Source: a virus
Lineage: Duplodnaviria > Caudoviricetes
Direction: 5' to 3' (one strand)
DNA: 56,445 nt
IMG/VR virus record: IMGVR_UViG_3300031718_000013
Span: 1-56,445 of that record
Shown here: positions 1 to 56,445 of the stretch, piece by piece
Layout of the letters: each line of letters begins with the position of its first letter
How positions within the stretch are numbered: the stretch's first letter is position 1
The notes under the pieces: generated by a model
What the model saw: only the letters and a program-made list of their open reading frames with translations
What the model was told of the DNA's origin: nothing
The model's database searches: none
Program-made: the position numbers and the translations under genes

Positions 1-127
1 ATCCACGTGCCGAGCCGCACCAACAGACCGTCGATCGTCGATTTTGCCTTGACCGGCGCCGGCGCGATCAATTCCTCAAGAATGCCGAAATCCTTGCTGG
101 CGATCGCGCGCGCGATTGTTCTCTTTT
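1..127. repeat. Terminal direct repeat (circular assembly overlap), copy 1
   Basis: Identical to 56319-56445; 127 nt equals a common assembler k-mer size. Confidence 0.97.
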
Positions 128-140
128 CTGTTGCGTTCAT
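1..140 (-). CDS. 5' part of a hypothetical protein that crosses the circular junction and continues to 55844
   Basis: ATG at 140 gives MNATEKRTIARAIASKDFGILEELIAPAPVKAKST, in frame with ORF 55844-56389; ATGA overlap with the upstream ORF. Confidence 0.8.
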   Translation of the reverse strand, partial: MNATEKRTIARAIASKDFGILEELIAPAPVKAKSTIDGLLVRLGTW

Positions 141-313
141 TTTCTCGCCCCGGTTAATTGTCTAACGAGCTTGCGACCGCAATTCTCCGCAGCTTGGATC
201 GTCCGATGATGATGGTCGCAGCCCCGGATTATGCGCGCAGTCTCGCTATCAAACGCATACGCGCGATGAATCCGGGGCTTGCCAGTGAATTGCCGTGTGA
301 TCGGAAGAATCAT
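137..313 (-). CDS. Small hypothetical protein (58 aa), early leftward operon
   Basis: Manually translated MILPITRQFTGKPRIH...CDHHHRT...; TAATG and ATGA overlaps with both neighbours. Confidence 0.65.
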   Translation of the reverse strand: MILPITRQFTGKPRIHRAYAFDSETARIIRGCDHHHRTIQAAENCGRKLVRQLTGARK

Positions 314-552
314 TAAACAGCCCTGTAGCAGTCTCCGTGCTTGGTCAGACGGCCCACGCGCACCAGTCCGGACATGATCATTTCGAATTGATGCAGTGTT
401 ACCCCGTGCGCCATCGCGGCCGCGTACATAGGTCCACCAGGGACGCCAAAGCCCGTGTCCCCCTCGCGCACGGTATCGACGATCGCATTGGCCAGCATCG
501 CGACGGCCAGCATTTGCTTCGTTGTCGGATTCTTTCCCATTGGATGCGCCAT
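313..552 (-). CDS. Hypothetical protein, possible winged-helix fragment
   Basis: ORF track; GAGG upstream; first gene of the leftward operon. Confidence 0.7.
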   Translation of the reverse strand: MAHPMGKNPTTKQMLAVAMLANAIVDTVREGDTGFGVPGGPMYAAAMAHGVTLHQFEMIMSGLVRVGRLTKHGDCYRAV

Positions 553-594
553 GATTATTTCCTCACTCCCGCTTGGTGTTTAGTAGCTTGCGTA

Positions 595-685
595 ACCGAT
601 AATTGTGAGTACCGTATTTCATCGGTGTATGTCAATACCCTCACGCCGTTTGACTGACATTTATTTTGCGCGCTAAGATGCTCGC
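595..685. promoter_or_regulatory. Divergent promoter region
   Basis: Minus-strand TTGACA at 635-630; plus-strand TTGACT(650-655)-18 nt-TAAGAT(674-679); ACCGAT/ATCGGT inverted repeat at 595-626. Confidence 0.55.
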
Positions 686-865
686 ATGAAAATCAAGATA
701 CCCGCTAAACCCGAGACTCAATCCCGCCTGGTATCCGTCCGCTTCACGCCGTCTGAATATGGCGAGCTGGCCCAGGCGGCCGCGGCTGTAGGCTTGGACG
801 TTGCCCCGTTTATCCGCGTCGTCGTGGCTAACGCCGTGCGGCTCGGTGTCGAGCTCGCAGACTGA
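686..865 (+). CDS. Ribbon-helix-helix DNA-binding protein (59 aa), probably leaderless
   Basis: MKIKIPAKPETQSRLVSVRFTPSEYGELAQAAAAVGLDVAPFIRVVV matches the RHH/MobC-like pattern; ATG lies 6 nt after the -10 box. Confidence 0.7.
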   Translation: MKIKIPAKPETQSRLVSVRFTPSEYGELAQAAAAVGLDVAPFIRVVVANAVRLGVELAD

Positions 866-1053
866 TGGGCCGTCGCAATTTCGGCAAGCGCTTCAATGAC
901 CCGCGCAGCAAGGGCGGCCGAACCCGGCGCCAAATACTCGCGGAAGCGATGCAGGGCAAACCCCTCGCTTCGCACCACAAAGATGCCCGCTGCCGGAATT
1001 GCGGGTTTGCGCTCGGCTCCCACGCTCAGGGCCGCGGTTGCCCGCCCTATTGA
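865..1053 (+). CDS. Small basic protein with CxxC...H...C motif
   Basis: ORF track; TGATG overlap with the RHH gene. Confidence 0.55.
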   Translation: MGRRNFGKRFNDPRSKGGRTRRQILAEAMQGKPLASHHKDARCRNCGFALGSHAQGRGCPPY

Positions 1054-1158
1054 CCACCGCAAGATAATTCGGATACACCTAGCGCTAGGCATTCCGGTTG
1101 ACTGGATACCCGCGTGTCAGCTCGCGGTCTCCATTCGCATCATACCCGGAGAGCATTA

Positions 1159-1191
1159 GGGGCCAGGGAGACTTGGCCCCGTCCCTTTTTT
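1159..1191 (+). terminator. Probable intrinsic terminator
   Basis: GGGGCCA...TGGCCCC stem, then 5 nt and T6. Confidence 0.5.
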
Positions 1192-1202
1192 ACCCGCCCC
1201 TG

Positions 1203-1231
1203 TTGACAGTCTCCCCGCCCCGGCGTACAAA
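1203..1231 (+). promoter_or_regulatory. Sigma70-type promoter
   Basis: TTGACA-17 nt-TACAAA. Confidence 0.6.
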
Positions 1232-1954
1232 GCGATCATGATGCGAATCTGGAGACGTTCACAGCTGACCCATTCCTGAGACCTGGGAGACCCGCCCGTA
1301 ACCCCTGCCTTGCGCTCTCCGTGCGCTCGCGACAACCCTTGCGGTCTATTCAACTCTGGAGAGTAGCTTCTCCAGCGCTTCGCAACCTCGCTGAGCGTCA
1401 TCAGCAGCCGCAACCGCTCCCGCCCCGCGTCACTTATCCAACCTCGGGCGGATTTGAGAGCGTCGTTGGTTTGGTCGTTGGCCCAAAATGACATGCCTTT
1501 CAGACGCGAAAGACAAGCAGGGGGGAGCGGAAGATCTGATCTGCTCGCATTATCTCGCCATGCCAAGGCGCCTCAACCTGATTGCTTCCCCCTCTCTCTC
1601 AATCAGAGCTGGAGTCCGCACCGTGCACGTTCACTCGCACGTGCACTTCGATGTTGCCCAGCATCCAAGGCGAGTGAGACTGCCTACCGAATGGTAGGTT
1701 GATAAACGCTGTTACCGTGCTCAGAGCTCGCCAGGACGCTCCGAGCGGCGCCGGGATAACCGAGCACCCGTGCCCTCGCACGCGCGGCGCGATGCGCTGT
1801 GCATGTTCTCTCTCACACGTCGAGCAAAAAAAATTCTGGGAATGAACAGTGAGAAGGAAAACCCGACATGTTGAAGCGTGTTCGCGATCGAGGATCTGGA
1901 TCCGGAAGTAGAGGCTGAGATGGTGCATGATCCAGAGAGGGTAGTCGGGGCGGA

Positions 1955-2458
1955 AAAATTGGAGTAGAAATTCTGTGCAAGCCAATCCATTCGTTCAATC
2001 CGCTACCAGGTCCGGCGAACTATTTTCCGGCTCGCAATACGATTTTCCTGAGTTTTGCCTACCAACTAGCTGAACAACGTGACGCTGCGGTGATTGTGAT
2101 CGGCGCAAACAAGGATGACTATGACGATTATCCTGACTGCCGACCGGAATACATCAAGGCCATTCAGAATGTCTTCAGGATCGCTTGTCGCCGAAATATT
2201 AGCGTATGGGCACCGTTAATTGGCATGACCAAAGCAGAAGTCGTAGCCGAAGCTGTCAAACTTAGAGTGCCTCTCGAAAAGACAATCAGTTGCTACAAGC
2301 CGCGCGACCGAACGCCATGCGGCACCTGCAACGCCTGTTTACTCCGCAAACGGGCCTACGAAGCAAATGGACTGGAGTTCAAACTGGAACGGTTGGAAGT
2401 CGATTTCGGGGAGTCAAAACCGTGGGAGAAGTTGACGGAGCGAACGGAAAGGGCGTAA
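1955..2458 (+). pseudogene. queC: 5'-truncated QueC-like (7-cyano-7-deazaguanine synthase) gene
   Basis: Frame reads YFPARNTIFLS...IGANKDD..YPDCRPEY...APLIGMTKAEVV...TISCY...CGTCNAC; in-frame TGA at 1928-1930 and no SGGxDS ATP-binding motif upstream. Confidence 0.75.
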
Positions 2459-2550
2459 GACAAGTTCACCGATGGTGATGCCGGCAAACTACACGGTGAT
2501 TCGCTTTACGTGGGTGCTCGGGACGGGGCGGCCGGTGCTGAAATACTGAG

Positions 2551-2628
2551 ATGATCCTGAGAGGCGATGCGAGGTCGATACCGCTGGCCGATGGCTGCGT
2601 GCAGACCTGCGTGACGAGTCCGCCGTAT
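2551..2628 (+). CDS. DNA methyltransferase, resident 5' segment (MILRGDARSIPLADGCVQTCVTSPPY)
   Basis: Typical beta-class N4C/N6A MTase N-terminus ending in motif IV SPPY; same frame as the segment starting at 3271. Confidence 0.85.
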
Positions 2629-2664
2629 CTCGAAGATGACGCTATTACACGTAGGGTGGCAGAG

Positions 2665-3141
2665 CTAAATTCCGACGTGATTCAGCGACTTTGCCTGCTG
2701 GTATCGAGCTTCCATGCGATTGCTCAGGTCGAGCGAACGCACAGATGCGCCGACATGACCGCGGCCTTTGGCGATGCGTTGTTTGGCGGATGTGGTCTTG
2801 AGCGCGCGCAAGGCGATGCAGTTGATGGCTTGGCTGCGCTTGATTCGCAGGAAGGGAATAAGCGCGCGAAGAACCGTGACCGCGCGCTTGTCGGTGACTC
2901 CCCACGTCCACAGTTCGCGACCATTGGGCGCGCTCGGCTTCGCTTTGCCCAGCTTGCCGCCGAATACTTCTACAAACAGGTCGAGCGCTTGCGGAGTTAC
3001 CTGCCGAATGTGGACGCGCTCGCTGTAGGTTGCCTGCGTCGAATTTTTGAGAACGCGCACGGCGTAAGTATTTTTCTTGATTCCGATGGTGCCGTCCGAG
3101 TCGAGGACGCCAGCCAGATACGCAAGGTCGATTTTCTTCAT
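2665..3141 (-). CDS. Single-motif LAGLIDADG homing endonuclease (158 aa), antisense to the MTase
   Basis: MKKIDLAYLAGVLDSDGTIGI helix, ..VHIRQ.., FGGKL, W.W.V, LIPFLRIKRSQA. Confidence 0.9.
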   Translation of the reverse strand: MKKIDLAYLAGVLDSDGTIGIKKNTYAVRVLKNSTQATYSERVHIRQVTPQALDLFVEVFGGKLGKAKPSAPNGRELWTWGVTDKRAVTVLRALIPFLRIKRSQAINCIALRALKTTSAKQRIAKGRGHVGASVRSLDLSNRMEARYQQAKSLNHVGI

Positions 3142-3148
3142 GTCGCGC

Positions 3149-3177
3149 ATACTACCAGATGGGGGCGACGTGATAAA
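3149..3177 (-). promoter_or_regulatory. Promoter of the LAGLIDADG gene (extended -10, leaderless)
   Basis: Minus strand TTTATC-17 nt-TAGTAT with TG upstream of the -10; ATG at 3141 is 7 nt downstream. Confidence 0.55.
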
Positions 3178-3188
3178 GGGGGTGAAGG

Positions 3189-3269
3189 ATGATAATTCGA
3201 GCAGATGCGCGAAACATCCCATTGGCGGACTCGTCGGTTCAAACCGTAGTAACGAGTCCGCCTTATTGA
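3189..3269 (+). CDS. Replacement MTase N-terminus carried by the cassette ([26 protein letters not shown])
   Basis: 20/26 aa identical to 2551-2628; purine-rich RBS AAGGGGGTGAAGG; ends TAT TGA C. Confidence 0.8.
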
Positions 3270-3270
3270 C

Positions 3271-4467
3271 TGGGGCCTGCGCGACTACGGACTATCGCCC
3301 TTGATTTGGGGCGGGAGCATCGGTTGCGCGCACGAATGGAACGAATCGGTCTCGCGCGAAGGATTCATTTCGAAAACGCGCTGGCAGCATACGACGAACG
3401 GGCGCGGGGAGGCTCAGCCGGACGAAAAGCGGTTGCGGACGTCGACCACACGCGAGATGAGGCCCGAGGCTTGGGGCCAGGTCAGTCAGGGATCAGTCTG
3501 CGGTGACTGCGGGGCGTGGCGCGGGAACTTCGGTCTTGAACCAACACCGGAACTGTACGTTCAGCACGCGGTCGAGATTTTCAGGGAAGTGCGGCGGGTG
3601 CTGCTGAATGACGGGACGGTGTGGCTGAATCTGGGGGATTCCTACAGCGGCGGAAACAAGGGGAACTCGGGACCGCTGAGACCGGGCGATAAGCAGGCGA
3701 CCAATTCCGGCTCGCACGATACCCGCCGGCGCGACAGCGGGAATCTGACGCCGGCGCGCAATGGCGGCTCGGGCCTTGAGTCGAAGCAGCTAGTTGGACT
3801 GCCGTGGCGGGTGGCGTTCGCGCTTCAAGCCGATGGTTGGTATTTGCGGTCGGACATCATCTATTCGAAACCGAACCCGATGCCCGAGTCAGTTCAAGAT
3901 CGGCCTACTCGATCCCATGAATACCTCTTTCTGCTTTCCAAGAACCCGCGCTACTACTACGACGCGCGCGCCATCATGGAACCGGCCAGCGAGAGTACGC
4001 ACGCGAGAATCGCGCAACCGAGGATTCTTTCGCAGATGGGTGGCGATAAAGACTATGGCCAGGAATCAAATCGGTCGTGTCGAAAGGCGCTAACGAACCT
4101 CGCCTTGCGGGCGCGCGGCGTTACACCCAAAGCCGAACTGGGAACCATCGGGGTCGTGAGGAACAATCCAGACTTTCAGAAAGCGACCGCCGACATAGTG
4201 CTCGAGCGCAACAAGCGATCAGTCTGGACGATAAACGGCCAGCCAACGCCCGAAGCCCACTTCGCCGTATTTCCCGAGAAGCTGGTCGAGCCTTGTGTGC
4301 TTGCTGGCTCGCGCGCGGGCGACCTTGTTCTGGATCCGTTTCTTGGCTCGGGAACGACAGGTCGCGTGGCAGAGAGATTGGGCCGACGCTGGATCGGACT
4401 CGAGCTTTCGGCGCCCTACATCGAAATCGCGCGCAATCGAACCGCGCAACAGGGACTCGGACTCTGA
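3271..4467 (+). CDS. DNA methyltransferase, 3' segment (beta-class N4C/N6A)
   Basis: [45 protein letters not shown], motif [12 protein letters not shown]. Confidence 0.92.
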
Positions 4468-4468
4468 G

Positions 4469-5134
4469 ATGGCCAAGCTACGCAAGCGCCCACGGAGCCG
4501 GAAGCAGCGGATGCGAGACGCGCAGCCGTACCGGCGCCGGACCGATCGAGCGCCCAGGTGCGGAAGGTGCGGACGGTGCCACAAGCGATTCACCGAGGCT
4601 CAGTGCTTTCGCCGGCCAAAGAGACGCAAGCGCGGTCCAAGCCCGCGGGTGCGGAGAGTGAACGAGCTCGGCCAGAAGGTCTACGCGCCTTACGGGTATC
4701 TGACGACGATCCAGCGATTCGGCCACCTGCTGACCTGGAGCGAGATGACGGGGAAGGAGCAGTACGTGACGTCGCTCCGGATCAAGGGTGCGTACAATCG
4801 GAACAAGTATTGGCGCGATCTCGGGTATCCGAACCTGGTGAACGCGCGCGCGGCGCTGGTGAAATACCGGGAAGAGCGGCTGCGAGAGGGATTACTGCCG
4901 GCTGAGAAGGCCCGACGTCTTGAGCGGGTAGTCAGCCACGAGGCCGAGCCACGGAGCGCGGACGAGACTCGCGCGGCCCAGATTTACGAAGAGGGGAGGC
5001 TTGAGCGGGCGCGAGTCAGGGACGGGAGCCGGCCGCTTTTGGGCGGATTGCTTGTGGCGGGGAATTACGACCCCGAATATCTGATGCGGCGGGAAATGAG
5101 AATTCTGGACGTAATGAGCAGGTGCGCGCAATGA
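4469..5134 (+). CDS. Arg/Lys-rich hypothetical protein with Cys cluster
   Basis: ATG directly after the MTase stop; part of ORF 4295-5134. Confidence 0.6.
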   Translation: MAKLRKRPRSRKQRMRDAQPYRRRTDRAPRCGRCGRCHKRFTEAQCFRRPKRRKRGPSPRVRRVNELGQKVYAPYGYLTTIQRFGHLLTWSEMTGKEQYVTSLRIKGAYNRNKYWRDLGYPNLVNARAALVKYREERLREGLLPAEKARRLERVVSHEAEPRSADETRAAQIYEEGRLERARVRDGSRPLLGGLLVAGNYDPEYLMRREMRILDVMSRCAQ

Positions 5135-5388
5135 AGTGGATCGTCGTTGAGCCGATTATTACCCCTACCAAAACCAAGGCGTTCCGTGTGCTGACCAAGG
5201 AAGGTGCCCCGCTCGGATATATCCGTTTCTTTCCCCGCTGGCGTAAATTCTCGTTCTACCCCGACCCCTATACGCTTTACGAAACCGACTGCCTGCGAGA
5301 TATTGCCAATTTTTGCGAAGCGGAGACTCGGGCTTGGCGCGAGGGAATTAAATCGCGTAATAATTCCGATCTGAATATTCAGAATTAA
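5131..5388 (+). CDS. Hypothetical phage protein
   Basis: ATGA overlap; G.I.FF.RWRKF.F.P...T.Y..DCLRDIA pattern. Confidence 0.7.
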   Translation: MKWIVVEPIITPTKTKAFRVLTKEGAPLGYIRFFPRWRKFSFYPDPYTLYETDCLRDIANFCEAETRAWREGIKSRNNSDLNIQN

Positions 5389-5433
5389 TTCCCCTGTTTG
5401 CTATCTCGCGCGCGATGTGAAATAAAATCGCGC

Positions 5434-6276
5434 ATGGCTCAAGAACCGAATGAACCGCCAGTCGGCGCTATGGCGGCGCGCGCGGTCCCGACAGTAGGGA
5501 ACGAAGGCTTGGCGGTCGCAACTCGACCCGCAGATTGGAATTCCGGAGATTCGAATAATGCGATGTACCGCGACCCCGCGGAACTCGCGTGGGAGCGTGC
5601 TCAGCAGATGGCACAGGAAAATCAGGCCGACACCGCATCGGCGGGAACGACGGAGGCGAACGAAGCAAATGGAAGCGCCCAGGTGCAGCAACCCAAAGTG
5701 CCCAAGCGTGGCCGGGGGCGACCGAAGAAAAGCGTCAAAGACCCGAGTACTCGAGCGGGACGAGACGTGGACCTTCGAGTGTCTGACGTGCGGGGGGATC
5801 TCAACCCAGACTCGACCCAACTTTCGACGGTACGTGAACCGCGAGCTGATCAAGGAAGGGAAGCTCCCGCCGAGCGCCGCAATCTGAAACCGAACGGCCA
5901 TGCCGAGTCATCGTGGATCGCCGCGCAGCGGACCCAGGCTCAGGCCGGCTTTCAGGCTTTCGAGCGATTCGCGCAGGAGGCGCCGCTCAAGGATGCGTTC
6001 GATCTCTACAATGAATTCGTGAGGCGAATCACCGACGCCGGCAACCGGATCGAGTCGCGGCGCCAGCAGGATAAGGCGACGGAGAATACCTGCTCGTTCT
6101 GCGAACACGTGTTCACCTATCGCGGGACGGACAGTTACTACGCTAGGCGCGCGTTCGATCTCCCCGACGGCCGGGTTCAGGTCGTGATGAGTTGCCGGAA
6201 GAGCCGGTGCATCGACGAGTTCGATCGGTACGTGAACGACATGGCGATGCGGTCGCGCGCGACACTTCACGAGTAG
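5434..6276 (+). CDS. Hypothetical protein with AT-hook-like KRGRGRPKK and C-terminal Cys motif
   Basis: ORF track; CSFC...C....C at the C-terminus. Confidence 0.7.
   Translation: MAQEPNEPPVGAMAARAVPTVGNEGLAVATRPADWNSGDSNNAMYRDPAELAWERAQQMAQENQADTASAGTTEANEANGSAQVQQPKVPKRGRGRPKKSVKDPSTRAGRDVDLRVSDVRGDLNPDSTQLSTVREPRADQGREAPAERRNLKPNGHAESSWIAAQRTQAQAGFQAFERFAQEAPLKDAFDLYNEFVRRITDAGNRIESRRQQDKATENTCSFCEHVFTYRGTDSYYARRAFDLPDGRVQVVMSCRKSRCIDEFDRYVNDMAMRSRATLHE
5669..5887 (+). CDS. Nested out-of-frame zinc-ribbon protein (72 aa)
   Basis: GGAGG upstream; MEAPRCSNPKC...FECLTCGG; GC3-rich codons. Confidence 0.5.
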   Translation: MEAPRCSNPKCPSVAGGDRRKASKTRVLERDETWTFECLTCGGISTQTRPNFRRYVNRELIKEGKLPPSAAI

Positions 6277-6280
6277 GCCG

Positions 6281-6496
6281 ATGCCGGGTATTCCAATTCC
6301 GCGATTGACGAAGCAAGGGGCCGTAATTCAGCGCCGAGAGTTCAAGGTGATCCACGCGGTCACTCCCGCTGAATTTGAGAAGGCGCTGAACGCGGCTGCC
6401 GAACTCGAAGATTGGACGCTGACTCACTTCGCGGTGGCGACAATTCCGAATGGGACCGGCGCCCACTTTACCGCCGTGATGGAGCGCGATGCCTGA
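6281..6496 (+). CDS. Hypothetical protein
   Basis: ORF track; operon spacing. Confidence 0.65.
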   Translation: MPGIPIPRLTKQGAVIQRREFKVIHAVTPAEFEKALNAAAELEDWTLTHFAVATIPNGTGAHFTAVMERDA

Positions 6497-6806
6497 AATC
6501 GACAAGAACGGCACCCCCGGCAAACTGATCCATAGCAAGGTCCGGCTCATCCCGCTCGGTCCTGCCGGTCCATTCGTCCTTCAAGGCTTTATGATCGAGA
6601 TGGACGCCGATGGCCCGAATCCGGTCGGTCACATGGAGTTTCAGGCGGACTCTCTCGCACTACTCGAACACGGCTTCCGAGGTCTCCAGCAGGCTTACGC
6701 GGCAGCGATGAAGCAGATGATCGACGAATTCAACGCGGCGAAGCTGATGACCCAGCACGACGCCTCGACCGTGGCGCGGATCAACAAGAGCAAGGGCGGT
6801 TCCTGA
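6489..6806 (+). CDS. Hypothetical protein
   Basis: ORF track; GGAG RBS. Confidence 0.7.
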   Translation: MPEIDKNGTPGKLIHSKVRLIPLGPAGPFVLQGFMIEMDADGPNPVGHMEFQADSLALLEHGFRGLQQAYAAAMKQMIDEFNAAKLMTQHDASTVARINKSKGGS

Positions 6807-6807
6807 G

Positions 6808-6942
6808 ATGAAAGCGAATACTGGTCCCGGTAGCGGCACGAACACGCCGAATATCAAGGGCAAGTTGCAAACCACGTCGCACTGGTCCGGCAAAGACCAT
6901 AAGGACAAGACGCACACTCGGCGGAAAAAGGGCGCGAAGTAG
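6808..6942 (+). CDS. Small basic protein (44 aa) ending RRKKGAK
   Basis: Manual translation; exactly fills the gap between neighbours. Confidence 0.6.
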   Translation: MKANTGPGSGTNTPNIKGKLQTTSHWSGKDHKDKTHTRRKKGAK

Positions 6943-7164
6943 ATGCCGGACGAGTTCGAGCAGATTCGCGATGCGATGAGTCGCGCCGCCAAGCGAAACG
7001 GTCGAGCGCATCTTTTCGACGAGGAAATACTCCTGCTCGACAACCAGCGCGCGATCTGCGCGACACTGGCGCTCATCATCCGCGGTGGTCGCGTGCCGAT
7101 CGAGACCGCGCGCGAGATGCAGGAACGCGCGAAGGCGATCACGAAGATTCTCGAAGGAACTTAG
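6943..7164 (+). CDS. Hypothetical protein
   Basis: ORF track. Confidence 0.65.
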   Translation: MPDEFEQIRDAMSRAAKRNGRAHLFDEEILLLDNQRAICATLALIIRGGRVPIETAREMQERAKAITKILEGT

Positions 7165-7269
7165 GTCTTCGCTGAAAAGCGAAGTGGCGGGAGGCGAGCC
7201 AGCCCCCTCGTGAGCGATTAGACCACTCCAATCGCTCTCATGGCGAGTCGATCAAGCTCGCCGCACAAA

Positions 7270-7581
7270 ATGAAAACACCTATTGAGCCGCGCCAGCTTG
7301 AATTTGCCCGAATGCGATTGGCCGAACAGTTTCACGCTGCGCTCCTGAAAATGCTAATCGAGTGCGAAGTGGATGAGAAATTCGTTGCCAAGCGAATAGG
7401 CAAATCAGAAGGCTATGTCCGTGAGAAATTGAACGATCCGAGCAAGCTCACGTTAGACGACATAGCCACCTTCCCGCTGGCGGTGGCCGCCGACTTCAAC
7501 AATGTCAGTTTCACGCCGATTCGCTATCGAGACCTCACCGCGGAATTTGAGCGCTTCCGACAGTTGCGCGCCGTTGCATGA
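7270..7581 (+). CDS. XRE-like helix-turn-helix protein
   Basis: EKFVAKRIGKSEGYVREKLNDPSKLTLDDIA pattern. Confidence 0.6.
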   Translation: MKTPIEPRQLEFARMRLAEQFHAALLKMLIECEVDEKFVAKRIGKSEGYVREKLNDPSKLTLDDIATFPLAVAADFNNVSFTPIRYRDLTAEFERFRQLRAVA

Positions 7582-9275
7582 AACTCGACTACAGCCGCGT
7601 TCGCGAATTCATCCGCCGCCTCAAGATTCGCGACAAGGGCAAGCAGCTCGTCCCGTTCCATCCCAATCCCTGCCAAGATCGCTTTCTCGATCTGCTCGAA
7701 AAGATGGCCAAGGAGCATCGGCCACCCCGAGTCATCATCGACAAGTCTCGCCGCGTCGGGATCTCGACGATCTGCATCGCGCTCCTGAACGCGCAGTGCT
7801 GCGGAGCCTCAGCGATGGAAGCTCGCGTGCTCGCCCACCTTGGAGACACCGCGCGCATCCTGCTCGACATGGCCAAGGGAATGCACCAATCGATCGGCCT
7901 TCCCGCCGACTGGCGCCGGCGGCACAACCTGCTGTACGACGTCGACGAAGTGAATAGCTCGAAGCTGACGGTGCAGACTGCGAAGACGACCGGTGGTGGT
8001 CGCGGCGGCGGATTCACTTCACTCTTGGCCAGCGAGGCCGCGTATTACGAGAAAGAAGGATCGTTCTTGGCGCTGCTCCCGACTCTGCCGAGATACGAAA
8101 ACTTTTTCTGTTTCATCGAGAGTACGGCGAACGGTCGCGTCGATGTGGGCGGCGAGTTCTACGATACCTTCCGCGCCGCGATCAATCACGAGAGCGAGTT
8201 CGAAGCGTTCTTCGTGCCCTGGTACGAAGATCCGACGTGTCTCGCCGATCCGATCATCCTGAAGCGCCCAACTGACGATGAGAACGCCAAAGAGGAAAAG
8301 GAGATCCGCAAGAAGTATAAACTCACAGATCAGCAAATGGCTTGGCGGCGGCTGGCCTACATGAACGAGGCCGAGGGGCTGTTGCAGAAGCTCCACCAGG
8401 AGTTTCCGATCTCGTGGGAAGAGAGTTTCATTTCGTCAGATAATCCCACTTTCGGTAAAGACGAGATTGAGCTCTGCGAGAAGAACGTCAAACCTCCCCG
8501 CTGGCGCACGAATTTGATGCGGAGACCGGATGGTCGCGTCGAGATGAGCGGGAGCGGTGGATTCTTCAAACTGTGGGAGCAGCCGCATCCTGGCCACGAG
8601 TACTTTCTCGGTGCTGATGCCGCGCGCGGAGAGTTGCATGGAGACTTTTCAGCCGCGGTAGTGTGGAACGGAACGACTGGCCATCAAGCGGCGGCATTTC
8701 AGGAGCGGGCTGGCGTCGATGAGTTTGCGGATCTGCTCGATAAGCTAGGGCGCTTCTATAACAACGCCATGATGACGCCCGAGACCTCGTGCAATCTCGG
8801 GAACACGGTCATGCAGCGGCTGCTCAAGGAATTCAAGTATCCGCGCTGGTACAGGTGGCAGGGACGTGATGATCGACTGCGGCCGGGAACGTCGAGTCGA
8901 CCGTCGATCGGTTTCGAAACGACCGCGCGCACCCGACACATGCTGACTCACCACTTCCGGATCTCGCTCCGAGAGGGCGAAGTTTTCCCGCACGATGAGG
9001 AATTTGTGTCTCAGGTGAAGTTGGCCGAGACGACCTTCGGGATGCGGTGGGACGTGAGATTTGGCCACGACGATGTTCTGATGGCGGGACTCGTGGGCTG
9101 GCTGGCGCGGATCCAGTTTCCACCGAGAAGAACAATCGCACAGGCGGTGCGAGCGGTAGACAATCCAGAAGACCCGGCGAATCCGGAAACGATCAGGGAC
9201 GTGGGGCCGGTGGCGGAGGCCCATAGACTCAAGGTGATGAGCCGGGCGAGCTGGCGAGAGGGACAAGCAGGATGA
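7578..9275 (+). CDS. terL: Terminase large subunit
   Basis: Walker A KSRRVGIST, Walker B LLASEAAY, coupling motif IESTANG, nuclease acids FLGADAARG and HDDVLMA. Confidence 0.93.
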   Translation: MKLDYSRVREFIRRLKIRDKGKQLVPFHPNPCQDRFLDLLEKMAKEHRPPRVIIDKSRRVGISTICIALLNAQCCGASAMEARVLAHLGDTARILLDMAKGMHQSIGLPADWRRRHNLLYDVDEVNSSKLTVQTAKTTGGGRGGGFTSLLASEAAYYEKEGSFLALLPTLPRYENFFCFIESTANGRVDVGGEFYDTFRAAINHESEFEAFFVPWYEDPTCLADPIILKRPTDDENAKEEKEIRKKYKLTDQQMAWRRLAYMNEAEGLLQKLHQEFPISWEESFISSDNPTFGKDEIELCEKNVKPPRWRTNLMRRPDGRVEMSGSGGFFKLWEQPHPGHEYFLGADAARGELHGDFSAAVVWNGTTGHQAAAFQERAGVDEFADLLDKLGRFYNNAMMTPETSCNLGNTVMQRLLKEFKYPRWYRWQGRDDRLRPGTSSRPSIGFETTARTRHMLTHHFRISLREGEVFPHDEEFVSQVKLAETTFGMRWDVRFGHDDVLMAGLVGWLARIQFPPRRTIAQAVRAVDNPEDPANPETIRDVGPVAEAHRLKVMSRASWREGQAG

Positions 9276-9466
9276 TCCACGTCAGACTTGAGCGGGTGAG
9301 TGTTCGCCAGTTGAACAATCCTGTCGGCTTTAAAATCATCGGCGTTAAAAGCGTTCTCTCCGCTCGGTATCTTGGAGAAAACGGGATCGGCGGCGACTAC
9401 GAGTTGCTGTGCGAAGTTGAAGAGCCGATAGCGACCACGCGACCGATGGGATGGGGCCAAGAATAA
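9272..9466 (+). CDS. Hypothetical protein
   Basis: ATGA and TAATG overlaps. Confidence 0.55.
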   Translation: MIHVRLERVSVRQLNNPVGFKIIGVKSVLSARYLGENGIGGDYELLCEVEEPIATTRPMGWGQE

Positions 9467-10077
9467 TGGCCACCCGGATCGCACCGCCGACCGAAGAAGA
9501 ACTCGCCGAGCACGAGTCACGCATCCTTCGCCGGCAGCAGGAGCAGGAATTTGAAGAGAGCCGCCGAAAGCTGGAAAACCTCCGCCCGAAAGGCGCGGCC
9601 AAGTTGAGTCGAACGCGCGCCTTTCGAGTGACGGAACCACCGCGCAGTCGAGGGCCGATGGATCTCGAACCGGAAGAGCCGGGACCGGCAGCGGAAGAGA
9701 CGCCGGCCGATGTTCTCCGTCGAGCGAACGCAGGTAAACCGCCGGTCTCTACGAACGGAAAGCCAAAAAGGAAAGGCAGGTACGACGTGCCCGAAGTCCG
9801 AAACGCAAGCACCATCCTGAAAGCGATGGGCGTCATCTACGTCGAAGAGCGCAAGAAAGACCCGATCACGGCCTATCAAAATCTCCGCGATTCGATCATG
9901 CTGAACCTCGACGTCTTGATACCGGCGATGCCGCAGATTAAACAGATGTTCGAGCTACTGCAGATCGGGGAGCCGACGAAACAGGATAAGGGCGGTGGCA
10001 GCAAAGAGGATGCGCTCTCCAAACAAGTGAGGGGTTTGCAGAATTTCCTGACGGGCGAGGATGCTGAGGACGAGTGA
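9466..10077 (+). CDS. Hypothetical protein
   Basis: ORF track; start chosen by TAATG overlap. Confidence 0.7.
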   Translation: MATRIAPPTEEELAEHESRILRRQQEQEFEESRRKLENLRPKGAAKLSRTRAFRVTEPPRSRGPMDLEPEEPGPAAEETPADVLRRANAGKPPVSTNGKPKRKGRYDVPEVRNASTILKAMGVIYVEERKKDPITAYQNLRDSIMLNLDVLIPAMPQIKQMFELLQIGEPTKQDKGGGSKEDALSKQVRGLQNFLTGEDAEDE

Positions 10078-10247
10078 GTATCGCGATTGATTGCCCCATC
10101 TGCGGTGAGCACTTTGAACGGTCCTATGGAAATAATGGACTGCGCGGGCATCTGATGCGCGAGCATAGGCGAAATGGTGACGAGGCGGTTGATCTGGTCT
10201 TTTGGCTTTTGGACCTGAAAAATGGCAGCAGCCGTTCAAATAAGTAG
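10074..10247 (+). CDS. Small C2H2 zinc-finger protein (57 aa)
   Basis: GTGA overlap; DCPICGEHF...GLRGHLMREH. Confidence 0.6.
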   Translation: MSIAIDCPICGEHFERSYGNNGLRGHLMREHRRNGDEAVDLVFWLLDLKNGSSRSNK

Positions 10248-11958
10248 CCGTCGCACTCAGACGCCCGAGATGCAGGTCGTCGGCATTCTCGACGAACTCC
10301 AAACCTACGCCACCCAAGGCCGCAACAAATCTCTCGGCGAAGGATTCTTCGAGGAAGCGGATCGCTTCTACCAGTTCAATCTTCCCCTGTCGCGTTCTGC
10401 CAGTTACCGGCCCCTAGTCAGATTGTCAGAAGTCCAGCGCCTGCTGATCCAGGAAGCGAATGAGATCACTTCCCCGGTCCCGAAGTTTTTCATCACAAAG
10501 AATGGTGAGCGCGATAAGGACCGTGAGAAGGCATTTCAGGCGAATTGGGTCGAGCAGGATTACGCCGCCGAGTTTCTTACCGCCGAGATTCACGCTGGCA
10601 TCTCAGGCTGCGGATTCATTCAGCCCTTTCTCGATGAGAACGCAAACAACGGGTTCGGTGCCGCGAGAATCAGATCGCGCCACCCTCGAAGTGTCTATCC
10701 CGACCCCGGCTCCCTCGACGATTCGGAGCTCAATTATGTGATCTTCGAGGATTATAAGACCGTCGAAGAACTGCGAGCCTGGTTCGGGAAACGCGCGACC
10801 AAAAATATCAGCCTCAAACGCGAAGTAGCTGGTGGCGGATCGAGTCGTCTCCCGCGCTTCACGAATGAAACGTATCCGGCGCACGGTCTGCAACTGCCGT
10901 ATGGACCGATGCGTAGCATGGGACCGCTGGCCGGCGGTGCCTTTGGGTTGATGGGACCGGGGGCAGGGCGCATACGGCTTAGAACCATGTTCATACGTGA
11001 TTCTACCGCTGCACCATTCAATGACGAATTAGCGCTCAGGCTGATCGAGCGGCACCAGTTACCCGAGCCTGACGTGCTGGAGCAATTTCCGACCGGAAGG
11101 ATGATCTGCGAAGCTCAAGGCGATCTTCTATTCGACGACGCGAACCCCTATCCCGCGTTTCCGCTATTTCGACTGTGCGCTTTCCCTGCGATCGCTGGCT
11201 ATTGGGCACCACCGCCGAAGCAGTATTTCATCGACATGCAGAATCTCGCCGAGAAGATGTTTTCGGCCAACTTCGAGAACTCGTATCGAATGAACAACGT
11301 GGTCGCCGTGGTCAACACAAATAGCGGCCTTAGTGCCGAGAACTTTCAGATCCTGCCAGGTGAGACCTATTTTGTTGATCCGCAGGGCGGCGATAAGCCA
11401 ATCCAGTTCTTAACCCCGCCAGCATTGTCCGCCGATGCGATCGCGCTTCCGCAATGGATGCTCGCCTACGTCCGCGAGGGCATGGGTTTCCCACCGATCC
11501 GACAGGGCAAGGCTGGCGCTGGCAATATCTCAGCCGGACTCGCCGATCAGCAGACGCAGCAGGGATCGGGACTCACGGCGACGAAGGCCAAGATGTACTC
11601 GCGCACAGTGAAGGCCGTCGGCGAATTCCAGTTCCAGCTGATGATGCAGCACGTCGGGACTCAGAAGTTTCCGTTCGCTCTCGGAGGCGAAGGACCGGAT
11701 GCGCTGTGGACCGAGCCGGAAGAATTACAGCTTGAGCAATGGAAGTGTTCTCTCGATCAGCGCAGCCTCAAGGTCGAGTCGCCGTCGAGTCTCAGGAATC
11801 TTGCGCTTGCTCTCAAACGGTTGAACGCGATTGACAACCAGACTTTGTTTGACTGGTTGGAGGCACCCGATGCCGAGGCGATGGCGCAGCGTCTCAACCA
11901 GCAACTCATGCTCGCTGCGATGGCAGCGCAAAATAAACCGGGCGGAAAGAAGAAGTGA
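10222..11958 (+). CDS. Portal protein (P22/podovirus-like)
   Basis: 578 aa, position after terL, VYPDP motif, helical Gln-rich C-terminus. Confidence 0.8.
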   Translation: MAAAVQISSRRTQTPEMQVVGILDELQTYATQGRNKSLGEGFFEEADRFYQFNLPLSRSASYRPLVRLSEVQRLLIQEANEITSPVPKFFITKNGERDKDREKAFQANWVEQDYAAEFLTAEIHAGISGCGFIQPFLDENANNGFGAARIRSRHPRSVYPDPGSLDDSELNYVIFEDYKTVEELRAWFGKRATKNISLKREVAGGGSSRLPRFTNETYPAHGLQLPYGPMRSMGPLAGGAFGLMGPGAGRIRLRTMFIRDSTAAPFNDELALRLIERHQLPEPDVLEQFPTGRMICEAQGDLLFDDANPYPAFPLFRLCAFPAIAGYWAPPPKQYFIDMQNLAEKMFSANFENSYRMNNVVAVVNTNSGLSAENFQILPGETYFVDPQGGDKPIQFLTPPALSADAIALPQWMLAYVREGMGFPPIRQGKAGAGNISAGLADQQTQQGSGLTATKAKMYSRTVKAVGEFQFQLMMQHVGTQKFPFALGGEGPDALWTEPEELQLEQWKCSLDQRSLKVESPSSLRNLALALKRLNAIDNQTLFDWLEAPDAEAMAQRLNQQLMLAAMAAQNKPGGKKK

Positions 11959-12209
11959 CGATCCCTACCCCGCCGTGGGTGAAGCGACCGCGCGAAAAAC
12001 ATCTCTGGGTGCCCGCTAAGATTGCCGCGCGCGAGTGGTTCCGCCGATCTCGCGAACACGTTGTCCGCCTATGCAAAGCTGGCGATTACGACGGCGTGTA
12101 CGAAGTCTATTTTGACGGCGAAAGGTGGTGGATTAAGCTGCCTGAAAAGCTCCCAGCATCAGCCTTCAAAAAAGCCGAGCGTCCTTTGATACTTGTGATG
12201 GCTCGCTGA
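11955..12209 (+). CDS. Excisionase-like HTH protein
   Basis: AAREWFRRSREHVVRLCKAG...G.RWWI pattern. Confidence 0.5.
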   Translation: MTIPTPPWVKRPREKHLWVPAKIAAREWFRRSREHVVRLCKAGDYDGVYEVYFDGERWWIKLPEKLPASAFKKAERPLILVMAR

Positions 12210-12258
12210 CCGCCCCTTCTATCTATTTCAGAAAATAAAACGTAACGCTCATCTCATC

Positions 12259-12594
12259 GTGGAGATCGAGCGAATATCCATCCGCAGGCAAGGTGACTGG
12301 TACGAGTGTCGCTTAGCTGTCGGTGGAATTCCATGCTCCTACTCACCCTGCATTTTTGAATTCTGGGATCTCGAAGAAGAATTCGGCGGCGGTAGTGACC
12401 GCTTCTATCAGGCGCTCGCCGTCAAGTGTCTCGTCTCTCACGTCCAGGAAGCAAACTACTGGATTGAGAACGGGCATCCTTCGATGAAACCCGAACGAGA
12501 CCGGGCTGTGAAATTGATTGGTCAACTCCGAGCCGACCTGCTGAGAGAAATCCATGATGCAGAATCGGCCGGTATGAGCGCGGTGGCAGCTTAG
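12259..12594 (+). CDS. Hypothetical protein
   Basis: ORF track. Confidence 0.6.
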   Translation: MEIERISIRRQGDWYECRLAVGGIPCSYSPCIFEFWDLEEEFGGGSDRFYQALAVKCLVSHVQEANYWIENGHPSMKPERDRAVKLIGQLRADLLREIHDAESAGMSAVAA

Positions 12595-12710
12595 GCTCTC
12601 GCGCAATGAACGATAAGGAGCCAACTCAAATGGAACGCTATCGAAAGCGCGGCCATAAAAAGTCGCACAAGCGGAAGTAGTTTCCGGTCCCGTAGTGTTT
12701 TCAGGCCAAG

Positions 12711-12743
12711 GCATCGGGGCGGGTTCTCGGTCCCGCTCCGGTG
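12711..12743 (+). promoter_or_regulatory. Strong hairpin in the leader of the head-gene operon
   Basis: CATCGGGGCGGG pairs with CCCGCTCCGGTG including G-U pairs. Confidence 0.4.
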
Positions 12744-12772
12744 TCAACTCTCTTAGAGAGGGCAATGACCGA

Positions 12773-12880
12773 ATGAACAAGTCGAAAATCAAAAAAGTGG
12801 GGCCGCGAGCCAAGAAGCGGACCAATCGCCATAAGATGCACAAAATGGTGGGCAAAAAGTCCACCGGAAAGATGGACTGA
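12773..12880 (+). CDS. Small Lys-rich peptide (35 aa)
   Basis: GAGAGGG upstream; MNKSKIKKVGPRAKKRTNRHKMHKMVGKK. Confidence 0.55.
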   Translation: MNKSKIKKVGPRAKKRTNRHKMHKMVGKKSTGKMD

Positions 12881-12910
12881 GGACCGAATCTCTACTGAGG
12901 ACTAATCTCT

Positions 12911-13123
12911 ATGGCCGAAAAGAAAAGCAAGCGCACAGACGGAGCCTCGTCGCTGGGCACTCCCGGCTTCAAGTCTCCGATGGACGTTCCCTCGACTTCG
13001 AAAAATGAGACTTGGGACAAGCCTTTCGCAGTTCCCGGTTTCGACAGCGCGCGCGATCCTCTCGGCGTTCTGCCGGGTAGTGGCGCCAGCGCTCCGAAGA
13101 CGAATCCTCGGCGCGGGAAATAG
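12911..13123 (+). CDS. Hypothetical head-region protein
   Basis: GAGGA RBS; ORF track. Confidence 0.65.
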   Translation: MAEKKSKRTDGASSLGTPGFKSPMDVPSTSKNETWDKPFAVPGFDSARDPLGVLPGSGASAPKTNPRRGK

Positions 13124-13126
13124 TCG

Positions 13127-13519
13127 ATGGCCGCAGGTTTGCCAGGGATGATGATGCCGCCAGGTGGTGGCGGCGCTCCCGGTGCTCCGGGTGGCGCTCC
13201 GAATCCGATCAGCGGCTTGATGGCGCTCATCGGCAAGGGTCTCGGCTCGAACAAGATGGCCGGCGGTAATCTCGACGTGAAATCGGTCGAGGACGCGATG
13301 GCTACCGTTCAGAAAATCGCATCTACGACGATGAAGTCAAATCCGAAAGCCTACCAATCGTTTCTACGCGCATTGCAAGCCCTGCACGCCGGACTAACTG
13401 AACTCAAAAATCAACCATCGGCTGGTGGTGAGTCTGGACCGCCGCTCACGTCGTCCCTGCTCTCGATGATGGCGCCCAGCAATTCGATGGCGAATCCGCT
13501 CGGCGGAGGTAATGAGTAA
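13127..13519 (+). CDS. Gly/Pro/Met-rich head-region protein
   Basis: ORF track. Confidence 0.7.
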   Translation: MAAGLPGMMMPPGGGGAPGAPGGAPNPISGLMALIGKGLGSNKMAGGNLDVKSVEDAMATVQKIASTTMKSNPKAYQSFLRALQALHAGLTELKNQPSAGGESGPPLTSSLLSMMAPSNSMANPLGGGNE

Positions 13520-14361
13520 TGGCCTACAAGGATCTGCTCGCAGCGCTCCCCGAAGACTTCAAGATCACCGTCGGCGACAAGGAAATCGACCGCGCCGCCC
13601 TGATGGCAGAGATCGACAACGAATTTGGCACGGTCAATACCCGCGTCACCGAGCTCACCGCGCGCGAGAAGCAGCTCGCCGAAGAGCGGGATGCCGCGAT
13701 CGCAGCGGCCACTCTGACGCGGCGAGAAGACAAGAAAGAAGCTCCCGTCGACACTCGCCAAGCGCTGCTCGAGGCAATGAAGGGCCTCGTCAACGAAGGC
13801 AACGAGTACGACTTTTCGGACCCCTACTCGAAGCAGCTCCTAGCCCGGGTTACCAAGGTCATCGAAGATTCCACCGGCAAGGCAACCAGCGGCCTGCAGT
13901 CCATGATCGAGCAGTTGAATCAGGGCATCATGGGCACCGCGGCGATCGCCCTCCAGCAGCAAATGAACTCTGAATTCCGCCAGTACAAGTGGCCGGAAGG
14001 CTACGATCCGAAACGCGCATGGGCCGAAGCTCTCAAAGCCGGCTATTTCGATCCGCAGACCAAGATTCCCGACATCGGCCGGTACAACGAATTCGTGATG
14101 ACGCCGGTTCGCATGAAGGAAGCGGCTGACAAGCGGTACGAGGAAGGTCTCGCGGCCGGAAGAGCATCGGCACTGGAAGAGCAGCGCGCGCTCAGGACGA
14201 ATCGAGGCAGACTCGGACTCGTGCCGCGACCTGGTGGCGGACCTCTCGGGGGCGGAAAGAAAGGTTCCGCTAAGGAGCCTCAAACGCTGGCGGAGGCGAT
14301 CGACTCGATTGAGATCACCGATGCCGACATCGCAGCGAACAGCGGGCTAAGAGCCGGGTAA
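13519..14361 (+). CDS. Probable capsid scaffolding protein
   Basis: Acidic coiled-coil protein upstream of the capsid gene. Confidence 0.65.
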   Translation: MAYKDLLAALPEDFKITVGDKEIDRAALMAEIDNEFGTVNTRVTELTAREKQLAEERDAAIAAATLTRREDKKEAPVDTRQALLEAMKGLVNEGNEYDFSDPYSKQLLARVTKVIEDSTGKATSGLQSMIEQLNQGIMGTAAIALQQQMNSEFRQYKWPEGYDPKRAWAEALKAGYFDPQTKIPDIGRYNEFVMTPVRMKEAADKRYEEGLAAGRASALEEQRALRTNRGRLGLVPRPGGGPLGGGKKGSAKEPQTLAEAIDSIEITDADIAANSGLRAG

Positions 14362-14364
14362 TTC

Positions 14365-14982
14365 ATGTTGCGCTTAGTCCACAGCCGCGATACTCGATCA
14401 CCCATGCATGTAAAACAATTCTGCAAGTATGGGCACGAGTTCGCAGTTGTCGGCTACACGAAGATCGGTAGCTGCGCGGCGTGCAAAACCGAGTACAACC
14501 AGAAATACCGCGCGGAGCATCTTGAGCAGCTTCGCGAATATGACCGGACGCGCGGGTGGGAGAGACCGAAGGCGAAGCGCACCGCTTGCCGCAAGGGCCA
14601 CGAGTACGCCGTCTTTGGACAGAACCGTTTCGGCAAGTGTCGCGAATGCGATCGGCTGAAACAGAACCGCGAATGGCACCGCGTCGGCTACCTGCGAACC
14701 ATCAAAAAGAATTTTGGTGTCACTCCTGAGCAGTATCAGGCGATGTTCGACGCGCAGGAAGGTCGCTGCGCGATCTGTCGACAACCTCAATCGGAGAATC
14801 TTGACGCGAAGGGCAAACCCAAGCGTCTAGCGGTCGATCATGATCACGCGACCACCGAAGTACGAGCGCTGCTTTGTTACTATTGCAATCTCGCGATCGG
14901 CGCGATGGACGAAAGCGTCGTCCGCCTGTTCGCGGCAATATCCTACTTAAAGAAGTTCCAGAAGATAGAAGAAGTAGGATAA
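14365..14982 (+). CDS. Free-standing endonuclease VII-like (His-Me) homing endonuclease
   Basis: QEGRCAIC...LAVDHDH...VRALLCYYCNLAIG; two N-terminal C..GHE...C..C repeats. Confidence 0.85.
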   Translation: MLRLVHSRDTRSPMHVKQFCKYGHEFAVVGYTKIGSCAACKTEYNQKYRAEHLEQLREYDRTRGWERPKAKRTACRKGHEYAVFGQNRFGKCRECDRLKQNREWHRVGYLRTIKKNFGVTPEQYQAMFDAQEGRCAICRQPQSENLDAKGKPKRLAVDHDHATTEVRALLCYYCNLAIGAMDESVVRLFAAISYLKKFQKIEEVG

Positions 14983-14997
14983 CAAGGAGTAGGGAAA

Positions 14998-15996
14998 ATG
15001 GCCGTAACCGGCACTGGCGTTTCACAACCTCCAGCTCAGCTTGTAGCTACAGCACAGGCCGTGTTGGCCAAAATCCCTGAAGATATTTTAGGCGATCAGG
15101 TTTTAACCCCGTCTCCGCTCTTATGGGCCTTCACGCGCAAGGGCAAAATAGGCGGCGGCTCAGCATCGATCGTCTACGGCGCGCTCTCCGCAAAGAACCT
15201 GAACAACGGCGCCTACTTCGGCGACATGCTGCTGAACAACCAGGTCGTCGATGTGGTGCAGGCGGTCGAGCAGCAGTGGCGGTTCAACTATCAGGCCGTG
15301 ACGATTCCGATTACGGACCTGGTGCTGCAGAGCGGATCGGGGATGGACGGGATCCGGGACATCGTGAAGCAGCAGCTCACGATTGCAGCGGGGTCTTTCA
15401 CCGATTATCTGTCTCGGGCGGAGTGGCATCTGTCGCCGGCGAATAGCGCGCTCGACGTGGATGATCTGGATAGCTGGGTCGGGAGCACGACGAACACGAT
15501 CGGCGGGATCAGCCGGACGGCGAATACCTGGTGGCAACCGCAGGCTCCAAGGGCGGTCCAGAACGCCGGCACGCTGGCGATCTTCGATGCCGAGGCCGCG
15601 TATCAACTGCTCGGATTCGGGAACGACTTCCCGGACATTATGACGATGCGGCCGCTGGTGTACGCGCAGTTCAAAACGAACTTCGTGAACCAGATCCGGT
15701 ACATCGACAACGACAAGGTTCTGGACGGGTCGATTCCGGAGCACTTTCTCTTCAATCGGATGGTGGTGCTGTCGGACCGGTTCACTCCGGATACGGCGGC
15801 TTACCTTTTCAACAGCCGATATATCTATCCGAAGTTTCACGTCGCCGACTACTTCACGCTGGATCCTTGGTTGAAGCCGAGTCGCCAGCGAACGGTGACG
15901 ACGATGATGTACCTGACCTGGCAGATCATTTGTCCGGTGCCGTCTTTGGCCGGGCTGAAACTGACGGGCGTAGCGACTTCGCCGGGGCCGCGGTAA
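14998..15996 (+). CDS. Major capsid protein
   Basis: 332 aa; TIGGISRTANTWWQ and AYLFNSRYI patterns; strong RBS AAGGAG; position after scaffold. Confidence 0.85.
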   Translation: MAVTGTGVSQPPAQLVATAQAVLAKIPEDILGDQVLTPSPLLWAFTRKGKIGGGSASIVYGALSAKNLNNGAYFGDMLLNNQVVDVVQAVEQQWRFNYQAVTIPITDLVLQSGSGMDGIRDIVKQQLTIAAGSFTDYLSRAEWHLSPANSALDVDDLDSWVGSTTNTIGGISRTANTWWQPQAPRAVQNAGTLAIFDAEAAYQLLGFGNDFPDIMTMRPLVYAQFKTNFVNQIRYIDNDKVLDGSIPEHFLFNRMVVLSDRFTPDTAAYLFNSRYIYPKFHVADYFTLDPWLKPSRQRTVTTMMYLTWQIICPVPSLAGLKLTGVATSPGPR

Positions 15997-16008
15997 GGGA
16001 GAAAGATC

Positions 16009-16467
16009 ATGGCTGACGATCCAAATCAGGTCGCGGGTGAAGAAGCGCAGTGGCCGAAGCGAAAGCGCAAGTGGCAAGGCGGCGGTTCTGAGGCTGCGGG
16101 TTCAATGCCGCCATTTGGCGCAGACTTCCGTGCGCTGATGGACGCTGACGCGGCGTTGAAGGAGAAGCAGGCTGCGGCTGCGGTCGCCAAAGAGGAACGA
16201 GAACTGGTCGCGCGCGCCGAAGCAGCGTCCAAGGTTCCCGGCGGAGAGTTTGCTGAGCTTCACAGAGAAGCGGCAATGGTCGCGCTCGATGAGTTGAACG
16301 GCTCCAGTCCGGCAGAGAAAGTCGCCGCGGTGCTTCGGCAGTGCGAATCCGCAGGGGTTCCCGAGGGCGAGGTCTCGGCTAAGCTGGCGGCGCGCGGAAT
16401 TGACCAGGCCCGGCTCTCGATGATGACCTCTCAGTTGCAGGCCGCCGCGGCAAAGATTCAGGTCTAG
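16009..16467 (+). CDS. Hypothetical protein
   Basis: ORF track; RBS. Confidence 0.7.
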   Translation: MADDPNQVAGEEAQWPKRKRKWQGGGSEAAGSMPPFGADFRALMDADAALKEKQAAAAVAKEERELVARAEAASKVPGGEFAELHREAAMVALDELNGSSPAEKVAAVLRQCESAGVPEGEVSAKLAARGIDQARLSMMTSQLQAAAAKIQV

Positions 16468-16479
16468 GAGGAAACGGCA

Positions 16480-16959
16480 ATGCCGATTCTTGCGGGAAGC
16501 GATACGATCAAAGCCGACTATGCCGGAATGGGCGAGCCGTCACTGAATACGTCGGCAGTCTCAGGCGCGCTCGCGTACAATGCGGCCTCACCACAGACTG
16601 TCACAGCAACGATTGCGAAACCGGACGGCGTGACTCAGCCGCAGTGCAAGCGCGGGAAATATCGCCTTCGAATCACTGGCGTCACGGCGGGAACTACCTT
16701 GGGAATCATCAAGGTCACAGTCGATGACGGCGCCGGGAAGACCTGCACGATCGATCTCATCGCCGCTGGAATCGTCGGGAACTGTTTCGACACTCAGCGC
16801 GAGATTCCGCCGATCGACAACGCAGTGAACGGCGGCGGCGCGAACGACGGGATGCCGCTGAATATCGTGAACATCAACGCGATCGTGGCGTTCACGACCA
16901 CCGACGGAGCGGGGAACTCGATCGGCGACGTGGCGCTGGAGTTTTTCGGCGGACCGTAG
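16480..16959 (+). CDS. Beta-rich structural protein (possible capsid decoration)
   Basis: AGGAGG RBS; Gly/Thr/Val-rich; last gene before a terminator. Confidence 0.55.
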   Translation: MPILAGSDTIKADYAGMGEPSLNTSAVSGALAYNAASPQTVTATIAKPDGVTQPQCKRGKYRLRITGVTAGTTLGIIKVTVDDGAGKTCTIDLIAAGIVGNCFDTQREIPPIDNAVNGGGANDGMPLNIVNINAIVAFTTTDGAGNSIGDVALEFFGGP

Positions 16960-16985
16960 CATCGAGGAAAGCAAACGCTTATCGA

Positions 16986-17024
16986 AGGGCGCAGGTGCGG
17001 ACGGTGCCTGCGCTCTTTGTGTTT
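16986..17024 (+). terminator. Intrinsic terminator after the head module
   Basis: AGGGCGCAGGT/GCCTGCGCTCT stem followed by TTGTGTTT. Confidence 0.6.
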
Positions 17025-17032
17025 GAGGGAAG

Positions 17033-17194
17033 ATGCGGGACTCAGACGATACCGGGGTAGATACGACGGGCGTGCCGCTCAAGCCGTTGGGAACTTTGCC
17101 CGATTCTGGCGATGACGGTAACAAGTCCGCGAAGAGGAAATCCGGTCGTCGGAGTCACAAGCGGTCGATGAAGAAGGGCGCGCGGAAGAAGTAG
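17033..17194 (+). CDS. Small protein with acidic N-half and basic tail (KRSMKKGARKK)
   Basis: Manual translation, 53 aa; GAGGGA RBS; abuts the next ATG. Confidence 0.6.
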   Translation: MRDSDDTGVDTTGVPLKPLGTLPDSGDDGNKSAKRKSGRRSHKRSMKKGARKK

Positions 17195-18484
17195 ATGCCT
17201 ACCTTAGCAGGCGATGTAATCAACGCGGCGAGACTCGAGTGGCCTGACCCGCCACAGGTGCTCCCGCGTCCGATCGTCCTGAACGTCTCTCTATCCGCGG
17301 GCGGTTCTATTGCAGGCGGTTGGGCACCGGGCGTCACCGGCTTTTTCGTTGCGACCGCGAAGAATCAGTGGGGCGAGACGACAGCGACCGGCGAAGTGAG
17401 CTTGGCGACGACTCCTGGCAATCAGGTGTTCAAGGTCGAGGTTGGGACTGGCCCAGGCGTTACAAGCGTCCGCGTCTATTGGGGTCTGAGCACTGGACAA
17501 GAAACTCAGTATCTCGAAACCAGTATCATCGATCCGATCACCGGCCTTTTTGAAGTGCTCGTGCCGGCTCCGCAAGGTGGAAGTCCCGCGACTCCGCCTG
17601 TCAGCAATTCGGCGATTTTGCCGGACACCGATGGATCCGCCATCTCGGCGAGCCAAGCCTATGCGTGGCTGAACGATGGACTGACGGAGTTGACCGAGCT
17701 GGCTGGCGGGATTCTTGACTCAACCGGTATGCAGGGCATCGCGCAGAATATGTACTACGTGGTGCCGGGGAAGTGGTACGAGATCACCGAGATTCGCTGG
17801 GACAACTGGCCGGGATTCGCGGCAAAGCGAAACGAGGTCTTCTATCGGATCGTGCTCTCGGGCGTACCGACCTTGTTCACCGAGGAAGGCCGGACGTCTC
17901 AGCAGATAATCGGTGCGTGGCCTGCGCCGGGCGCTGACGGAAATCAGACGACGCTTCAAGGCGGCGCGGCCGGCTTGGGGCAACCGTTAGGCCCGACGGA
18001 TACCACGATGATCGTAGCGAACGCGCTGAACTTCACGGTGCAGCAGCGGGTGCTCATCGACAACGAAGTGATTCTCTACGGCCAGGTGAACGCGGGACCG
18101 GGGGGCAATTACACGCTCTCAGGCTTGATCCGCGGAGTAGGCGGGGCGCGCGCGGCAAGCCATGCGGTCAACGCGACCGTCACCGAGCTCAAGATCACGG
18201 TGGTTGGCTATCGCTATCCGACTCAGTACATGGTCGGAGATTCAGCGGCCACTCTCGACGTGCCACCAGCGTGGGAAGTGCCGATCCGCCAGTACATGAG
18301 GTATCGCTATCTGAGTCTCGAGCAGGGCGACGACGACGCGCAGAAAGTGTACGAGTCGTTTCAGGCGCATGGAAATAGACTACGCATTCAACGAATGGGA
18401 GCGGTGAGATCGTTGCAAGTCGGTCCACCGTTGCTCTCAGAGGATCCAGCGGGCGCGTGGGAAGGAAGAATCCTGATTCCTTAA
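17195..18484 (+). CDS. Probable head-tail adaptor (tail tubular A-like) with inserted beta domains
   Basis: LAGDVINAAR, WLNDGL.EL, IGAWPAP and D.P..W..PI..Y patterns; insert ID.EVI.Y...RGVGG. Confidence 0.55.
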   Translation: MPTLAGDVINAARLEWPDPPQVLPRPIVLNVSLSAGGSIAGGWAPGVTGFFVATAKNQWGETTATGEVSLATTPGNQVFKVEVGTGPGVTSVRVYWGLSTGQETQYLETSIIDPITGLFEVLVPAPQGGSPATPPVSNSAILPDTDGSAISASQAYAWLNDGLTELTELAGGILDSTGMQGIAQNMYYVVPGKWYEITEIRWDNWPGFAAKRNEVFYRIVLSGVPTLFTEEGRTSQQIIGAWPAPGADGNQTTLQGGAAGLGQPLGPTDTTMIVANALNFTVQQRVLIDNEVILYGQVNAGPGGNYTLSGLIRGVGGARAASHAVNATVTELKITVVGYRYPTQYMVGDSAATLDVPPAWEVPIRQYMRYRYLSLEQGDDDAQKVYESFQAHGNRLRIQRMGAVRSLQVGPPLLSEDPAGAWEGRILIP

Positions 18485-18493
18485 TGTAGGATT

Positions 18494-19519
18494 ATGGATC
18501 CGCAAGTATTAATGATGCTGCTCCCCTTGCTGCTACAAAACAGCGGTGGCAGTGCGGGGCCACCGATACAGGACATTCTTGCGTCGATCAGTGGTGGCGC
18601 GTTTCCGAGTCAGCCGGGATCGGGTAGTAGTTCGGGCGGTGGCGGTCTTGGGAGTTTGCTCGGACTACTAACGAGCGGAAGTCCTCTTGGAAGTATTTTG
18701 TTGTCTGGATCAGGCGGAATCGGTCTCGGAAACCTTATCGGTCCACTTCTGGGCGAACAGGGTGGCCTCGGCAGTTCTCTTGGCGGTCTCGGCGGTGCCG
18801 GCTTGGGCCTGCTCGCTGGTCTTCCGTTCGGCCCTATCGGGGCTATTCTCGGACCTCTGGTTGGCGGTTTCGGTGGCGATTTGCTCGGGGGATTGTTTGG
18901 TGGCGGAATCCCAAACACGGCGAAAACGGGCGCGATCGAATCGAACCTTGCGGCCTCGGGGAACCCCAGCGAGCAGTTGCTAGCGGACTTCATCAATAAT
19001 CAGGTGCTCGGCCAAGGCAAAGTGCTATCCAGTCCGGGCGGTGCGAACACTGGCAAGATGGCTCAGATCATCGAATGGCTGACGGGGCAATCGTTTCCCG
19101 GCCAGACGAAGGGCGGCGCGAACATCGGCGACATTGGCTTTTCAAACCCGGGTGAGATTCCAGTGCCGCGCGATCTGTCGAGGCTCAATCAGCTTTTCGG
19201 GGCATCGCCGGAATTGTCGGCCAGCGAGATTCTGCCGTTCCTGCCGCAGATCGAGGCGATGGTGGGCGGCAATGGCGCCGGCGGATTCAAAGACTTGGGC
19301 GGTCAAGTGCTGGCCCTGATCAACAGCGTGAGCGGGCAGCAGAAAGCGAACCAGGCGGGAGGATCGACGAACCCGACTGGAACCGGCGGGAATGCTCTCG
19401 CGGCCGCGTTCGGTGCGGGCGGTGGAAACCCGAATATGAGCAAGCTCAAGGCACAGCTCGCGCGACTAATGGGAAGCGGCGAAGGCGCGGGCGCTGGAAA
19501 CTTGGTGGGAGCGACCTGA
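18494..19519 (+). CDS. Gly/Leu-rich probable ejection (internal virion) protein
   Basis: Glycine-zipper-like hydrophobic stretch; position. Confidence 0.55.
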   Translation: MDPQVLMMLLPLLLQNSGGSAGPPIQDILASISGGAFPSQPGSGSSSGGGGLGSLLGLLTSGSPLGSILLSGSGGIGLGNLIGPLLGEQGGLGSSLGGLGGAGLGLLAGLPFGPIGAILGPLVGGFGGDLLGGLFGGGIPNTAKTGAIESNLAASGNPSEQLLADFINNQVLGQGKVLSSPGGANTGKMAQIIEWLTGQSFPGQTKGGANIGDIGFSNPGEIPVPRDLSRLNQLFGASPELSASEILPFLPQIEAMVGGNGAGGFKDLGGQVLALINSVSGQQKANQAGGSTNPTGTGGNALAAAFGAGGGNPNMSKLKAQLARLMGSGEGAGAGNLVGAT

Positions 19520-19713
19520 TGAGAATAAAAACCAACGAGCTACCTCCGGAGATCATTGTCGCGATCGAATTGACGTGCGAGATGATTCGCGCCGCGCGTG
19601 GGACGATGACCGCCGAATACATCGGCGATGCATTTGATCTTCTTCAAGCGAGGGCGCTCAAGTCGCTTTACGATCACCAAACCAACAAAGAGAAGTTGAG
19701 AGTGCTTAAATAA
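19519..19713 (+). CDS. Hypothetical protein
   Basis: TGATG and TAATG overlaps. Confidence 0.55.
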   Translation: MRIKTNELPPEIIVAIELTCEMIRAARGTMTAEYIGDAFDLLQARALKSLYDHQTNKEKLRVLK

Positions 19714-19952
19714 TGGCGCGACCGTTCGACAGCGTTGACTCCCCGTTGCAGAGGCAGCAGCCATTCTCGCAGTTTGGCGGTGCGCCGACGAGAGAGCCGA
19801 GGATGCAGCACCCGAAGGATACGAGTGCGGTCACGCATCCGGGATTTGAGCCGATGATGCAGCACGCGCCAATCGCGATCCTGATGGCCTTGCTTTCGCA
19901 TCCGGCGTTCGGGCCGTTGATCATCAGGATGCTTTTAGGAGCGAGTAGATGA
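19713..19952 (+). CDS. Hypothetical protein with hydrophobic C-terminus
   Basis: ORF track; coupled overlaps. Confidence 0.6.
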   Translation: MARPFDSVDSPLQRQQPFSQFGGAPTREPRMQHPKDTSAVTHPGFEPMMQHAPIAILMALLSHPAFGPLIIRMLLGASR

Positions 19953-20560
19953 ACCCTATTCTTCAAGCGATTCTGGCAGCACTCGGAACGGGTGGCGGTG
20001 GACTATTCGGCGGTCTCAACACGCCCGCGAGCGGCGGCGGTCTGTCTCCCGCGATTCTCGCGCAGCTTGGCATCACGGCTCCCGTCGCGGCAGGCGGTGC
20101 GAATCCCGGCATCCTGACTCAGCTCGGGCAGATGCTCAATCCAGCGAATCCGATGGCGGGCTTGCTCCAACTGGTCTCGGGTGGAGCGATGCTCCCGTTC
20201 GCATCGAAGGGCGAATCGTCGATCGAGAACGTAATGAGCTTTCTGAGCAATCCGCAGAAGTTCGCGAATCTCTTCAAGCAGATCGCGGCGCCGATGAATA
20301 AGACGCTGGTGAAGACTTTGCAGAGTGAGGGCGAGGGCGCTGCGGCGGAATCGGGACTCGGGCAATCGGCTGGCGCGGTATCATCAGCGGTTGCGAAAGC
20401 GGCGGCCCCTTACGTGCAGCAGAATATTTCGGCAGCACCGGGTAACGCGCTGAATCTCTTACAGCAGCAGATGGCCGGTGCGAGCCAGTTCGGCAGTCCC
20501 TATGCGGCGATCGCGCGGATGTTCCAGAATCCGGAGCAAGGGGGATCGTTGGGCTTCTAA
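19949..20560 (+). CDS. Probable ejection protein
   Basis: Gly/Ala/Gln-rich; AAESGLGQS motif; position. Confidence 0.55.
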   Translation: MNPILQAILAALGTGGGGLFGGLNTPASGGGLSPAILAQLGITAPVAAGGANPGILTQLGQMLNPANPMAGLLQLVSGGAMLPFASKGESSIENVMSFLSNPQKFANLFKQIAAPMNKTLVKTLQSEGEGAAAESGLGQSAGAVSSAVAKAAAPYVQQNISAAPGNALNLLQQQMAGASQFGSPYAAIARMFQNPEQGGSLGF

Positions 20561-21180
20561 TGGCTGGCGCAATCTTCGGTCCAATCGCCGGTCTTGCCGG
20601 ATTAGCGGCTAATAGTCGCAGCGCGGGCCAGCGCGAGGCTCAGCTCGAAGCGCTGAATCAGCTCAAAATGAGCGGAATGCTCGAAGAGAACGCGGCGAAC
20701 GCTTTCACTCTCAAACAGACGCAGGCCCAGGACGCAGCGCGCCAGAAGATTTTGAACGATCCGAAGACTCCGCAATCGGTGAAGGATGCTCTCGCGCTCG
20801 GGGCGACTCCGACGGACGCTCTCAAGATGCAGACGCAAATGCTCACGAGCAAGGTCGAGGCGGTGCTCCTTCAAATGCCGGACAAAGCCAGTCGGCAGGC
20901 GTTCTGGTCAACGGCGGCGGAAGCGAACCCGAGTCTCGTGATGACGCCGACGATCGCGAAACTGCTTGGGATCGGCGGAACCGACGATGATTATAACGCC
21001 GCGCGAACAGCGCTTGCGAAGTCGCGGACGACGCAGATCGACCTTCTGAACAAGATGATGCAAGACCCCGCGATGAAGGCGCTGGTTCTGAAAGCGCTCG
21101 GTGGTGGTGCATTGGGCGGACCGGATGACCTCGGGGGCGGAGCGACTGGCGCTCCCGACGATTTGGAAGAGATCAAGTAA
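20560..21180 (+). CDS. Probable ejection protein
   Basis: Helical Ala/Gln-rich; TAATG overlaps. Confidence 0.55.
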   Translation: MAGAIFGPIAGLAGLAANSRSAGQREAQLEALNQLKMSGMLEENAANAFTLKQTQAQDAARQKILNDPKTPQSVKDALALGATPTDALKMQTQMLTSKVEAVLLQMPDKASRQAFWSTAAEANPSLVMTPTIAKLLGIGGTDDDYNAARTALAKSRTTQIDLLNKMMQDPAMKALVLKALGGGALGGPDDLGGGATGAPDDLEEIK

Positions 21181-22118
21181 TGGCTGACACCACCTATCTC
21201 TACAGCCGATCGCGAAAGGCGTGGTTTGCCAAGGATGCCAGCGGGCACATTATCCAAGTGCCGGATGCTGCGGTGCCTCAAGCGAAGCGCGATGCGGTAT
21301 CGAAGAAATACGCTGCTGGTGGTGAAGGGCCGCCGACTGCTTCGAGCTTCGGTGTGCGAATGGGACCGTTCACTATCGGCAAGAAAACTCAGACCGGCAT
21401 GAGCGTGTCTGAGAAAGCGCAGCGCGAAAAACTTGATCGGGAATCCGCTGATCTGCTCCGACAGGCTACGGACCTTCAGCGGCTCTACCGCGAGAAAATC
21501 AAGCCCAAGCTCGACAGCGGGCAGATCAGTTCAACGAAGGCCGGCCTCCAATACACTCGCAGGGGCATGGCTCGAATGCTCGGACAGGGTGAACTCGATC
21601 CCGACGTCGAGAACTTCATCACCAAAACGGGACAATTCGCCACGGCGGTCAATTCGTTCTATATGCAGGCCGGCCAAGGTCGCGCGAGCGCACTCGGTTT
21701 CAAGACGATCGTGATGCCGCACGTTCCTCATCCGCCATCGGGACCGGGCGAAGTACTCGGGTTGGATTCCGGCGTGCCGCAATGGGATTTGCAGCAGCAG
21801 GGCGGACAGATCGACACGATCATCGACAACATCAAAAGGGAGCGCGCCGCGGGCTGGACGTTTCAGGAAGGTGGTGGAGCGAATCCTAGCGCGACGGCTA
21901 CGCCATCGAATCGCAAGCCGCTTCCGGGCGGATACACGCTCGATCCGGCCACCGGCAAGGTTTATCCGCCAAGTGCGACTCCGACGCCCACGGCCAAGCC
22001 AAATGCGATGCCGCCAGGATTGCCGGTTCCTTTGATGAAGCGGGCGGGCGCTGGTGCTAAACCACCGCCGAACCCGTTCAAGGTTTTGGAGATTCCGCCA
22101 ATGGTAGGCGGGGGCTGA
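21180..22118 (+). CDS. Probable internal virion protein
   Basis: ORF track; Pro-rich tail. Confidence 0.55.
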   Translation: MADTTYLYSRSRKAWFAKDASGHIIQVPDAAVPQAKRDAVSKKYAAGGEGPPTASSFGVRMGPFTIGKKTQTGMSVSEKAQREKLDRESADLLRQATDLQRLYREKIKPKLDSGQISSTKAGLQYTRRGMARMLGQGELDPDVENFITKTGQFATAVNSFYMQAGQGRASALGFKTIVMPHVPHPPSGPGEVLGLDSGVPQWDLQQQGGQIDTIIDNIKRERAAGWTFQEGGGANPSATATPSNRKPLPGGYTLDPATGKVYPPSATPTPTAKPNAMPPGLPVPLMKRAGAGAKPPPNPFKVLEIPPMVGGG

Positions 22119-22119
22119 T

Positions 22120-23448
22120 ATGGCCGACGAAACGCCAATCGATCCGAAAGACCTCCCGCCCGAAGTCGCGGCGGCCGCTGCTGCTGCTATGGGCGCGAAA
22201 GGTCAGAGCTGGTGGGAGCGGAATATCAAGCCGTACCAGAGGCCGGTCGCGAATGTGCTGGGCTACTGGCCACCCGGGACGCCGGACTTTATCAAGAAGC
22301 TCGGACCTCCAGGTGCAGCGAAGGAACTCAGCGAGCAGATCGTACCGAGTACCGCGACCGATGCGGCGCTGAATGCGCTCATGCTCGCGATGCCCGAAGG
22401 ACGGATGCTTGAAGCACTGCCGCCACCAGTGCGCGCATTGCTCAAGAGCCGGCTCGGCAGAATCGGGATGATGACCGGAGCGGGCTATGGGGCCGGCAAA
22501 CTGACTGGCGAGGGAGGCCCGAAAGGTGCGGCCAAGGGAGCGTTCGGACAGACTGCCGGTGAAGTGGGTAGCGTGGCCTTCCGGCGACTCACGGAGGGCA
22601 ACGAAGCGGCTCGGTATATACGCAATCTTGGACCGAAGATTCAGGATCAGTACCCGATAATTGGAAGCGCCTTGCAACGTCTCAAGAAGAATCTTTCGAC
22701 CGCGTCGGATTACCTAGTGTTTAAGGGTGGCATGAAGTCGCCAGCGATGAAGGAAGCGAGCGCCATTCTCGATGAGATGAAAACCGCCGTCGAGGGCGCA
22801 ATCGGCGGGCGTTATCAGGCGATGCGTCGTTCGCCCGCTTTTCAGAACCTGATTCGAGACAATCCGGCCGAGGCGAGAGAATTAGGCATCGGCACCGGAT
22901 CGCCGTTGACGTTTCGACGCATGGATGAATTTATCAGTCGCGCGCGCGCTAATGCGTACAGTCTCGCGACGGGCGCGGGGAAAGATGCCGCCAAGGCTGC
23001 CCGCATCAGAATCAACGCGGATCAAGCGCTCGACGATCTGGCGAGCCAACTGAACACACTCGCGCCGGGAAGTGGCGAACTATACAGGTCCGCTCAAGGC
23101 GACTGGCATCAAGCGCGGCAGTTGGCCGATATGTTCACCGAGAAAGGCGTCTTTGAGGGTGGAGCCGTCTCGCCATCGCGACTACAGGAACTGGCGATGG
23201 AGGGTGAGCGAACGGGATATTTCACCGACCTTGGTGACACGCCAGTACGGAGTCAGATTTTCCGAGGCGGTGACGCGACAGGTACGGATCGACCGCGTGG
23301 CGGCATTCGAATCCATTACGGTCACATGGGAGCGCATATTAATCCGTTCGGCACGAAGCGCGTCGGGGCGGAACCGGTCGAGCTTTACCACGGCATCCCG
23401 GCGATCACAGGGAAGGCCGTCGCGAATTGGTTCTCGGGGGATAACTGA
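22120..23448 (+). CDS. Probable internal virion/ejection protein
   Basis: 442 aa, helical and Gly/Ala-rich. Confidence 0.55.
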   Translation: MADETPIDPKDLPPEVAAAAAAAMGAKGQSWWERNIKPYQRPVANVLGYWPPGTPDFIKKLGPPGAAKELSEQIVPSTATDAALNALMLAMPEGRMLEALPPPVRALLKSRLGRIGMMTGAGYGAGKLTGEGGPKGAAKGAFGQTAGEVGSVAFRRLTEGNEAARYIRNLGPKIQDQYPIIGSALQRLKKNLSTASDYLVFKGGMKSPAMKEASAILDEMKTAVEGAIGGRYQAMRRSPAFQNLIRDNPAEARELGIGTGSPLTFRRMDEFISRARANAYSLATGAGKDAAKAARIRINADQALDDLASQLNTLAPGSGELYRSAQGDWHQARQLADMFTEKGVFEGGAVSPSRLQELAMEGERTGYFTDLGDTPVRSQIFRGGDATGTDRPRGGIRIHYGHMGAHINPFGTKRVGAEPVELYHGIPAITGKAVANWFSGDN

Positions 23449-23625
23449 TTGCCGAGTGTGTCAAATCGCCAGCGGCGCTTTTTCGGTGCCGAGCTTGGAA
23501 GGAAACGCCACGGCAAAGCAACCAAGACGAACATGCCTGAATCGCAGCTCAGGGACTTCGCGAAGAAGCCCATCGCAAAGAAGAGGTCAAAGGCGCGTAC
23601 CAAAAAGAGCGCGCACAGGAGATAG
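23449..23625 (+). CDS. Small basic protein, DUF3008-like
   Basis: MPSVSNRQRRFFGAELGRKR...MPESQLRDFAKK; manual translation from TTG. Confidence 0.6.
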   Translation: MPSVSNRQRRFFGAELGRKRHGKATKTNMPESQLRDFAKKPIAKKRSKARTKKSAHRR

Positions 23626-23629
23626 AGAT

Positions 23630-24187
23630 ATGAAAAGGATACTCGGAAAAGTGCTCGCTCTGCTTTTCGCCGTCTTGGTGATCGGAATCGCCGGATCGGC
23701 GCACGCGCAGACCGCGACCGCAACAGCAACTGCAACCGCCACGGCAACTGCGACTGCCACCGCTACTGCCACGGCCACAGCAACCGCGACCGCAACTGCG
23801 ACCGCGACTGCCACAGCCACACCGCAGCCGCCAGGAAACGTGGCTTGCCTCACGGCGAACTCGACGGCGAGCGGAACAAACTGTAGCGGCTGTACGCCTC
23901 TATTCATCTCGAACCCAGGGCGTCGCGGCTTGCAGTGCGAGAATCTGAGCTCGTCGATCGTGGCTACCTACTGCATTGCACCCGACAACGCTCCAAACAC
24001 GCTGACGGACCAGTGTACGAGCTTGCTCGGCTTCCAGTTGCCGGTGACGACCTCGGGCACTAACAACATCGTCACGTATCCGGCGACGGGAAGCATCGCA
24101 GGAAGCGCAGGGGCTGGTGCTCCGACAGGCGCGGTCTATCTCTCGACCGCCTCGTCAACGGCGCTCGTCTGCTGTCTGCAGTGGTGA
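23630..24187 (+). CDS. Signal-peptide protein with Thr-Ala linker and Cys-rich beta domain
   Basis: MKRILGKVLALLFAVLVIGIAGSAHA-Q, about 18 TA units, N..RR....EN.S motif. Confidence 0.8.
   Translation: MKRILGKVLALLFAVLVIGIAGSAHAQTATATATATATATATATATATATATATATATATATATPQPPGNVACLTANSTASGTNCSGCTPLFISNPGRRGLQCENLSSSIVATYCIAPDNAPNTLTDQCTSLLGFQLPVTTSGTNNIVTYPATGSIAGSAGAGAPTGAVYLSTASSTALVCCLQW
23711..23821 (+). repeat. Coding (Thr-Ala)n repeat, ACN-GCN hexamers
   Basis: Seen directly; third codon positions vary. Confidence 0.95.
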
Positions 24188-24188
24188 C

Positions 24189-24536
24189 GTGAAGAGGCGA
24201 CTTATATGGCTGGCGCTGGCGTTTGGCCTTTGGTGGTCGACGCCAGCGCTCGCCAACGGGGTCTCGGCGTCCTATGCGTGTCTGAGCACAGGCTCGACGC
24301 AGCTAGTCGGAATAAACGGTGGCCGCAAGGGATTCATGTGGCAGAACACCGGAACCGTTCCCGAGGTCATCGCGATCGGAACCGGGAATGGGTGTAATGG
24401 TGCCGGCCCGAATGGGACGGTCCTATATCCTGGCGACGTCTGGAAACTGCCGGATGGATCTGAGCCGGTCCCGACGGCGGACATTTCCTGCTGCACAGCG
24501 ACGGGAACCGGGGTAGTCTCCGGGATGGAGTGGTAG
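24189..24536 (+). CDS. Signal-peptide Cys-rich protein, paralogous to the previous domain
   Basis: MKRRLIWLALAFGLWWSTPALA-N; NGGRKGFMWQNTG versus NPGRRGLQCENLS; both end in W. Confidence 0.7.
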   Translation: MKRRLIWLALAFGLWWSTPALANGVSASYACLSTGSTQLVGINGGRKGFMWQNTGTVPEVIAIGTGNGCNGAGPNGTVLYPGDVWKLPDGSEPVPTADISCCTATGTGVVSGMEW

Positions 24537-24760
24537 CCATGAAGCGAGAAATAGCGTCAGAACCCGGCAAGGACGAGAAGCCTCGCTACTCCGTTCACTT
24601 TCATGCGGAAGGTGACTCGATGGATGACCTCCACCGGAAGATGGGCAAAGCTTTCGGCAAGGATGGCGGTTCCAAAGAGGGCGAGAACAAGCGCCCGAAT
24701 CGACGCGCGCGGAAGTCCATGAAGCGCGATATGAAGAAGCACGGTGCAAAGAGAGGCTGA
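24530..24760 (+). CDS. Small basic protein ending MKKHGAKRG
   Basis: ORF track. Confidence 0.65.
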   Translation: MVAMKREIASEPGKDEKPRYSVHFHAEGDSMDDLHRKMGKAFGKDGGSKEGENKRPNRRARKSMKRDMKKHGAKRG

Positions 24761-24765
24761 CCCCC

Positions 24766-25203
24766 ATGAAGCGATTTCTGATCGTGCTTTCTGTCGGCCT
24801 GCTCGTGTGGCTGGTGTGGATCGCGTCCGCAAAGGCTCAGACGATACCCCAGCGCGCGAAGATTAGCGCTGCCGTGGGTTCGCCAGCCGCCGCGGTGAGC
24901 TGCGGTCCTGCCGCTCCATCAGGTTCGACGCTCCCTCTCGTGAATCACCTGACCGGCTATACAGTCATGTGCGGGAAGGCCAGCGGAACGACCAGCGAAG
25001 CGACCGTGACCGTGACCGGGCTGAGTGGAGGCACCGCCACGCTCGGATATATAGACGAGTCTCAAACCGGCGTCTCCTTTATTGCGGAAGACCTGACCTA
25101 TCCCGCGATTGCGGCGTCGGGGTCGTCGGCGATCACGATCTCCATGCCGGCCGTGACGAACGGAGGACCGTGTACGTGTGTCGCCATCTACGCACAGTAT
25201 TAA
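24766..25203 (+). CDS. Signal-peptide beta-rich protein
   Basis: MKRFLIVLSVGLLVWLVWIASAKA-Q. Confidence 0.75.
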   Translation: MKRFLIVLSVGLLVWLVWIASAKAQTIPQRAKISAAVGSPAAAVSCGPAAPSGSTLPLVNHLTGYTVMCGKASGTTSEATVTVTGLSGGTATLGYIDESQTGVSFIAEDLTYPAIAASGSSAITISMPAVTNGGPCTCVAIYAQY

Positions 25204-27857
25204 ACGCCTTCCTGATCGGCCTGCTCCTGTCCGGTACGTCGCAGGGACTGGTCGCGCCACTGCCGCCGTGGTGCTCGCCGAACTCGCATAAGCCGGGATG
25301 CGGCGGTGGAAGCTCGGTCAATCCGACTGTTCCCGCGAATCTGAAATCGACGTCGACCGTCGTACAATGCACGGCGACGGCTGGAAACAATACCCTCACG
25401 GCCTGCTCGCCCTCGGGCATCATTGCCGTGGGAGATGCGATCGCAATACCTGCTGCTGGCCCAACGCCGGTCATCGCGGCACCGTCGATCAATGCGATCA
25501 ACTACGTGTCCTCGAGCATGGGGGTGAATCCGCCTCACACTGGCACTTGCGTCCATTGCTACGCGGCGTCCGCGATCGAACTGGATAACCTCTCAGAGAC
25601 CGGATGCGGGCAGGCGTGGTGTACGCAGGCGACCGAGCCTTGCACGCTGAGCGCGGGGCAGGAAGAGAACGTGATCATCACGCCGGTAACTGGCGCGCTG
25701 TCCTATGTGATGCACGCCTGCACGGTGCCGACTGCCACGGCAACGAGCACGGCAACCGCTACGGCGACGGCGAGCGCATCTCCGACGAGCACTGCCACGG
25801 CGACGGCCACAGCCACAGCAAGCACCAGCGCCACGGCGACTGCTACCGCGACCGCAACTCCGAGCGCCACAGCGACTAGCACCGCGACCGCGACCTCGAC
25901 GGCTACCGCGACGACGACCCCAGCGGTGACGGCCACTCCGACGCCCACGCCGAGCGCGGTCCCGACCAACTCGCCAGCCTGCACGCCGCTGAGTGTCGCA
26001 TGGCCGATCCCGCAAGCAATCCTGCCGGGTTATCCGGACATGGGCCTGACGAACGTGCAAGGTGACGCCTGCGGTGCTCCCACGCATGGGACGATCTATG
26101 GGACGGTGACGGTTGTTACGAACTCCACGATCACCTATTCAGGGCCAGCGCCTACGATCAATGGCTCGGTGAGCGTGGTCGAAGAGAACGGCGCCACGAT
26201 CAACGCCAAGAGTGCGTCGTACACCGCGGCGACTCCGCCTGGCGGGGCCGTGAACGTGATTCCCACTGGCGACTATTATTTCGCGCGGGTTCTGACGGTG
26301 CCCAACCAAGTCACGTTAGCTGCTCAGGCACCTAGCGGCGTCGAGTACCCGGGGAAGGCAGTCGCGATTCCGCCATTGGGATCGCTTGAGAACGGGACTC
26401 GCCTAATCTCGGCACTGCCGGATCATCTTTTCGGCGTTCAAATGTGGAACGGGGTGAACGAGGGATTCAAGAATTTCGTGCTCGACATGACCCATATCAA
26501 CGCGAGCTCGACGGTCAGCCGCGGGCAGACGGGAATCATCGGAGATGCGGACGGGACGCCGGGGCAGCAGATCAGCAATAACAAAGCGCGCATCAGCCAT
26601 ATCGAGATTTACGGCGCCGCGACGTGGGGCCGCTTCGGCGGGAACTTGACGATCGCCAACCAGGCACCACAGACGGACGTGAGTGAGACCACCGTCGAGG
26701 ACTCTCACGGCTACAATGACAGCAGCATTGGGGGTACGGGCCAAGCGGCTTACGGCATCCTTCTGGTGGGTGGAAACGTCTTCCGCGACACGATTGACCG
26801 GACGACGATGCTCGGCAATGCGATGTGTCAGGGCTATACCTTGCTGGGCACTGGATCCCTAAACGCTCTCTACGACGATGAGATGGCGGGAACGTGCGCG
26901 CAGTCCTCGGGGAAAGCTGGCTACGGGCTGTGGCTGAACACCGGGAATACTCAACTCGTGTTGGGCTTCCATACCGAAGGCCCGCATCTGCTCGATTCGC
27001 TCTATGTCGCGCCGAGTGTTGGCGAGATCCTTCAAGGCAGCAACGGCGGCGAGACCGTTCCGCTTCTGGTGATCGGCGGGAGCTCGCTCTTTAACAACGT
27101 CGAGCATTTAGGAACCGGGGCGATCGTTGACCTTGGCAATATGAGCGTCCCGACCGGCGTGTGGGCGATGGAGAGCACGGTGTCCACGGTGATCGGCGGC
27201 TTGGGACAGTGGCAGGCGACGGTAGCGGGCGGCGGTGTGACTGGCGACACGATCGGGGCGAGTTCGGACGTGACGTTGGGAACGCATGTCAGCAGGCTCG
27301 TGGTGGCTCCAAGCATAGACGAATTTGGAACCTTGGGGTCGGCGGCGTACTACACATCGCCTGGTGTGCGGACCTCGACGCGGGGCTGGTGCCAAGGGGC
27401 GAGCATCGTTACTGGCGGCTTCGATATTCTGCCGATGGCGATCAACGCGAATAACTGGGCACCGAATACGACCTATTCGAGCGGTGAGCAGATCATCCCA
27501 TCCCAAACCGGATCGGGTGGCGGCTACTCATCCGTGTTCCAGAACGAAGGCGGCTCTTGCACGACCGGCAGCAGTCCCCCTGAATGGTGTCGCGGACCGC
27601 TGTGTGTGAACGCGGATGGCGGCTGTAATCAGTGGCAGTGGATAAGCAATTCCTGCGTTACGCCAGTCTTGTCGATCTTCCCGACTGGCCCGAAATTCAC
27701 CTGCTATTATGCGAGTCAACTGCCGACGCTGAATGTGACGATGGGAACCCCGGCTTGCGTGCTCGATTGGAACGGGACGCCGGGAACGTGCGTGGGCGGT
27801 AGCTACGGAAACTATAAGCTCGCGATCTACAATGGGACGCGGTGGCAGTGCCAATAA
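25176..27857 (+). CDS. Large Cys-rich tail-fibre/spike-like protein with hydrophobic leader and Thr-Ala linker
   Basis: GGAGG then GTG at 25176; VLNAFLIGLLLSGTSQG leader; beta-helix-like middle; WAPNTTYSSG CBM-like motif; AIYNGTRW end. Confidence 0.7.
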   Translation: MCRHLRTVLNAFLIGLLLSGTSQGLVAPLPPWCSPNSHKPGCGGGSSVNPTVPANLKSTSTVVQCTATAGNNTLTACSPSGIIAVGDAIAIPAAGPTPVIAAPSINAINYVSSSMGVNPPHTGTCVHCYAASAIELDNLSETGCGQAWCTQATEPCTLSAGQEENVIITPVTGALSYVMHACTVPTATATSTATATATASASPTSTATATATATASTSATATATATATPSATATSTATATSTATATTTPAVTATPTPTPSAVPTNSPACTPLSVAWPIPQAILPGYPDMGLTNVQGDACGAPTHGTIYGTVTVVTNSTITYSGPAPTINGSVSVVEENGATINAKSASYTAATPPGGAVNVIPTGDYYFARVLTVPNQVTLAAQAPSGVEYPGKAVAIPPLGSLENGTRLISALPDHLFGVQMWNGVNEGFKNFVLDMTHINASSTVSRGQTGIIGDADGTPGQQISNNKARISHIEIYGAATWGRFGGNLTIANQAPQTDVSETTVEDSHGYNDSSIGGTGQAAYGILLVGGNVFRDTIDRTTMLGNAMCQGYTLLGTGSLNALYDDEMAGTCAQSSGKAGYGLWLNTGNTQLVLGFHTEGPHLLDSLYVAPSVGEILQGSNGGETVPLLVIGGSSLFNNVEHLGTGAIVDLGNMSVPTGVWAMESTVSTVIGGLGQWQATVAGGGVTGDTIGASSDVTLGTHVSRLVVAPSIDEFGTLGSAAYYTSPGVRTSTRGWCQGASIVTGGFDILPMAINANNWAPNTTYSSGEQIIPSQTGSGGGYSSVFQNEGGSCTTGSSPPEWCRGPLCVNADGGCNQWQWISNSCVTPVLSIFPTGPKFTCYYASQLPTLNVTMGTPACVLDWNGTPGTCVGGSYGNYKLAIYNGTRWQCQ
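25731..25920 (+). repeat. Coding Thr/Ala/Ser repeat linker
   Basis: Seen directly. Confidence 0.9.
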
Positions 27858-29932
27858 GGAAGTTCCTCTGGCTCGCGCTTTTGGCGCTTGCCGGTTGCGC
27901 CGCGCCAGCATCGACGAACGTGATTCACCTTGCAAACGGCGACCCTAAGTGTATGACGGGGCAATTCGTGACCGGAATGAGTCCTATGGCCTGCTCAGGG
28001 GGATTGGCGACCGGCGTGGAGAACGTGACCACCTTCGGTGCGACAGGGCAGGGTTTAGTCACTGACGCGCCAAGCTCACAGGCGGCAATCAACGCGGCGG
28101 GCGTCAGCCACTCGACGGGCTTCGGCGGCAACGACAACGGCACCCAGGTCGTGTTCCCGCCAGGATATTACCTGCTCGATTATCCGCTGTGGCTAAATCA
28201 AAGCGGCGTGTCTCTGGTCGGGATGGGCACCTTCGCCTCGGCACTCGGACCCACCTACGACTTCGGGCCGACGATCGTAGCCACGGAATCCACCTATGCC
28301 GGGATGCCGACGCACGCATCGCTGGTGACGGGTGCGGGCGCGGCCTTCGACTTCACGCAGAATCAACTCAAGTACTGGCTGAACCTGCGCGAGTGGGACG
28401 GCGTGAATGGGCCGTTCGGCACGCATAGCGGCTTGAACATGAACGGCCTCGGCGCGTTCTCTATCGAAGCCTTCGTGAATGACAAGACCGCTGGCGATGG
28501 AACAATAGTCAGTAGCGGCGGCACGCCTGACAGCGTGACGGGATTCGTACAGGCGTTTCAGCTAGGGATCAATGGTGGCAACTGGCAGGCCCGATTCTTG
28601 ACGACCACGAATGGCTACCTGAACACTGCGGGCGCGGTGTCCCTCAACACGCTGGAATACCTGCTGTTCCAGTACACCGGCTCCCATTACTGCATCTACG
28701 TCTGCACGCCGGGAAGCACGAACTGCGCGGTGACTGCTTCAGGAACTGCGACGGGCACCTTAATTCAGAATCCGCTCGAAGATGTGACGATAGGCCCGCA
28801 GGCTGCGATTTCGCCGAACAGTTCCCGCGAAGGCAACGCCATCAACGGCTACATCGACTCCGTGCGCATCTCCAGCGTGGCGCGCTATAGCGCGGGCGGT
28901 CTCTGCGACACGATAGCCAGCGTGCCGAATGCGAAGCTCACAGCGGACGCGAACACGTTGATTCTCACGAATGGCGAAAAAGACCCGAACGGGCTGACGG
29001 TGAAAGCCTACGACGGCGCGAGCACTTACGGTTGGCTCTTTCCCTACAACATCACCTCGGCGACGGGAGTAAGCCGGATCTCGATCAGCAACCTCGCGAT
29101 CAACCCGACGCAGTTCAAGGACGTGTCGGGAATCATCGCGGAGAGCGTCCACGACTCGCAGTTTGGGCCGCTCTACATGACGCCGAACATCGAAGCGCCG
29201 ATTGAGATGTTCAACCTGTCCTATAACAACAACCACGTTCACGACATCTACGCGATAGGACCGGGGCGCTTCGGAATCGCGAATCTCGGTGGCGGCTTCA
29301 ACCAGTTCGACAACCTGAGAATGCGCACCTACTTCGCCTGCTACGACATGGTGATCGGATCGGGATCGTTGCGGAACGCGCTCTGCGCGGACAACACCGG
29401 CGGCGGCGTGGCGTATCGGTTGATAACCGGTGGCGGGGCGAATGTCGATGACTATAGCCCTGCGAACGACTTCGAGAACGGCGGCAACATGAAGGCCAAC
29501 GTCTTGCAGACCGGCGGCGGCAACGTGCAGATTCACGGCGGTGCACTGGCGACGACCGACAACGCCCCGCTTGTGTGGATGGATGGCGGTGGCAATGCGA
29601 CCCTGACCGGAACTGCCTTGGGAGCGACGGGCACACCGAGCGAGATAGTCCATTCGACCGGCACGGCGGGAACGGTGCAATTCACCAACTCGCAATTCGC
29701 CAGCGGGCTAAGTGCGGTGTCGATAGATGACGTGGCGGGAGTGTCGGTGGTGACGCCGTGCAAGGGCAAGGTGACGCTATCCAGCGGCTCGGGCACCTTC
29801 ACCAACACCTGCGTCAGGGCCAACAGCCAGTGCGGCGTGAGCGCGGCGCATACCTGCACGCCGACAGTTAGCGCGGGCAGTGTGGCCTTATCGGGAACGG
29901 GGAGCGACGTATGCAGCATAAATTGCAACTAG
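27848..29932 (+). CDS. Lipoprotein-signal, pectate-lyase-like beta-helix (tailspike-like) protein with inserted LamG/ConA domain
   Basis: IRKFLWLALLALAG-C lipobox; ENVTTFGATG.G..TD....QAAINAA...VVFPPGYY; FSIEAFV...GYIDSVRIS.VARY. Confidence 0.8.
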   Translation: MPIRKFLWLALLALAGCAAPASTNVIHLANGDPKCMTGQFVTGMSPMACSGGLATGVENVTTFGATGQGLVTDAPSSQAAINAAGVSHSTGFGGNDNGTQVVFPPGYYLLDYPLWLNQSGVSLVGMGTFASALGPTYDFGPTIVATESTYAGMPTHASLVTGAGAAFDFTQNQLKYWLNLREWDGVNGPFGTHSGLNMNGLGAFSIEAFVNDKTAGDGTIVSSGGTPDSVTGFVQAFQLGINGGNWQARFLTTTNGYLNTAGAVSLNTLEYLLFQYTGSHYCIYVCTPGSTNCAVTASGTATGTLIQNPLEDVTIGPQAAISPNSSREGNAINGYIDSVRISSVARYSAGGLCDTIASVPNAKLTADANTLILTNGEKDPNGLTVKAYDGASTYGWLFPYNITSATGVSRISISNLAINPTQFKDVSGIIAESVHDSQFGPLYMTPNIEAPIEMFNLSYNNNHVHDIYAIGPGRFGIANLGGGFNQFDNLRMRTYFACYDMVIGSGSLRNALCADNTGGGVAYRLITGGGANVDDYSPANDFENGGNMKANVLQTGGGNVQIHGGALATTDNAPLVWMDGGGNATLTGTALGATGTPSEIVHSTGTAGTVQFTNSQFASGLSAVSIDDVAGVSVVTPCKGKVTLSSGSGTFTNTCVRANSQCGVSAAHTCTPTVSAGSVALSGTGSDVCSINCN

Positions 29933-30885
29933 CTCTTATCGTCCTTGTGCTAGCTTGCGCACAGGTCGCGTCGGCGCAAATCAGCGGCCCCATCACGCAG
30001 GCGGTAGGCGGCGGCAATGGCGGCAATGCCGTGATCTCCATGTCGCCCACCGGCACGACGCACAGCATGATCGCTATCGCGATGTGCTCCAACTCAGCCG
30101 GAACCACCAACGTCACGGTCAGCGATGCGCACAATACTTGGGCTAGAGTGGTCGGCTATAACAACGATGGCACATCTGATGTTGAGATTTGGCGAGCGAA
30201 CAGCGTATTCGCTGGCACCTATAACGTCACGGTCGCGCGGGGCGGCTGCAATCGAGTCGCCGCGAATATCTCGGAATGGTCGGGTCTCGGTGCGTTGGAA
30301 CTGACGGGTAACGGGCATGGTTCAGCGCAATTTACAGGCACCAGCGAATCTTCGGGAACCATAACCACCACGAACGCGCAAGACCTAATCATTGGTGGGA
30401 TAGGGGACGCGAGTGATAATAGCGGCGTTCTAAGCCTCTCGTGCGGACCGACAAGTTGTACCGGCACACCGAATACTATGACTGGGTTGACTATTACTAA
30501 TAGCGGTGGTGGCTTCGTGGCGATATACCCCGCATACAGCAACTCGACGGCAGCGGGGCTGTGGCAGGAAAACATGAGCAAGGCCGGGAATAGCTCACTC
30601 GGCGCCTACAGCGGCATTCTGGTCGGGATAGAGGGGCCGACGCCCTCTGCCACCGCAACTGCTACAGCGACAGCCACGGCGACAGCGACAAGTACGGCAA
30701 CTAGCACTGCGACGGCAACCAGTACAGCCACAGCGACCGCAACTAGCACTGCGACCGCTACTGCGACCTCTACTGCAACTGCAACGGCTACAAGTACGGC
30801 CACCGCCACCAGCACAGCGACCGCGACACCCACTTGTCCCGGTCGAACCTCATCCTCGATGTGGAGGCGCGCGCTGTGCCCTTAG
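29911..30885 (+). CDS. Signal-peptide beta-sandwich protein with C-terminal Thr-Ala linker
   Basis: MQHKLQLALIVLVLACAQVASA-Q; VSD..NTW, EWSG and TTT.A.DLIIG patterns. Confidence 0.75.
   Translation: MQHKLQLALIVLVLACAQVASAQISGPITQAVGGGNGGNAVISMSPTGTTHSMIAIAMCSNSAGTTNVTVSDAHNTWARVVGYNNDGTSDVEIWRANSVFAGTYNVTVARGGCNRVAANISEWSGLGALELTGNGHGSAQFTGTSESSGTITTTNAQDLIIGGIGDASDNSGVLSLSCGPTSCTGTPNTMTGLTITNSGGGFVAIYPAYSNSTAAGLWQENMSKAGNSSLGAYSGILVGIEGPTPSATATATATATATATSTATSTATATSTATATATSTATATATSTATATATSTATATSTATATPTCPGRTSSSMWRRALCP
30649..30830 (+). repeat. Coding Thr/Ala/Ser repeat linker
   Basis: Seen directly. Confidence 0.9.
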
Positions 30886-33035
30886 CATCGAAAACCGTAC
30901 AGAACTTTCAAGGGCTTTTCGCGAATTACCAGATCCTCTCGCAGCCCAAGGGAACCGTCTCGCGCGACTCAAACTTGTGGTTTGCTACTCGCGGCGCGCT
31001 TAGGACGATCCCCGGATCGAAGATCATTTGCGCTCCGGGCGTCGGCGCTCCATCGGTTTTCTGGCGTGCGATTCAGGTGTTTTTTCCCTCGATCGCAGCA
31101 TCGTACCGGCTCTTTGCGCTTTCGGTGATCGCCAGCGGCAGTTCAACCGCTGTGATGTACGACGTCACCGGAGCGACCTGGAATACGCCTGCAGCGATGA
31201 CGATCCCGAGCCAGGGTGGATCGTTCGCCAAGCGCCCTGCCATTCTCGGCGGCACTCCACAACCGACACCAGTTCTGTTGCCCTACGCTGACAAACTGAT
31301 CGCGGCAGTCAGCGATTCCGTGCCACCGTTCGAATACGACGGATCGACGCCAGCGGCCGCACCAACCTTGAGCAGCACCGCGGGCGGTGCGCTTCCCCCG
31401 ACAACGTACTACGTTCGCGTGGTCTACAACGGTTACGCGACCCCGAGCGCTGAATCAGTCCTCGCAGTTGCAGGCGGCAACGTCCTGGTCGTTCATTCAC
31501 CGCCAGCGGTCGTGCTGCCCCTCGTGACGACCACCTATGACGTCTACGTCGGAACCTCTTCCGGAACCGAGACGAAGCAGAACACCGCGCCGATCAACAT
31601 CGGCACCAACTGGACCGAGCCAAATACCGGCCTCGTGGCAGGCGGCGCCCATCTATCCGCTCTCACCGACTCCCCCGGCGGCAAGCAGCTCATCAACGAT
31701 TTCAACTCGAATGCGAAATACGCGAAGTGGAAGCCCAATCACACCTATAGCCAGGGCAAGATCATCACGATCATTGTCGATAATATCTCGTTCGAGTACT
31801 CAGCGACTCAGCAGGGAACGACAGGCGACGGATCGGGCACTCCCGGTAATCCCAACGGTGCCGACAATGCCGACCAGTTCCCCACGCAAGTCAACGCCAC
31901 CATCGTCGACGGGGATATGGGCTGGGAGTGCTTAGGACCGCTCCCCGGGCCTCCGCCGGGTGCCGCCTACGTCTTCAACCATCTCGGCTTCCTGTGGCTC
32001 TGGGGAACGGCTAGCGACTATCTGGCGGACGGTATCTCGGGACCGGATGCAATCTGGCAATCGGGCCTGAATGACCCCGAGAGCTTCGATCCGGCCTATA
32101 CCGGGTACGTCGCCAAGGGGAACGGGGAAACGGCTCAGGGTGGCGCCGTGCTGACGCTCGAGGAAAGCGGGATCGCCGCGACTCAGCAGTTGGTGCTCTT
32201 TAAGGACGCCTCGACGTACAGCGTGTTTGGCGACTTCTCGACCTCGATCGAGATTTTGCAGGCTCCGGGCGGTGTCGGGTGCATCGCTCCAGGGACCATT
32301 CAGTTTATGGCCGATCTCGGGATTCTGCGGCTCTCGTACAAGGGCGTGACCCTCTTCGACGGGCAGAACGACACCACCGAGCTCTACACCGATCCGATCC
32401 GGTCGTACATTTTCGGCGAGATAGACCCCAACAGCGGCGCCTATGTAATTCAGCCGCTGGACTTCGCCAATATCCAACTGGCTAAATCGACTCAGGTGAA
32501 GAACCCGAGCTGCTACGCTTTCATTGCCCCGGTCCTCGGCGGCACGACGACGCGCCTGTTCATCTACGACCTCGAAGCTCAGATTTGGGCGATCGGGGAT
32601 CTGCCTTGGAATATAGGCGCGGCGAGTTTCCAGCCGACTCTTTCGGGGATGGAATCGGTCGTCGGCCTTGCGAACGATGGCACGATTCGCAGGATACTCA
32701 ATCCTTCGGACCTCGATTGGGACGGGACGCCGATCGTGTCGAGCGTGCGACTGCCGGAATTCGGTCGAGCGGCTCAACCGCTCTATATCCGGGGCTTCAA
32801 CATCCGCGCGCGAGGCTCAGGGCGCGTTACGAGCGTCACGGCGACCTATAAGGGGGTGCAGGGCAAGGAGATTCTGAGAGCGCCGCTATTGCCTCCGCAG
32901 ATGATGACTGGACCGGTCGATTTCAAGGTCAAGGTGCTCTCGGTCCATATTGACCTCGCTTTTGTCGGCCAGGTGCTGATCGAGGGGATCGAGTACCAGA
33001 TCAAAGAGAAGCAGACCACGAGGGTTGGCGCATGA
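30876..33035 (+). CDS. Probable tail nozzle (tail tubular B / gp10-like) protein
   Basis: FQGL..N, N....RGALR..PG, IWQS.L.DPESF, LVLFK, VGCIAP.TI and G...FDG propeller-type patterns. Confidence 0.7.
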   Translation: MPLASKTVQNFQGLFANYQILSQPKGTVSRDSNLWFATRGALRTIPGSKIICAPGVGAPSVFWRAIQVFFPSIAASYRLFALSVIASGSSTAVMYDVTGATWNTPAAMTIPSQGGSFAKRPAILGGTPQPTPVLLPYADKLIAAVSDSVPPFEYDGSTPAAAPTLSSTAGGALPPTTYYVRVVYNGYATPSAESVLAVAGGNVLVVHSPPAVVLPLVTTTYDVYVGTSSGTETKQNTAPINIGTNWTEPNTGLVAGGAHLSALTDSPGGKQLINDFNSNAKYAKWKPNHTYSQGKIITIIVDNISFEYSATQQGTTGDGSGTPGNPNGADNADQFPTQVNATIVDGDMGWECLGPLPGPPPGAAYVFNHLGFLWLWGTASDYLADGISGPDAIWQSGLNDPESFDPAYTGYVAKGNGETAQGGAVLTLEESGIAATQQLVLFKDASTYSVFGDFSTSIEILQAPGGVGCIAPGTIQFMADLGILRLSYKGVTLFDGQNDTTELYTDPIRSYIFGEIDPNSGAYVIQPLDFANIQLAKSTQVKNPSCYAFIAPVLGGTTTRLFIYDLEAQIWAIGDLPWNIGAASFQPTLSGMESVVGLANDGTIRRILNPSDLDWDGTPIVSSVRLPEFGRAAQPLYIRGFNIRARGSGRVTSVTATYKGVQGKEILRAPLLPPQMMTGPVDFKVKVLSVHIDLAFVGQVLIEGIEYQIKEKQTTRVGA

Positions 33036-33571
33036 GTTCGAGCACCCCTGGCATGGGCGGCGTCAGTTCGCCGGCAATCCGGCAGATGCTCCAGCGCATC
33101 TTGAAGCCACATTGCTTCCGCGGGCTGTCGGTCATGGACGTCGCCGGCCTGCAGACGGATTCACGCGGCAACGTGATTGCGTCGGTGATTTCAGACGGCG
33201 TGACGATCGCGGGCGGTATGAACGGCGTCCCGATAAGCGGGATGGGCGGTCCTGCCGGCCTCGGGACACTGATCGTGGTCACCAAGGCTTTCGGGGCGTC
33301 TCCGTTTGCGGCGGCCCTCAGTCCACAGGCAGGGACGGTTTTTCGATGCTCGGCGGGCGCTGGCGCGGATTTCGTTTTCAATCTGCCGGCCGCAACGGGT
33401 AGCGGACAGTGGTGCGTCATCAAGAAGATGGACGCCAACGCGCACAATATCGCGGTGACGCCGAACGGGGGAGATACGATCGACGGAGCGAACGCGGCGG
33501 TCAATGTGGCCGTCCAGAATGACGCGCTCTGGCTCTGCGATACGGTCGCCGGTGCGTGGGATAGTCTATAG
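33032..33571 (+). CDS. Short tail-fibre-like protein
   Basis: LPAA..G....IKK.D.....I.V...G.DTIDG pattern. Confidence 0.6.
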   Translation: MSSSTPGMGGVSSPAIRQMLQRILKPHCFRGLSVMDVAGLQTDSRGNVIASVISDGVTIAGGMNGVPISGMGGPAGLGTLIVVTKAFGASPFAAALSPQAGTVFRCSAGAGADFVFNLPAATGSGQWCVIKKMDANAHNIAVTPNGGDTIDGANAAVNVAVQNDALWLCDTVAGAWDSL

Positions 33572-33611
33572 TGACAATCAGTGTCACAACCCGTAGCGTA
33601 TGGTGTATTAT
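33571..33611 (+). promoter_or_regulatory. Possible lysis-module promoter with overlapping inverted repeat
   Basis: GTCACA-17 nt-TATTAT; GTGACA-5 nt-TGTCAC. Confidence 0.4.
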
Positions 33612-33662
33612 CAGCCCATAGCGGAAGTAGAATCCTACGAAAGGACGACCGGAGAAATATGA

Positions 33663-33980
33663 TTGTCTACCAACGGAGATGCAACGCAGAACAAGCAAGT
33701 CATCGGTTGGGCCGTGAGCGCTCTGGCGGCAATCGGCATGATGCTTTTCCAGTGGGCCATTCTCGGCAGTATTTCCGAACTCCGCACCGACGTATCCAAC
33801 TTGCGTTCCGATATGAGTAGCCTCAACGCCACGGTGTCCTCTCTGAATACGGCGGTCTCGGATATAAAGCAGGACGGAATTGACTCGAAGGCCAAGGAGC
33901 AGTCCGACGTGGACAAGCTGTGGACAGCGCAGGAGCGCACCGACGATGCTATACAAGGGCACGACGGTCGTAGAAGATAA
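33663..33980 (+). CDS. Membrane-anchored coiled-coil protein
   Basis: One TM segment followed by heptad repeats. Confidence 0.65.
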   Translation: MSTNGDATQNKQVIGWAVSALAAIGMMLFQWAILGSISELRTDVSNLRSDMSSLNATVSSLNTAVSDIKQDGIDSKAKEQSDVDKLWTAQERTDDAIQGHDGRRR

Positions 33981-33995
33981 TCGGTGAGGTAAGCG

Positions 33996-34598
33996 ATGGC
34001 TAAATCAAAGCGGCGAAAGCGTGGCGGTCCACCTGTCCGCGCCACCTTGGGAGGCTTGCTAACCGCCTTCGACGCCGCGCTCGCCATCACGCTCCAGTAC
34101 GAAGGGGGAGCCTCTAACAATCCGAACGATCCGGGTGGACTCACCTACAAAGGCATCACCCAGCAGCTTTACGAAACCTGCTGCCGCCACTACGGATGGC
34201 CGATGCAGCTCGTCACTCAAGCAACCGCCGATCAGATCCGAACGATCTACCACGATCAGTTTTGGGTGCCCGCGCGCTGTGAAGCCATGTCAGAGCCGTG
34301 GGCGATAGCGGCGTTCGACTTCGCGGTCAACTCAGGCGTGAATGCCGCGCTCATCGGAATCCAGGTCGCGCTCAAGGTCCGGGGTCTCTACAAGGGCAAG
34401 ATAGACGGCAACGTAGGCCCATTGACGCTGGCGGCGATGAAACAGAACCCGGCTACGATCCTGCTCGACCACCGCGGCGGCTTCAATCACGGATTGTGGG
34501 TGGAGAATGCGCGACTGACGGACTTTATGAACGGGTGGATCGCGAGAGACCAAGACTTGCGCGCGCGGATTTCCGCGATGTGGAAGGAAGGCGGCTAA
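33996..34598 (+). CDS. Endolysin, glycoside hydrolase family 108
   Basis: YEGG.SNNPNDPGGLTYKGITQ, FDFAVNSG, DG.VGP.TL, F.NGW..R. Confidence 0.92.
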   Translation: MAKSKRRKRGGPPVRATLGGLLTAFDAALAITLQYEGGASNNPNDPGGLTYKGITQQLYETCCRHYGWPMQLVTQATADQIRTIYHDQFWVPARCEAMSEPWAIAAFDFAVNSGVNAALIGIQVALKVRGLYKGKIDGNVGPLTLAAMKQNPATILLDHRGGFNHGLWVENARLTDFMNGWIARDQDLRARISAMWKEGG

Positions 34599-34600
34599 AG

Positions 34601-35119
34601 GTGCCCAACGAACTCGACCCCAACGGCAACGTATGGACGATAGACGCTCTCCGAGTCTATTTGCTCGCCCAGATGGCGGCGCTGCGCGAGATGATGAACT
34701 CGCAGGAAGCCACCAACAAAGAGCGGTTTCTGAACGCTGAGAAGAACGTAGCGTTCGCGCTATCTGCGGCCGAGAAGGCCGTCTCAAAATCGGACGATGC
34801 CTACAACAAGCGCTTTGAACAGGCCAACGAAACCAAATCACTAGCGGCGGACCTCGGCGCCCGGATGGCGACACGGATCGAAGTGGAGCAGCAGATCCGG
34901 GGCGTGCTCGACAAGATCGAAGGCCCCCAAGGACTCGGGCAGCGGGTCGGTGAATTGGCCAGTCGCATAGACAAGGTTGTCACGATTGGCTCGGCACAGG
35001 CGGAATTACGCGGAGAGTCGCGGTCGCAGGGGCATTGGACTGTCCAGACCGCGATCCTCAGCTTGGGGCTGATCGTCAGCTTGGCGTTCTCGATACTGTC
35101 GCTCTTTATCAAGCGTTGA
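34601..35119 (+). CDS. Coiled-coil protein with C-terminal TM segment
   Basis: 3' part of ORF 34298-35119. Confidence 0.65.
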   Translation: MPNELDPNGNVWTIDALRVYLLAQMAALREMMNSQEATNKERFLNAEKNVAFALSAAEKAVSKSDDAYNKRFEQANETKSLAADLGARMATRIEVEQQIRGVLDKIEGPQGLGQRVGELASRIDKVVTIGSAQAELRGESRSQGHWTVQTAILSLGLIVSLAFSILSLFIKR

Positions 35120-35132
35120 AGGAGGCAAAGCG

Positions 35133-35294
35133 GTGTTACTGCTAATCATCATCCTTATTCTGCTTTTCGGAGGTGGCGGATACTATGGCGGGTGGTACGG
35201 CCCCTACAACTATGGCTCCTATGGTCCGGGTGGCTTATTGCCGCTGATTCTTATAATCGTGCTCATAGTTCTCTTGATGCGAGGGAGGTTCTAA
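35133..35294 (+). CDS. DUF3309-like small membrane protein (53 aa)
   Basis: AAGGAGG RBS; MLLLIIILILLFGGGGYYGG...GPGGLLPLILIIVLIVLLMRGRF. Confidence 0.75.
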   Translation: MLLLIIILILLFGGGGYYGGWYGPYNYGSYGPGGLLPLILIIVLIVLLMRGRF

Positions 35295-35296
35295 AC

Positions 35297-35470
35297 ATGG
35301 ACGCTTCTGTACTAACCTGCATCGTCGCGATCTGGGCATTTTGCTATATCTTCTGCGAGTACAGCCCGCCCCCGCAGCCGGCCCGGCAGTTTGTTCTTAT
35401 GCTCGGCCTCGTGCTGATCTTCGTGCTGATGATCTTCGGCGGCTACGGCATTTACCACGGAATACGGTGA
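35297..35470 (+). CDS. Small two-TM membrane protein
   Basis: GGAGG RBS; two hydrophobic segments. Confidence 0.65.
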   Translation: MDASVLTCIVAIWAFCYIFCEYSPPPQPARQFVLMLGLVLIFVLMIFGGYGIYHGIR

Positions 35471-35847
35471 TGCCCACCGTGCCGCTCCCACCTTGGCTCC
35501 GCAAGATTCAGCAAAGCTGGTACTGGCAATTTCTCGGCCTGCCGCTGCTCGTCGGTTTCGGCGGATCGATGGTGACGATGGGCTGTCTCAAGGACGGCAT
35601 CCAGAACGTCGCGCCGGCCTGCTTTTGGGGCGCGGTGAACACAACCATCATTTCGTTTTTCACGGTGCTTATCTCGGGACATTCGCCGGGCAGCGCCAGT
35701 TTCGAACCGAACGGGACGACTAACACCCCCGTCGAGAACTTGGTCACGATCCAGAAGGCGGCGGATACCACCCGGCCCGAGATGAAGGACGTTGTAACCC
35801 ACGTCGAGCAGCAAGTGGCGATGGCCGCCAACGTAGCGAAGAACTGA
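35470..35847 (+). CDS. Two-TM protein, holin candidate
   Basis: Two hydrophobic segments; near the endolysin. Confidence 0.45.
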   Translation: MPTVPLPPWLRKIQQSWYWQFLGLPLLVGFGGSMVTMGCLKDGIQNVAPACFWGAVNTTIISFFTVLISGHSPGSASFEPNGTTNTPVENLVTIQKAADTTRPEMKDVVTHVEQQVAMAANVAKN

Positions 35848-35860
35848 CTTAGGAGATCCT

Positions 35861-36391
35861 ATGAAACGACTCGCAATTCTCTTGCTCGCCCTCGCGCTCT
35901 TCCCGCTCACGGCTCATGCCGCACACCACAGAGCGCACCACGTCTCTTTTCCCTTGCGCGGAGTCTACAGCGTCACGATCAATAACACGCAGAAGATGCC
36001 GGTCAGTTGCGGGGCGATCGCGCCTCCGAATCCGACGACCGGCTACCCTGTTAGCTGGTGGCCGAACACGGCGCCGGTGTTCACTTCCGACAATGCGAGC
36101 GTCACACTGGCGCCGATAAGCGGTGGCTCGAACCAGGTGTGGGCGATACCGAAATCAGGATTCGTTGGAACCGCCAACATCACGTGCTCATACACGAATC
36201 CCGATGGCAAGGTCGCGACTCCCAGCTCGGGGCAGATAATCGTTGCGGGAGCGCCGGCACCGACTCCGGAGCCGTCACCAAGCGCGAGTCCTGCCCCTAC
36301 CGCTATTCCATCAGCGAAGCCTTCGCCGGATATTACCGGAACCGGCATTAGCTTTTGTGGCCCGAGCGGGTGTAATCCAGTAGCGCAGTGA
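35861..36391 (+). CDS. Secreted Ig-like protein with Pro-rich linker
   Basis: MKRLAILLLALALFPLTAHA signal peptide; FTSDN, GTANITCSY. Confidence 0.7.
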   Translation: MKRLAILLLALALFPLTAHAAHHRAHHVSFPLRGVYSVTINNTQKMPVSCGAIAPPNPTTGYPVSWWPNTAPVFTSDNASVTLAPISGGSNQVWAIPKSGFVGTANITCSYTNPDGKVATPSSGQIIVAGAPAPTPEPSPSASPAPTAIPSAKPSPDITGTGISFCGPSGCNPVAQ

Positions 36392-36807
36392 GCGACAAGC
36401 TGACAGCGTTCGGCTCCCTCTTTCTGATCTTGATGGTCGTCTTCGTGCTCGTCCAGGTTCAGCGGGACGTGGATAACGATTTTATCTATCCGATGCCGCT
36501 CCACCCCGGCGTGAACGTGATTCTGCACGATGCCGGATACGCGCAGCTCTACAGCTTCCGATTCATCAACGCGAACAAGCCGGTGTCGCTCTTTATAGGC
36601 GCTCCAAATACCGACTGCAGGGCGCGCGTGGGCGATCTCGCTGATTTGACTGAGGGCGTGAAGTTCACACTCACCGCTTCGGACGCGAGCTATTTGCACA
36701 AGGATTTCTGCGCGACCGTGCAGGCCGGGGAATGGCCGATGGTGTACGAATGCTGGCCAGCGTCGGGGATGGCCGGGGCGTGGAAGTCTTGTAGGAGGAT
36801 GCCATGA
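36388..36807 (+). CDS. Membrane-anchored hypothetical protein
   Basis: N-terminal TM; Cys pairs. Confidence 0.6.
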   Translation: MSDKLTAFGSLFLILMVVFVLVQVQRDVDNDFIYPMPLHPGVNVILHDAGYAQLYSFRFINANKPVSLFIGAPNTDCRARVGDLADLTEGVKFTLTASDASYLHKDFCATVQAGEWPMVYECWPASGMAGAWKSCRRMP

Positions 36808-37313
36808 AGGCTATCGCGTGGGTTTATTGGGCGGTTCTCATTGTGTTCGGCCTATTGTACTTAGGCGGAACTCTCGTCGTTGTTCATTACCACCGCCAAG
36901 CTCGCGCGCTACAGGCAAGCAAGATAGCCGCCGCGCGCGCCGCTATTCTTAAGCACGGCCCCTGCATCGACCGTCCGTGCGATACGACCGTGCCGCTACC
37001 GTCGATGGAGTCGTATCAATGTTCCTATAGTACTGAGTGGCCACCAAAGGTCAGTTGGCCTGCAAAATGTCGCCAGATGCCCGATGGTGCCATGAACTGT
37101 GATTGTGGGGCGAATGACCCCGGCAGTGCAGCTACCAATCAGTATTATATGTGGCCTGCCGATTCTGCTACCGCTGCCAAGCCCTGCGCCGAGGTCAAAT
37201 CCAAGAAAGACGGCTGCAAGACGCCCAAGGGTAAGCCGACACCCTGCCTCATCCTGGATATTTACAACGCCTGCCACGCCGCGACTCCCGTACCGACGCC
37301 CCATGCCGGCTGA
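36804..37313 (+). CDS. Membrane-anchored Cys-rich protein
   Basis: N-terminal TM; 10 Cys. Confidence 0.6.
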   Translation: MKAIAWVYWAVLIVFGLLYLGGTLVVVHYHRQARALQASKIAAARAAILKHGPCIDRPCDTTVPLPSMESYQCSYSTEWPPKVSWPAKCRQMPDGAMNCDCGANDPGSAATNQYYMWPADSATAAKPCAEVKSKKDGCKTPKGKPTPCLILDIYNACHAATPVPTPHAG

Positions 37314-37473
37314 CCCGCTGACCGCCTATCGTCTACTCGCAGTGGATATTAACATCCTGTCTAATCTCGCGCGGTTTTTGCACCAGGCTGGCTACGACAT
37401 TCGCGCCAAGGAACTCGAAGACCTCATCGAGCGGGCGAAGGCGAATCCATATCGCGAAGGCGGACTCGACTAA
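37303..37473 (+). CDS. Hypothetical protein
   Basis: 3' part of ORF 37099-37473. Confidence 0.45.
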   Translation: MPADPLTAYRLLAVDINILSNLARFLHQAGYDIRAKELEDLIERAKANPYREGGLD

Positions 37474-37518
37474 GCGTTCCGTTTGCTGTTCCGTTCGCAT
37501 CGGAGTACCGTTCGTCCT

Positions 37519-37626
37519 GTGCGATGCGGAACGTGTAGAAAGAAACTCACAGGCACTAAGCGCCGCCGATACTGCGATTCTTCCTGCCGCGCTCGTGCAT
37601 TTCGAAAGAGGCGGGCGAAGCGGTGA
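37519..37626 (+). CDS. Tiny C4 zinc-finger peptide
   Basis: MRCGTCRKKLTGTKRRRYCDSSCRARAFRKR; GTGA overlap with the next gene. Confidence 0.5.
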   Translation: MRCGTCRKKLTGTKRRRYCDSSCRARAFRKRRAKR

Positions 37627-37880
37627 AGCAATTCACGATCGGTGAGCAAGATTGGAGTGAACTCACGAGACTGGCCTCTCAGCCTTTTATTACGGTTGGT
37701 TCATTCACCCACGCAGAACTTCTTGAACTTTCCGGGATCCGCGATAAATGGCGCGAGATCGGCAAGCGGCTGGGGTTCAACGCTAACAAGGACATTCGCA
37801 CTATCGACAAAGACGCGCGCATCATCGAGGCGCATCCAATTAAGGCGCATCGGAGAAAGCTCAGAAGGAAGCGCCGGTGA
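37623..37880 (+). CDS. Hypothetical protein
   Basis: ORF track. Confidence 0.6.
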   Translation: MKQFTIGEQDWSELTRLASQPFITVGSFTHAELLELSGIRDKWREIGKRLGFNANKDIRTIDKDARIIEAHPIKAHRRKLRRKRR

Positions 37881-39196
37881 AGATCGTATTTTGCAGCACG
37901 GTAAAAAATCGGTCCGCCCATCTCGCCCTGACGCTGCCGAAGAATCTTGAAGGCAACCCAAAATCGAAGTTTATCGTTCTGGATTATGGTAGCGACGAAT
38001 CCCTGCCTGAGATTAAGTCGGATCGCGTCAGCATTTACAGGTACGAAGCGCCCAGCTTCAAAATGGCGCACGCCAAAAATATGAGCCACAGGCTCGGGAT
38101 GCTCGAAGGCGCAGACGTGCTCGTGAACCTCGATGCGGACAATTACCTCGGCGACGGCTTCGAAGACTTCGTGGAGGGCTGGTTTGAAGAGGCGGCTCTA
38201 TCGAAGTTCGCGCCGAAACCAATCTTTCTCTGGTCAGGTCTGGTCAAAGGTCTCGGTCGGAAGTTCCGTGGCGTGAGCGGTCGCATCGCAGTGACTCCCG
38301 CGGCGTTCATCAAAGCTGGCGGCTATGACGAGAAATATGACACTTGGGCGCCTGACGACAAGGATTTCAACGCGCGGCTTTGCTGCCTCGGCTATAGGCC
38401 GGTGCAGATCGATCGCGAGTATTTGGAAGCGATCCCGCATGGCCACGGAATGAGATTTCAGGAGTATCCCCACGCTCGAGAGGCAGCGGATGGCGAAGAG
38501 CAAGAGTTGCCGCCGTTCAAAAGCGCGGTAGTAAATGGCGGTAAGATCGGGTGCGGATTCCTTACCGGGACGGACGGTTCAAATGTCGATCTCAAACCGA
38601 TCCCTACCCGCATTTTCGGGATTGGGATGCACAAGACCGCGACCACTTCCCTGCATACGGCCTTGAAGATCCTCGGCTACGAGAGCGAGCATTGGGGAGC
38701 GAACGGATGGGCGCGCAAGGTCTGGGACGAGATGCGCGCGGCCGGCGTCTCTCCGAGCCTCGAGCGATTCTATGCGGCGTCGGACCTACCGATCAGCCTT
38801 TTGTACCGCGAGCTGGACAAGGCGTATCCAGGCTCGAAGTTCATCCTGACAATCCGTGAGGAATTCGACTGGCTGCGTAGCGTGCGGAATCACTTTTCCT
38901 ACCGGTTCAATCCGTACCGCTGGGAATGGGACCGGTATCCATTTTCGAACAGGATTCACCAGGCGCTCTACGGGCGCAGGGACTTCGACGCCACGACGAT
39001 GCTGAATCGCTACCGGAAGCACAACGCCGAAGTGCGTGCGTATTTCAAGAATCGGCCGGGCGATCTGTTGGTGCTCGACATGGACAAGCGGGGAGGGTGG
39101 ACAGAGCTTTGCGGGTTCCTTCAAAAGCCGCTGCCCAGCGTCGAATACCCGAGGAAATTCGTAACCAACAATCTTTCGAAAGGAGCAGGAATTTAA
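37877..39196 (+). CDS. Fused GT-A glycosyltransferase and sulfotransferase
   Basis: LVNLDAD and GGYDEKY.TWAPDDKDF..RL; IFGIGMHKTATTS PAPS loop, YPGSKFILTIR, GW..LCGFL. Confidence 0.85.
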   Translation: MKIVFCSTVKNRSAHLALTLPKNLEGNPKSKFIVLDYGSDESLPEIKSDRVSIYRYEAPSFKMAHAKNMSHRLGMLEGADVLVNLDADNYLGDGFEDFVEGWFEEAALSKFAPKPIFLWSGLVKGLGRKFRGVSGRIAVTPAAFIKAGGYDEKYDTWAPDDKDFNARLCCLGYRPVQIDREYLEAIPHGHGMRFQEYPHAREAADGEEQELPPFKSAVVNGGKIGCGFLTGTDGSNVDLKPIPTRIFGIGMHKTATTSLHTALKILGYESEHWGANGWARKVWDEMRAAGVSPSLERFYAASDLPISLLYRELDKAYPGSKFILTIREEFDWLRSVRNHFSYRFNPYRWEWDRYPFSNRIHQALYGRRDFDATTMLNRYRKHNAEVRAYFKNRPGDLLVLDMDKRGGWTELCGFLQKPLPSVEYPRKFVTNNLSKGAGI

Positions 39197-39525
39197 TGTT
39201 TCAGGAGAGTAAGGAACTAACCGTTACGAGCGCGCCGCGAACGGGGAAGTGGCACGAGTTGGCGGAGGCGATTCGGCGTGGGATCGCGAAAGCGCCTAAG
39301 CAATGTTTCGGTGCTATCAATCGCGGATTCAACGCGACATGCGCTATTGGGGCAGCGCTAGACGGCGGGGCATCAGAGTGGGGTATTGCCGAACCTTGTC
39401 CTGTCTGCGGCAAGGGAGATGACGGCGGAGGTGTTGGCCCACATTGTTTAGCCCTGCTCGCGCACCTCAACGACGACCACCGCTGGACGCGCGAGCGAAT
39501 CGCGGATTGGCTCGACACGCTATAA
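39196..39525 (+). CDS. Hypothetical phage protein (CAIGA...HLND...WT...IADWL type)
   Basis: TAATG overlap; starts MFQESKELTVT. Confidence 0.7.
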   Translation: MFQESKELTVTSAPRTGKWHELAEAIRRGIAKAPKQCFGAINRGFNATCAIGAALDGGASEWGIAEPCPVCGKGDDGGGVGPHCLALLAHLNDDHRWTRERIADWLDTL

Positions 39526-39540
39526 GGAGAGACCTTTCTA

Positions 39541-40245
39541 ATGCCCCCACGATTATTGAAGGGAGCGAATCCCACCCCGAGACACCTACTCGCAGCGGCG
39601 ATGCCTCACGTCGCCACGACACCGACGCCGCCACAATTCCTGTGGTTGCCTAAGCAGCTGAACCTTTGGGGAAACGGTATGTTTGGTGACTGTTGTACGG
39701 CCGAGGAAGCCTTCGCGAAAGCCTGCAACTTTCCTGAGATTTTCATTCCTCCCGCCAAGATCGTTAAATGGGCGAGAAATCACTTCGTCCTGAACGGCGC
39801 GGGCCTCTACGAAGTCCTCCAACTGATGCAGACGATCGGTATCGATCACGACCTCGTGACGTATAAGGACGGTCCGTTTCACTCGGTTAATTGGATGGAC
39901 GTGCCGCTGCTGCAGAACGCGATCGCGCAAGGGCCGGTCAAGATCGGTGTCGCGTCGGATCACTTAATCCAAGTGCCGAATATCGGCGTCTCGAACGGCT
40001 GGATCGCTACAGGACTGCCGACTGGAGATCCACTAGATCATTGCATTTCGCTCGCCGGCTACGGGCCTGCATCGTGGCTGGCAACACAGCTTGGGGCGAC
40101 ACTGCCGGCGGAAATCGCGGGCGACACGCCGATGTACGCCGCCTTCACTTGGTCGACCGTGGGCCTGATCGACCCCGATTCCGTTTCGGCAATTACCGGT
40201 GAGGCGTGGCTCCGCACCCCTACGACGATCTCAAAACCCGACTGA
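39541..40245 (+). CDS. Papain-like cysteine peptidase-fold protein
   Basis: WGN..FGDCCTA (Cys), DHCISLAGYG (His), FTWS. Confidence 0.65.
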   Translation: MPPRLLKGANPTPRHLLAAAMPHVATTPTPPQFLWLPKQLNLWGNGMFGDCCTAEEAFAKACNFPEIFIPPAKIVKWARNHFVLNGAGLYEVLQLMQTIGIDHDLVTYKDGPFHSVNWMDVPLLQNAIAQGPVKIGVASDHLIQVPNIGVSNGWIATGLPTGDPLDHCISLAGYGPASWLATQLGATLPAEIAGDTPMYAAFTWSTVGLIDPDSVSAITGEAWLRTPTTISKPD

Positions 40246-40255
40246 GGGAAAATAT

Positions 40256-40639
40256 ATGAAACGACGGCTAACTCTATGTTTGTTTGTCTATGTGCTGCTT
40301 CGCTGTGCGCTCTTTATTTCGGGGTGCGCGACGATCGACAGCTCCACGACTTGCCCTAGCGGCACGATTGGAACGTCCTGGGGGCTGAATGGCTCTCAGG
40401 TCGGAAACCAGTTGATTGCGATGGGTGCCGCGGCCGCTAAGGTCGCCGGCTTCATGGCGACAGCACCGGGTGCCAACCAGCCCGCACCGACGACGATCAC
40501 GATGCACTACTCTTATGTGCCGATCTTCGGGCAGGATGGCGGATCGACGACATGCGTGATGCCGGGCGGAATCGCTGCCGGTGGTGGCACCACGATCAAC
40601 AATAGCCAAGGCGGCGTCATCAACATGCCCCATCCTTGA
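40256..40639 (+). CDS. Probable lipoprotein
   Basis: MKRRLTLCLFVYVLLRCALFISG-C lipobox. Confidence 0.6.
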   Translation: MKRRLTLCLFVYVLLRCALFISGCATIDSSTTCPSGTIGTSWGLNGSQVGNQLIAMGAAAAKVAGFMATAPGANQPAPTTITMHYSYVPIFGQDGGSTTCVMPGGIAAGGGTTINNSQGGVINMPHP

Positions 40640-40696
40640 CTTCGAGTGGCCAAAAGCGGAGATAATCCGCTCAACCGAGATTTGGAGGTACGTTCG

Positions 40697-40924
40697 ATGA
40701 TGACAGGACAGCTACGCATTACAGGGCACGAGGGCGACGTGTCGCACGAGTGGGACAAGAACGATCCGGGGTCGGTTCAGGAAGCCGAGCGCGTGTTTAA
40801 CGACTTGCTGCACAGCCGCAAGGGGATGGCCTTCAAGATGGAGGGCATCGTCGGAGAGCGGCTTCTGAAATTCGATCCGGATGCGAAGGAGATCATCCTT
40901 TTCGGGCAGCCGCAGGGCGGCTGA
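40697..40924 (+). CDS. Hypothetical protein ending in GG
   Basis: GGAGG RBS; FDPDAKEIILFGQPQGG. Confidence 0.7.
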   Translation: MMTGQLRITGHEGDVSHEWDKNDPGSVQEAERVFNDLLHSRKGMAFKMEGIVGERLLKFDPDAKEIILFGQPQGG

Positions 40925-40925
40925 G

Positions 40926-41621
40926 ATGGCGGCGCCTCGCGGAATTAGTGCCGCGCCAACGATCGAAGAGGAATTCAACCACCTGCTCGACCGAGCACTC
41001 AGAGAACAAGCTCGCTGGTACGAACGACGCCTCGCTGAATTGCAGGGGCAATTAGAGATCGAGCGCGAGCGGCACGCGCGACAGTTCGAAATGGCGCGGC
41101 AGATGTACTCGCATCGGTTCATCGAGACGCCGCGCTTTGAACCGTGGCTCACAGAGTCCGACCCTCGACTATCGCCGGTCTTTTTCAGCGCGGTTCGCTC
41201 AGATCCTGAGAGTTTCAACCCCGGAGCGATAGCACCTGGGGAGGTCATTACCGTCTCGGAGCCGCACGTCTCATTCTGGGAACCGCATCCCGAAGCCCGC
41301 GCGCGCGCCCGGAAGCTCCTGCTCGACCACCTGACGCCTGAACAACGGCAGACCTACGAGCGAAACCGTTATTTTCACGTTAGATCGAGCAGCGGTGCCA
41401 CTTGGACTGTCTCGGAAGAGGTAACTCGCCGGCTCACCGATCGTCACTCGTTTTGCATCGAGATCGCCGAGGCCGTGCCCGTCGAGGATAATCTCCTGAT
41501 GCGGAAGCTCCTGCTCGAAACCAACGAGGCGGAATTTCTCAGGGTGGCGAACGACCTTACCGAAATGACGGCCGGCCATCGCGGAGTCGCCTATTACGCA
41601 AATATGGTCATACCGAGGTAA
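40926..41621 (+). CDS. Hypothetical protein
   Basis: ORF track; LL..LT.EQ..TY....YF.V.SSSG and LLLETNEAEFLRVAN patterns. Confidence 0.7.
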   Translation: MAAPRGISAAPTIEEEFNHLLDRALREQARWYERRLAELQGQLEIERERHARQFEMARQMYSHRFIETPRFEPWLTESDPRLSPVFFSAVRSDPESFNPGAIAPGEVITVSEPHVSFWEPHPEARARARKLLLDHLTPEQRQTYERNRYFHVRSSSGATWTVSEEVTRRLTDRHSFCIEIAEAVPVEDNLLMRKLLLETNEAEFLRVANDLTEMTAGHRGVAYYANMVIPR

Positions 41622-41624
41622 ATC

Positions 41625-42284
41625 ATGGGCCGAAGAAAGAAGCCAACCGAGGCTGACGAGCGCGACCCAAAAGGAGTCGCGTCCCAGCAAGCCATGAACG
41701 GCGACGAGCCTCATCCGGACGCCGACGAACCCTCCAATCGCAGAGCCATCGGCTACGAGCATCCGCCCAAGGAAGTCTACGATCTGCTCGACACGGCGAT
41801 GACGCGATGGCATCCCGAGCTCGTCCAGGCCCAGGTCAAGGTTGCGCCACTATTCGCGCGCGCCTACGACCGCCACGGAGACGCGATCCCGGCAATCAAG
41901 GTCCGCGGGCACGCCTGCATCGCGAAGATCAAGATCACGTCGCTCGAGGACCGTGTGCGCGCCGGCGGACTGTGCGATGCCAAGCTGCTGATCGATGGCT
42001 CCAGATGGGAGCGGATGGGCCACAATGCGCGCCTGGCCATGCTCGACCACGAGCTTGAGCACCTGATCGTGGACGAGGACAAGCTCGACGACGCCGGCCG
42101 GCCGAAGCTCAAGATGAAGCCGCATGACTGGTCCGTAGAAGGCTTCGATGAGGTCGCTAAACGTCAGGGTGAGAACTCGATCGAGGTACAGGGCGCCGCG
42201 GCGCTGCGGGAGAGATTCGCGCAGATGCTGTTGCAGTTCCCGGGTGATGCGCGGCCGGTTCTTTCGGATCTGAATCAGACATGA
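41625..42284 (+). CDS. Putative phage metallopeptidase
   Basis: AMLDHELEH (HExxH) and PHD..VEGF..VA.R.G. Confidence 0.75.
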   Translation: MGRRKKPTEADERDPKGVASQQAMNGDEPHPDADEPSNRRAIGYEHPPKEVYDLLDTAMTRWHPELVQAQVKVAPLFARAYDRHGDAIPAIKVRGHACIAKIKITSLEDRVRAGGLCDAKLLIDGSRWERMGHNARLAMLDHELEHLIVDEDKLDDAGRPKLKMKPHDWSVEGFDEVAKRQGENSIEVQGAAALRERFAQMLLQFPGDARPVLSDLNQT

Positions 42285-42287
42285 GGC

Positions 42288-42316
42288 TTGCGGTGAATTT
42301 TATTTTTCGGTAGAAC
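42288..42316 (+). promoter_or_regulatory. Promoter for the replication module
   Basis: TTGCGG-17 nt-TAGAAC with an AT-rich spacer. Confidence 0.5.
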
Positions 42317-42436
42317 GTAGGTGCGCGGCGGCTTGCGCGAGCCGTCAAATCCGCTTCACCGTCAGTCGGTCCTTTGTCCCAACTCAGGCCGGCTGGCGGT
42401 GGGGCTTCTCAAGCGGTGGAGTTGGGAGACGGTCCG

Positions 42437-43213
42437 GTGGCGGACGAATATCTTGTCGTCAAAAATTTCGAGAAGTTCCAGCACTACAAAAAACTGGCGA
42501 TCCCGGCCTGGATAAAACTCCACCGGTCGCTTCTCACTGACTTCGATTTTCAGGCTCTGCCGGACACATCGAAGGCGCATTTGATGATGATCTGGCTGCT
42601 CGTGAGCCAGCGAAACGACCGTCGCATACCAAATAACGCCCTCTGGATCGCCCAAAAAATAGGTTCCACCGAGCCTGTTAATTTACCGGATTTGATAGGC
42701 GGTGGTTGGCTTATTCCTCTAGACCACTTTCGAAAAGTAGGTCGCCCTAGATTAGATAAGAATAGATCAGATCAGATCAGATCAGACCCCCCTATAGTCC
42801 CCCCAACGGGGGACGTGGGGGTGATCTCGTTTGATACTTTCTGGACTGGCTATCCCCGGAAGGACGGAAAGAAGCCAGCCGCGGAAGCGTTTGCGAAATT
42901 GACTCTCGAGCAACAGGGCCTTGCTATCGCCGATGTTCCCCTTCGGGTCTCCGCGAATTGGGCTGGCCGTGAACTCAGCAAGATTCCGCACGCGACGACG
43001 TATCTGAACCAGCGCCGGTGGGAGGACGAGCTGATGCCCGCAAATGGGCGTGCGTCACCAGGACTGCGGTTGAACGACGGCCATCAAAATCTATTTCAAT
43101 CGATCGTGCTCTCGAAGGAGAAAGAAAATGGAAGAGTCGGAAACCAAACAAATCCTACTGAAAGTATCGGCCATTTGGAGCCGCCAACCGACCGACGACG
43201 TGGTTCAAGCTGA
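42437..43213 (+). CDS. Phage replication initiator
   Basis: NFEKFQHYK, WIKLH, FDTFW..YPRK..K..A and PHATTYLNQRRWEDE. Confidence 0.8.
   Translation: MADEYLVVKNFEKFQHYKKLAIPAWIKLHRSLLTDFDFQALPDTSKAHLMMIWLLVSQRNDRRIPNNALWIAQKIGSTEPVNLPDLIGGGWLIPLDHFRKVGRPRLDKNRSDQIRSDPPIVPPTGDVGVISFDTFWTGYPRKDGKKPAAEAFAKLTLEQQGLAIADVPLRVSANWAGRELSKIPHATTYLNQRRWEDELMPANGRASPGLRLNDGHQNLFQSIVLSKEKENGRVGNQTNPTESIGHLEPPTDRRRGSS
42747..42814 (+). repeat. Eight NNAGA pentamers plus C/G tracts inside the initiator gene; probable origin
   Basis: CTAGA TTAGA TAAGA ATAGA (TCAGA)4, then CCCCCCTATAGTCCCCCCAACGGGGGAC. Confidence 0.6.
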
Positions 43214-43475
43214 ATGGGCCGAGTGCCTGTCGCGTGTGAGTTTCAAGGCAGCGCTCGACGTTGTTCGTGGATACCGGGACCAGGGAAATGCTGAGCCGCC
43301 AACGTGCGGCCAAATTTACCGAGATGCTTGGGATGCCGACGCGCGCGCCGAGCGATACCGCCGGCAAAAACAACGCCAGATCGAGGATGCGAACTTTGAA
43401 CGGGCGACACCAGAACAAATGGCGCGAATCCGCAAGCTGGTAGCCGATTCGTTGAACAAGGTGGCCCCGAAGTGA
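43128..43475 (+). CDS. Probable helicase loader/inhibitor (G39P-like)
   Basis: E...IL.......W...L......A.......PP....I pattern; lies between initiator and DnaB. Confidence 0.55.
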   Translation: MEESETKQILLKVSAIWSRQPTDDVVQAEWAECLSRVSFKAALDVVRGYRDQGNAEPPTCGQIYRDAWDADARAERYRRQKQRQIEDANFERATPEQMARIRKLVADSLNKVAPK

Positions 43476-44842
43476 CGACCAGCGACGATATTCTCAAGCG
43501 CATTCCCCCGCAAAGTCTCGAAGCGGAGCAGTCGGTACTCGGTGCCGTGCTGATCGACGAAGCGGCGCTCGATCGCGCTCTGGATATTATCACCGCCGAA
43601 GATTTCTACCGTGAGTCACATCGGGAGATTTTCAAGGCGATGGTCGAACTGGTGGATCGTAAAATCGCGATCGACGCAGTGACACTGACGGACTGGCTTC
43701 GGATGCGTGGCGCGCTCGAGCAGATCGGAGGGCCGGCGTACTTGGCCGAGCTGGCGACCGTCGTTCCGACAACGGCAAACGTCACGTTCTACGCGCGCAT
43801 TGTTCACGACAAAGCGGTGCTTCGAAGCCTCGGATCGGTGGCAACCGACATCGCGAGCTCGTCCTACGAGGCACCGGTCGACGTCGACGGTTTTCTGGAC
43901 GAAGCGGAGCAGCGCATCTTCGAGCTAACGGAGCGTCGGCAAGTGCGCCGTTCGTTTCGGGGGATGGCCGAGGTCATGCGTGGCTCTCTGCAGCGCATCG
44001 AGCAACTAGCCGACCGCAGGGAATTGGTAACGGGCGTGTCGACGGGATTTCTCGATCTCGACCGCATCACGGCAGGACTGCAACCGACGGATTTGATAAT
44101 CATCGCGGCCAGGCCATCGGTGGGTAAGACCGCCCTCGCTCTCAATATCGCGGCGCACGCTGCGATGCAGGAGCCGAAAGAGGTCGTTGCGTTCTTCTCG
44201 CTGGAAATGTCGATCGACTCGCTGGCGATCCGGCTTTTGTGCTCGGAGGCCCGGATCGACGGAGCGCGAGTTCGCAGCGGATTTATAGGCGACAGGGATT
44301 ATCCCAAGCTGGCCCAAGCGGCCGCGGCGCTCAGTGAGTCCGAGCTGTGGATCGACGACGCGAGCGATTCGACGCTCACGCAGATTCGAGCGAAGTGCCG
44401 GCGCCTGAAACGAGACCGCGGGAGGCTGGGGCTGATCGTCGTCGATTATCTGCAACTGATTCGAAGCACCGGGCCGGTGCGCTCGCGCGAACAGGAAATC
44501 GCTGGATTCTCGCGCGGGCTGAAATCACTGGCGAAGGACTTGAAGGTCCCGATCGTTTTGATCTCGCAGTTAAATCGCCAAGTCGAGAGCAGGCAAAACA
44601 AACGGCCGATTTTGGCAGACTTGCGCGAGTCGGGAGCGATCGAACAGGATGCCGACGTGATCGCATTTATCTATCGCGAGGAAATGTACTCGGGCAGAGA
44701 GTGTCACGAGCCTGGGGTCGCCGAGGTCATCGTCGCGAAGCAGCGCAACGGGCCGACGGACGTGGCGAAATTGGCTTATATCAGCAACTATACGCGCTTC
44801 GAGAACTACACACCGGAAGAATTATTTCCGGAAGGGCAATAG
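43472..44842 (+). CDS. dnaB: Replicative DNA helicase
   Basis: PPQSLEAEQSVLG, AARPSVGKT, FSLEM, VDYLQL, SQLNR, DLRESGAIEQDAD, KQRNGP. Confidence 0.97.
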   Translation: MTTSDDILKRIPPQSLEAEQSVLGAVLIDEAALDRALDIITAEDFYRESHREIFKAMVELVDRKIAIDAVTLTDWLRMRGALEQIGGPAYLAELATVVPTTANVTFYARIVHDKAVLRSLGSVATDIASSSYEAPVDVDGFLDEAEQRIFELTERRQVRRSFRGMAEVMRGSLQRIEQLADRRELVTGVSTGFLDLDRITAGLQPTDLIIIAARPSVGKTALALNIAAHAAMQEPKEVVAFFSLEMSIDSLAIRLLCSEARIDGARVRSGFIGDRDYPKLAQAAAALSESELWIDDASDSTLTQIRAKCRRLKRDRGRLGLIVVDYLQLIRSTGPVRSREQEIAGFSRGLKSLAKDLKVPIVLISQLNRQVESRQNKRPILADLRESGAIEQDADVIAFIYREEMYSGRECHEPGVAEVIVAKQRNGPTDVAKLAYISNYTRFENYTPEELFPEGQ

Positions 44843-44844
44843 CG

Positions 44845-45099
44845 ATGGCTCACTCGTATAGACCGTCGAACGGCACCGAAGGGATGTATTTCATGGCGCA
44901 ATTTTGCGACCACTGCACAAAATGTCCGATGGACCCGGACGCAGACGGGCAGTGTGATATTCTCGGGCGCAGCTTCGCCTACCAAGTTGACGAACCCGAA
45001 TATCCGAAGGAGTGGATCGTGGACGACGACGGCCTGAGTAATCCGCGATGTACGGCGTTCGAACCGAGGAACAAATGCTCAAACTCTGCACCGACCTAA
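44845..45099 (+). CDS. Hypothetical Cys-rich protein
   Basis: PSNGTEG..F...FC..C pattern. Confidence 0.7.
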   Translation: MAHSYRPSNGTEGMYFMAQFCDHCTKCPMDPDADGQCDILGRSFAYQVDEPEYPKEWIVDDDGLSNPRCTAFEPRNKCSNSAPT

Positions 45100-45692
45100 C
45101 GCTGCCGGCTGACGCTGCGACCCAAACTTACGGGATTGTCGGGCGCCGAGGCTCGGGCAAAACCTATCTCGCCGGGAAGCTGGTCGAGCTGCTGCTCGAG
45201 GCGCGCAAGCAGGTGGTCGTCGTCGATCCGGTGGGGATCTGGTACGGCCTTCGACTTCTGCCGAACGGTGAGGACTCGGAATTCAAGATTCCGATCCTGG
45301 GTGGCCAGCGCGGAGATATTCCGCTTGAGCCGACGAGCGGGAAGTCGCGCGATGCGTACATCCAGCGCTTACGCGAGAAGGGCTACGTCGATGCGGATGC
45401 TGGCGTAGTCGTGGCCACGGATGCAGGTATCGCAGCGCTACCCGAGATCGAACCGCTACCGACTGGCGAAGCGCTCCAGGACTGGCATCTCTCGCGCCTG
45501 CCGATCGGCGAGAAGGTGATTCTCGAAGAACTGATCCGCGCGTATCCGAAAGCGATCAGCCGAGACGACCTGACTGAGAGCACGGAATACAAGCGGTCAA
45601 GCCGAGACGCATATTTGCAGCGCCTGGCGGCGCGGATGCTGGTCGTTCGAGACCACGGCGGGATCAAGGCCAGCGACGAATTGTTTGAGTGA
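45075..45692 (+). CDS. Internally deleted HerA/DUF87-like ATPase fused to tandem winged-helix repeats
   Basis: GRRGSGKT Walker A and VVVDPVG..YGLR, then directly two SRDAY(I/L)QRL repeats; no Walker B. Confidence 0.7.
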   Translation: MLKLCTDLTLPADAATQTYGIVGRRGSGKTYLAGKLVELLLEARKQVVVVDPVGIWYGLRLLPNGEDSEFKIPILGGQRGDIPLEPTSGKSRDAYIQRLREKGYVDADAGVVVATDAGIAALPEIEPLPTGEALQDWHLSRLPIGEKVILEELIRAYPKAISRDDLTESTEYKRSSRDAYLQRLAARMLVVRDHGGIKASDELFE

Positions 45693-45705
45693 CGGGATTG
45701 GACGC

Positions 45706-45734
45706 TTGACATATCGGGCGCGTTCCGGTACACG
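45706..45734 (+). promoter_or_regulatory. Sigma70-type promoter
   Basis: TTGACA-17 nt-TACACG, just before ATG 45744. Confidence 0.5.
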
Positions 45735-45743
45735 GTATCTTCC

Positions 45744-45926
45744 ATGAACAAACGATCCGAATCTGACGACTCGCAGGCGTTAGCGGAATTGCGTGTACGG
45801 ATTAATCCGGACGTATATCGAGCACTCAAAATCGCAGTAGCAAAGAATCGCGAGGGCCTTTCGATGGGCGATATGGTCGCCGTGGCCCTTTCGTCCTACA
45901 AGCCCGTCGCGCAGGAAATGGAATGA
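45744..45926 (+). CDS. Ribbon-helix-helix (Arc-like) regulator
   Basis: LRVRINPDVYRALKIAVA....SMGDMV..AL. Confidence 0.7.
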   Translation: MNKRSESDDSQALAELRVRINPDVYRALKIAVAKNREGLSMGDMVAVALSSYKPVAQEME

Positions 45927-46117
45927 GGATCGAGCTGATCGAAATCGCCGACAACGGTTACGACCGCGTGGTGCTCTACGCTGACAATCCCTACGACCGC
46001 ATGATGATCGAGCGCTGGAAGTCGGGCACGCACAAAGTCTTCGTCGTGCAGGCCAAGGACGAGGCCGACGGCCGCGATAACACCGCCGTCACGCTGGAGC
46101 GGCAGGACCGAGAATGA
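45923..46117 (+). CDS. Hypothetical protein
   Basis: ATGA overlaps. Confidence 0.6.
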   Translation: MRIELIEIADNGYDRVVLYADNPYDRMMIERWKSGTHKVFVVQAKDEADGRDNTAVTLERQDRE

Positions 46118-46434
46118 AAACCGATCCCATACCGACCGAAGCGGTGGAATCATCAAACATCGCGCAGCTCGGGTACGACTGGCCGAGTGGGACTCTCGCG
46201 GTGGTGTTCAAGAAGCACGAGATGATTTACCACTACCATCCGGTGCCGAAGCCGCTATTCGAGGGGCTGAAAAAGGCGCGGTCGATCGGAGGGTACTTTG
46301 CCGCTCACATCCGCAACAGTCCGAGCATCCGCGGGATTCTTTATTGCGACTGCGGCGCTTTCCTGCTGACGGGTGAGCACCTTGAGGAATGCGTGTCACA
46401 TCGTTTCGAACACGCCGAGGTCGAGAATGGCTAA
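46114..46434 (+). CDS. KTSC-domain protein
   Basis: VESSNIAQLGYD...TLAVVF.....YHY..VP...F..L..A.SIG.YF...IR. Confidence 0.85.
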   Translation: MKTDPIPTEAVESSNIAQLGYDWPSGTLAVVFKKHEMIYHYHPVPKPLFEGLKKARSIGGYFAAHIRNSPSIRGILYCDCGAFLLTGEHLEECVSHRFEHAEVENG

Positions 46435-46630
46435 ACAGTATTTCGTTCAGCAGGACGACGAGGGCTGCAGATCGTGTGGCCACGGTAAAAGCTGGGTTGT
46501 TGTCGATCCAGATGGCGTTGCCGGAAGCACCAGCTATTTTGAGAAAGACGACGCCGAAGAACTATGTGATCTACTCAATCAGGCGATGGAATTCGGACGT
46601 GGAGACAGAGATGCCGGAAGCACAGACTGA
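46427..46630 (+). CDS. Hypothetical protein
   Basis: ORF track; CxxC. Confidence 0.55.
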   Translation: MAKQYFVQQDDEGCRSCGHGKSWVVVDPDGVAGSTSYFEKDDAEELCDLLNQAMEFGRGDRDAGSTD

Positions 46631-47897
46631 ATCGAAGGGAGCGCTCACACCGCGCGGGCAATTCCTGACGACGCTGAATCAGAAGTTGAGTGAGCTGGAA
46701 CCGAAGTTGGCTCTATTGCTCCCGCGATACCTACCTGCGAAGCGTTTTTTCACAATTTGCTACGACTCCGTGACGCGCACGCCCGCCCTCCAGGAATGCA
46801 CGATCCCGTCGATCCTGAAATGCGTCGTCGAAGCGGCTGAGATTGGGCTTGAGGTCGGCGGTCCGAAAAAGCACGCCTATCTGGTGCCGTTTCGAAACAA
46901 TAAGACTGGCAAGCGAGAGGCGCAACTGATCATCGGCTACATCGGCCTCGCGCATCTCGCCTACGATGCTGGTGGCGTCGGTAATATCCAGGCGCACGTT
47001 GTTCGAGCTCGCGATCATTTCCGGTACGAGGAATCGCCGCTGGTGCTCGAGCACGTTCCCTTCGACGAACCGTGCCCGACGTGCGGCGGGATGGGCGAGG
47101 TCAAGGTAAAGGCCGAAGGCAATTCAGCGCTCAAGACCTGTGACGCTTGCGAAGGGACCGCACGACAGCCGCGAGGGCGGGCGATCAAATACTACACGGT
47201 CGCTACTCTATCGGACGGCGGCCAGAGCTTCGAGGTTATGGACCGCGCGGACGTTGAGCGGATCCGGATGCGGTCGAAGGCGAAGGACTCAGGGCCGTGG
47301 GTGACGGACTTTGACGAGATGGCGAAGAAGACGGTTTTCAAGCGCCACGAAAAATGGCTCCCGAAAACTGATGGCGAAGGGGCTGCTCGACTTGCGCGCG
47401 CGATCGAACTGGATAACCAGACGGTCGGACTCGAGGAAGCCGCCAATGCGGCCGCCGTTGAGACTACCGCTCGCCCGATGCCTCACGAGATCCTTGACGA
47501 AGATGACAATCGACAGGCTGACGTGTCGAAAGGCAAAGATGTTTCCTCCCCCGAAACAGCGCAGGCGCCGGCGGACTCGAAGGCAAATGCCGTCGGCTCT
47601 TCCCCATCCCCGGCGTCTGCGCCCCCATCTCGCGAGCCTGGCGACGAAGGCCCAGAAGACGAATTCCAGACCGCCGAAGAGAAGAAAGCGATGGACGTGA
47701 ACGCCGAGGTCATCAATCCTCAGAGGCTGGGGCTGCTGACGCAAACGGCGGCATCCGCTGGACTGGATGACATTGGCATTTCGGAACTGCTGAAAGAGTT
47801 CGGCGTGGGCGACTTGGCGCATGTGACGAACGGAATGTTCTCGGGCGTTCTCGGCAAGCTGGCGAAGCTGCCGCCGGCATCGAAGAGGAAGAAGTGA
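46611..47897 (+). CDS. recT: RecT-family annealase with inserted DnaJ-type zinc finger
   Basis: AYLVPF, AQLIIGYIGL, SGPWVTDFDEMAKKTV; insert CPTCGGMG...CDACEGT. Confidence 0.9.
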   Translation: MPEAQTESKGALTPRGQFLTTLNQKLSELEPKLALLLPRYLPAKRFFTICYDSVTRTPALQECTIPSILKCVVEAAEIGLEVGGPKKHAYLVPFRNNKTGKREAQLIIGYIGLAHLAYDAGGVGNIQAHVVRARDHFRYEESPLVLEHVPFDEPCPTCGGMGEVKVKAEGNSALKTCDACEGTARQPRGRAIKYYTVATLSDGGQSFEVMDRADVERIRMRSKAKDSGPWVTDFDEMAKKTVFKRHEKWLPKTDGEGAARLARAIELDNQTVGLEEAANAAAVETTARPMPHEILDEDDNRQADVSKGKDVSSPETAQAPADSKANAVGSSPSPASAPPSREPGDEGPEDEFQTAEEKKAMDVNAEVINPQRLGLLTQTAASAGLDDIGISELLKEFGVGDLAHVTNGMFSGVLGKLAKLPPASKRKK

Positions 47898-48211
47898 AAA
47901 AGGTATCTTGCCCGTCCTGTAATGCCGATTCGGGGGATAATTTCATTACGATGCACTCAGGCGTCAATCACGAGCGCCAAGGCTTTGTGCATCTCGCTTG
48001 GGGGCGCGAATCGGAACTTCGAGCGCAATTTACGCCAGCGGAAGCCCGTCAACACGCGCTGAGTCTTCTGGAATGCGCCGAAGCTGCGGAGACTGATTCG
48101 CTATTGCTCCGACTGCTTGAGGAAAAGGTCGGAGTCGGGCTTGAGCGAGCATTCGCAGTGATCGCAGATTTGCGGAACATGCGAGACGAAAAGCGCAAGG
48201 CCGATGGCTAA
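47894..48211 (+). CDS. Hypothetical protein
   Basis: EARQHAL.LLECAEAAETD pattern. Confidence 0.7.
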   Translation: MKKVSCPSCNADSGDNFITMHSGVNHERQGFVHLAWGRESELRAQFTPAEARQHALSLLECAEAAETDSLLLRLLEEKVGVGLERAFAVIADLRNMRDEKRKADG

Positions 48212-48974
48212 CGCCGCACAAACCGCCCGCGCCGCTCGAATCGACTTCGATCCGGAGAGCCACATCTACCGAGTGTGGGGACTCATCAAGCCGTCGGTGA
48301 CGCAGGTACTCGGCGCGATCGGCGCGCGTGTGACGACTGACGAAGGCTCCTTCTTCCGGACGTTCTTCGACTACTCGTTTCTGCCTGATTACTCTGCGGA
48401 CGTAGCGAAGACTCGGGGCCGCTGGGTGGCGGACCTGATCGCGTACCGGTTGAAGCAAGCAGATAAACCGATGCGAGTCTGGTCCTTGTCGGAAAGGCAA
48501 CTCGAAAAGCTGGCCACGTCCGAATCCTATCCCGGCATCCTCGGCGCCGCATGGCTTCCTTACTACGACTGTTTTGAACGCTGGTACTGTGGCCGGCGCG
48601 ACCTAAAAACGATCTTCGTCGAGAAGCCGCTATACGATCCCGGGATGGACTGCTGCGGGAGTCCCGATTGGTTTGGGACGATGGACGGGAAGTACACGAT
48701 CATCGACTGGAAGACGGGGATCGCGAGTCCGGACACGAGGTATCAGACGGCGGCGTATGAGATGCTGGTCAGCAACGAATGGGCGTGGCTGCTACCTAAC
48801 GGCAGTCGAGATTGGGAAAAACCACCATTCATCCATCGTGCGGCGCTCGAGCTTCACAACGACGGCACCGACGCCAAGCTCATCATGTACCCTGTCGCGG
48901 ATGCGGCGAACGACCGCGGCGTGTTCCTGGCGGCGCGGAGAGTTTATCAGGTGCAGGTCGAGGGGCTGCGATGA
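48204..48974 (+). CDS. PD-(D/E)XK exonuclease (probable RecT partner)
   Basis: FDPESH.Y, PSVTQVL, VEKPL, G.PD, IIDWKT, Q.AAY. Confidence 0.85.
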   Translation: MANAAQTARAARIDFDPESHIYRVWGLIKPSVTQVLGAIGARVTTDEGSFFRTFFDYSFLPDYSADVAKTRGRWVADLIAYRLKQADKPMRVWSLSERQLEKLATSESYPGILGAAWLPYYDCFERWYCGRRDLKTIFVEKPLYDPGMDCCGSPDWFGTMDGKYTIIDWKTGIASPDTRYQTAAYEMLVSNEWAWLLPNGSRDWEKPPFIHRAALELHNDGTDAKLIMYPVADAANDRGVFLAARRVYQVQVEGLR

Positions 48975-49258
48975 GTTTGTTTTGGCTCTCATTTGCCGAT
49001 GATTGCGGGTTTCGCGGCGGTCTACTTACCGAGGGTTCGGTCTCCGATATTGAGGCGATGATTCGTGAAACCCATCGGCGAGGAGTCAATCCAGGCGGAC
49101 AAATAAAGATCGTCGAAGTTGGCACCAAGGGACCGTTTGAATTGTGGCGTCTCTATTCGGCCGCCGACATTGACCGACTTGACAAAGGACTGCCGTGGCG
49201 CGGTGGCCCCGGCGTGATCGTCTGCGAGACTTGCGGGCGAGAGTGTCGAGGGCACTGA
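48971..49258 (+). CDS. Hypothetical protein
   Basis: FWLSFAD...FRG...GVNPGGQ pattern. Confidence 0.65.
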   Translation: MSLFWLSFADDCGFRGGLLTEGSVSDIEAMIRETHRRGVNPGGQIKIVEVGTKGPFELWRLYSAADIDRLDKGLPWRGGPGVIVCETCGRECRGH

Positions 49259-49315
49259 AATGACCCCATTCCTTAGCCTACGGTCGAGTGACGGACACTT
49301 TCGGGGCCGATCCCA

Positions 49316-49582
49316 ATGAGTACCCTGCCCAAAGCTCGCAAATCGCGCTACGAACGTCCTAGCGGGTTTCCGCCTCTCAAAAAGGGGACGTTTCAGCGTC
49401 CGCATACGCTCCATTGGGAAGGCAAACCGCTGGCCCTTGAAATCTGGTTCGCGCCTAATCACGGCTTCTGGATCGTCTGCAAATCGCGAAATATCACCGT
49501 TCACGCGGGCGATTATGACAGCACTTGGCTGGCATTTACGCGCGCGCTGGACCCAGAGATCGAGGAACTTCGACGAGCATGA
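49316..49582 (+). CDS. Hypothetical protein
   Basis: ORF track. Confidence 0.55.
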   Translation: MSTLPKARKSRYERPSGFPPLKKGTFQRPHTLHWEGKPLALEIWFAPNHGFWIVCKSRNITVHAGDYDSTWLAFTRALDPEIEELRRA

Positions 49583-49956
49583 ACAGCAATTTGATCGATC
49601 TCGAAGGCCGGCGTGAGCGAGAGATAGTGCGTGCCGAATGGTTCAATCAGGCAAGATGGCCGGCGCGATGGCGGCGGGAGCGACGGCGGCGCCGATTGCG
49701 AGCAGTCATGTACGCCGTTTTCGTCGTGCTCGTAGCCCTAGCTATCACCTTCGCGCTGGTCGCGCTCTATTCCTGCAAAGGAATCGGCGGGACCGCTTCG
49801 AACTATCAGACGCCCGCGCCTTCCCCGACGCTTCCCCCAAGCAACGACCTCGAGCGCTACTCGGAGCAGTGCAAGCAGCAGTGTGACGCTCTCGGACGGG
49901 CGATGCAGATGTTCGTCGTCACGGACGGGAAGATGACGAAGTGCCAGTGTGAATAA
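49579..49956 (+). CDS. Membrane-anchored protein
   Basis: Arg patch followed by a TM segment and Cys. Confidence 0.6.
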   Translation: MNSNLIDLEGRREREIVRAEWFNQARWPARWRRERRRRRLRAVMYAVFVVLVALAITFALVALYSCKGIGGTASNYQTPAPSPTLPPSNDLERYSEQCKQQCDALGRAMQMFVVTDGKMTKCQCE

Positions 49957-50320
49957 GCGCCAGTCCCAGGATGACCGCTTCGCCGACGACATGAGCCGGC
50001 GAGCGGAACTGATCGACGATCTCGTCAACGGAATGCCGGGACAGCCGCCGCCTCCTGAGAATATACCGGAGCGCTCCATCCTCGAAGAAGTCACCCGACT
50101 CTGCCAGGAGTGGGCGGCAGCGGATCCGTCAACTGAAAAAGGGCAGCAAGTATTCGGCACCTGGGCGCAAATCTGGGCCATCAACGGGCCCGGCGTGTTC
50201 TCGATCAACCTGAATACCGGCACGGTCTGGTGGGTGCGAAGGAATCCGCCACAGAAGCCGGTGGGGAAGGTCGCGGAGATGACCGGCGAGCAGATCGTCG
50301 AATTGTTGAAGGAGAGGTAA
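49949..50320 (+). CDS. Hypothetical protein
   Basis: ORF track. Confidence 0.65.
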   Translation: MNKRQSQDDRFADDMSRRAELIDDLVNGMPGQPPPPENIPERSILEEVTRLCQEWAAADPSTEKGQQVFGTWAQIWAINGPGVFSINLNTGTVWWVRRNPPQKPVGKVAEMTGEQIVELLKER

Positions 50321-50324
50321 TCCA

Positions 50325-50669
50325 ATGTTCCAACCGAGCAAAGAACTGACCGTCACCGAAGGCGCGCATCCGTGTCTCAGCAAGTGGCGCAAGCGAATCG
50401 ACGAGGCTGAGCGGCGAGGTCGCTTCAATTGGGACGACCACTCAGCCGCGTGCAACTGGAATCTCTGCGCTACTGGCGAAGGAACGCAGATGTTTCCCCG
50501 CATTCCTACGCGCTTGGCGGTCTCCGGTGAGACGTACCCAATCGATGATGAACTCTACGACCTCGGCGCACGCTTCCCATCCGCTGTGCGACCAGACGAA
50601 AAGACGTTCGCCCTCGCTCGTAGCTACATCACGCGCATCGAAAACCGTCTCGCTGAGTTGAGCCGATGA
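50325..50669 (+). CDS. Hypothetical protein starting MFQPSKELTVT
   Basis: AAGGAGAGG RBS; W..CA.GE...D..L..LG..F pattern. Confidence 0.7.
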   Translation: MFQPSKELTVTEGAHPCLSKWRKRIDEAERRGRFNWDDHSAACNWNLCATGEGTQMFPRIPTRLAVSGETYPIDDELYDLGARFPSAVRPDEKTFALARSYITRIENRLAELSR

Positions 50670-51370
50670 CCGAGATCGGCCAAGCCGTCCTAAGCCTGCC
50701 CGACGCCGACCGCGCTACCGTCCTCGACTGGCTCTCCCAGGCCCGCGTCGACGACGCCGAATCCGCCAATCTGCTTTCAGCCTGGAAGAACGAGCTCGCC
50801 CAATTCGTAGAGACTGACGAGACGTTCACGGTGCGCGAGTCCAAGATCGCCGATGCGCACGCCCGGCATAGCGAGCTATGCGCCGAACGGAACCGAGCGG
50901 TTCGGCCGTTCAAGAATTTCATCGACTCGATCGGATCGAAGCTCAAGGCGTGGCTCCGAGAGCAGGAGCGATTGGTAGCCGCGGAGAAGGCCCGGATCGA
51001 GTCTGAGAACCGCAAGAGGGAAGAGGCCCGACGTGATGCCGAAGCGCAAGCAGCGATCGACCAAGGCGCAACCGAGGCGGAAGTCGACGCGATCGTCGAG
51101 CAACCGATGGTCGTGGCAGCGGCGCCGCTACCGAAACCGAAGATCGAAGGATTTCGCACGCCACCGAAGCGATTCAAGGCCGAGGTCATTCCTGTGACCG
51201 GCAAGATGAAACTGATCAAGGCGGTCGCGTGCGTGTGCGGGAAGTGCAAGTGTCAGGGGAATCCGGCACTGCTGGGGCTGCTGGAGCCGAATATACCAAG
51301 TCTTAATCAGATGGCGAATGCCCAAAAAGAACACCTGAATCTACCAGGCGTCAAGGCGGTGCCAGCGTGA
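50666..51370 (+). CDS. Coiled-coil phage protein
   Basis: Charged helical repeat; L...A......NLPGVKA end. Confidence 0.7.
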   Translation: MTEIGQAVLSLPDADRATVLDWLSQARVDDAESANLLSAWKNELAQFVETDETFTVRESKIADAHARHSELCAERNRAVRPFKNFIDSIGSKLKAWLREQERLVAAEKARIESENRKREEARRDAEAQAAIDQGATEAEVDAIVEQPMVVAAAPLPKPKIEGFRTPPKRFKAEVIPVTGKMKLIKAVACVCGKCKCQGNPALLGLLEPNIPSLNQMANAQKEHLNLPGVKAVPA

Positions 51371-51570
51371 AAGATATCGCGAGCGATCCTGAGACTCAGG
51401 CGGCGTTTGTTCACGGAATGATGTTCGCGACTACATTGGCCGAGGCGGGGCTGAACGTCGGGGCCATCGGCGAGCATCTGTGCAAGGTCTGGAACATCGG
51501 CGACCCGACAAAGACCGCAAAGGAATACGGCGAGAAGATCGAAGCAATCTTGCTTGCGAGACCGATATGA
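51367..51570 (+). CDS. Hypothetical protein
   Basis: GTGA and ATGA overlaps. Confidence 0.6.
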   Translation: MKDIASDPETQAAFVHGMMFATTLAEAGLNVGAIGEHLCKVWNIGDPTKTAKEYGEKIEAILLARPI

Positions 51571-51680
51571 ACCGTCTAACCCTCGCGCTATTCCAAGCCG
51601 CCGCTCGTCGATACGGCGTGACGCTGGAGCGCTTCCTACTCGACCTTGTGGCCGCTCAGAAAGGATGGAGAATGCGATGA
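51567..51680 (+). CDS. Small hypothetical protein
   Basis: ATGA overlaps on both sides. Confidence 0.5.
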   Translation: MNRLTLALFQAAARRYGVTLERFLLDLVAAQKGWRMR

Positions 51681-51877
51681 CCGTCTATTTGCCGTTCATT
51701 GTCTCGGCCTTATTTGCGATAGCTAGTGATGTAGGCGGTGCCAATTCCGATCAGACCGCAGGATTCTTCGCGTGGCTTTTTCTCTTTGTCGGAACCATCC
51801 GATTGATCGTCCGAGTCGCGCCAAAATTCGTTCGTTGGATGGACGGATTGGAAGATTATATCAGGGGAAGGAATTGA
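51677..51877 (+). CDS. Small two-TM membrane protein
   Basis: GGAG RBS; hydrophobic. Confidence 0.6.
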   Translation: MTVYLPFIVSALFAIASDVGGANSDQTAGFFAWLFLFVGTIRLIVRVAPKFVRWMDGLEDYIRGRN

Positions 51878-51891
51878 CCACTTGGGGCAAG

Positions 51892-52266
51892 ATGAATTCT
51901 AACAAAAGCCGTGGCTCAGCCTTCGAGCGTGCGGTCCTAAAGCATCTCCAAGCCCGAGGCTACTACGCCATCCGCTCCGCCGGCTCGCATCAGATCGTCG
52001 ATATTCTCGCGGTGAGGGGTTTTCGCCCGACCTGGCCGCACGAGACGACAATTCTCTTTATCCAGTGCAAACGCTCGGGCGACATTCCACCGAAAGAATG
52101 GAACGACCTGTTCAGCACGGCGACCCGCTACCGGGCGAAACCACTCATGGCCGAAACCGGCGACCGCGGCAAAGGCCCGAAGTTCTGGGAGATCCTAACC
52201 CCGAAGTTGCCATCGACAGTTCACAAAGGTAGATATACCGGTGACGCAGACCTGTACGTTCCATGA
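51892..52266 (+). CDS. Hjc-like Holliday junction resolvase
   Basis: RGSAFER...L...GY..IRSAGS...VDILA....FIQCK. Confidence 0.85.
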   Translation: MNSNKSRGSAFERAVLKHLQARGYYAIRSAGSHQIVDILAVRGFRPTWPHETTILFIQCKRSGDIPPKEWNDLFSTATRYRAKPLMAETGDRGKGPKFWEILTPKLPSTVHKGRYTGDADLYVP

Positions 52267-52269
52267 GCG

Positions 52270-52497
52270 ATGGCGAAAAATAGGTACATTCGAGAACTTG
52301 AAAGAGCCAATCGGGATGCGGCGCGAGCGGCTTATTGGGATGCCGTCCGACAGCGCAATCTATTCCGCCACGTCATCAAAAGTATCACGCTAGAAGCTAA
52401 GTATCAGATTTGGCGTTGCTGGACAGGGCGAGCACCCAATAGGCGCAAGAAATTCTGGCGGCAGACACAGGGCGGAACGCGTGTGAAATTCTCGTGA
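52270..52497 (+). CDS. Basic hypothetical protein
   Basis: ORF track. Confidence 0.5.
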   Translation: MAKNRYIRELERANRDAARAAYWDAVRQRNLFRHVIKSITLEAKYQIWRCWTGRAPNRRKKFWRQTQGGTRVKFS

Positions 52498-52931
52498 GCG
52501 ACCTTAACGACTATAGCCCGCACCGGATCGACGCCTTCCCCAGCGTTCCTGACACGATCCTAACTCGCGAGCAGTGGATCGAAATCCACCGCAAGAACAT
52601 CCGCACCCCCGAGCGCCGATTGTTCTACGCCATTCTCGAGGCCGCGCTGCAGACGCTGGCCCGAGGTCGAGAGGATCGCCAGCTCGACGTTCTAACCTGG
52701 ATCGATGGCGGCATGGCGACCGTGACGTTCGAGCGCGTCTGCGAAGTCCTAGATATTGAGCCGTCGTCACTTCGAACGGCGATCCACCGCAAGCGCGACG
52801 AGAACGACGGCCATCTAACCGGAGTCCCGAGGCGCCCGCCAGCTCACAACGGGATCGGCGAGATCGCGCTTCCACCGCCGCGGCAGAGTCGAGCTGGCCG
52901 GCGTGGAGGGCGGATTACAATTTTCGCGTGA
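52494..52931 (+). CDS. Hypothetical protein, possible transcription regulator
   Basis: PERRLF.AILE.A...W......TF..VCE.L.IEP..LR pattern. Confidence 0.7.
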   Translation: MSDLNDYSPHRIDAFPSVPDTILTREQWIEIHRKNIRTPERRLFYAILEAALQTLARGREDRQLDVLTWIDGGMATVTFERVCEVLDIEPSSLRTAIHRKRDENDGHLTGVPRRPPAHNGIGEIALPPPRQSRAGRRGGRITIFA

Positions 52932-53047
52932 TGCGATGCGTCGTCGAAGCTGCGCGCATTGCGGCAAGCGGAGCCTGTTAGTCGAGGTCCGGACGCCTGC
53001 AGGCGTGCGCGTGTTGTGTTGGCGCTGCCGGCAGACCCGATTGATTC

Positions 53048-54040
53048 TCAGAGCAACCCCTTCCCGGCGTAATCGGAAAATAATTTCGCAGAACGCACGT
53101 AGGATCTGAGTGTTTCGACACTGCGATGGCGTGACGTATCCATCATCGACCAGATCGATGCGCCCGCTTCGGCCGAACTGGTTAAGAAGCCGCTTCTGAG
53201 AGAGTGTGCAGAATAGGTGTTTGCTGGCAATCCGGCACCCTCGACGCGCCGTTTAAGGATTTGGCCGATTGCCGAGCCTGCCAGCCGTTCCCCAAGCTCC
53301 TGACGGCCCTGAACGGCCAAGAACACGGCTCCTGAGATGATATGGGCAAATCTAAGCCACCGCGTCACGGCGACCACCGGGCACGTCCTGGGCGACTTCG
53401 ACCCATAGGGAACGGCGATCACGGCTGACTGGCCGGCCTGGTCCGTCTTCGATCGTCGGATCGTCAATCTAAGGCCCTCGGGGCAGAACTGCAGGTCGTC
53501 AACGTCGAGCGCGACCAGCTCGGATCGACGCAGCGCGCCGGCAAATCCGAGCAGCAGCAAAGCGCGGTCCCGGAAGTCTCGAGCTTGGTTGGTGCCAGCG
53601 TAAGGAATGGCGTCGATAATTTTCAGCAGATCGACGGCGAGCAGTGGCGCCGATGGCTCGACCGCGGTCCCGAGCTTGTTTCGGATGCCGGCCAGCGTCG
53701 ATCGAGCGGCTTGATCGAAAGGATCGGGAAGCTCGAGCACTCGATAGGCGTGGCGGACGGCAGCAACGCGCCTCACGATCGTCATTGCCTTGACGTCGCT
53801 GGAGGCTTGAGAGGCAAGAAATTCGGCAAGCTGGCCAGCAGCAAGTCTAAACGGCTGATAGCCACGATCGCGGCACCAGTCGGCCAAGATCCGAACGTCC
53901 GAAGCATAGGATCGACGGGTGTTGTCGGACTTTTCAGCCCGGATGAATTCCTTGGCGACCTCGGGAATTGGGATTTTGTTGGTTATATTATTACCAGCAT
54001 TTACCAAACCGACAGATTGCCCTAGAGCGCGAGTTTTCAT
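53048..54040 (-). CDS. Tyrosine recombinase, Cre-like integrase family
   Basis: RDRALLLLGFAGALRRSEL, RRSKTDQ, HSLRSG, SRHRS, YVR. Confidence 0.95.
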   Translation of the reverse strand: MKTRALGQSVGLVNAGNNITNKIPIPEVAKEFIRAEKSDNTRRSYASDVRILADWCRDRGYQPFRLAAGQLAEFLASQASSDVKAMTIVRRVAAVRHAYRVLELPDPFDQAARSTLAGIRNKLGTAVEPSAPLLAVDLLKIIDAIPYAGTNQARDFRDRALLLLGFAGALRRSELVALDVDDLQFCPEGLRLTIRRSKTDQAGQSAVIAVPYGSKSPRTCPVVAVTRWLRFAHIISGAVFLAVQGRQELGERLAGSAIGQILKRRVEGAGLPANTYSAHSLRSGFLTSSAEAGASIWSMMDTSRHRSVETLRSYVRSAKLFSDYAGKGLL

Positions 54041-54357
54041 TTTTGCGACCTCGCGCGAGCTTGGGCGATAAAGTCTTCCATCTCAACCATTTCGACCGTT
54101 TCCGCGAAGTCCTCGGGCCCGCGCGCTAGCAGCTCGAGATTTTCTATCGGCTCGAAAAGCGCTTTTCCGCGATCGATATTATTGGTTCTAACAAATTCGA
54201 CCGCAGAAGAAATGTGTCGAGTCCGGGTTGTAAAACCGATGCCGCGCTCCGGGCGACCGATCAGAGTCCACACCTCCGCACCGATCATAAACCCCCACTT
54301 CTCGCGATCCGGAACCGAAATAAGCCGCGCCTTTTGCCATCGTGGTTGTTTGCTCAT
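54037..54357 (-). CDS. Hypothetical protein
   Basis: ATGA overlaps on both sides. Confidence 0.65.
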   Translation of the reverse strand: MSKQPRWQKARLISVPDREKWGFMIGAEVWTLIGRPERGIGFTTRTRHISSAVEFVRTNNIDRGKALFEPIENLELLARGPEDFAETVEMVEMEDFIAQARARSQK

Positions 54358-54665
54358 GGGAACACGCATCCTTGACCGCCCTTCGCGATCGCGTCGACCA
54401 GCAGGCCGAACGCCTTTTCTCGATCGACGCGCGCTTTAACCACCTTGCACGCATGGATCACCGTCGTATGATTCAGCCCGCCGAATTTCCGCGCTATTTC
54501 CGGGAAGCTCGCATCGGTCAATTCCCGGCACAAGTAGAGCGCGACCTGACGGACGAAGGCGATCCGCTGACCTCGAGCTCTAACCAGCTCGACCGGATCG
54601 ACGTGAAAAAAATCACAAACGCGCCGCTGTATCGACTCGCAAGTTTCGGTGTCGGTGCCGATCAT
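54354..54665 (-). CDS. Stand-alone DnaA domain IV (DNA-binding) protein
   Basis: IQRRVCDFFHV...RQVALYLCRELTDASFPEIARKFGGLNHTTVIHAC. Confidence 0.88.
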   Translation of the reverse strand: MIGTDTETCESIQRRVCDFFHVDPVELVRARGQRIAFVRQVALYLCRELTDASFPEIARKFGGLNHTTVIHACKVVKARVDREKAFGLLVDAIAKGGQGCVFP

Positions 54666-54886
54666 GATCGCACCGTTTTTAATTCGACTAGACGAGTGTT
54701 TGCATAGCCGCGCCGGACGACTTTGGGATCGCCGCAACCGTTCGACGCGATTACCTCGATCGAATCGACGCGCCGCCCTCGACGATCCGACAAACCGACG
54801 CGGATATTGACGATCCCTAATGGCGTCTCGATGTGCAGACACTGGCCAGCTCGATTGTGTGAAATGCTCTTTATTTCAGTGCTCAT
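54662..54886 (-). CDS. Hypothetical protein
   Basis: AAGGAG RBS; ORF track. Confidence 0.7.
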   Translation of the reverse strand: MSTEIKSISHNRAGQCLHIETPLGIVNIRVGLSDRRGRRVDSIEVIASNGCGDPKVVRRGYANTRLVELKTVRS

Positions 54887-54992
54887 CCTAAAATCTCCTT
54901 AATTTCGTCAAGGTTCCACGATGGGGGCAGGCCCCGGAACCACCAGAGCGCGACCGCCCAGGCGATCCCGAGACCATGCCGCCCAGTGAAAA

Positions 54993-55538
54993 TCACCCTA
55001 ATTTGTCCCAATTCGGCGCTGGATCGGTGGCGAGATTGAACCGATGAATTACTTTCCAACCGGCTTTATCATCGCTAGGTCCGCAACCGAACGCCCCGAT
55101 TGCGTGTTTCCCCTGAAATTCCCCAGAGTGATACACCCGGTCAAGAATCAGCATTTCCCCGCTGGCTTCGTCGAAGGCGTACCCGTATTCCATGCCATTG
55201 TCTTCGGTCCCATCGACCGCGCACGCTTCCTCTGACCGCCACCCGTGGCAGAAGCAGTGTTGATCGTCCGGTCCGAACGCAGTGACCGTTTTATCGTGCT
55301 GCTTAATCTGCGTGTCAGGGCACCGGACTATGAAGCTAGACCAGCCCGCCGGATGATCGTCGATGGCGTATTTCAGGAACGCCGACAGATCGCCGTGAAA
55401 GTCATTTTTAATGGCGTGATAGAGCTCGGCGCCGAGCCAAGACGGGTAGCCGTCCCAATGGTGATAGACGCCTTTGAAAGCCATTCGATCCTTCTGTTCG
55501 CCTTTGACGATTCGGACAATCATAGATCGTGTACTCAT
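54993..55538 (-). CDS. Hypothetical early protein (MSTRS...YHHWDGYP type)
   Basis: GAGGGGAG RBS; conserved-looking Y.H.DGYP motif. Confidence 0.8.
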   Translation of the reverse strand: MSTRSMIVRIVKGEQKDRMAFKGVYHHWDGYPSWLGAELYHAIKNDFHGDLSAFLKYAIDDHPAGWSSFIVRCPDTQIKQHDKTVTAFGPDDQHCFCHGWRSEEACAVDGTEDNGMEYGYAFDEASGEMLILDRVYHSGEFQGKHAIGAFGCGPSDDKAGWKVIHRFNLATDPAPNWDKLG

Positions 55539-55580
55539 TTGTCTCTAACTCCCCTCGAAATTAATTCGCGGCCGCTGCCG

Positions 55581-55838
55581 CTACGGTTTCGGAATCCGCG
55601 CAACTTCGCCATTCGACGGATCGACAAAATCGATCCGGTCGTCGACGTCACCTAAAGACCCGACAAATTCCCGCTTAATCCGCCCTCGCTCGAGCATCAA
55701 GACCCCCTCGCCGGCGCCGCGGCCGACACCCGCTTTGGACAGATCGCGATAGTGCTCAAAGCATTGATCGGCCGTCCGATGAATCCCGCCGGCATACACC
55801 GTGCCGATATTTCCGACAATTACCCGATATTTTTCCAT
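55581..55838 (-). CDS. Hypothetical early protein
   Basis: Y.VIVGNIGTVY...GR..GE.V pattern. Confidence 0.7.
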   Translation of the reverse strand: MEKYRVIVGNIGTVYAGGIHRTADQCFEHYRDLSKAGVGRGAGEGVLMLERGRIKREFVGSLGDVDDRIDFVDPSNGEVARIPKP

Positions 55839-55843
55839 TGGCG

Positions 55844-56445
55844 TTAATTCCCCGCGGCCGCCGATACGGTCGGCGCTTCGTCCGCCTGGTAGTGAAAATG
55901 ATCGCACGGACAGGATTGCATTTGGCACTTGAGTAAATTGTCCAGCTCGTCTTTAGCGTGACACGATCCATCGTGCCCACAGGCGCACAGGCGCAATTTC
56001 GCTTTCGCTGCGAATGCCGACACGCGCACGGCCGTCTTCTGGCCTAATAGCTGCTCCATATTCTGTGGTGGCAGCATCTTAGTCAGACCCGTGAAATTCA
56101 GCGGCTTAGCGGCTCGCGCGCGTCGAGTCCGGCACGATATACACAGGCAATCCGCCGGATGTATCCAGGGCGCGCACGCATAGTGCGCGTATCCCGATTG
56201 CTTCGATCCGATATGGAAAGGCACAAGCCGGCCCATCGAAAGCGGCCGCACGCATACCCGGCAATTCGTCTTGCCGGCAGTCTCGATCGCTTTCTTGGAC
56301 TCAGGATCGAATTTCCGGATCCACGTGCCGAGCCGCACCAACAGACCGTCGATCGTCGATTTTGCCTTGACCGGCGCCGGCGCGATCAATTCCTCAAGAA
56401 TGCCGAAATCCTTGCTGGCGATCGCGCGCGCGATTGTTCTCTTTT
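55844..56445 (-). CDS. 3' part of the Cys-rich protein that starts at 140 across the junction
   Basis: Open frame to the window end; C..C...H..C and CACGH...C....C.C..F motifs. Confidence 0.75.
   Translation of the reverse strand, partial: KRTIARAIASKDFGILEELIAPAPVKAKSTIDGLLVRLGTWIRKFDPESKKAIETAGKTNCRVCVRPLSMGRLVPFHIGSKQSGYAHYACAPWIHPADCLCISCRTRRARAAKPLNFTGLTKMLPPQNMEQLLGQKTAVRVSAFAAKAKLRLCACGHDGSCHAKDELDNLLKCQMQSCPCDHFHYQADEAPTVSAAAGN
56319..56445. repeat. Terminal direct repeat, copy 2
   Basis: Identical to 1-127. Confidence 0.97.

Follow-up and report, generated by a model that had tools for sequence, protein, structure and literature searches.

The window, i.e. the whole stretch of 56,445 nt that was analysed (IMG/VR record IMGVR_UViG_3300031718_000013), comes from a soil phage and carries a DNA methyltransferase (MTase) gene on its plus strand that is interrupted by an inserted cassette. 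The enzyme belongs to the N6_N4_Mtase family (PF01555; E 5.3e-41) and to the beta class, with motif IV (SPPY) at the N-terminus and motif I (FxGxG) near the C-terminus. The 5' end of the resident gene is kept as a relic of 26 codons (copy 1; 2551-2628, plus strand), which ends in SPPY with the codon TAT and matches an N-terminus profile with an E-value of 4e-9. The cassette, to which no strand was assigned, occupies 2629-3270 with boundaries that agree with the pattern in relatives. Behind it, the MTase body runs on the plus strand from WGLRDY at 3271 through motif I to the stop codon TGA (3271-4467; Pfam N6_N4_Mtase, E 5e-41). This is the 642-nt block that the original prediction had placed at motif IV between SPPY and WGLRDY.

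The cassette begins with a tail of 36 nt (2629-2664; no strand), measured from the relic to the stop codon of a nuclease gene, where 38 nt had been proposed. The nuclease gene follows in antisense orientation. Beyond it lies a Shine-Dalgarno-like purine run, AAAGGGGGTGAAGG (3175-3188, plus strand), directly 5' of the ATG of a replacement MTase 5' end of again 26 codons (copy 2; 3189-3266, plus strand; N-terminus profile match E 7e-10). Both the new ribosome-binding site and the second, recoded copy had been recognised beforehand. The last four nucleotides, TGAC (3267-3270, plus strand), are counted in the 642 nt and form a mini-insert, the stop codon TGA plus C, between SPPY and WGLRDY. TGA 3267-3269 stands directly 3' of copy 2 (TAT-TGA). 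Relative to the body (+1), copy 2 is shifted to the -1 frame, and by standard decoding it yields a 26-aa peptide only. The reading frame of copy 1 continues into the cassette and terminates at TGA 3190-3192. The copies are alike in 20 of 26 amino acids and 50 of 78 nt; copy 1 has 20 G/C-ending codons out of 26 and copy 2 has 12. As both match a profile that was built from relatives, the duplication is not due to chance. The architecture can be accepted as described with high confidence.

The nuclease gene (2665-3150, minus strand; ORF called to 3222) starts with ATG at 3148-3150, ends with TAG at 2665-2667 and encodes 161 aa with a single LAGLIDADG motif, LAYLAGVLDSDG, in line with the antisense LAGLIDADG gene that had been announced. 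In total, 158 homologues were found, and D17, D19 and G20 of the motif were invariant in 32 aligned ones. The protein had no match in a Pfam search; it matched the sequence of I-MsoI with an E-value of 6e-7. Its structure model (pLDDT 89.9) had variants of I-CreI as top Foldseek matches (E 4e-9, TM 0.72). As modelled, the nuclease is a single-motif, homodimeric enzyme of the I-CreI/I-MsoI type with one copy (∼160 aa) of the alpha-beta-beta-alpha-beta-beta-alpha (ABBABBA) fold. The PHROG label 'HNH endonuclease' is contradicted by the I-CreI-like fold of the model and was dismissed. The closest relatives share 84% (P0002) and 80% (P0003) identity; an N-terminal extension called on P0003 suggests the same cassette layout there. 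A promoter of its own had also been ascribed to the nuclease, but a consensus scan of the minus strand between 2300 and 3400 yielded no promoter-like site. Enzymes of the I-CreI/I-MsoI type recognise pseudo-palindromic sites of about 22 bp and leave 4-nt 3' overhangs after cutting. Palindromic symmetry peaked at the Tyr codon (0.454), with a second, slightly higher peak (0.50) 9 nt downstream, and in related loci the relics end after PP or after TAY. The empty site had been reconstructed with TAC as Tyr codon; its sequence would rather be ...CCGTAT/TGG....

A scan of viral contigs with the single nuclease protein as query returned nothing, while an alignment-based query retrieved related loci. 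A second N-terminal copy beyond the nuclease, the arrangement that had been suggested as a search target, was present in 20 of 43 loci, 12 of which extend to SPP or SPPY, as well as in L048 and L057, so that at least 22 loci keep a relic of the resident start. They share a layout of resident 5' relic, nuclease in either orientation and replacement start, and their cassettes occupy the same codon boundary as that of the window. In 11 of 15 viral loci, the MTase and nuclease genes are direct neighbours. In antisense relatives, the nuclease stop codon mostly abuts SPP(Y) directly, unlike the 36-nt tail of the window. None of 80 related viral MTase loci that served as nuclease-free set had a match to the nuclease family (0/80). 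The element is thus present or absent at one site of a conserved gene, as is characteristic of homing elements. A further hallmark, an element that differs less between genomes than the DNA around it, was seen for two pairs of relatives, namely, L009/L010 and L021/L023, and concerns these pairs and not the window's own cassette. Between L009 and L010, identity was ∼0.4 left of the cassette, where the flanks are unrelated, 0.75-0.97 over nuclease and replacement start and 0.42-0.53 directly after the junction (nuclease 0.90, replacement start 0.88, body 0.63). For L021 and L023, it was 0.99 for the nuclease, 1.00 for the replacement start and 0.87 for the body.

Relics were shortened in many loci. 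Replacement starts had an open frame and a start codon in 40 of 43 loci, mostly preceded by a purine run, and in 10 out of 10 loci they had a smaller number of G/C-ending codons than the relic. Their dN/dS was between 0.11 and 0.19 in the four best pairs, over a replacement start of only 25 codons. The argument from dN/dS is weakened further because short gene conversion could carry one insert into diverged genes, and shared inserts need not mean long vertical descent. In 31 of 34 loci, the body frame stayed open after the insert until its natural end or the end of the contig. The other three bodies are broken; two of them, L002 and L031, also depart from the matched-codon or spacing pattern described below. 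The mobile unit comprises the nuclease gene, a ribosome-binding site, the 26 replacement codons and a mini-insert containing a stop codon, and it leaves the resident 5' end behind as a relic.

Inserts of 1-9 nt at the SPPY/WGLRDY boundary were found at 39 of 50 nuclease-linked junctions (33 of 42 distinct ones) compared to 2 of 73 nuclease-free junctions (Fisher p ∼1e-18; the sequences are related, and p-values here and below overstate independence). The nuclease-linked junctions stem from 67 loci, 17 of which were left out as they had no readable junction (short contigs or other contexts). In the nuclease-free set, junctions were readable in 72 of 80 loci and not in the other eight; 71 of the 73 junctions were intact. 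The two exceptions, L081 and L091, are nuclease-free yet insert-bearing, and their N-terminal frames are otherwise open. On the nuclease-linked side, 11 of 50 junctions are intact and in frame (e.g. L004, L005, L007, L008 and L048). Out of 23 distinct insert strings, 22 contain a stop codon in the frame of the replacement start, and TAA, TAG and TGA are all used. In inserts of 3n, 7, 8 and 9 nt, the stop is flanked by two identical or synonymous codons (UGG-stop-UGG or CCN-stop-CCR), with the exceptions of TAT[TAG]TGG (L018) and L002. The 4-nt types consist of a stop codon plus C, and the UUU-C class (L009, L010, L059, L060) has an insert without stop. Among the relatives, take-off and would-be landing codons of the UGG and CCN classes match exactly or synonymously. 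In the window, UAU and GAC agree in 2/3 positions, and TAGC in L033 reaches 1/3. Matched codons are no independent proof of hopping, since tandem duplications of 3-6 nt at the cut site could yield them as well.

An RNA hairpin with an 11-bp stem is predicted directly before the insert of the window (3224-3262, plus strand; dG -28.7 kcal/mol, z -4.39). Its 3' arm consists of the codons for T-S-P-P and ends 1 nt before the Tyr codon. For the 51 nt located 5' of the insert, the mean folding z was -1.31 in carriers (n = 28) versus -0.18 in nuclease-free genes (n = 67; p 5e-4). A strong hairpin is found in about half of the loci only, and a single conserved register was discarded, as at least 8 of the 11 pairs of the window's register can form in just 6 of 28 loci.

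The body of the MTase has its first candidate start codon, TTG, at 3301 and no canonical start before that. A split enzyme with re-initiation was therefore rejected: near the junction, the body frame contains no ATG, GTG or TTG. Readthrough by a suppressor tRNA or an altered genetic code was rejected as well. The phage contains no tRNA genes, all three stop codons are used in the inserts, and TGA is an ordinary stop that terminates 41 of 76 long ORFs, the MTase among them. From the sequence, the MTase gene would be 'repaired' by the replacement start only if ribosomes skip the insert.

Nuclease, replacement start and mini-insert are interpreted here, at roughly even odds, as one homing cassette in which the insert splits the rebuilt target while the MTase is still made by a short hop or a +1 shift. 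The nuclease would cut empty alleles around the Tyr codon, where a 4-nt stagger NTAC is compatible with the ends of the relics. Repair would then copy the cassette, with relic and body as homology arms. Since the replacement start joined to the body would recreate the target, the mini-insert (TGAC in the window) would hold the half-sites apart and make the carrier immune to its own nuclease. Some level of MTase would be produced while UAU occupies the P site and the weak stop UGA-C the A site, assisted by the hairpin as it re-forms behind the ribosome. The open body frames, the open replacement starts with their low dN/dS, the RNA structure before the insert and the use of TGA as an ordinary stop are read as signs that the MTase still functions. 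The ribosome may move by +4 and resume at UGG, giving the wild-type SPPYWGLRDY, or it may shift by +1, giving SPPY-D-WGLRDY. A slip like that in prfB was rejected, as tRNA-Tyr re-pairs badly on AUU, and was retained solely as a shifty-stop variant. With somewhat less confidence than the cassette itself, the mini-inserts may form one natural family whose members program short hops across a stop (4-9 nt) or, in a further class, a +1 slip; it would have arisen from cut-site duplications as the price of self-immunity. For the window, this would be a hairpin-driven +4 hop from UAU to UGG that leads to wild-type enzyme.

The same cassette and insert could also act as a knock-out gene drive, in which the MTase is dead in carriers, homing outpaces purging, the occupied genes are young and the stops cut short a product that is useless or harmful. 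It is the chief competitor of the reading above, less probable and rather doubtful, although it would be in agreement with the 26-aa peptide as the sole product of standard decoding, with the three bodies that are already broken and with repeated fresh invasions, with which the greater likeness of nuclease and replacement start than of bodies in L021/L023 and L009/L010 is consistent. Phage orphan methylases are moreover often dispensable according to statements in Gosselin 2023 (PMC9957025). A knock-out leaves unexplained, however, why 22 of 23 insert types contain a stop, including all in-frame types and, immediately, also those that already shift the frame, and why the 7-, 8- and 9-nt types possess an extra UGG or CCN codon. 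It accounts neither for the start codons and purine runs that the replacement starts retain and for their low dN/dS, nor for the surplus of RNA structure directly 5' of the insert, nor for the survival of inserts in the nuclease-free L081 and L091 with their otherwise open N-terminal frames. A cassette whose insert is skipped by ribosomes is the preferred reading.

In the original prediction, the replacement N-terminus was fused in frame, and synonymous recoding alone protected it from cleavage. Its splicing-free cassette with own ribosome-binding site and replacement 5' end at motif IV holds true, whereas the in-frame fusion is refuted for the window by TGA and the 4 nt before the body, and most relatives have an insert as well. 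The stop and 4 nt between replacement start and body make the mini-insert a likelier cause of resistance than recoding, as does its frequency at nuclease-linked compared to nuclease-free junctions. The model in this form is very improbable, though it may hold for the 11 intact, in-frame junctions, and the drop in G/C-ending codons in all ten loci is in its favour. Even less probable is a removal of the whole block as an intron or in an intein-like manner, by which copy 1 would be rejoined to the body. Deletion of 2629-3270 in silico does result in an uninterrupted, well-conserved MTase, and as 642 = 3 x 214, the frame would be restored; among the 11 loci with full relic, however, just 4 have a block length divisible by three, the share expected by chance, and a rule of in-frame excision was abandoned. 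The absence of a group I/II core, as originally claimed, was borne out in so far as no Rfam intron model matched between 2000 and 4000 (the sole match was a chance lncRNA, E 0.52). The ends of the block are unlike those of a group II intron, and the shortened relics of many loci also speak against removal. The view that the block is not an intein was likewise upheld, since the nuclease gene is antisense and the sense-frame product of 2551-3192 had no Pfam match. An assembly chimera of two strains, named in advance as a possible refutation, or a sequencing error is hardly conceivable. The window is a metagenome assembly, and the sole sequencing run that was found is probably its own source; yet a separate assembly of that run gave an identical contig of 56,348 nt at a depth of 21, the same architecture occurs on dozens of contigs from other samples, and the other long genes of the phage genome are intact.

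In the common view, homing endonucleases leave their host genes unharmed because they reside in introns, inteins or intergenic sites. The cassette described here would add a third route in phages: a spare gene start is imported, and the rebuilt target is interrupted with a tiny insert. Literature searches, which were of incomplete coverage, returned neither an account of this cassette nor one of natural stop-hops in methyltransferases. Such MTases will be annotated as broken or truncated by gene callers, with consequences for the prediction of phage methylation and of restriction evasion. New specificities of the I-CreI-like kind can be drawn from the nucleases, whose target can be inferred. 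If it is true that ribosomes skip the inserts, the family would supply dozens of natural and diverse stop-hops, a type of event seen until now in synthetic constructs only (PMC5009743). The natural variation in hairpin, stop context and codon match across the family makes a mechanistic study possible.

The nearest known counterpart is mobA/gene 60 of phage T4, for which the account in 10.1101/2022.08.31.505936 (citing Bonocora et al. 2011) gives a homing endonuclease with a translational bypass of 50 nt; the insert guards its carrier against cutting by the nuclease that it travels with, and ribosomes skip it. The cassette of the window would work as a small-scale version of it. As far as that account goes, a homing nuclease is mobile in both cases together with a short insert that lies in a conserved region of the target gene, and the gap opens at a stop or hungry codon with a stem-loop 5' of it (TAT followed by TGA and a hairpin with z -4.39 in the window). 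Take-off and landing codons are matched in gene 60, compared to 2/3 positions in the window and exact or synonymous matches in some relatives. Some relatives lack the nuclease but bear the insert, here L081 and L091. In contrast to T4, with an HNH enzyme (MobA), a topoisomerase target and a 50-nt gap, a LAGLIDADG enzyme, a methyltransferase and 1-9 nt are involved. No tails are added to split proteins; a whole replacement 5' end is imported and the old one becomes a relic. There is no sequence homology, and the bypass is a predicted one in the present family. Given the other nuclease fold and the 4-nt gap, the window is an analogous case and not a member of the T4 type.

Synthetic 'stop-hops' in E. 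coli (Weiss et al. 1987, cited in PMC5009743) had matched codons around a stop, so that 9 nt were decoded as one amino acid; they were artificial and of low efficiency. The passages on such hops in the review of Atkins et al. 2016 (PMC5009743) state that no natural in-frame case is known. The sites UGG-UAG-UGG and CCA-UAG-CCA of relatives have exactly the form of these constructs, whereas the window has a site of the 4-nt type with an imperfect match. In fungal mitochondria, mobile ORFs with a duplicated C-terminus occur in Allomyces atp6 and in Glomus atp6, atp9, cox2 and nad3, as outlined in PMC3630166. There too, an endonuclease ORF arrives with a foreign version of the gene end that it displaces, and the native end is a diverged relic (64-81% identity in fungi, 54-71% here). 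The arrangement is a mirror image, as the 3' end is replaced in fungi, whereas here it is the 5' end, complete with a ribosome-binding site; the hosts differ as well (mitochondria versus phage), and the regenerated target needs a mini-insert here. The free-standing phage endonuclease gene mobE in nrdA of Aeh1 is another insertion without intron or intein in a conserved enzyme gene, in the description of 10.1101/2022.08.31.505936. The halves of that enzyme are made separately and then assemble, while here the part 3' of the insertion lacks its own start codon.

LAGLIDADG domains are also located inside C5-methylases of actinophages, with Gordonia phage Ailee and Mycobacterium phage DotProduct as examples mentioned by Gosselin et al. 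2023 (PMC9957025). Rfam intron models gave no match to the insertions in these two genes. The Gordonia and Mycobacterium phage matches were not accepted as family members, as they are C5-methylases (motifs GGFPCQDVS and ENV) with a different insertion site. Their nucleases are distant relatives of the window's enzyme with 32-33% identity and likewise lie within phage DNA methylase genes.

The virus record, complete at 56,445 bp, flanked by terminal repeats and probably derived from a soil metagenome, has unbroken long genes outside the locus and uses all three stop codons normally. The methyltransferase (MTase) gene starts at 2551 on the plus strand (MILRGDARSIPLADGCVQTCVTSPPY) and is broken off after the Tyr codon at 2628. 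Its body occupies 3271-4467 on the same strand, running from WGLRDY through motif I to a TGA stop (N6_N4_Mtase, Pfam E 5e-41). The 642-nt block between them holds a tail of 36 nt (38 nt in the original prediction), an antisense ORF of 161 aa (2665-3150, minus strand), a 38-nt spacer with AAAGGGGGTGAAGG at its 3' end and a further copy of the first 26 codons (3189-3266, plus strand). This replacement start and the resident copy, the relic, agree at 20/26 aa and 50/78 nt, and an N-terminus profile matched both (E 7e-10 and 4e-9, respectively). Its predicted recoding was borne out with 12/26 G/C-ending codons compared to 20/26 in the relic, and the replacement start had fewer of them in 10/10 loci. 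It is directly followed by TGA, and the four bases TGAC separate it from WGLRDY; therefore, replacement start and body are in different frames. Thus, the split gene with its 642-nt block, antisense LAGLIDADG gene and duplicated start was confirmed as predicted, but the TGA had gone unmentioned, and the reading as a splicing-free homing cassette with a replacement start was partly right, this start being out of frame with the body. In line with the predicted lack of a group I/II core, no intron model matched the cassette region.

The relic frame (2551-3192) is open across the entire antisense nuclease gene (213 codons) and ends at a TGA overlapping the replacement-start ATG (ATGA, 3189-3192), which would permit translational coupling. 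In the related locus L047, it continues into the MTase body. It may be a GC-rich shadow ORF. Just 5' of the MTase, a QueC-like gene (2012-2458) matches Pfam positions 89-209 of 210 only and is possibly a gene fragment; nothing similar to the missing N-terminal part, which holds the ATP-binding loop, was found elsewhere in the window genome.

The 161-aa ORF had no Pfam match and was labelled 'HNH' by PHROGs. This label was rejected, as its motif (LAYLAGVLDSDG), its 158 homologues (mostly ~158 aa), a sequence match to I-MsoI (E 6e-7) and a predicted structure (pLDDT 89.9) resembling I-CreI structures (TM 0.72) point to LAGLIDADG instead. The nuclease is a single-motif LAGLIDADG enzyme, presumably homodimeric, and the only member of its family in the window genome.

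An alignment of 32 nuclease homologues led to 15 viral loci, 50 metagenome loci and one genome locus from a Blastocatellia MAG. A homologous MTase directly adjoins the nuclease in 11/15 viral loci, with the nuclease on either strand but in every case 5' of the MTase gene. MTase loci with a duplicated N-terminus flanking a nuclease, proposed as a search target for antisense nucleases in the original prediction, were indeed found: the N-terminus profile detected a second copy past the nuclease, on the MTase strand, in 20/43 loci, extending up to SPP or SPPY in twelve of them, and L048 and L057 are two further cases. Relic and replacement start share 54-71% DNA identity. As a rule, the nuclease stop codon of antisense loci directly adjoins the relic SPP(Y), the 36-nt tail of the window being an exception. 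Some sense-strand loci (L004 3920-4459, L007 3947-4471, L050 105-650) have relic and nuclease joined in a single reading frame, and the nuclease may be translated there from the original MTase start. Between L009 and L010, identity is ~0.4 on the left, rises to 0.75-0.97 over nuclease and replacement start and drops to 0.42-0.53 directly after the junction; judged from this profile, the mobile unit is nuclease plus replacement start. The divisibility of 642 by three (3 x 214), considered as a hint of excision, was put down to chance because only 4/11 block lengths share it.

The motif IV junction was read in 50 nuclease-linked loci (43 plus seven more; 17/67 had no readable junction). It was intact in 11/50, while 39/50 carried an insert of 1-9 nt at the SPP/Y/W codon boundary, bracketed in the following. 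The 4-nt types are TAY[TGAC]TGG/TAT (window, L022, L024, L042, L035, L058), TAY[TAAC]TGG (L006/L044, L047) and TAT[TAGC]TGG (L033). Inserts of 6 nt read TAC TGG[TAG TGG] in eight loci (TAA in L041) and CCN[TAG CCR]TAY in five. UGG-stop-spacer-UGG variants have 7, 8, 9 and 9 nt (L037, L038, L039 and L057), and TAT[TAG]TGG (3 nt, L018), 5-nt types (L003, L015/L066, L049, L031) and TAC TTT[C] (1 nt; L009, L010, L059, L060) also occurred. A stop in the replacement-start frame was present in 22/23 distinct insert strings. As a control, 80 viral MTase loci were picked by body similarity alone; none had a match to the nuclease family, and 71/73 of their junctions were intact. The association of insert and nuclease was very strong with duplicates removed (Fisher p ~1e-18, a figure inflated by sequence relatedness). 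The two exceptions, L081 (TAC TGG[TGA TGA]GGC, about 2430-2450) and L091 (TAT[TGAC]TGG, about 2490-2510), have no nuclease or relic within 900 nt upstream and look like 'hit and run' remnants. By their sequence, the inserts resemble tandem duplications of 3-6 nt from the immediate surroundings (TACTGG, CCATAC, CGTAC, TACT or CTGG) with one stop-making change.

There is good support for homing into the motif IV site, and the cassette architecture by itself is very likely correct. The nuclease would cut at the Tyr codon, as suggested by the relics, whose ends lie behind PP or TAY, and by palindromic symmetry peaking there (0.454), although the latter is ambiguous because a second peak (0.50) lies 9 nt downstream. 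Replacement start and body would together restore the target, so that an insert separating the half-sites would be the obvious source of carrier immunity. The same logic was reported for the T4 mobA/gene 60 element, with immunity via an insert in the target (Manning & Atkins preprint, 10.1101/2022.08.31.505936).

The MTase may still be made by translational recoding across the insert, or it may be dead, the cassette then acting as a plain knock-out drive. We give the whole chain of homing cassette, immunity insert and recoding about an even chance on sequence grounds, and consider the knock-out drive less likely. Recoding is favoured by the near-universal stop, found even in in-frame inserts, where it is rarely expected by chance. 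The codon before the stop equals or is synonymous with the one before the resumption point in the 3n, 7-, 8- and 9-nt types except L018 and L002; however, a duplication origin could account for matched codons without function, and in the window the landing codon matches at 2/3 positions only. MTase bodies are open in 31/34 loci with an insert; of the three broken bodies, two also breach the insert pattern. Start codons are kept in 40/43 replacement starts, most with purine runs, and dN/dS of the replacement start is low (0.11-0.19, four best pairs). Against this, nuclease and replacement start are much more alike than the MTase bodies in several pairs, an outcome expected if intact genes were newly invaded again and again, and short gene conversion could spread the inserts.

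Compared with nuclease-free genes, the 51 nt upstream of the insert are more stably folded (mean z -1.31 vs -0.18, p 5e-4), but the hairpin is not universal among loci. In the window, an 11-bp stem (z -4.39) stops 1 nt short of the Tyr codon, recalling the 5' stem-loops of bypassing systems, which are thought to push ribosomes forward according to the preprint of Wills et al. The window genome has no tRNA gene and TGA is a normal stop, also in favour of recoding. Judged by sequence, a +4 hop and a +1 shift at a weak stop-plus-C (with Asp, Asn or Ser as the added residue) would be equally plausible in the 4-nt class.

The window cassette represents a known type of homing cassette with an immunity insert, probably with recoding. 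T4 mobA/gene 60 is its closest working analogue, without homology and with a different nuclease fold, target and gap length; the window cassette has a LAGLIDADG nuclease and a replacement 5' end. The latter mirrors fungal mitochondrial mobile ORFs, described as bringing a foreign C-terminus while the native one stays as a relic (PMC3630166). The matched-codon inserts of its relatives share the form of synthetic 'stop-hops', with the same or synonymous codons around a stop, of which no natural case was known according to the 2016 review by Atkins (PMC5009743). Our literature search found no account of natural stop-hops or of this cassette, consistent with the original prediction, in which no description for phage methyltransferases was known. 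Distant nuclease relatives occur in actinophage C5-methylases (Gosselin 2023, PMC9957025), a different gene family and site. These LAGLIDADG relatives, with 32-33% identity, lie just 3' of the ENV motif inside C5-methylase genes of Gordonia phage Ailee (L148, 2101-3975) and Mycobacterium phage DotProduct (L149, 1601-3592), annotated as a two-piece CDS and one ORF, respectively; no Rfam intron matched either gene.

Truncated nuclease remnants (24-86 aa matched) were observed beside MTases in L015 (4001-4072), L066, L065 and L063/L067, and some of these MTases still have the mini-insert. L067 lies in a 174-kb contig of the Blastocatellia MAG that may be a prophage and a host clue. In L013 (3-530, reverse-complemented), where the contig ends, only the C-terminal 78 aa of an MTase (query aa 339-416) stand opposite the nuclease start, pointing to a different insertion site or a rearrangement. 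The MTase bodies of L005 (~250 nt between query aa 373 and 379, with a frame change), L010 (5484-5743) and L003 (5039-5538) are interrupted by additional stretches of about 250-500 nt, located close to motif I or in the middle of the gene, which could be further insertions.

Follow-up and report, generated by a model that had tools for sequence, protein, structure and literature searches.

The window (the whole 56,445-nt stretch of phage DNA that was analysed) contains a DNA methylase gene with two copies of its start. The features between the first start and the methylase stop codon are as follows.

2551–2628, forward strand: copy 1, the displaced resident methylase N-terminus, a remnant of 26 codons from ATG to the Tyr codon of SPPY
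2551–3192, forward strand: ORF1, 213 codons, beginning MILRGDARSIPLADGCVQTCVTSPPY; copy 1 followed by the codon-aligned antisense frame of the endonuclease gene
2629–2664: intervening 36 nt, from the copy 1 Tyr codon to the endonuclease stop codon
2665–3150, reverse strand: gene for a homing endonuclease of the single-motif LAGLIDADG type, encoding 161 aa when read from ATG 3150, with a longer frame open from 3222
3176–3188, forward strand: purine-rich ribosome-binding site AAGGGGGTGAAGG, directly before ATG 3189, as read from the sequence
3189–3266, forward strand: copy 2, the complete replacement N-terminus, 26 codons ending SPPY
3224–3262, forward strand: hairpin with an 11-bp stem and 17-nt loop, ending 4 nt before the stop codon
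3267–3270, forward strand: TGAC spacer, made up of an in-frame stop codon and a single pyrimidine and set between the codons for SPPY and those for WGLRDY
3271–4467, forward strand: C-terminal part of a predicted beta-class N6/N4 DNA methylase, 398 codons plus stop, +1 frame (PF01555, PHROG 67)

A sequence-only reading of this DNA had described a replacement N-terminus, a displaced resident copy and a LAGLIDADG gene between them, and this description is correct. Copies 1 and 2 agree in 50 of their 78 nt and in 19 of their 26 residues. The TGA stop codon of ORF1 (3190–3192) overlaps the ATG of copy 2 (3189–3191) in the sequence ATGA. The second N-terminus runs from this ATG to CCT (3261–3263) and TAT (3264–3266), after which come TGA (3267–3269), C (3270), TGG (3271–3273) and GGC. 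Read directly, positions 3261–3276 are CCT TAT TGA C TGG GGC. The methylase carries on in the +1 frame for 398 codons, to a stop codon at 4465–4467, as had been noted before. A scan of positions 2300–3500 for promoters and terminators gave one weak promoter-like site and did not call the hairpin a terminator.

An assembly or sequencing artefact is hardly credible as the origin of this junction. The sole run containing the stretch, which is a DNA run and not an RNA run, is probably the source sample and, hence, a 56,348-nt contig from a second assembler, identical to the window over 2400–3600 at a depth of ~21, is not independent. Nevertheless, the second assembler agrees, and the same layout is found in 110 distinct loci from many samples. 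The observed junction and hairpin are confirmed as real.

The C-terminal frame matches Pfam PF01555 (E = 5e-41, profile positions 20–220). When copy 2 and the C-terminal frame were joined, with X at the break, the match covered positions 1–220 of 221 (E = 3.6e-43). Relatives of the C-terminal frame are CcrM, M.MboIIA, M.RsrI and M.PvuII. Copy 2 encodes the methylase motif SPPY, and the C-terminal frame encodes DPFLGSGTT; the presence of motif IV and FxGxG in one domain points to the beta class of methyltransferases.

The endonuclease gene and the cassette

The LAGLIDADG motif of the endonuclease, LAYLAGVLDSDGTIGI, occupies residues 9–24 of the 161-aa ORF. The protein matches PHROG 5046 (E = 4.5e-18). 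The window's own protein has no Pfam match; Pfam LAGLIDADG_1 matches six of eight homologues (best E = 2.6e-6). A profile of these eight homologues matches I-MsoI (9e-18, 3e-8), I-CvuI (5e-7) and I-CreI (about 1e-5) over about 120–150 residues. The motif with its acidic residue near the N-terminus, and a length that suits a fold of ~150–170 aa, indicate membership of the I-CreI family. Enzymes of this family cut a long target in the element-free allele and leave 4-nt 3′ overhangs. Like I-CreI, I-MsoI and I-CvuI, the enzyme is ~160 aa long with a single LAGLIDADG motif. Unlike them, it does not lie inside an organelle rRNA group I intron; this putative nuclease is encoded by a free-standing gene that is antisense to the target gene. 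Judged from the place of insertion only, its target would be the SPPY/WGLRDY coding DNA.

A word-based search of IMG/VR for relatives of the endonuclease found none, and relatives were then recovered by local tblastn on fetched loci. Homologues with 32–53% identity lie 93–263 nt upstream in 41 of 84 distinct spacer-bearing loci (those with at least 750 nt of upstream sequence) and in none of 109 spacer-less controls (Fisher 1e-18). No homologue was found upstream in 149 other loci examined. In the other 43 of the 84 loci the spacer is present without the endonuclease. In cultured Gordonia phages, the host gene of the endonuclease relatives is another one, encoding a C5 methylase.

The window's endonuclease gene has no TTA, CTA or TCA codons, so that its antisense frame is open; in 35 of 42 related loci this frame is open across the entire gene. 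Given local codon use, the chance of such an open frame is 5.6e-4 (L156), 1.4e-5 (L146) or 8e-3 (L158). The stop codon of the open frame falls between −19 and +34 nt from the copy 2 start codon in 30 of the 35 loci. Copy 2 is whole in every case. Conversely, copy 1 in the related loci is a variably truncated remnant, found in the same place with different ends (...VTSPP, ...VTS, ...GD..), or is absent. In most relatives it adjoins the endonuclease stop codon without a gap. The frame of copy 1 has no fixed relation to that of the C-terminal part (15/9/18 in the 42 loci). A single ORF spanning copy 1 and the C-terminal part was considered as a design feature and rejected: the two frames agree in only 15 of the 42 loci, and just four loci (L139, L192, L216 and L233) have a fused frame free of stop codons.

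Splicing had been among the models offered by the sequence-only reading. A group-I-like intron, 2627–3268, would be removed from the RNA, joining copy 1 to the C-terminal part. Excision does give an in-frame ...CCG TAC TGG..., and the U| and G| boundaries (T2626, G3268) fit group I rules. However, no intron family was found among 4227 Rfam models when positions 1–9000 were searched on both strands at E up to 10, which gave three chance-level hits only, and covariance models did not detect a ribozyme core (P3–P9). Furthermore, the antisense endonuclease gene takes up 486 of the 642 nt to be removed. Most relatives either lack copy 1 or have it cut off ahead of the Tyr or Pro codons, and the boundary rule fails wherever copy 1 stops short of the Tyr codon. 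The unfixed frame of copy 1 also speaks against splicing, as does the absence of both copy 1 and the endonuclease from about half of the genes that bear a spacer. We consider RNA-level removal most improbable.

Comparison with the other loci shows that the architecture is shared. Judged in this way, the junction is the right end of a homing endonuclease cassette and not a one-off repair scar.

The spacer and the upstream hairpin

A spacer of 3–6 nt lies exactly between the SPPY and WGLRDY codons in 110 distinct phage and metagenome loci, which form 64 clusters at 70% identity. The four-letter spacers are TGAC (75 loci), TGAT (13), TAAC (8), TAAT (3), TAGC (2) and CGAT (1), and those of other lengths are TAG (4), TGAAT (3) and TAGTTC (1); the counts are not of independent events, as many loci may share a spacer by descent of the cassette. 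A stop codon leads the spacer in 109 of the 110 loci, the sole exception being CGAT in L200. The fourth base is C or T in all 102 four-letter spacers; a purine, which would give Glu, Lys or Arg, was never seen there. Both transitions of TGAC that keep the stop codon and the pyrimidine are common, and the stop-destroying transitions CGAC and TGGC were not seen in the 110 loci. Conservation of TGAC in homologues, a check proposed by the sequence-only reading, is therefore borne out for the stop codon and, in 75 loci, for all four letters. The same reading had raised the possibility of a retained 4-nt overhang, a cleavage scar. A spacer present in 110 loci, and stop-led in 109, is not a one-off accident.

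For the 102 four-letter spacers, the +1 codon is GAY (Asp) in 89, of which 88 are stop-led, AAY (Asn) in 11 and AGC (Ser) in two. We found no 3-nt insertion of a sense codon at the place of the spacer; all four true methylase hits carry TAG. There is no sign that phages with TAG spacers read TAG as sense, as the ORF gains obtained in L106, L145 and L144 when TAG is taken as sense were not above those in control loci. The spacer letters are not a duplication of flanking sequence. In every spacer type but TAGC, the triplet before TGG fits a Tyr codon at two of three positions. The SPPY Tyr codon itself is TAT or TAC in all loci, and the use of the two codons does not differ between spacer-bearing (75/33) and control genes (72/47; p = 0.17).

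A blastn search with the junction against 50,697 phage records, not exhaustive in scope, returned spacer-less methylases only and no cultured example of the spacer. In these matches, 42 letters of the query align with 38 of the record. On the family tree, methylases with a spacer occur at scattered places that need at least 12 changes, of which at least six are forced by well-supported branches. Such a distribution fits a mobile cassette.

The arms of the hairpin stem, GGCGGACTCGT (3224–3234) and ACGAGTCCGCC (3252–3262), are each 11 nt long, 100% complementary and 17 nt apart. The 3′ arm consists of the Thr-Ser-Pro-Pro codons. The stem dominates the predicted fold of 131 nt (−46.9 kcal/mol, z = −2.26), and the last 48 nt fold at −25.3 kcal/mol (z = −5.8). 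Taken alone, the hairpin is uncommon and not extraordinary; the 56,445 nt hold three inverted repeats in which separate arms have an exact seed of 11 nt and lie up to 60 nt apart, the 3224–3262 stem included. Copy 1 is without the stem, having GCC GAT where copy 2 has GCG GAC. Hence, the earlier proposal that the stem reflects codon choices absent from the resident copy holds. The 5′ arm is also complementary to positions 2613–2624 (12 nt, 100%), at the end of the resident copy, as noticed previously. This is trivial, because copy 1 has the same Thr-Ser-Pro-Pro codons.

A strong upstream hairpin (z < −3) is found in 35 of 107 spacer-bearing genes, compared with three of 119 controls (Fisher 3e-10); the other 72 spacer-bearing genes do not have one. 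None of 70 genes in another spacer-less set has a similar stem. RNAalifold gave no consensus for 33 hairpin-bearing sequences in a plain codon alignment, because there are two hairpin registers that differ by one codon. The registers were tested for covariation with sequences chosen, in both cases, for folding well: in register B (15 genes) both sides change at four of eight pairs, and the score is 0.401, compared with 0.121 for shuffled sequences (none of 500 shuffles reached the observed score) and no more than 0.108 for slid ones, whereas register A, the window's own, has almost no covariation (both sides changed in one of seven pairs). Thus, stem covariation, the other check proposed for homologues, is found in register B and barely in that of the window. 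By comparison with other loci, selection is shown to act on the spacer and the hairpin.

Proposed passage of the spacer

Our preferred reading, to which we give a probability of roughly 0.6, is that the spacer shields the allele from its own nuclease and that ribosomes pass the spacer by recoding, through a forward hop or a +1 shift. The cassette would have invaded a phage N6/N4 DNA methylase gene at the DNA coding for the catalytic SPPY and the WGLRDY that follows. Its endonuclease gene, antisense and without TTA, CTA or TCA, would let ribosomes from the old methylase start read through. The cassette would supply a ribosome-binding site and a full replacement N-terminus, coupled by ATGA to the stop codon of the read-through frame, and would also bear the hairpin, formed from the last N-terminus codons, and the 4-nt spacer TGAC. 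By separating the two halves of the endonuclease target, the spacer would render the invaded allele immune to its own enzyme. Termination would be slow at UAU with UGA-C in the A site. A fraction of ribosomes could then move forward over the spacer, keeping the peptidyl-tRNA(Tyr), and resume at UGG. Refolding of the hairpin behind the ribosome may help this forward move. The ordinary SPPYWGLRDY protein would result, in lower amounts.

We infer ribosomal passage from the conservation of this arrangement; a short layout repeated in more than 100 phages suggests that ribosomes skip the spacer. Three features of the junction count against recoding. First, a move into the +1 frame would take tRNA(Tyr) from UAU to AUU, with which it cannot pair. 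Second, a landing codon cognate to the take-off codon is missing; GAC precedes TGG and no UAY follows. Third, there is no Shine-Dalgarno-like element upstream, where positions 3240–3263 read CAAACCGTAGTAACGAGTCCGCCT with no GGAGG-like run.

A junction with no slippery site, landing codon or Shine-Dalgarno-like stimulator is consistent with the main rival, a weaker form of the scar model, in which the methylase gene is dead. The cassette would be purely selfish, with the spacer preventing re-cleavage and putting the methylase out of frame. The stop codon would end a harmless 26-residue peptide, and the hairpin would have another role or none. Sequence constraint bears on this directly. In seven close spacer-bearing pairs dN/dS is 0.41–0.94, compared with 0.05–0.07 (about 0.06) in close spacer-less pairs, which amounts to a 6- to 8-fold relaxation of constraint for the C-terminal part of spacer-bearing genes. 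In addition, three loci (L100, L206 and L218) have truncated C-terminal frames and the CGAT spacer of L200 has no stop codon. The spacer may also be common by descent of the cassette and not by selection, and the tree shows horizontal spread.

Conversely, dN/dS is still below 1, and C-terminal frames are intact, at 268 aa or more, in 34 of 36 complete spacer-bearing cases. Were the gene dead, a replacement N-terminus with its own start, an open antisense frame and the coupling of stop to start would all be superfluous; nevertheless, these features are kept across endonucleases that are only 32–53% identical. Nor would death of the gene explain why stop-keeping spacer variants are common when CGAC and TGGC are not seen, why in-frame 3-nt spacers are TAG every time and never a sense codon, or why hairpins are enriched and covary. 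We hold a dead gene to be doubtful.

One sub-case of recoding is a plain +1 frameshift of the prfB or antizyme kind, yielding SPPY-Asp-WGLRDY. It would account for UGA-C being the commonest spacer (75 of 110) and for the +1 codons, which all specify small polar residues (Asp, Asn or Ser). However, it leaves the stop-led spacers of 3, 5 and 6 nt unexplained. Moreover, no allele has an in-frame Asp or Asn codon (0 of 4), though loss of one T would make one, and the junction combines poor UAU to AUU re-pairing with no Shine-Dalgarno-like element. A plain shift is thus unlikely. Hairpin-assisted recoding, as put forward in the sequence-only reading, is favoured by the conserved stop codon and fourth base and by the enriched and covarying hairpin. 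The product that it named, SPPY-D-WGLRDY, is doubtful because spacers of 3, 5 and 6 nt exist and no in-frame sense-codon insertion was found. Between a 4-nt hop and an Asp-inserting +1 shift, we slightly prefer the hop.

The two parts of the methylase might instead be made as separate chains, a 26-residue motif IV peptide and a separately initiated C-terminal protein, that assemble non-covalently. Genes split by free-standing endonucleases, such as those split by MobA or MobE, can function as two chains, according to a preprint (10.1101/2022.08.31.505936). At our locus, stop codons in the C-terminal frame lie 21 and 24 nt before TGG, and they are followed by no ATG, GTG or TTG. At the third codon (Leu) our locus has CTG and relatives have TTA, TTG or CAG, so there is no conserved start. 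A split enzyme is very unlikely.

Known systems and implications

The gene for release factor 2, prfB, has a programmed +1 frameshift at CUU UGA C. Our junction shares with prfB an in-frame UGA followed by C, a weak termination context, at the place where the frame moves +1. Unlike prfB, the P-site codon is UAU or UAC, which gives no +1 re-pairing, there is no Shine-Dalgarno-like element 3 nt upstream, and spacers of other lengths exist. In antizyme, a eukaryotic and polyamine-sensing system with a 3′ pseudoknot, the +1 frameshift occurs at UCC UGA U. Similarities are a shift at UGA plus pyrimidine without good re-pairing, a GAY (Asp) codon next and an upstream stimulator. Unlike antizyme, nothing here points to metabolite regulation.

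The work of Bonocora in 2011 on the MobA/gene 60 cassette reportedly underlies a preprint on gene 60 of phage T4. In that preprint, a 50-nt insert protects the gene 60 allele from MobA and is passed by ribosomes (10.1101/2022.08.31.505936). As with MobA and gene 60, a short non-coding insert in a highly conserved coding stretch of the target gene accompanies a homing endonuclease that is free-standing. Directly behind the final codon to be decoded, the insert opens with a stop codon (TAT TGA; 109 of 110 loci). It too would protect the allele and need ribosomal passage, and it can outlive the endonuclease, which is missing from 43 of 84 loci. Unlike the gene 60 insert, the insert here is only 3–6 nt long and has no matched landing codon. 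The take-off stem-loop of gene 60, which holds the take-off codon, has no counterpart; the hairpin here is 5′ of the Tyr codon and excludes the stop. MobA is of the HNH type, whereas this endonuclease is LAGLIDADG, and the host gene encodes a DNA methylase rather than a topoisomerase. Finally, the cassette here adds a whole replacement N-terminus and an open antisense endonuclease frame.

Insertions in actinophage DNA methylases, a ShiLan domain with a hidden HNH endonuclease and a lone LAGLIDADG insertion, are described in two papers (PMC11855218; PMC9957025). There, as here, a phage methylase is invaded at conserved codons by an element that is neither an intein nor a recognisable intron, and the host frame is kept stop-free through the element. 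Unlike our cassette, those insertions, as far as these texts describe them, stay in frame, are thought to be translated within the methylase and have the endonuclease on the same strand. The accessible text of PMC9957025 has no wording on frameshift, stop codon or duplication, and that of PMC11855218 none on frameshift; neither describes a stop-led spacer. In PMC10885494, 'methyltransferases' are listed among genes 'known to contain a frameshift'. Across the accessible main texts of the literature surveyed, which included PMC3711429, PMC5009743, PMC10885494, PMC11855218, PMC9957025 and the gene 60 preprint, there is no description of a stop-led spacer or of recoding in phage DNA methylase genes.

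It is tentatively possible that these genes form a second natural family of translational bypass, far larger than gene 60, in which ribosomes bearing peptidyl-tRNA(Tyr) hop over a stop-led spacer of 3–6 nt in more than 100 phage methylase genes. The hop would be driven by refolding of a hairpin that the codons of the catalytic motif form; in a second class, the driving element would be a run of C opposite the UGGGG downstream. The stop-free antisense frame and stop-start coupling would then have evolved so that the host gene stays expressed.

To our knowledge, T4 gene 60 is the only well-studied natural case of a homing endonuclease that travels with ribosome-skipped RNA, and for a long time it had no companion. 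Should ribosomes indeed pass the spacer, phage methylases would be a second and much more diverse set beside it, comprising 110 or more distinct loci in 64 sequence clusters, with spacers of four lengths and upstream sequences of two classes. Such a set could be used to ask what minimal signals allow a bacterial ribosome to slip forward over a stop codon. Even with a dead methylase, the cassette would be a new way for a selfish nuclease gene to occupy a host gene, one in which the host gene is given a new start, the antisense frame of the nuclease gene stays readable and translation is coupled across the cassette. This matters for the annotation of phage genes, in which such methylases will be called as pseudogenes or split genes.

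Organisation of the methylase gene and its spacer

The viral record is complete, with exact 127-nt direct terminal repeats at positions 1-127 and 56319-56445 of its 56,445 nt. A beta-class N6/N4 DNA methylase gene is found, in pieces, on the + strand at 2551-4467. The arrangement is as follows.

Elements of the methylase locus
2551-2628, + strand: copy 1, the first N-terminus; 26 codons, the last four encoding the catalytic motif SPPY
next 36 nt: other sequence
2665-3150, - strand: endonuclease ORF of 161 codons
before copy 2, + strand: purine-rich ribosome-binding site
3189-3266, + strand: copy 2, a second N-terminus that differs from copy 1 and is also SPPY-terminated
3267-3270, + strand: four-letter spacer, TGA C
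+1 frame to the stop, + strand: C-terminal methylase part; WGLRDY then 392 further codons (PF01555, E 5e-41)

Together, copy 2 and the C-terminal frame match the full PF01555 domain profile. The sequence-only reading described the TAT TGA C junction, the two N-termini and an 11-bp stem (3224-3234/3252-3262) accurately; all are confirmed in the sequence and in the local predicted fold, of which the stem is the main element. A QueC-like gene (1985-2458) comprises the C-terminal half only (PF06508 profile positions 116-209). Stops close off its frame upstream of about 1985, and there is no SGGxDS PP-loop motif on the + strand of the entire record. Hence, this gene looks truncated or displaced.

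The SPPY/WGLRDY junction is normally seamless. Among 24 IMG/VR relatives with a match starting at WGLRDY, 21 have SPP[YF] joined directly to [WFY]GLRDY and one has another architecture. The remaining two (L045 and L048, loci of the same phage) read TAT TGA C TGG; their methylase is only 43% identical to that of the window and no endonuclease is nearby. We then scanned IMG/VR for SPPY and WGLRDY codons separated by any four letters. This returned seven loci, all with TGAC, TGAT or TAAC. Allowing 1-6 letters gave 89 stretches. The 20 with WG[LQ]R[DK]Y downstream were all stop-led (TAG, TGAC, TGAT, TAAC, TGAAT or TAGTTC); the other 69 were either chance matches or ordinary in-frame methylases from different subfamilies. 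Three-letter insertions in IMG/VR were TAG in 4/4 true methylases, two further rows being chance, non-methylase matches, and five-letter insertions were TGAAT in 3/3. Applied to metagenome contigs and species genomes, the four-letter scan yielded 110 rows that represent 95 distinct contexts (TGAC 69, TGAT 12, TAAC 8, TAAT 3, TAGC 2, CGAT 1).

Combined, there are 110 distinct spacer-bearing loci, forming 64 clusters at 70% identity. A stop codon leads the spacer in 109 of them, at spacer lengths of 3, 4, 5 and 6 nt, and the fourth letter is C or T in 102/102 four-letter spacers. Transitions of TGAC that keep both stop and pyrimidine (TGAT, TAAC) are common; those destroying the stop (CGAC, TGGC) are absent from the surveyed loci, as is any in-frame sense codon at this place. 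The pattern is that expected from selection on the stop, counted over loci that cannot be treated as independent. The spacer is a trait of the family, and we reject the proposal that it is a one-off scar, left by a retained 4-nt overhang.

A cassette with a LAGLIDADG endonuclease gene

The endonuclease product of the window carries the motif LAYLAGVLDSDGTIGI. A profile of this protein and seven homologues matches I-MsoI (9e-18, 3e-8), I-CvuI (5e-7) and I-CreI (about 1e-5). Pfam LAGLIDADG_1 is matched by six of the eight proteins; the window's own has no Pfam match. By homology, the opposite strand encodes a LAGLIDADG endonuclease. Its best family match, PHROG 5046, is labelled 'HNH endonuclease'. 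This label looks wrong because the solved structures matched by the profile are all LAGLIDADG enzymes. Relatives also occupy an unrelated methylase class: in Gordonia phage Ailee (L280, MH976507.1; 2101-3975) the annotation joins a C5 DNA methylase from two pieces that flank a LAGLIDADG ORF, which shares about 33% identity with the window endonuclease. No Rfam intron family matches this Ailee region.

To measure association with the spacer, we used local tblastn with eight endonuclease sequences and considered only loci with at least 750 nt upstream. A homologue precedes the site by 93-263 nt in 41/84 distinct spacer-bearing loci, versus 0/109 spacer-less controls (Fisher 1e-18); the latter are those with enough upstream sequence in a fresh set of 119 distinct loci. 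The endonuclease is mostly on the strand opposite the methylase. It is on the same strand in 7/49 carriers (L174, L187, L195, L196, L208, L211 and L217), which may be one lineage; in 7/7 its frame is that of the C-terminal methylase part, with stops in between. When 88 C-terminal sequences are placed on a tree, at least 12 changes are required to account for the 15 spacer-bearing rows, six of them forced by well-supported branches. Thus, the trait spreads horizontally. Locus L284 has a second, weaker LAGLIDADG-like match (1313-1657; 27-30% identity) downstream of the spacer site. In two spacer-bearing loci without the LAGLIDADG gene, different ORFs immediately upstream (L092, 67-729; L102, 6285-6785) resemble HNH-type endonucleases by eye.

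Copy 2 is whole at all loci. The end of copy 1 varies: ...VTSPP is the usual one, but it can be cut back to ...VTS, ...VT or only about ten residues, and some loci lack this copy altogether. Copy 1 is evidently a decaying remnant, not an exon, and we reject RNA-level removal of 2627-3268. In the window, the copies share 50/78 nt and 19/26 residues, and 12 of the identical residues use different codons. The two copies separated while functional, in different lineages, which makes the name 'replacement N-terminus' apt.

The endonuclease genes contain no TTA, no TCA and at most one CTA, so that the codon-aligned antisense frame continuing from copy 1 stays open. In 35/42 loci this frame has no stop anywhere within the endonuclease gene. 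From local codon use, the chance of this is 5.6e-4, 1.4e-5 and 8e-3 in loci L156, L146 and L158, and 0.07 in the GC-rich window. In 30 of the 35 open loci the antisense frame stops -19 to +34 nt from a copy-2 start codon, with six ATGA-type stop/start overlaps, the window's included. Relative to the C-terminal part, the frame is distributed 15/9/18 across the three possibilities. The lack of a fixed relation argues that the purpose is coupling, not a single fused protein. Judged by these sequence features, the design of the cassette preserves the readability of its host gene.

The hairpin before the spacer

We folded the 48 nt ending at the Tyr codon and scored hairpins with z below -3 as strong. 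Strong hairpins occur in 35/107 spacer-bearing genes, versus 3/119 fresh controls (Fisher 3e-10) and 0/70 of the first control set. The Ser-Pro-Pro codons always form the 3' arm. The 5' arm tracks the Ser and Pro codons (AGCCCGCC with GGCGGGCT, TCTCCGCC with GGCGGAGA, TCGCCGCC with GGCGGCGA, TCTCCCCC with GGGGGAGA, among others), at the cost of altered amino acids encoded there. In one register of 15 sequences, 97.5% of cells pair and both sides have changed in 4/8 pairs; these sequences were picked for folding, which raises the paired share, not the double changes. The covariation score was 0.401; shuffling gave 0.121, with 0/500 shuffles reaching the observed value, and sliding gave no more than 0.108. 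Stem covariation is seen in this register, whereas the window's own (17 sequences) hardly varies, a single pair having changed on both sides.

The strong hairpin is missing from 72/107 spacer-bearing genes. Among these, a CCCCC(C/T) run just before the Tyr codon, facing UGGGG after the spacer, is common; overall it occurs in 46/108 spacer-bearing loci (e.g. L170, L210, L251) versus 8/119 controls. The run may be a signal or may reflect shared descent.

Passing the spacer

The stop-led spacer and hairpin look selected, and recoding is the best-supported candidate mechanism of spacer passage. The comparative data favour that part of the proposed hairpin-assisted +1 shift. Of the three features that define a prfB-like slip, two are missing here: tRNA(Tyr) could not re-pair in the +1 frame, and there is no SD-like element. 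With a gene 60-like bypass the site has in common a stop directly behind the take-off codon and the association with an endonuclease; a cognate landing codon and a take-off stem-loop are missing. The triplet immediately before TGG (GAC, GAT, AAC, AAT, TAG, TTC) agrees with a Tyr codon at two positions out of three in every spacer type except TAGC. Given this triplet, the failing prfB-like features, stop-led spacers of 3-6 nt and no in-frame sense codon, we slightly prefer a short forward hop, by which ribosomes would restore SPPYWGLRDY, over a +1 shift adding Asp, Asn or Ser.

The closest known parallel is the MobA/gene 60 cassette, for which a preprint describes a stop-led insert that guards against the nuclease and outlasts its loss (10.1101/2022.08.31.505936). 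In actinophages, unusual endonuclease insertions into methylase genes that leave the host frame open are already known (PMC11855218, PMC9957025); the relevant portions of those articles describe no duplicated N-terminus, stop-led spacer or frame change. A full-text literature search found no description of the present layout. Comparison places the site in a widespread family of LAGLIDADG cassettes in phage methylase genes, one that seems not to have been described before.

Several features make sense only if copy 2 joins the C-terminal part, favouring a methylase that is still made. So do the full PF01555 domain, complete C-terminal frames of at least 268 aa in 34/36 cases and dN/dS below 1. 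Conversely, dN/dS is raised: close spacer-bearing pairs give 0.41-0.94 (e.g. L186/L237 0.067/0.136; L173/L213 0.092/0.208) and close spacer-less pairs 0.05-0.07 (L077/L080 0.018/0.253), in a set of frames of at least 200 codons that favours intact genes. Three spacer-bearing genes (L100/L130, L206, L218) have short C-terminal frames of 113, 79 and 65 codons, and in L200 the spacer is CGAT, its stop lost; these are likely decayed copies. Such weakened constraint would also fit young pseudogenes. We read the spacer-bearing methylase gene as being under weakened but real constraint, which fits an inefficient recoding step.
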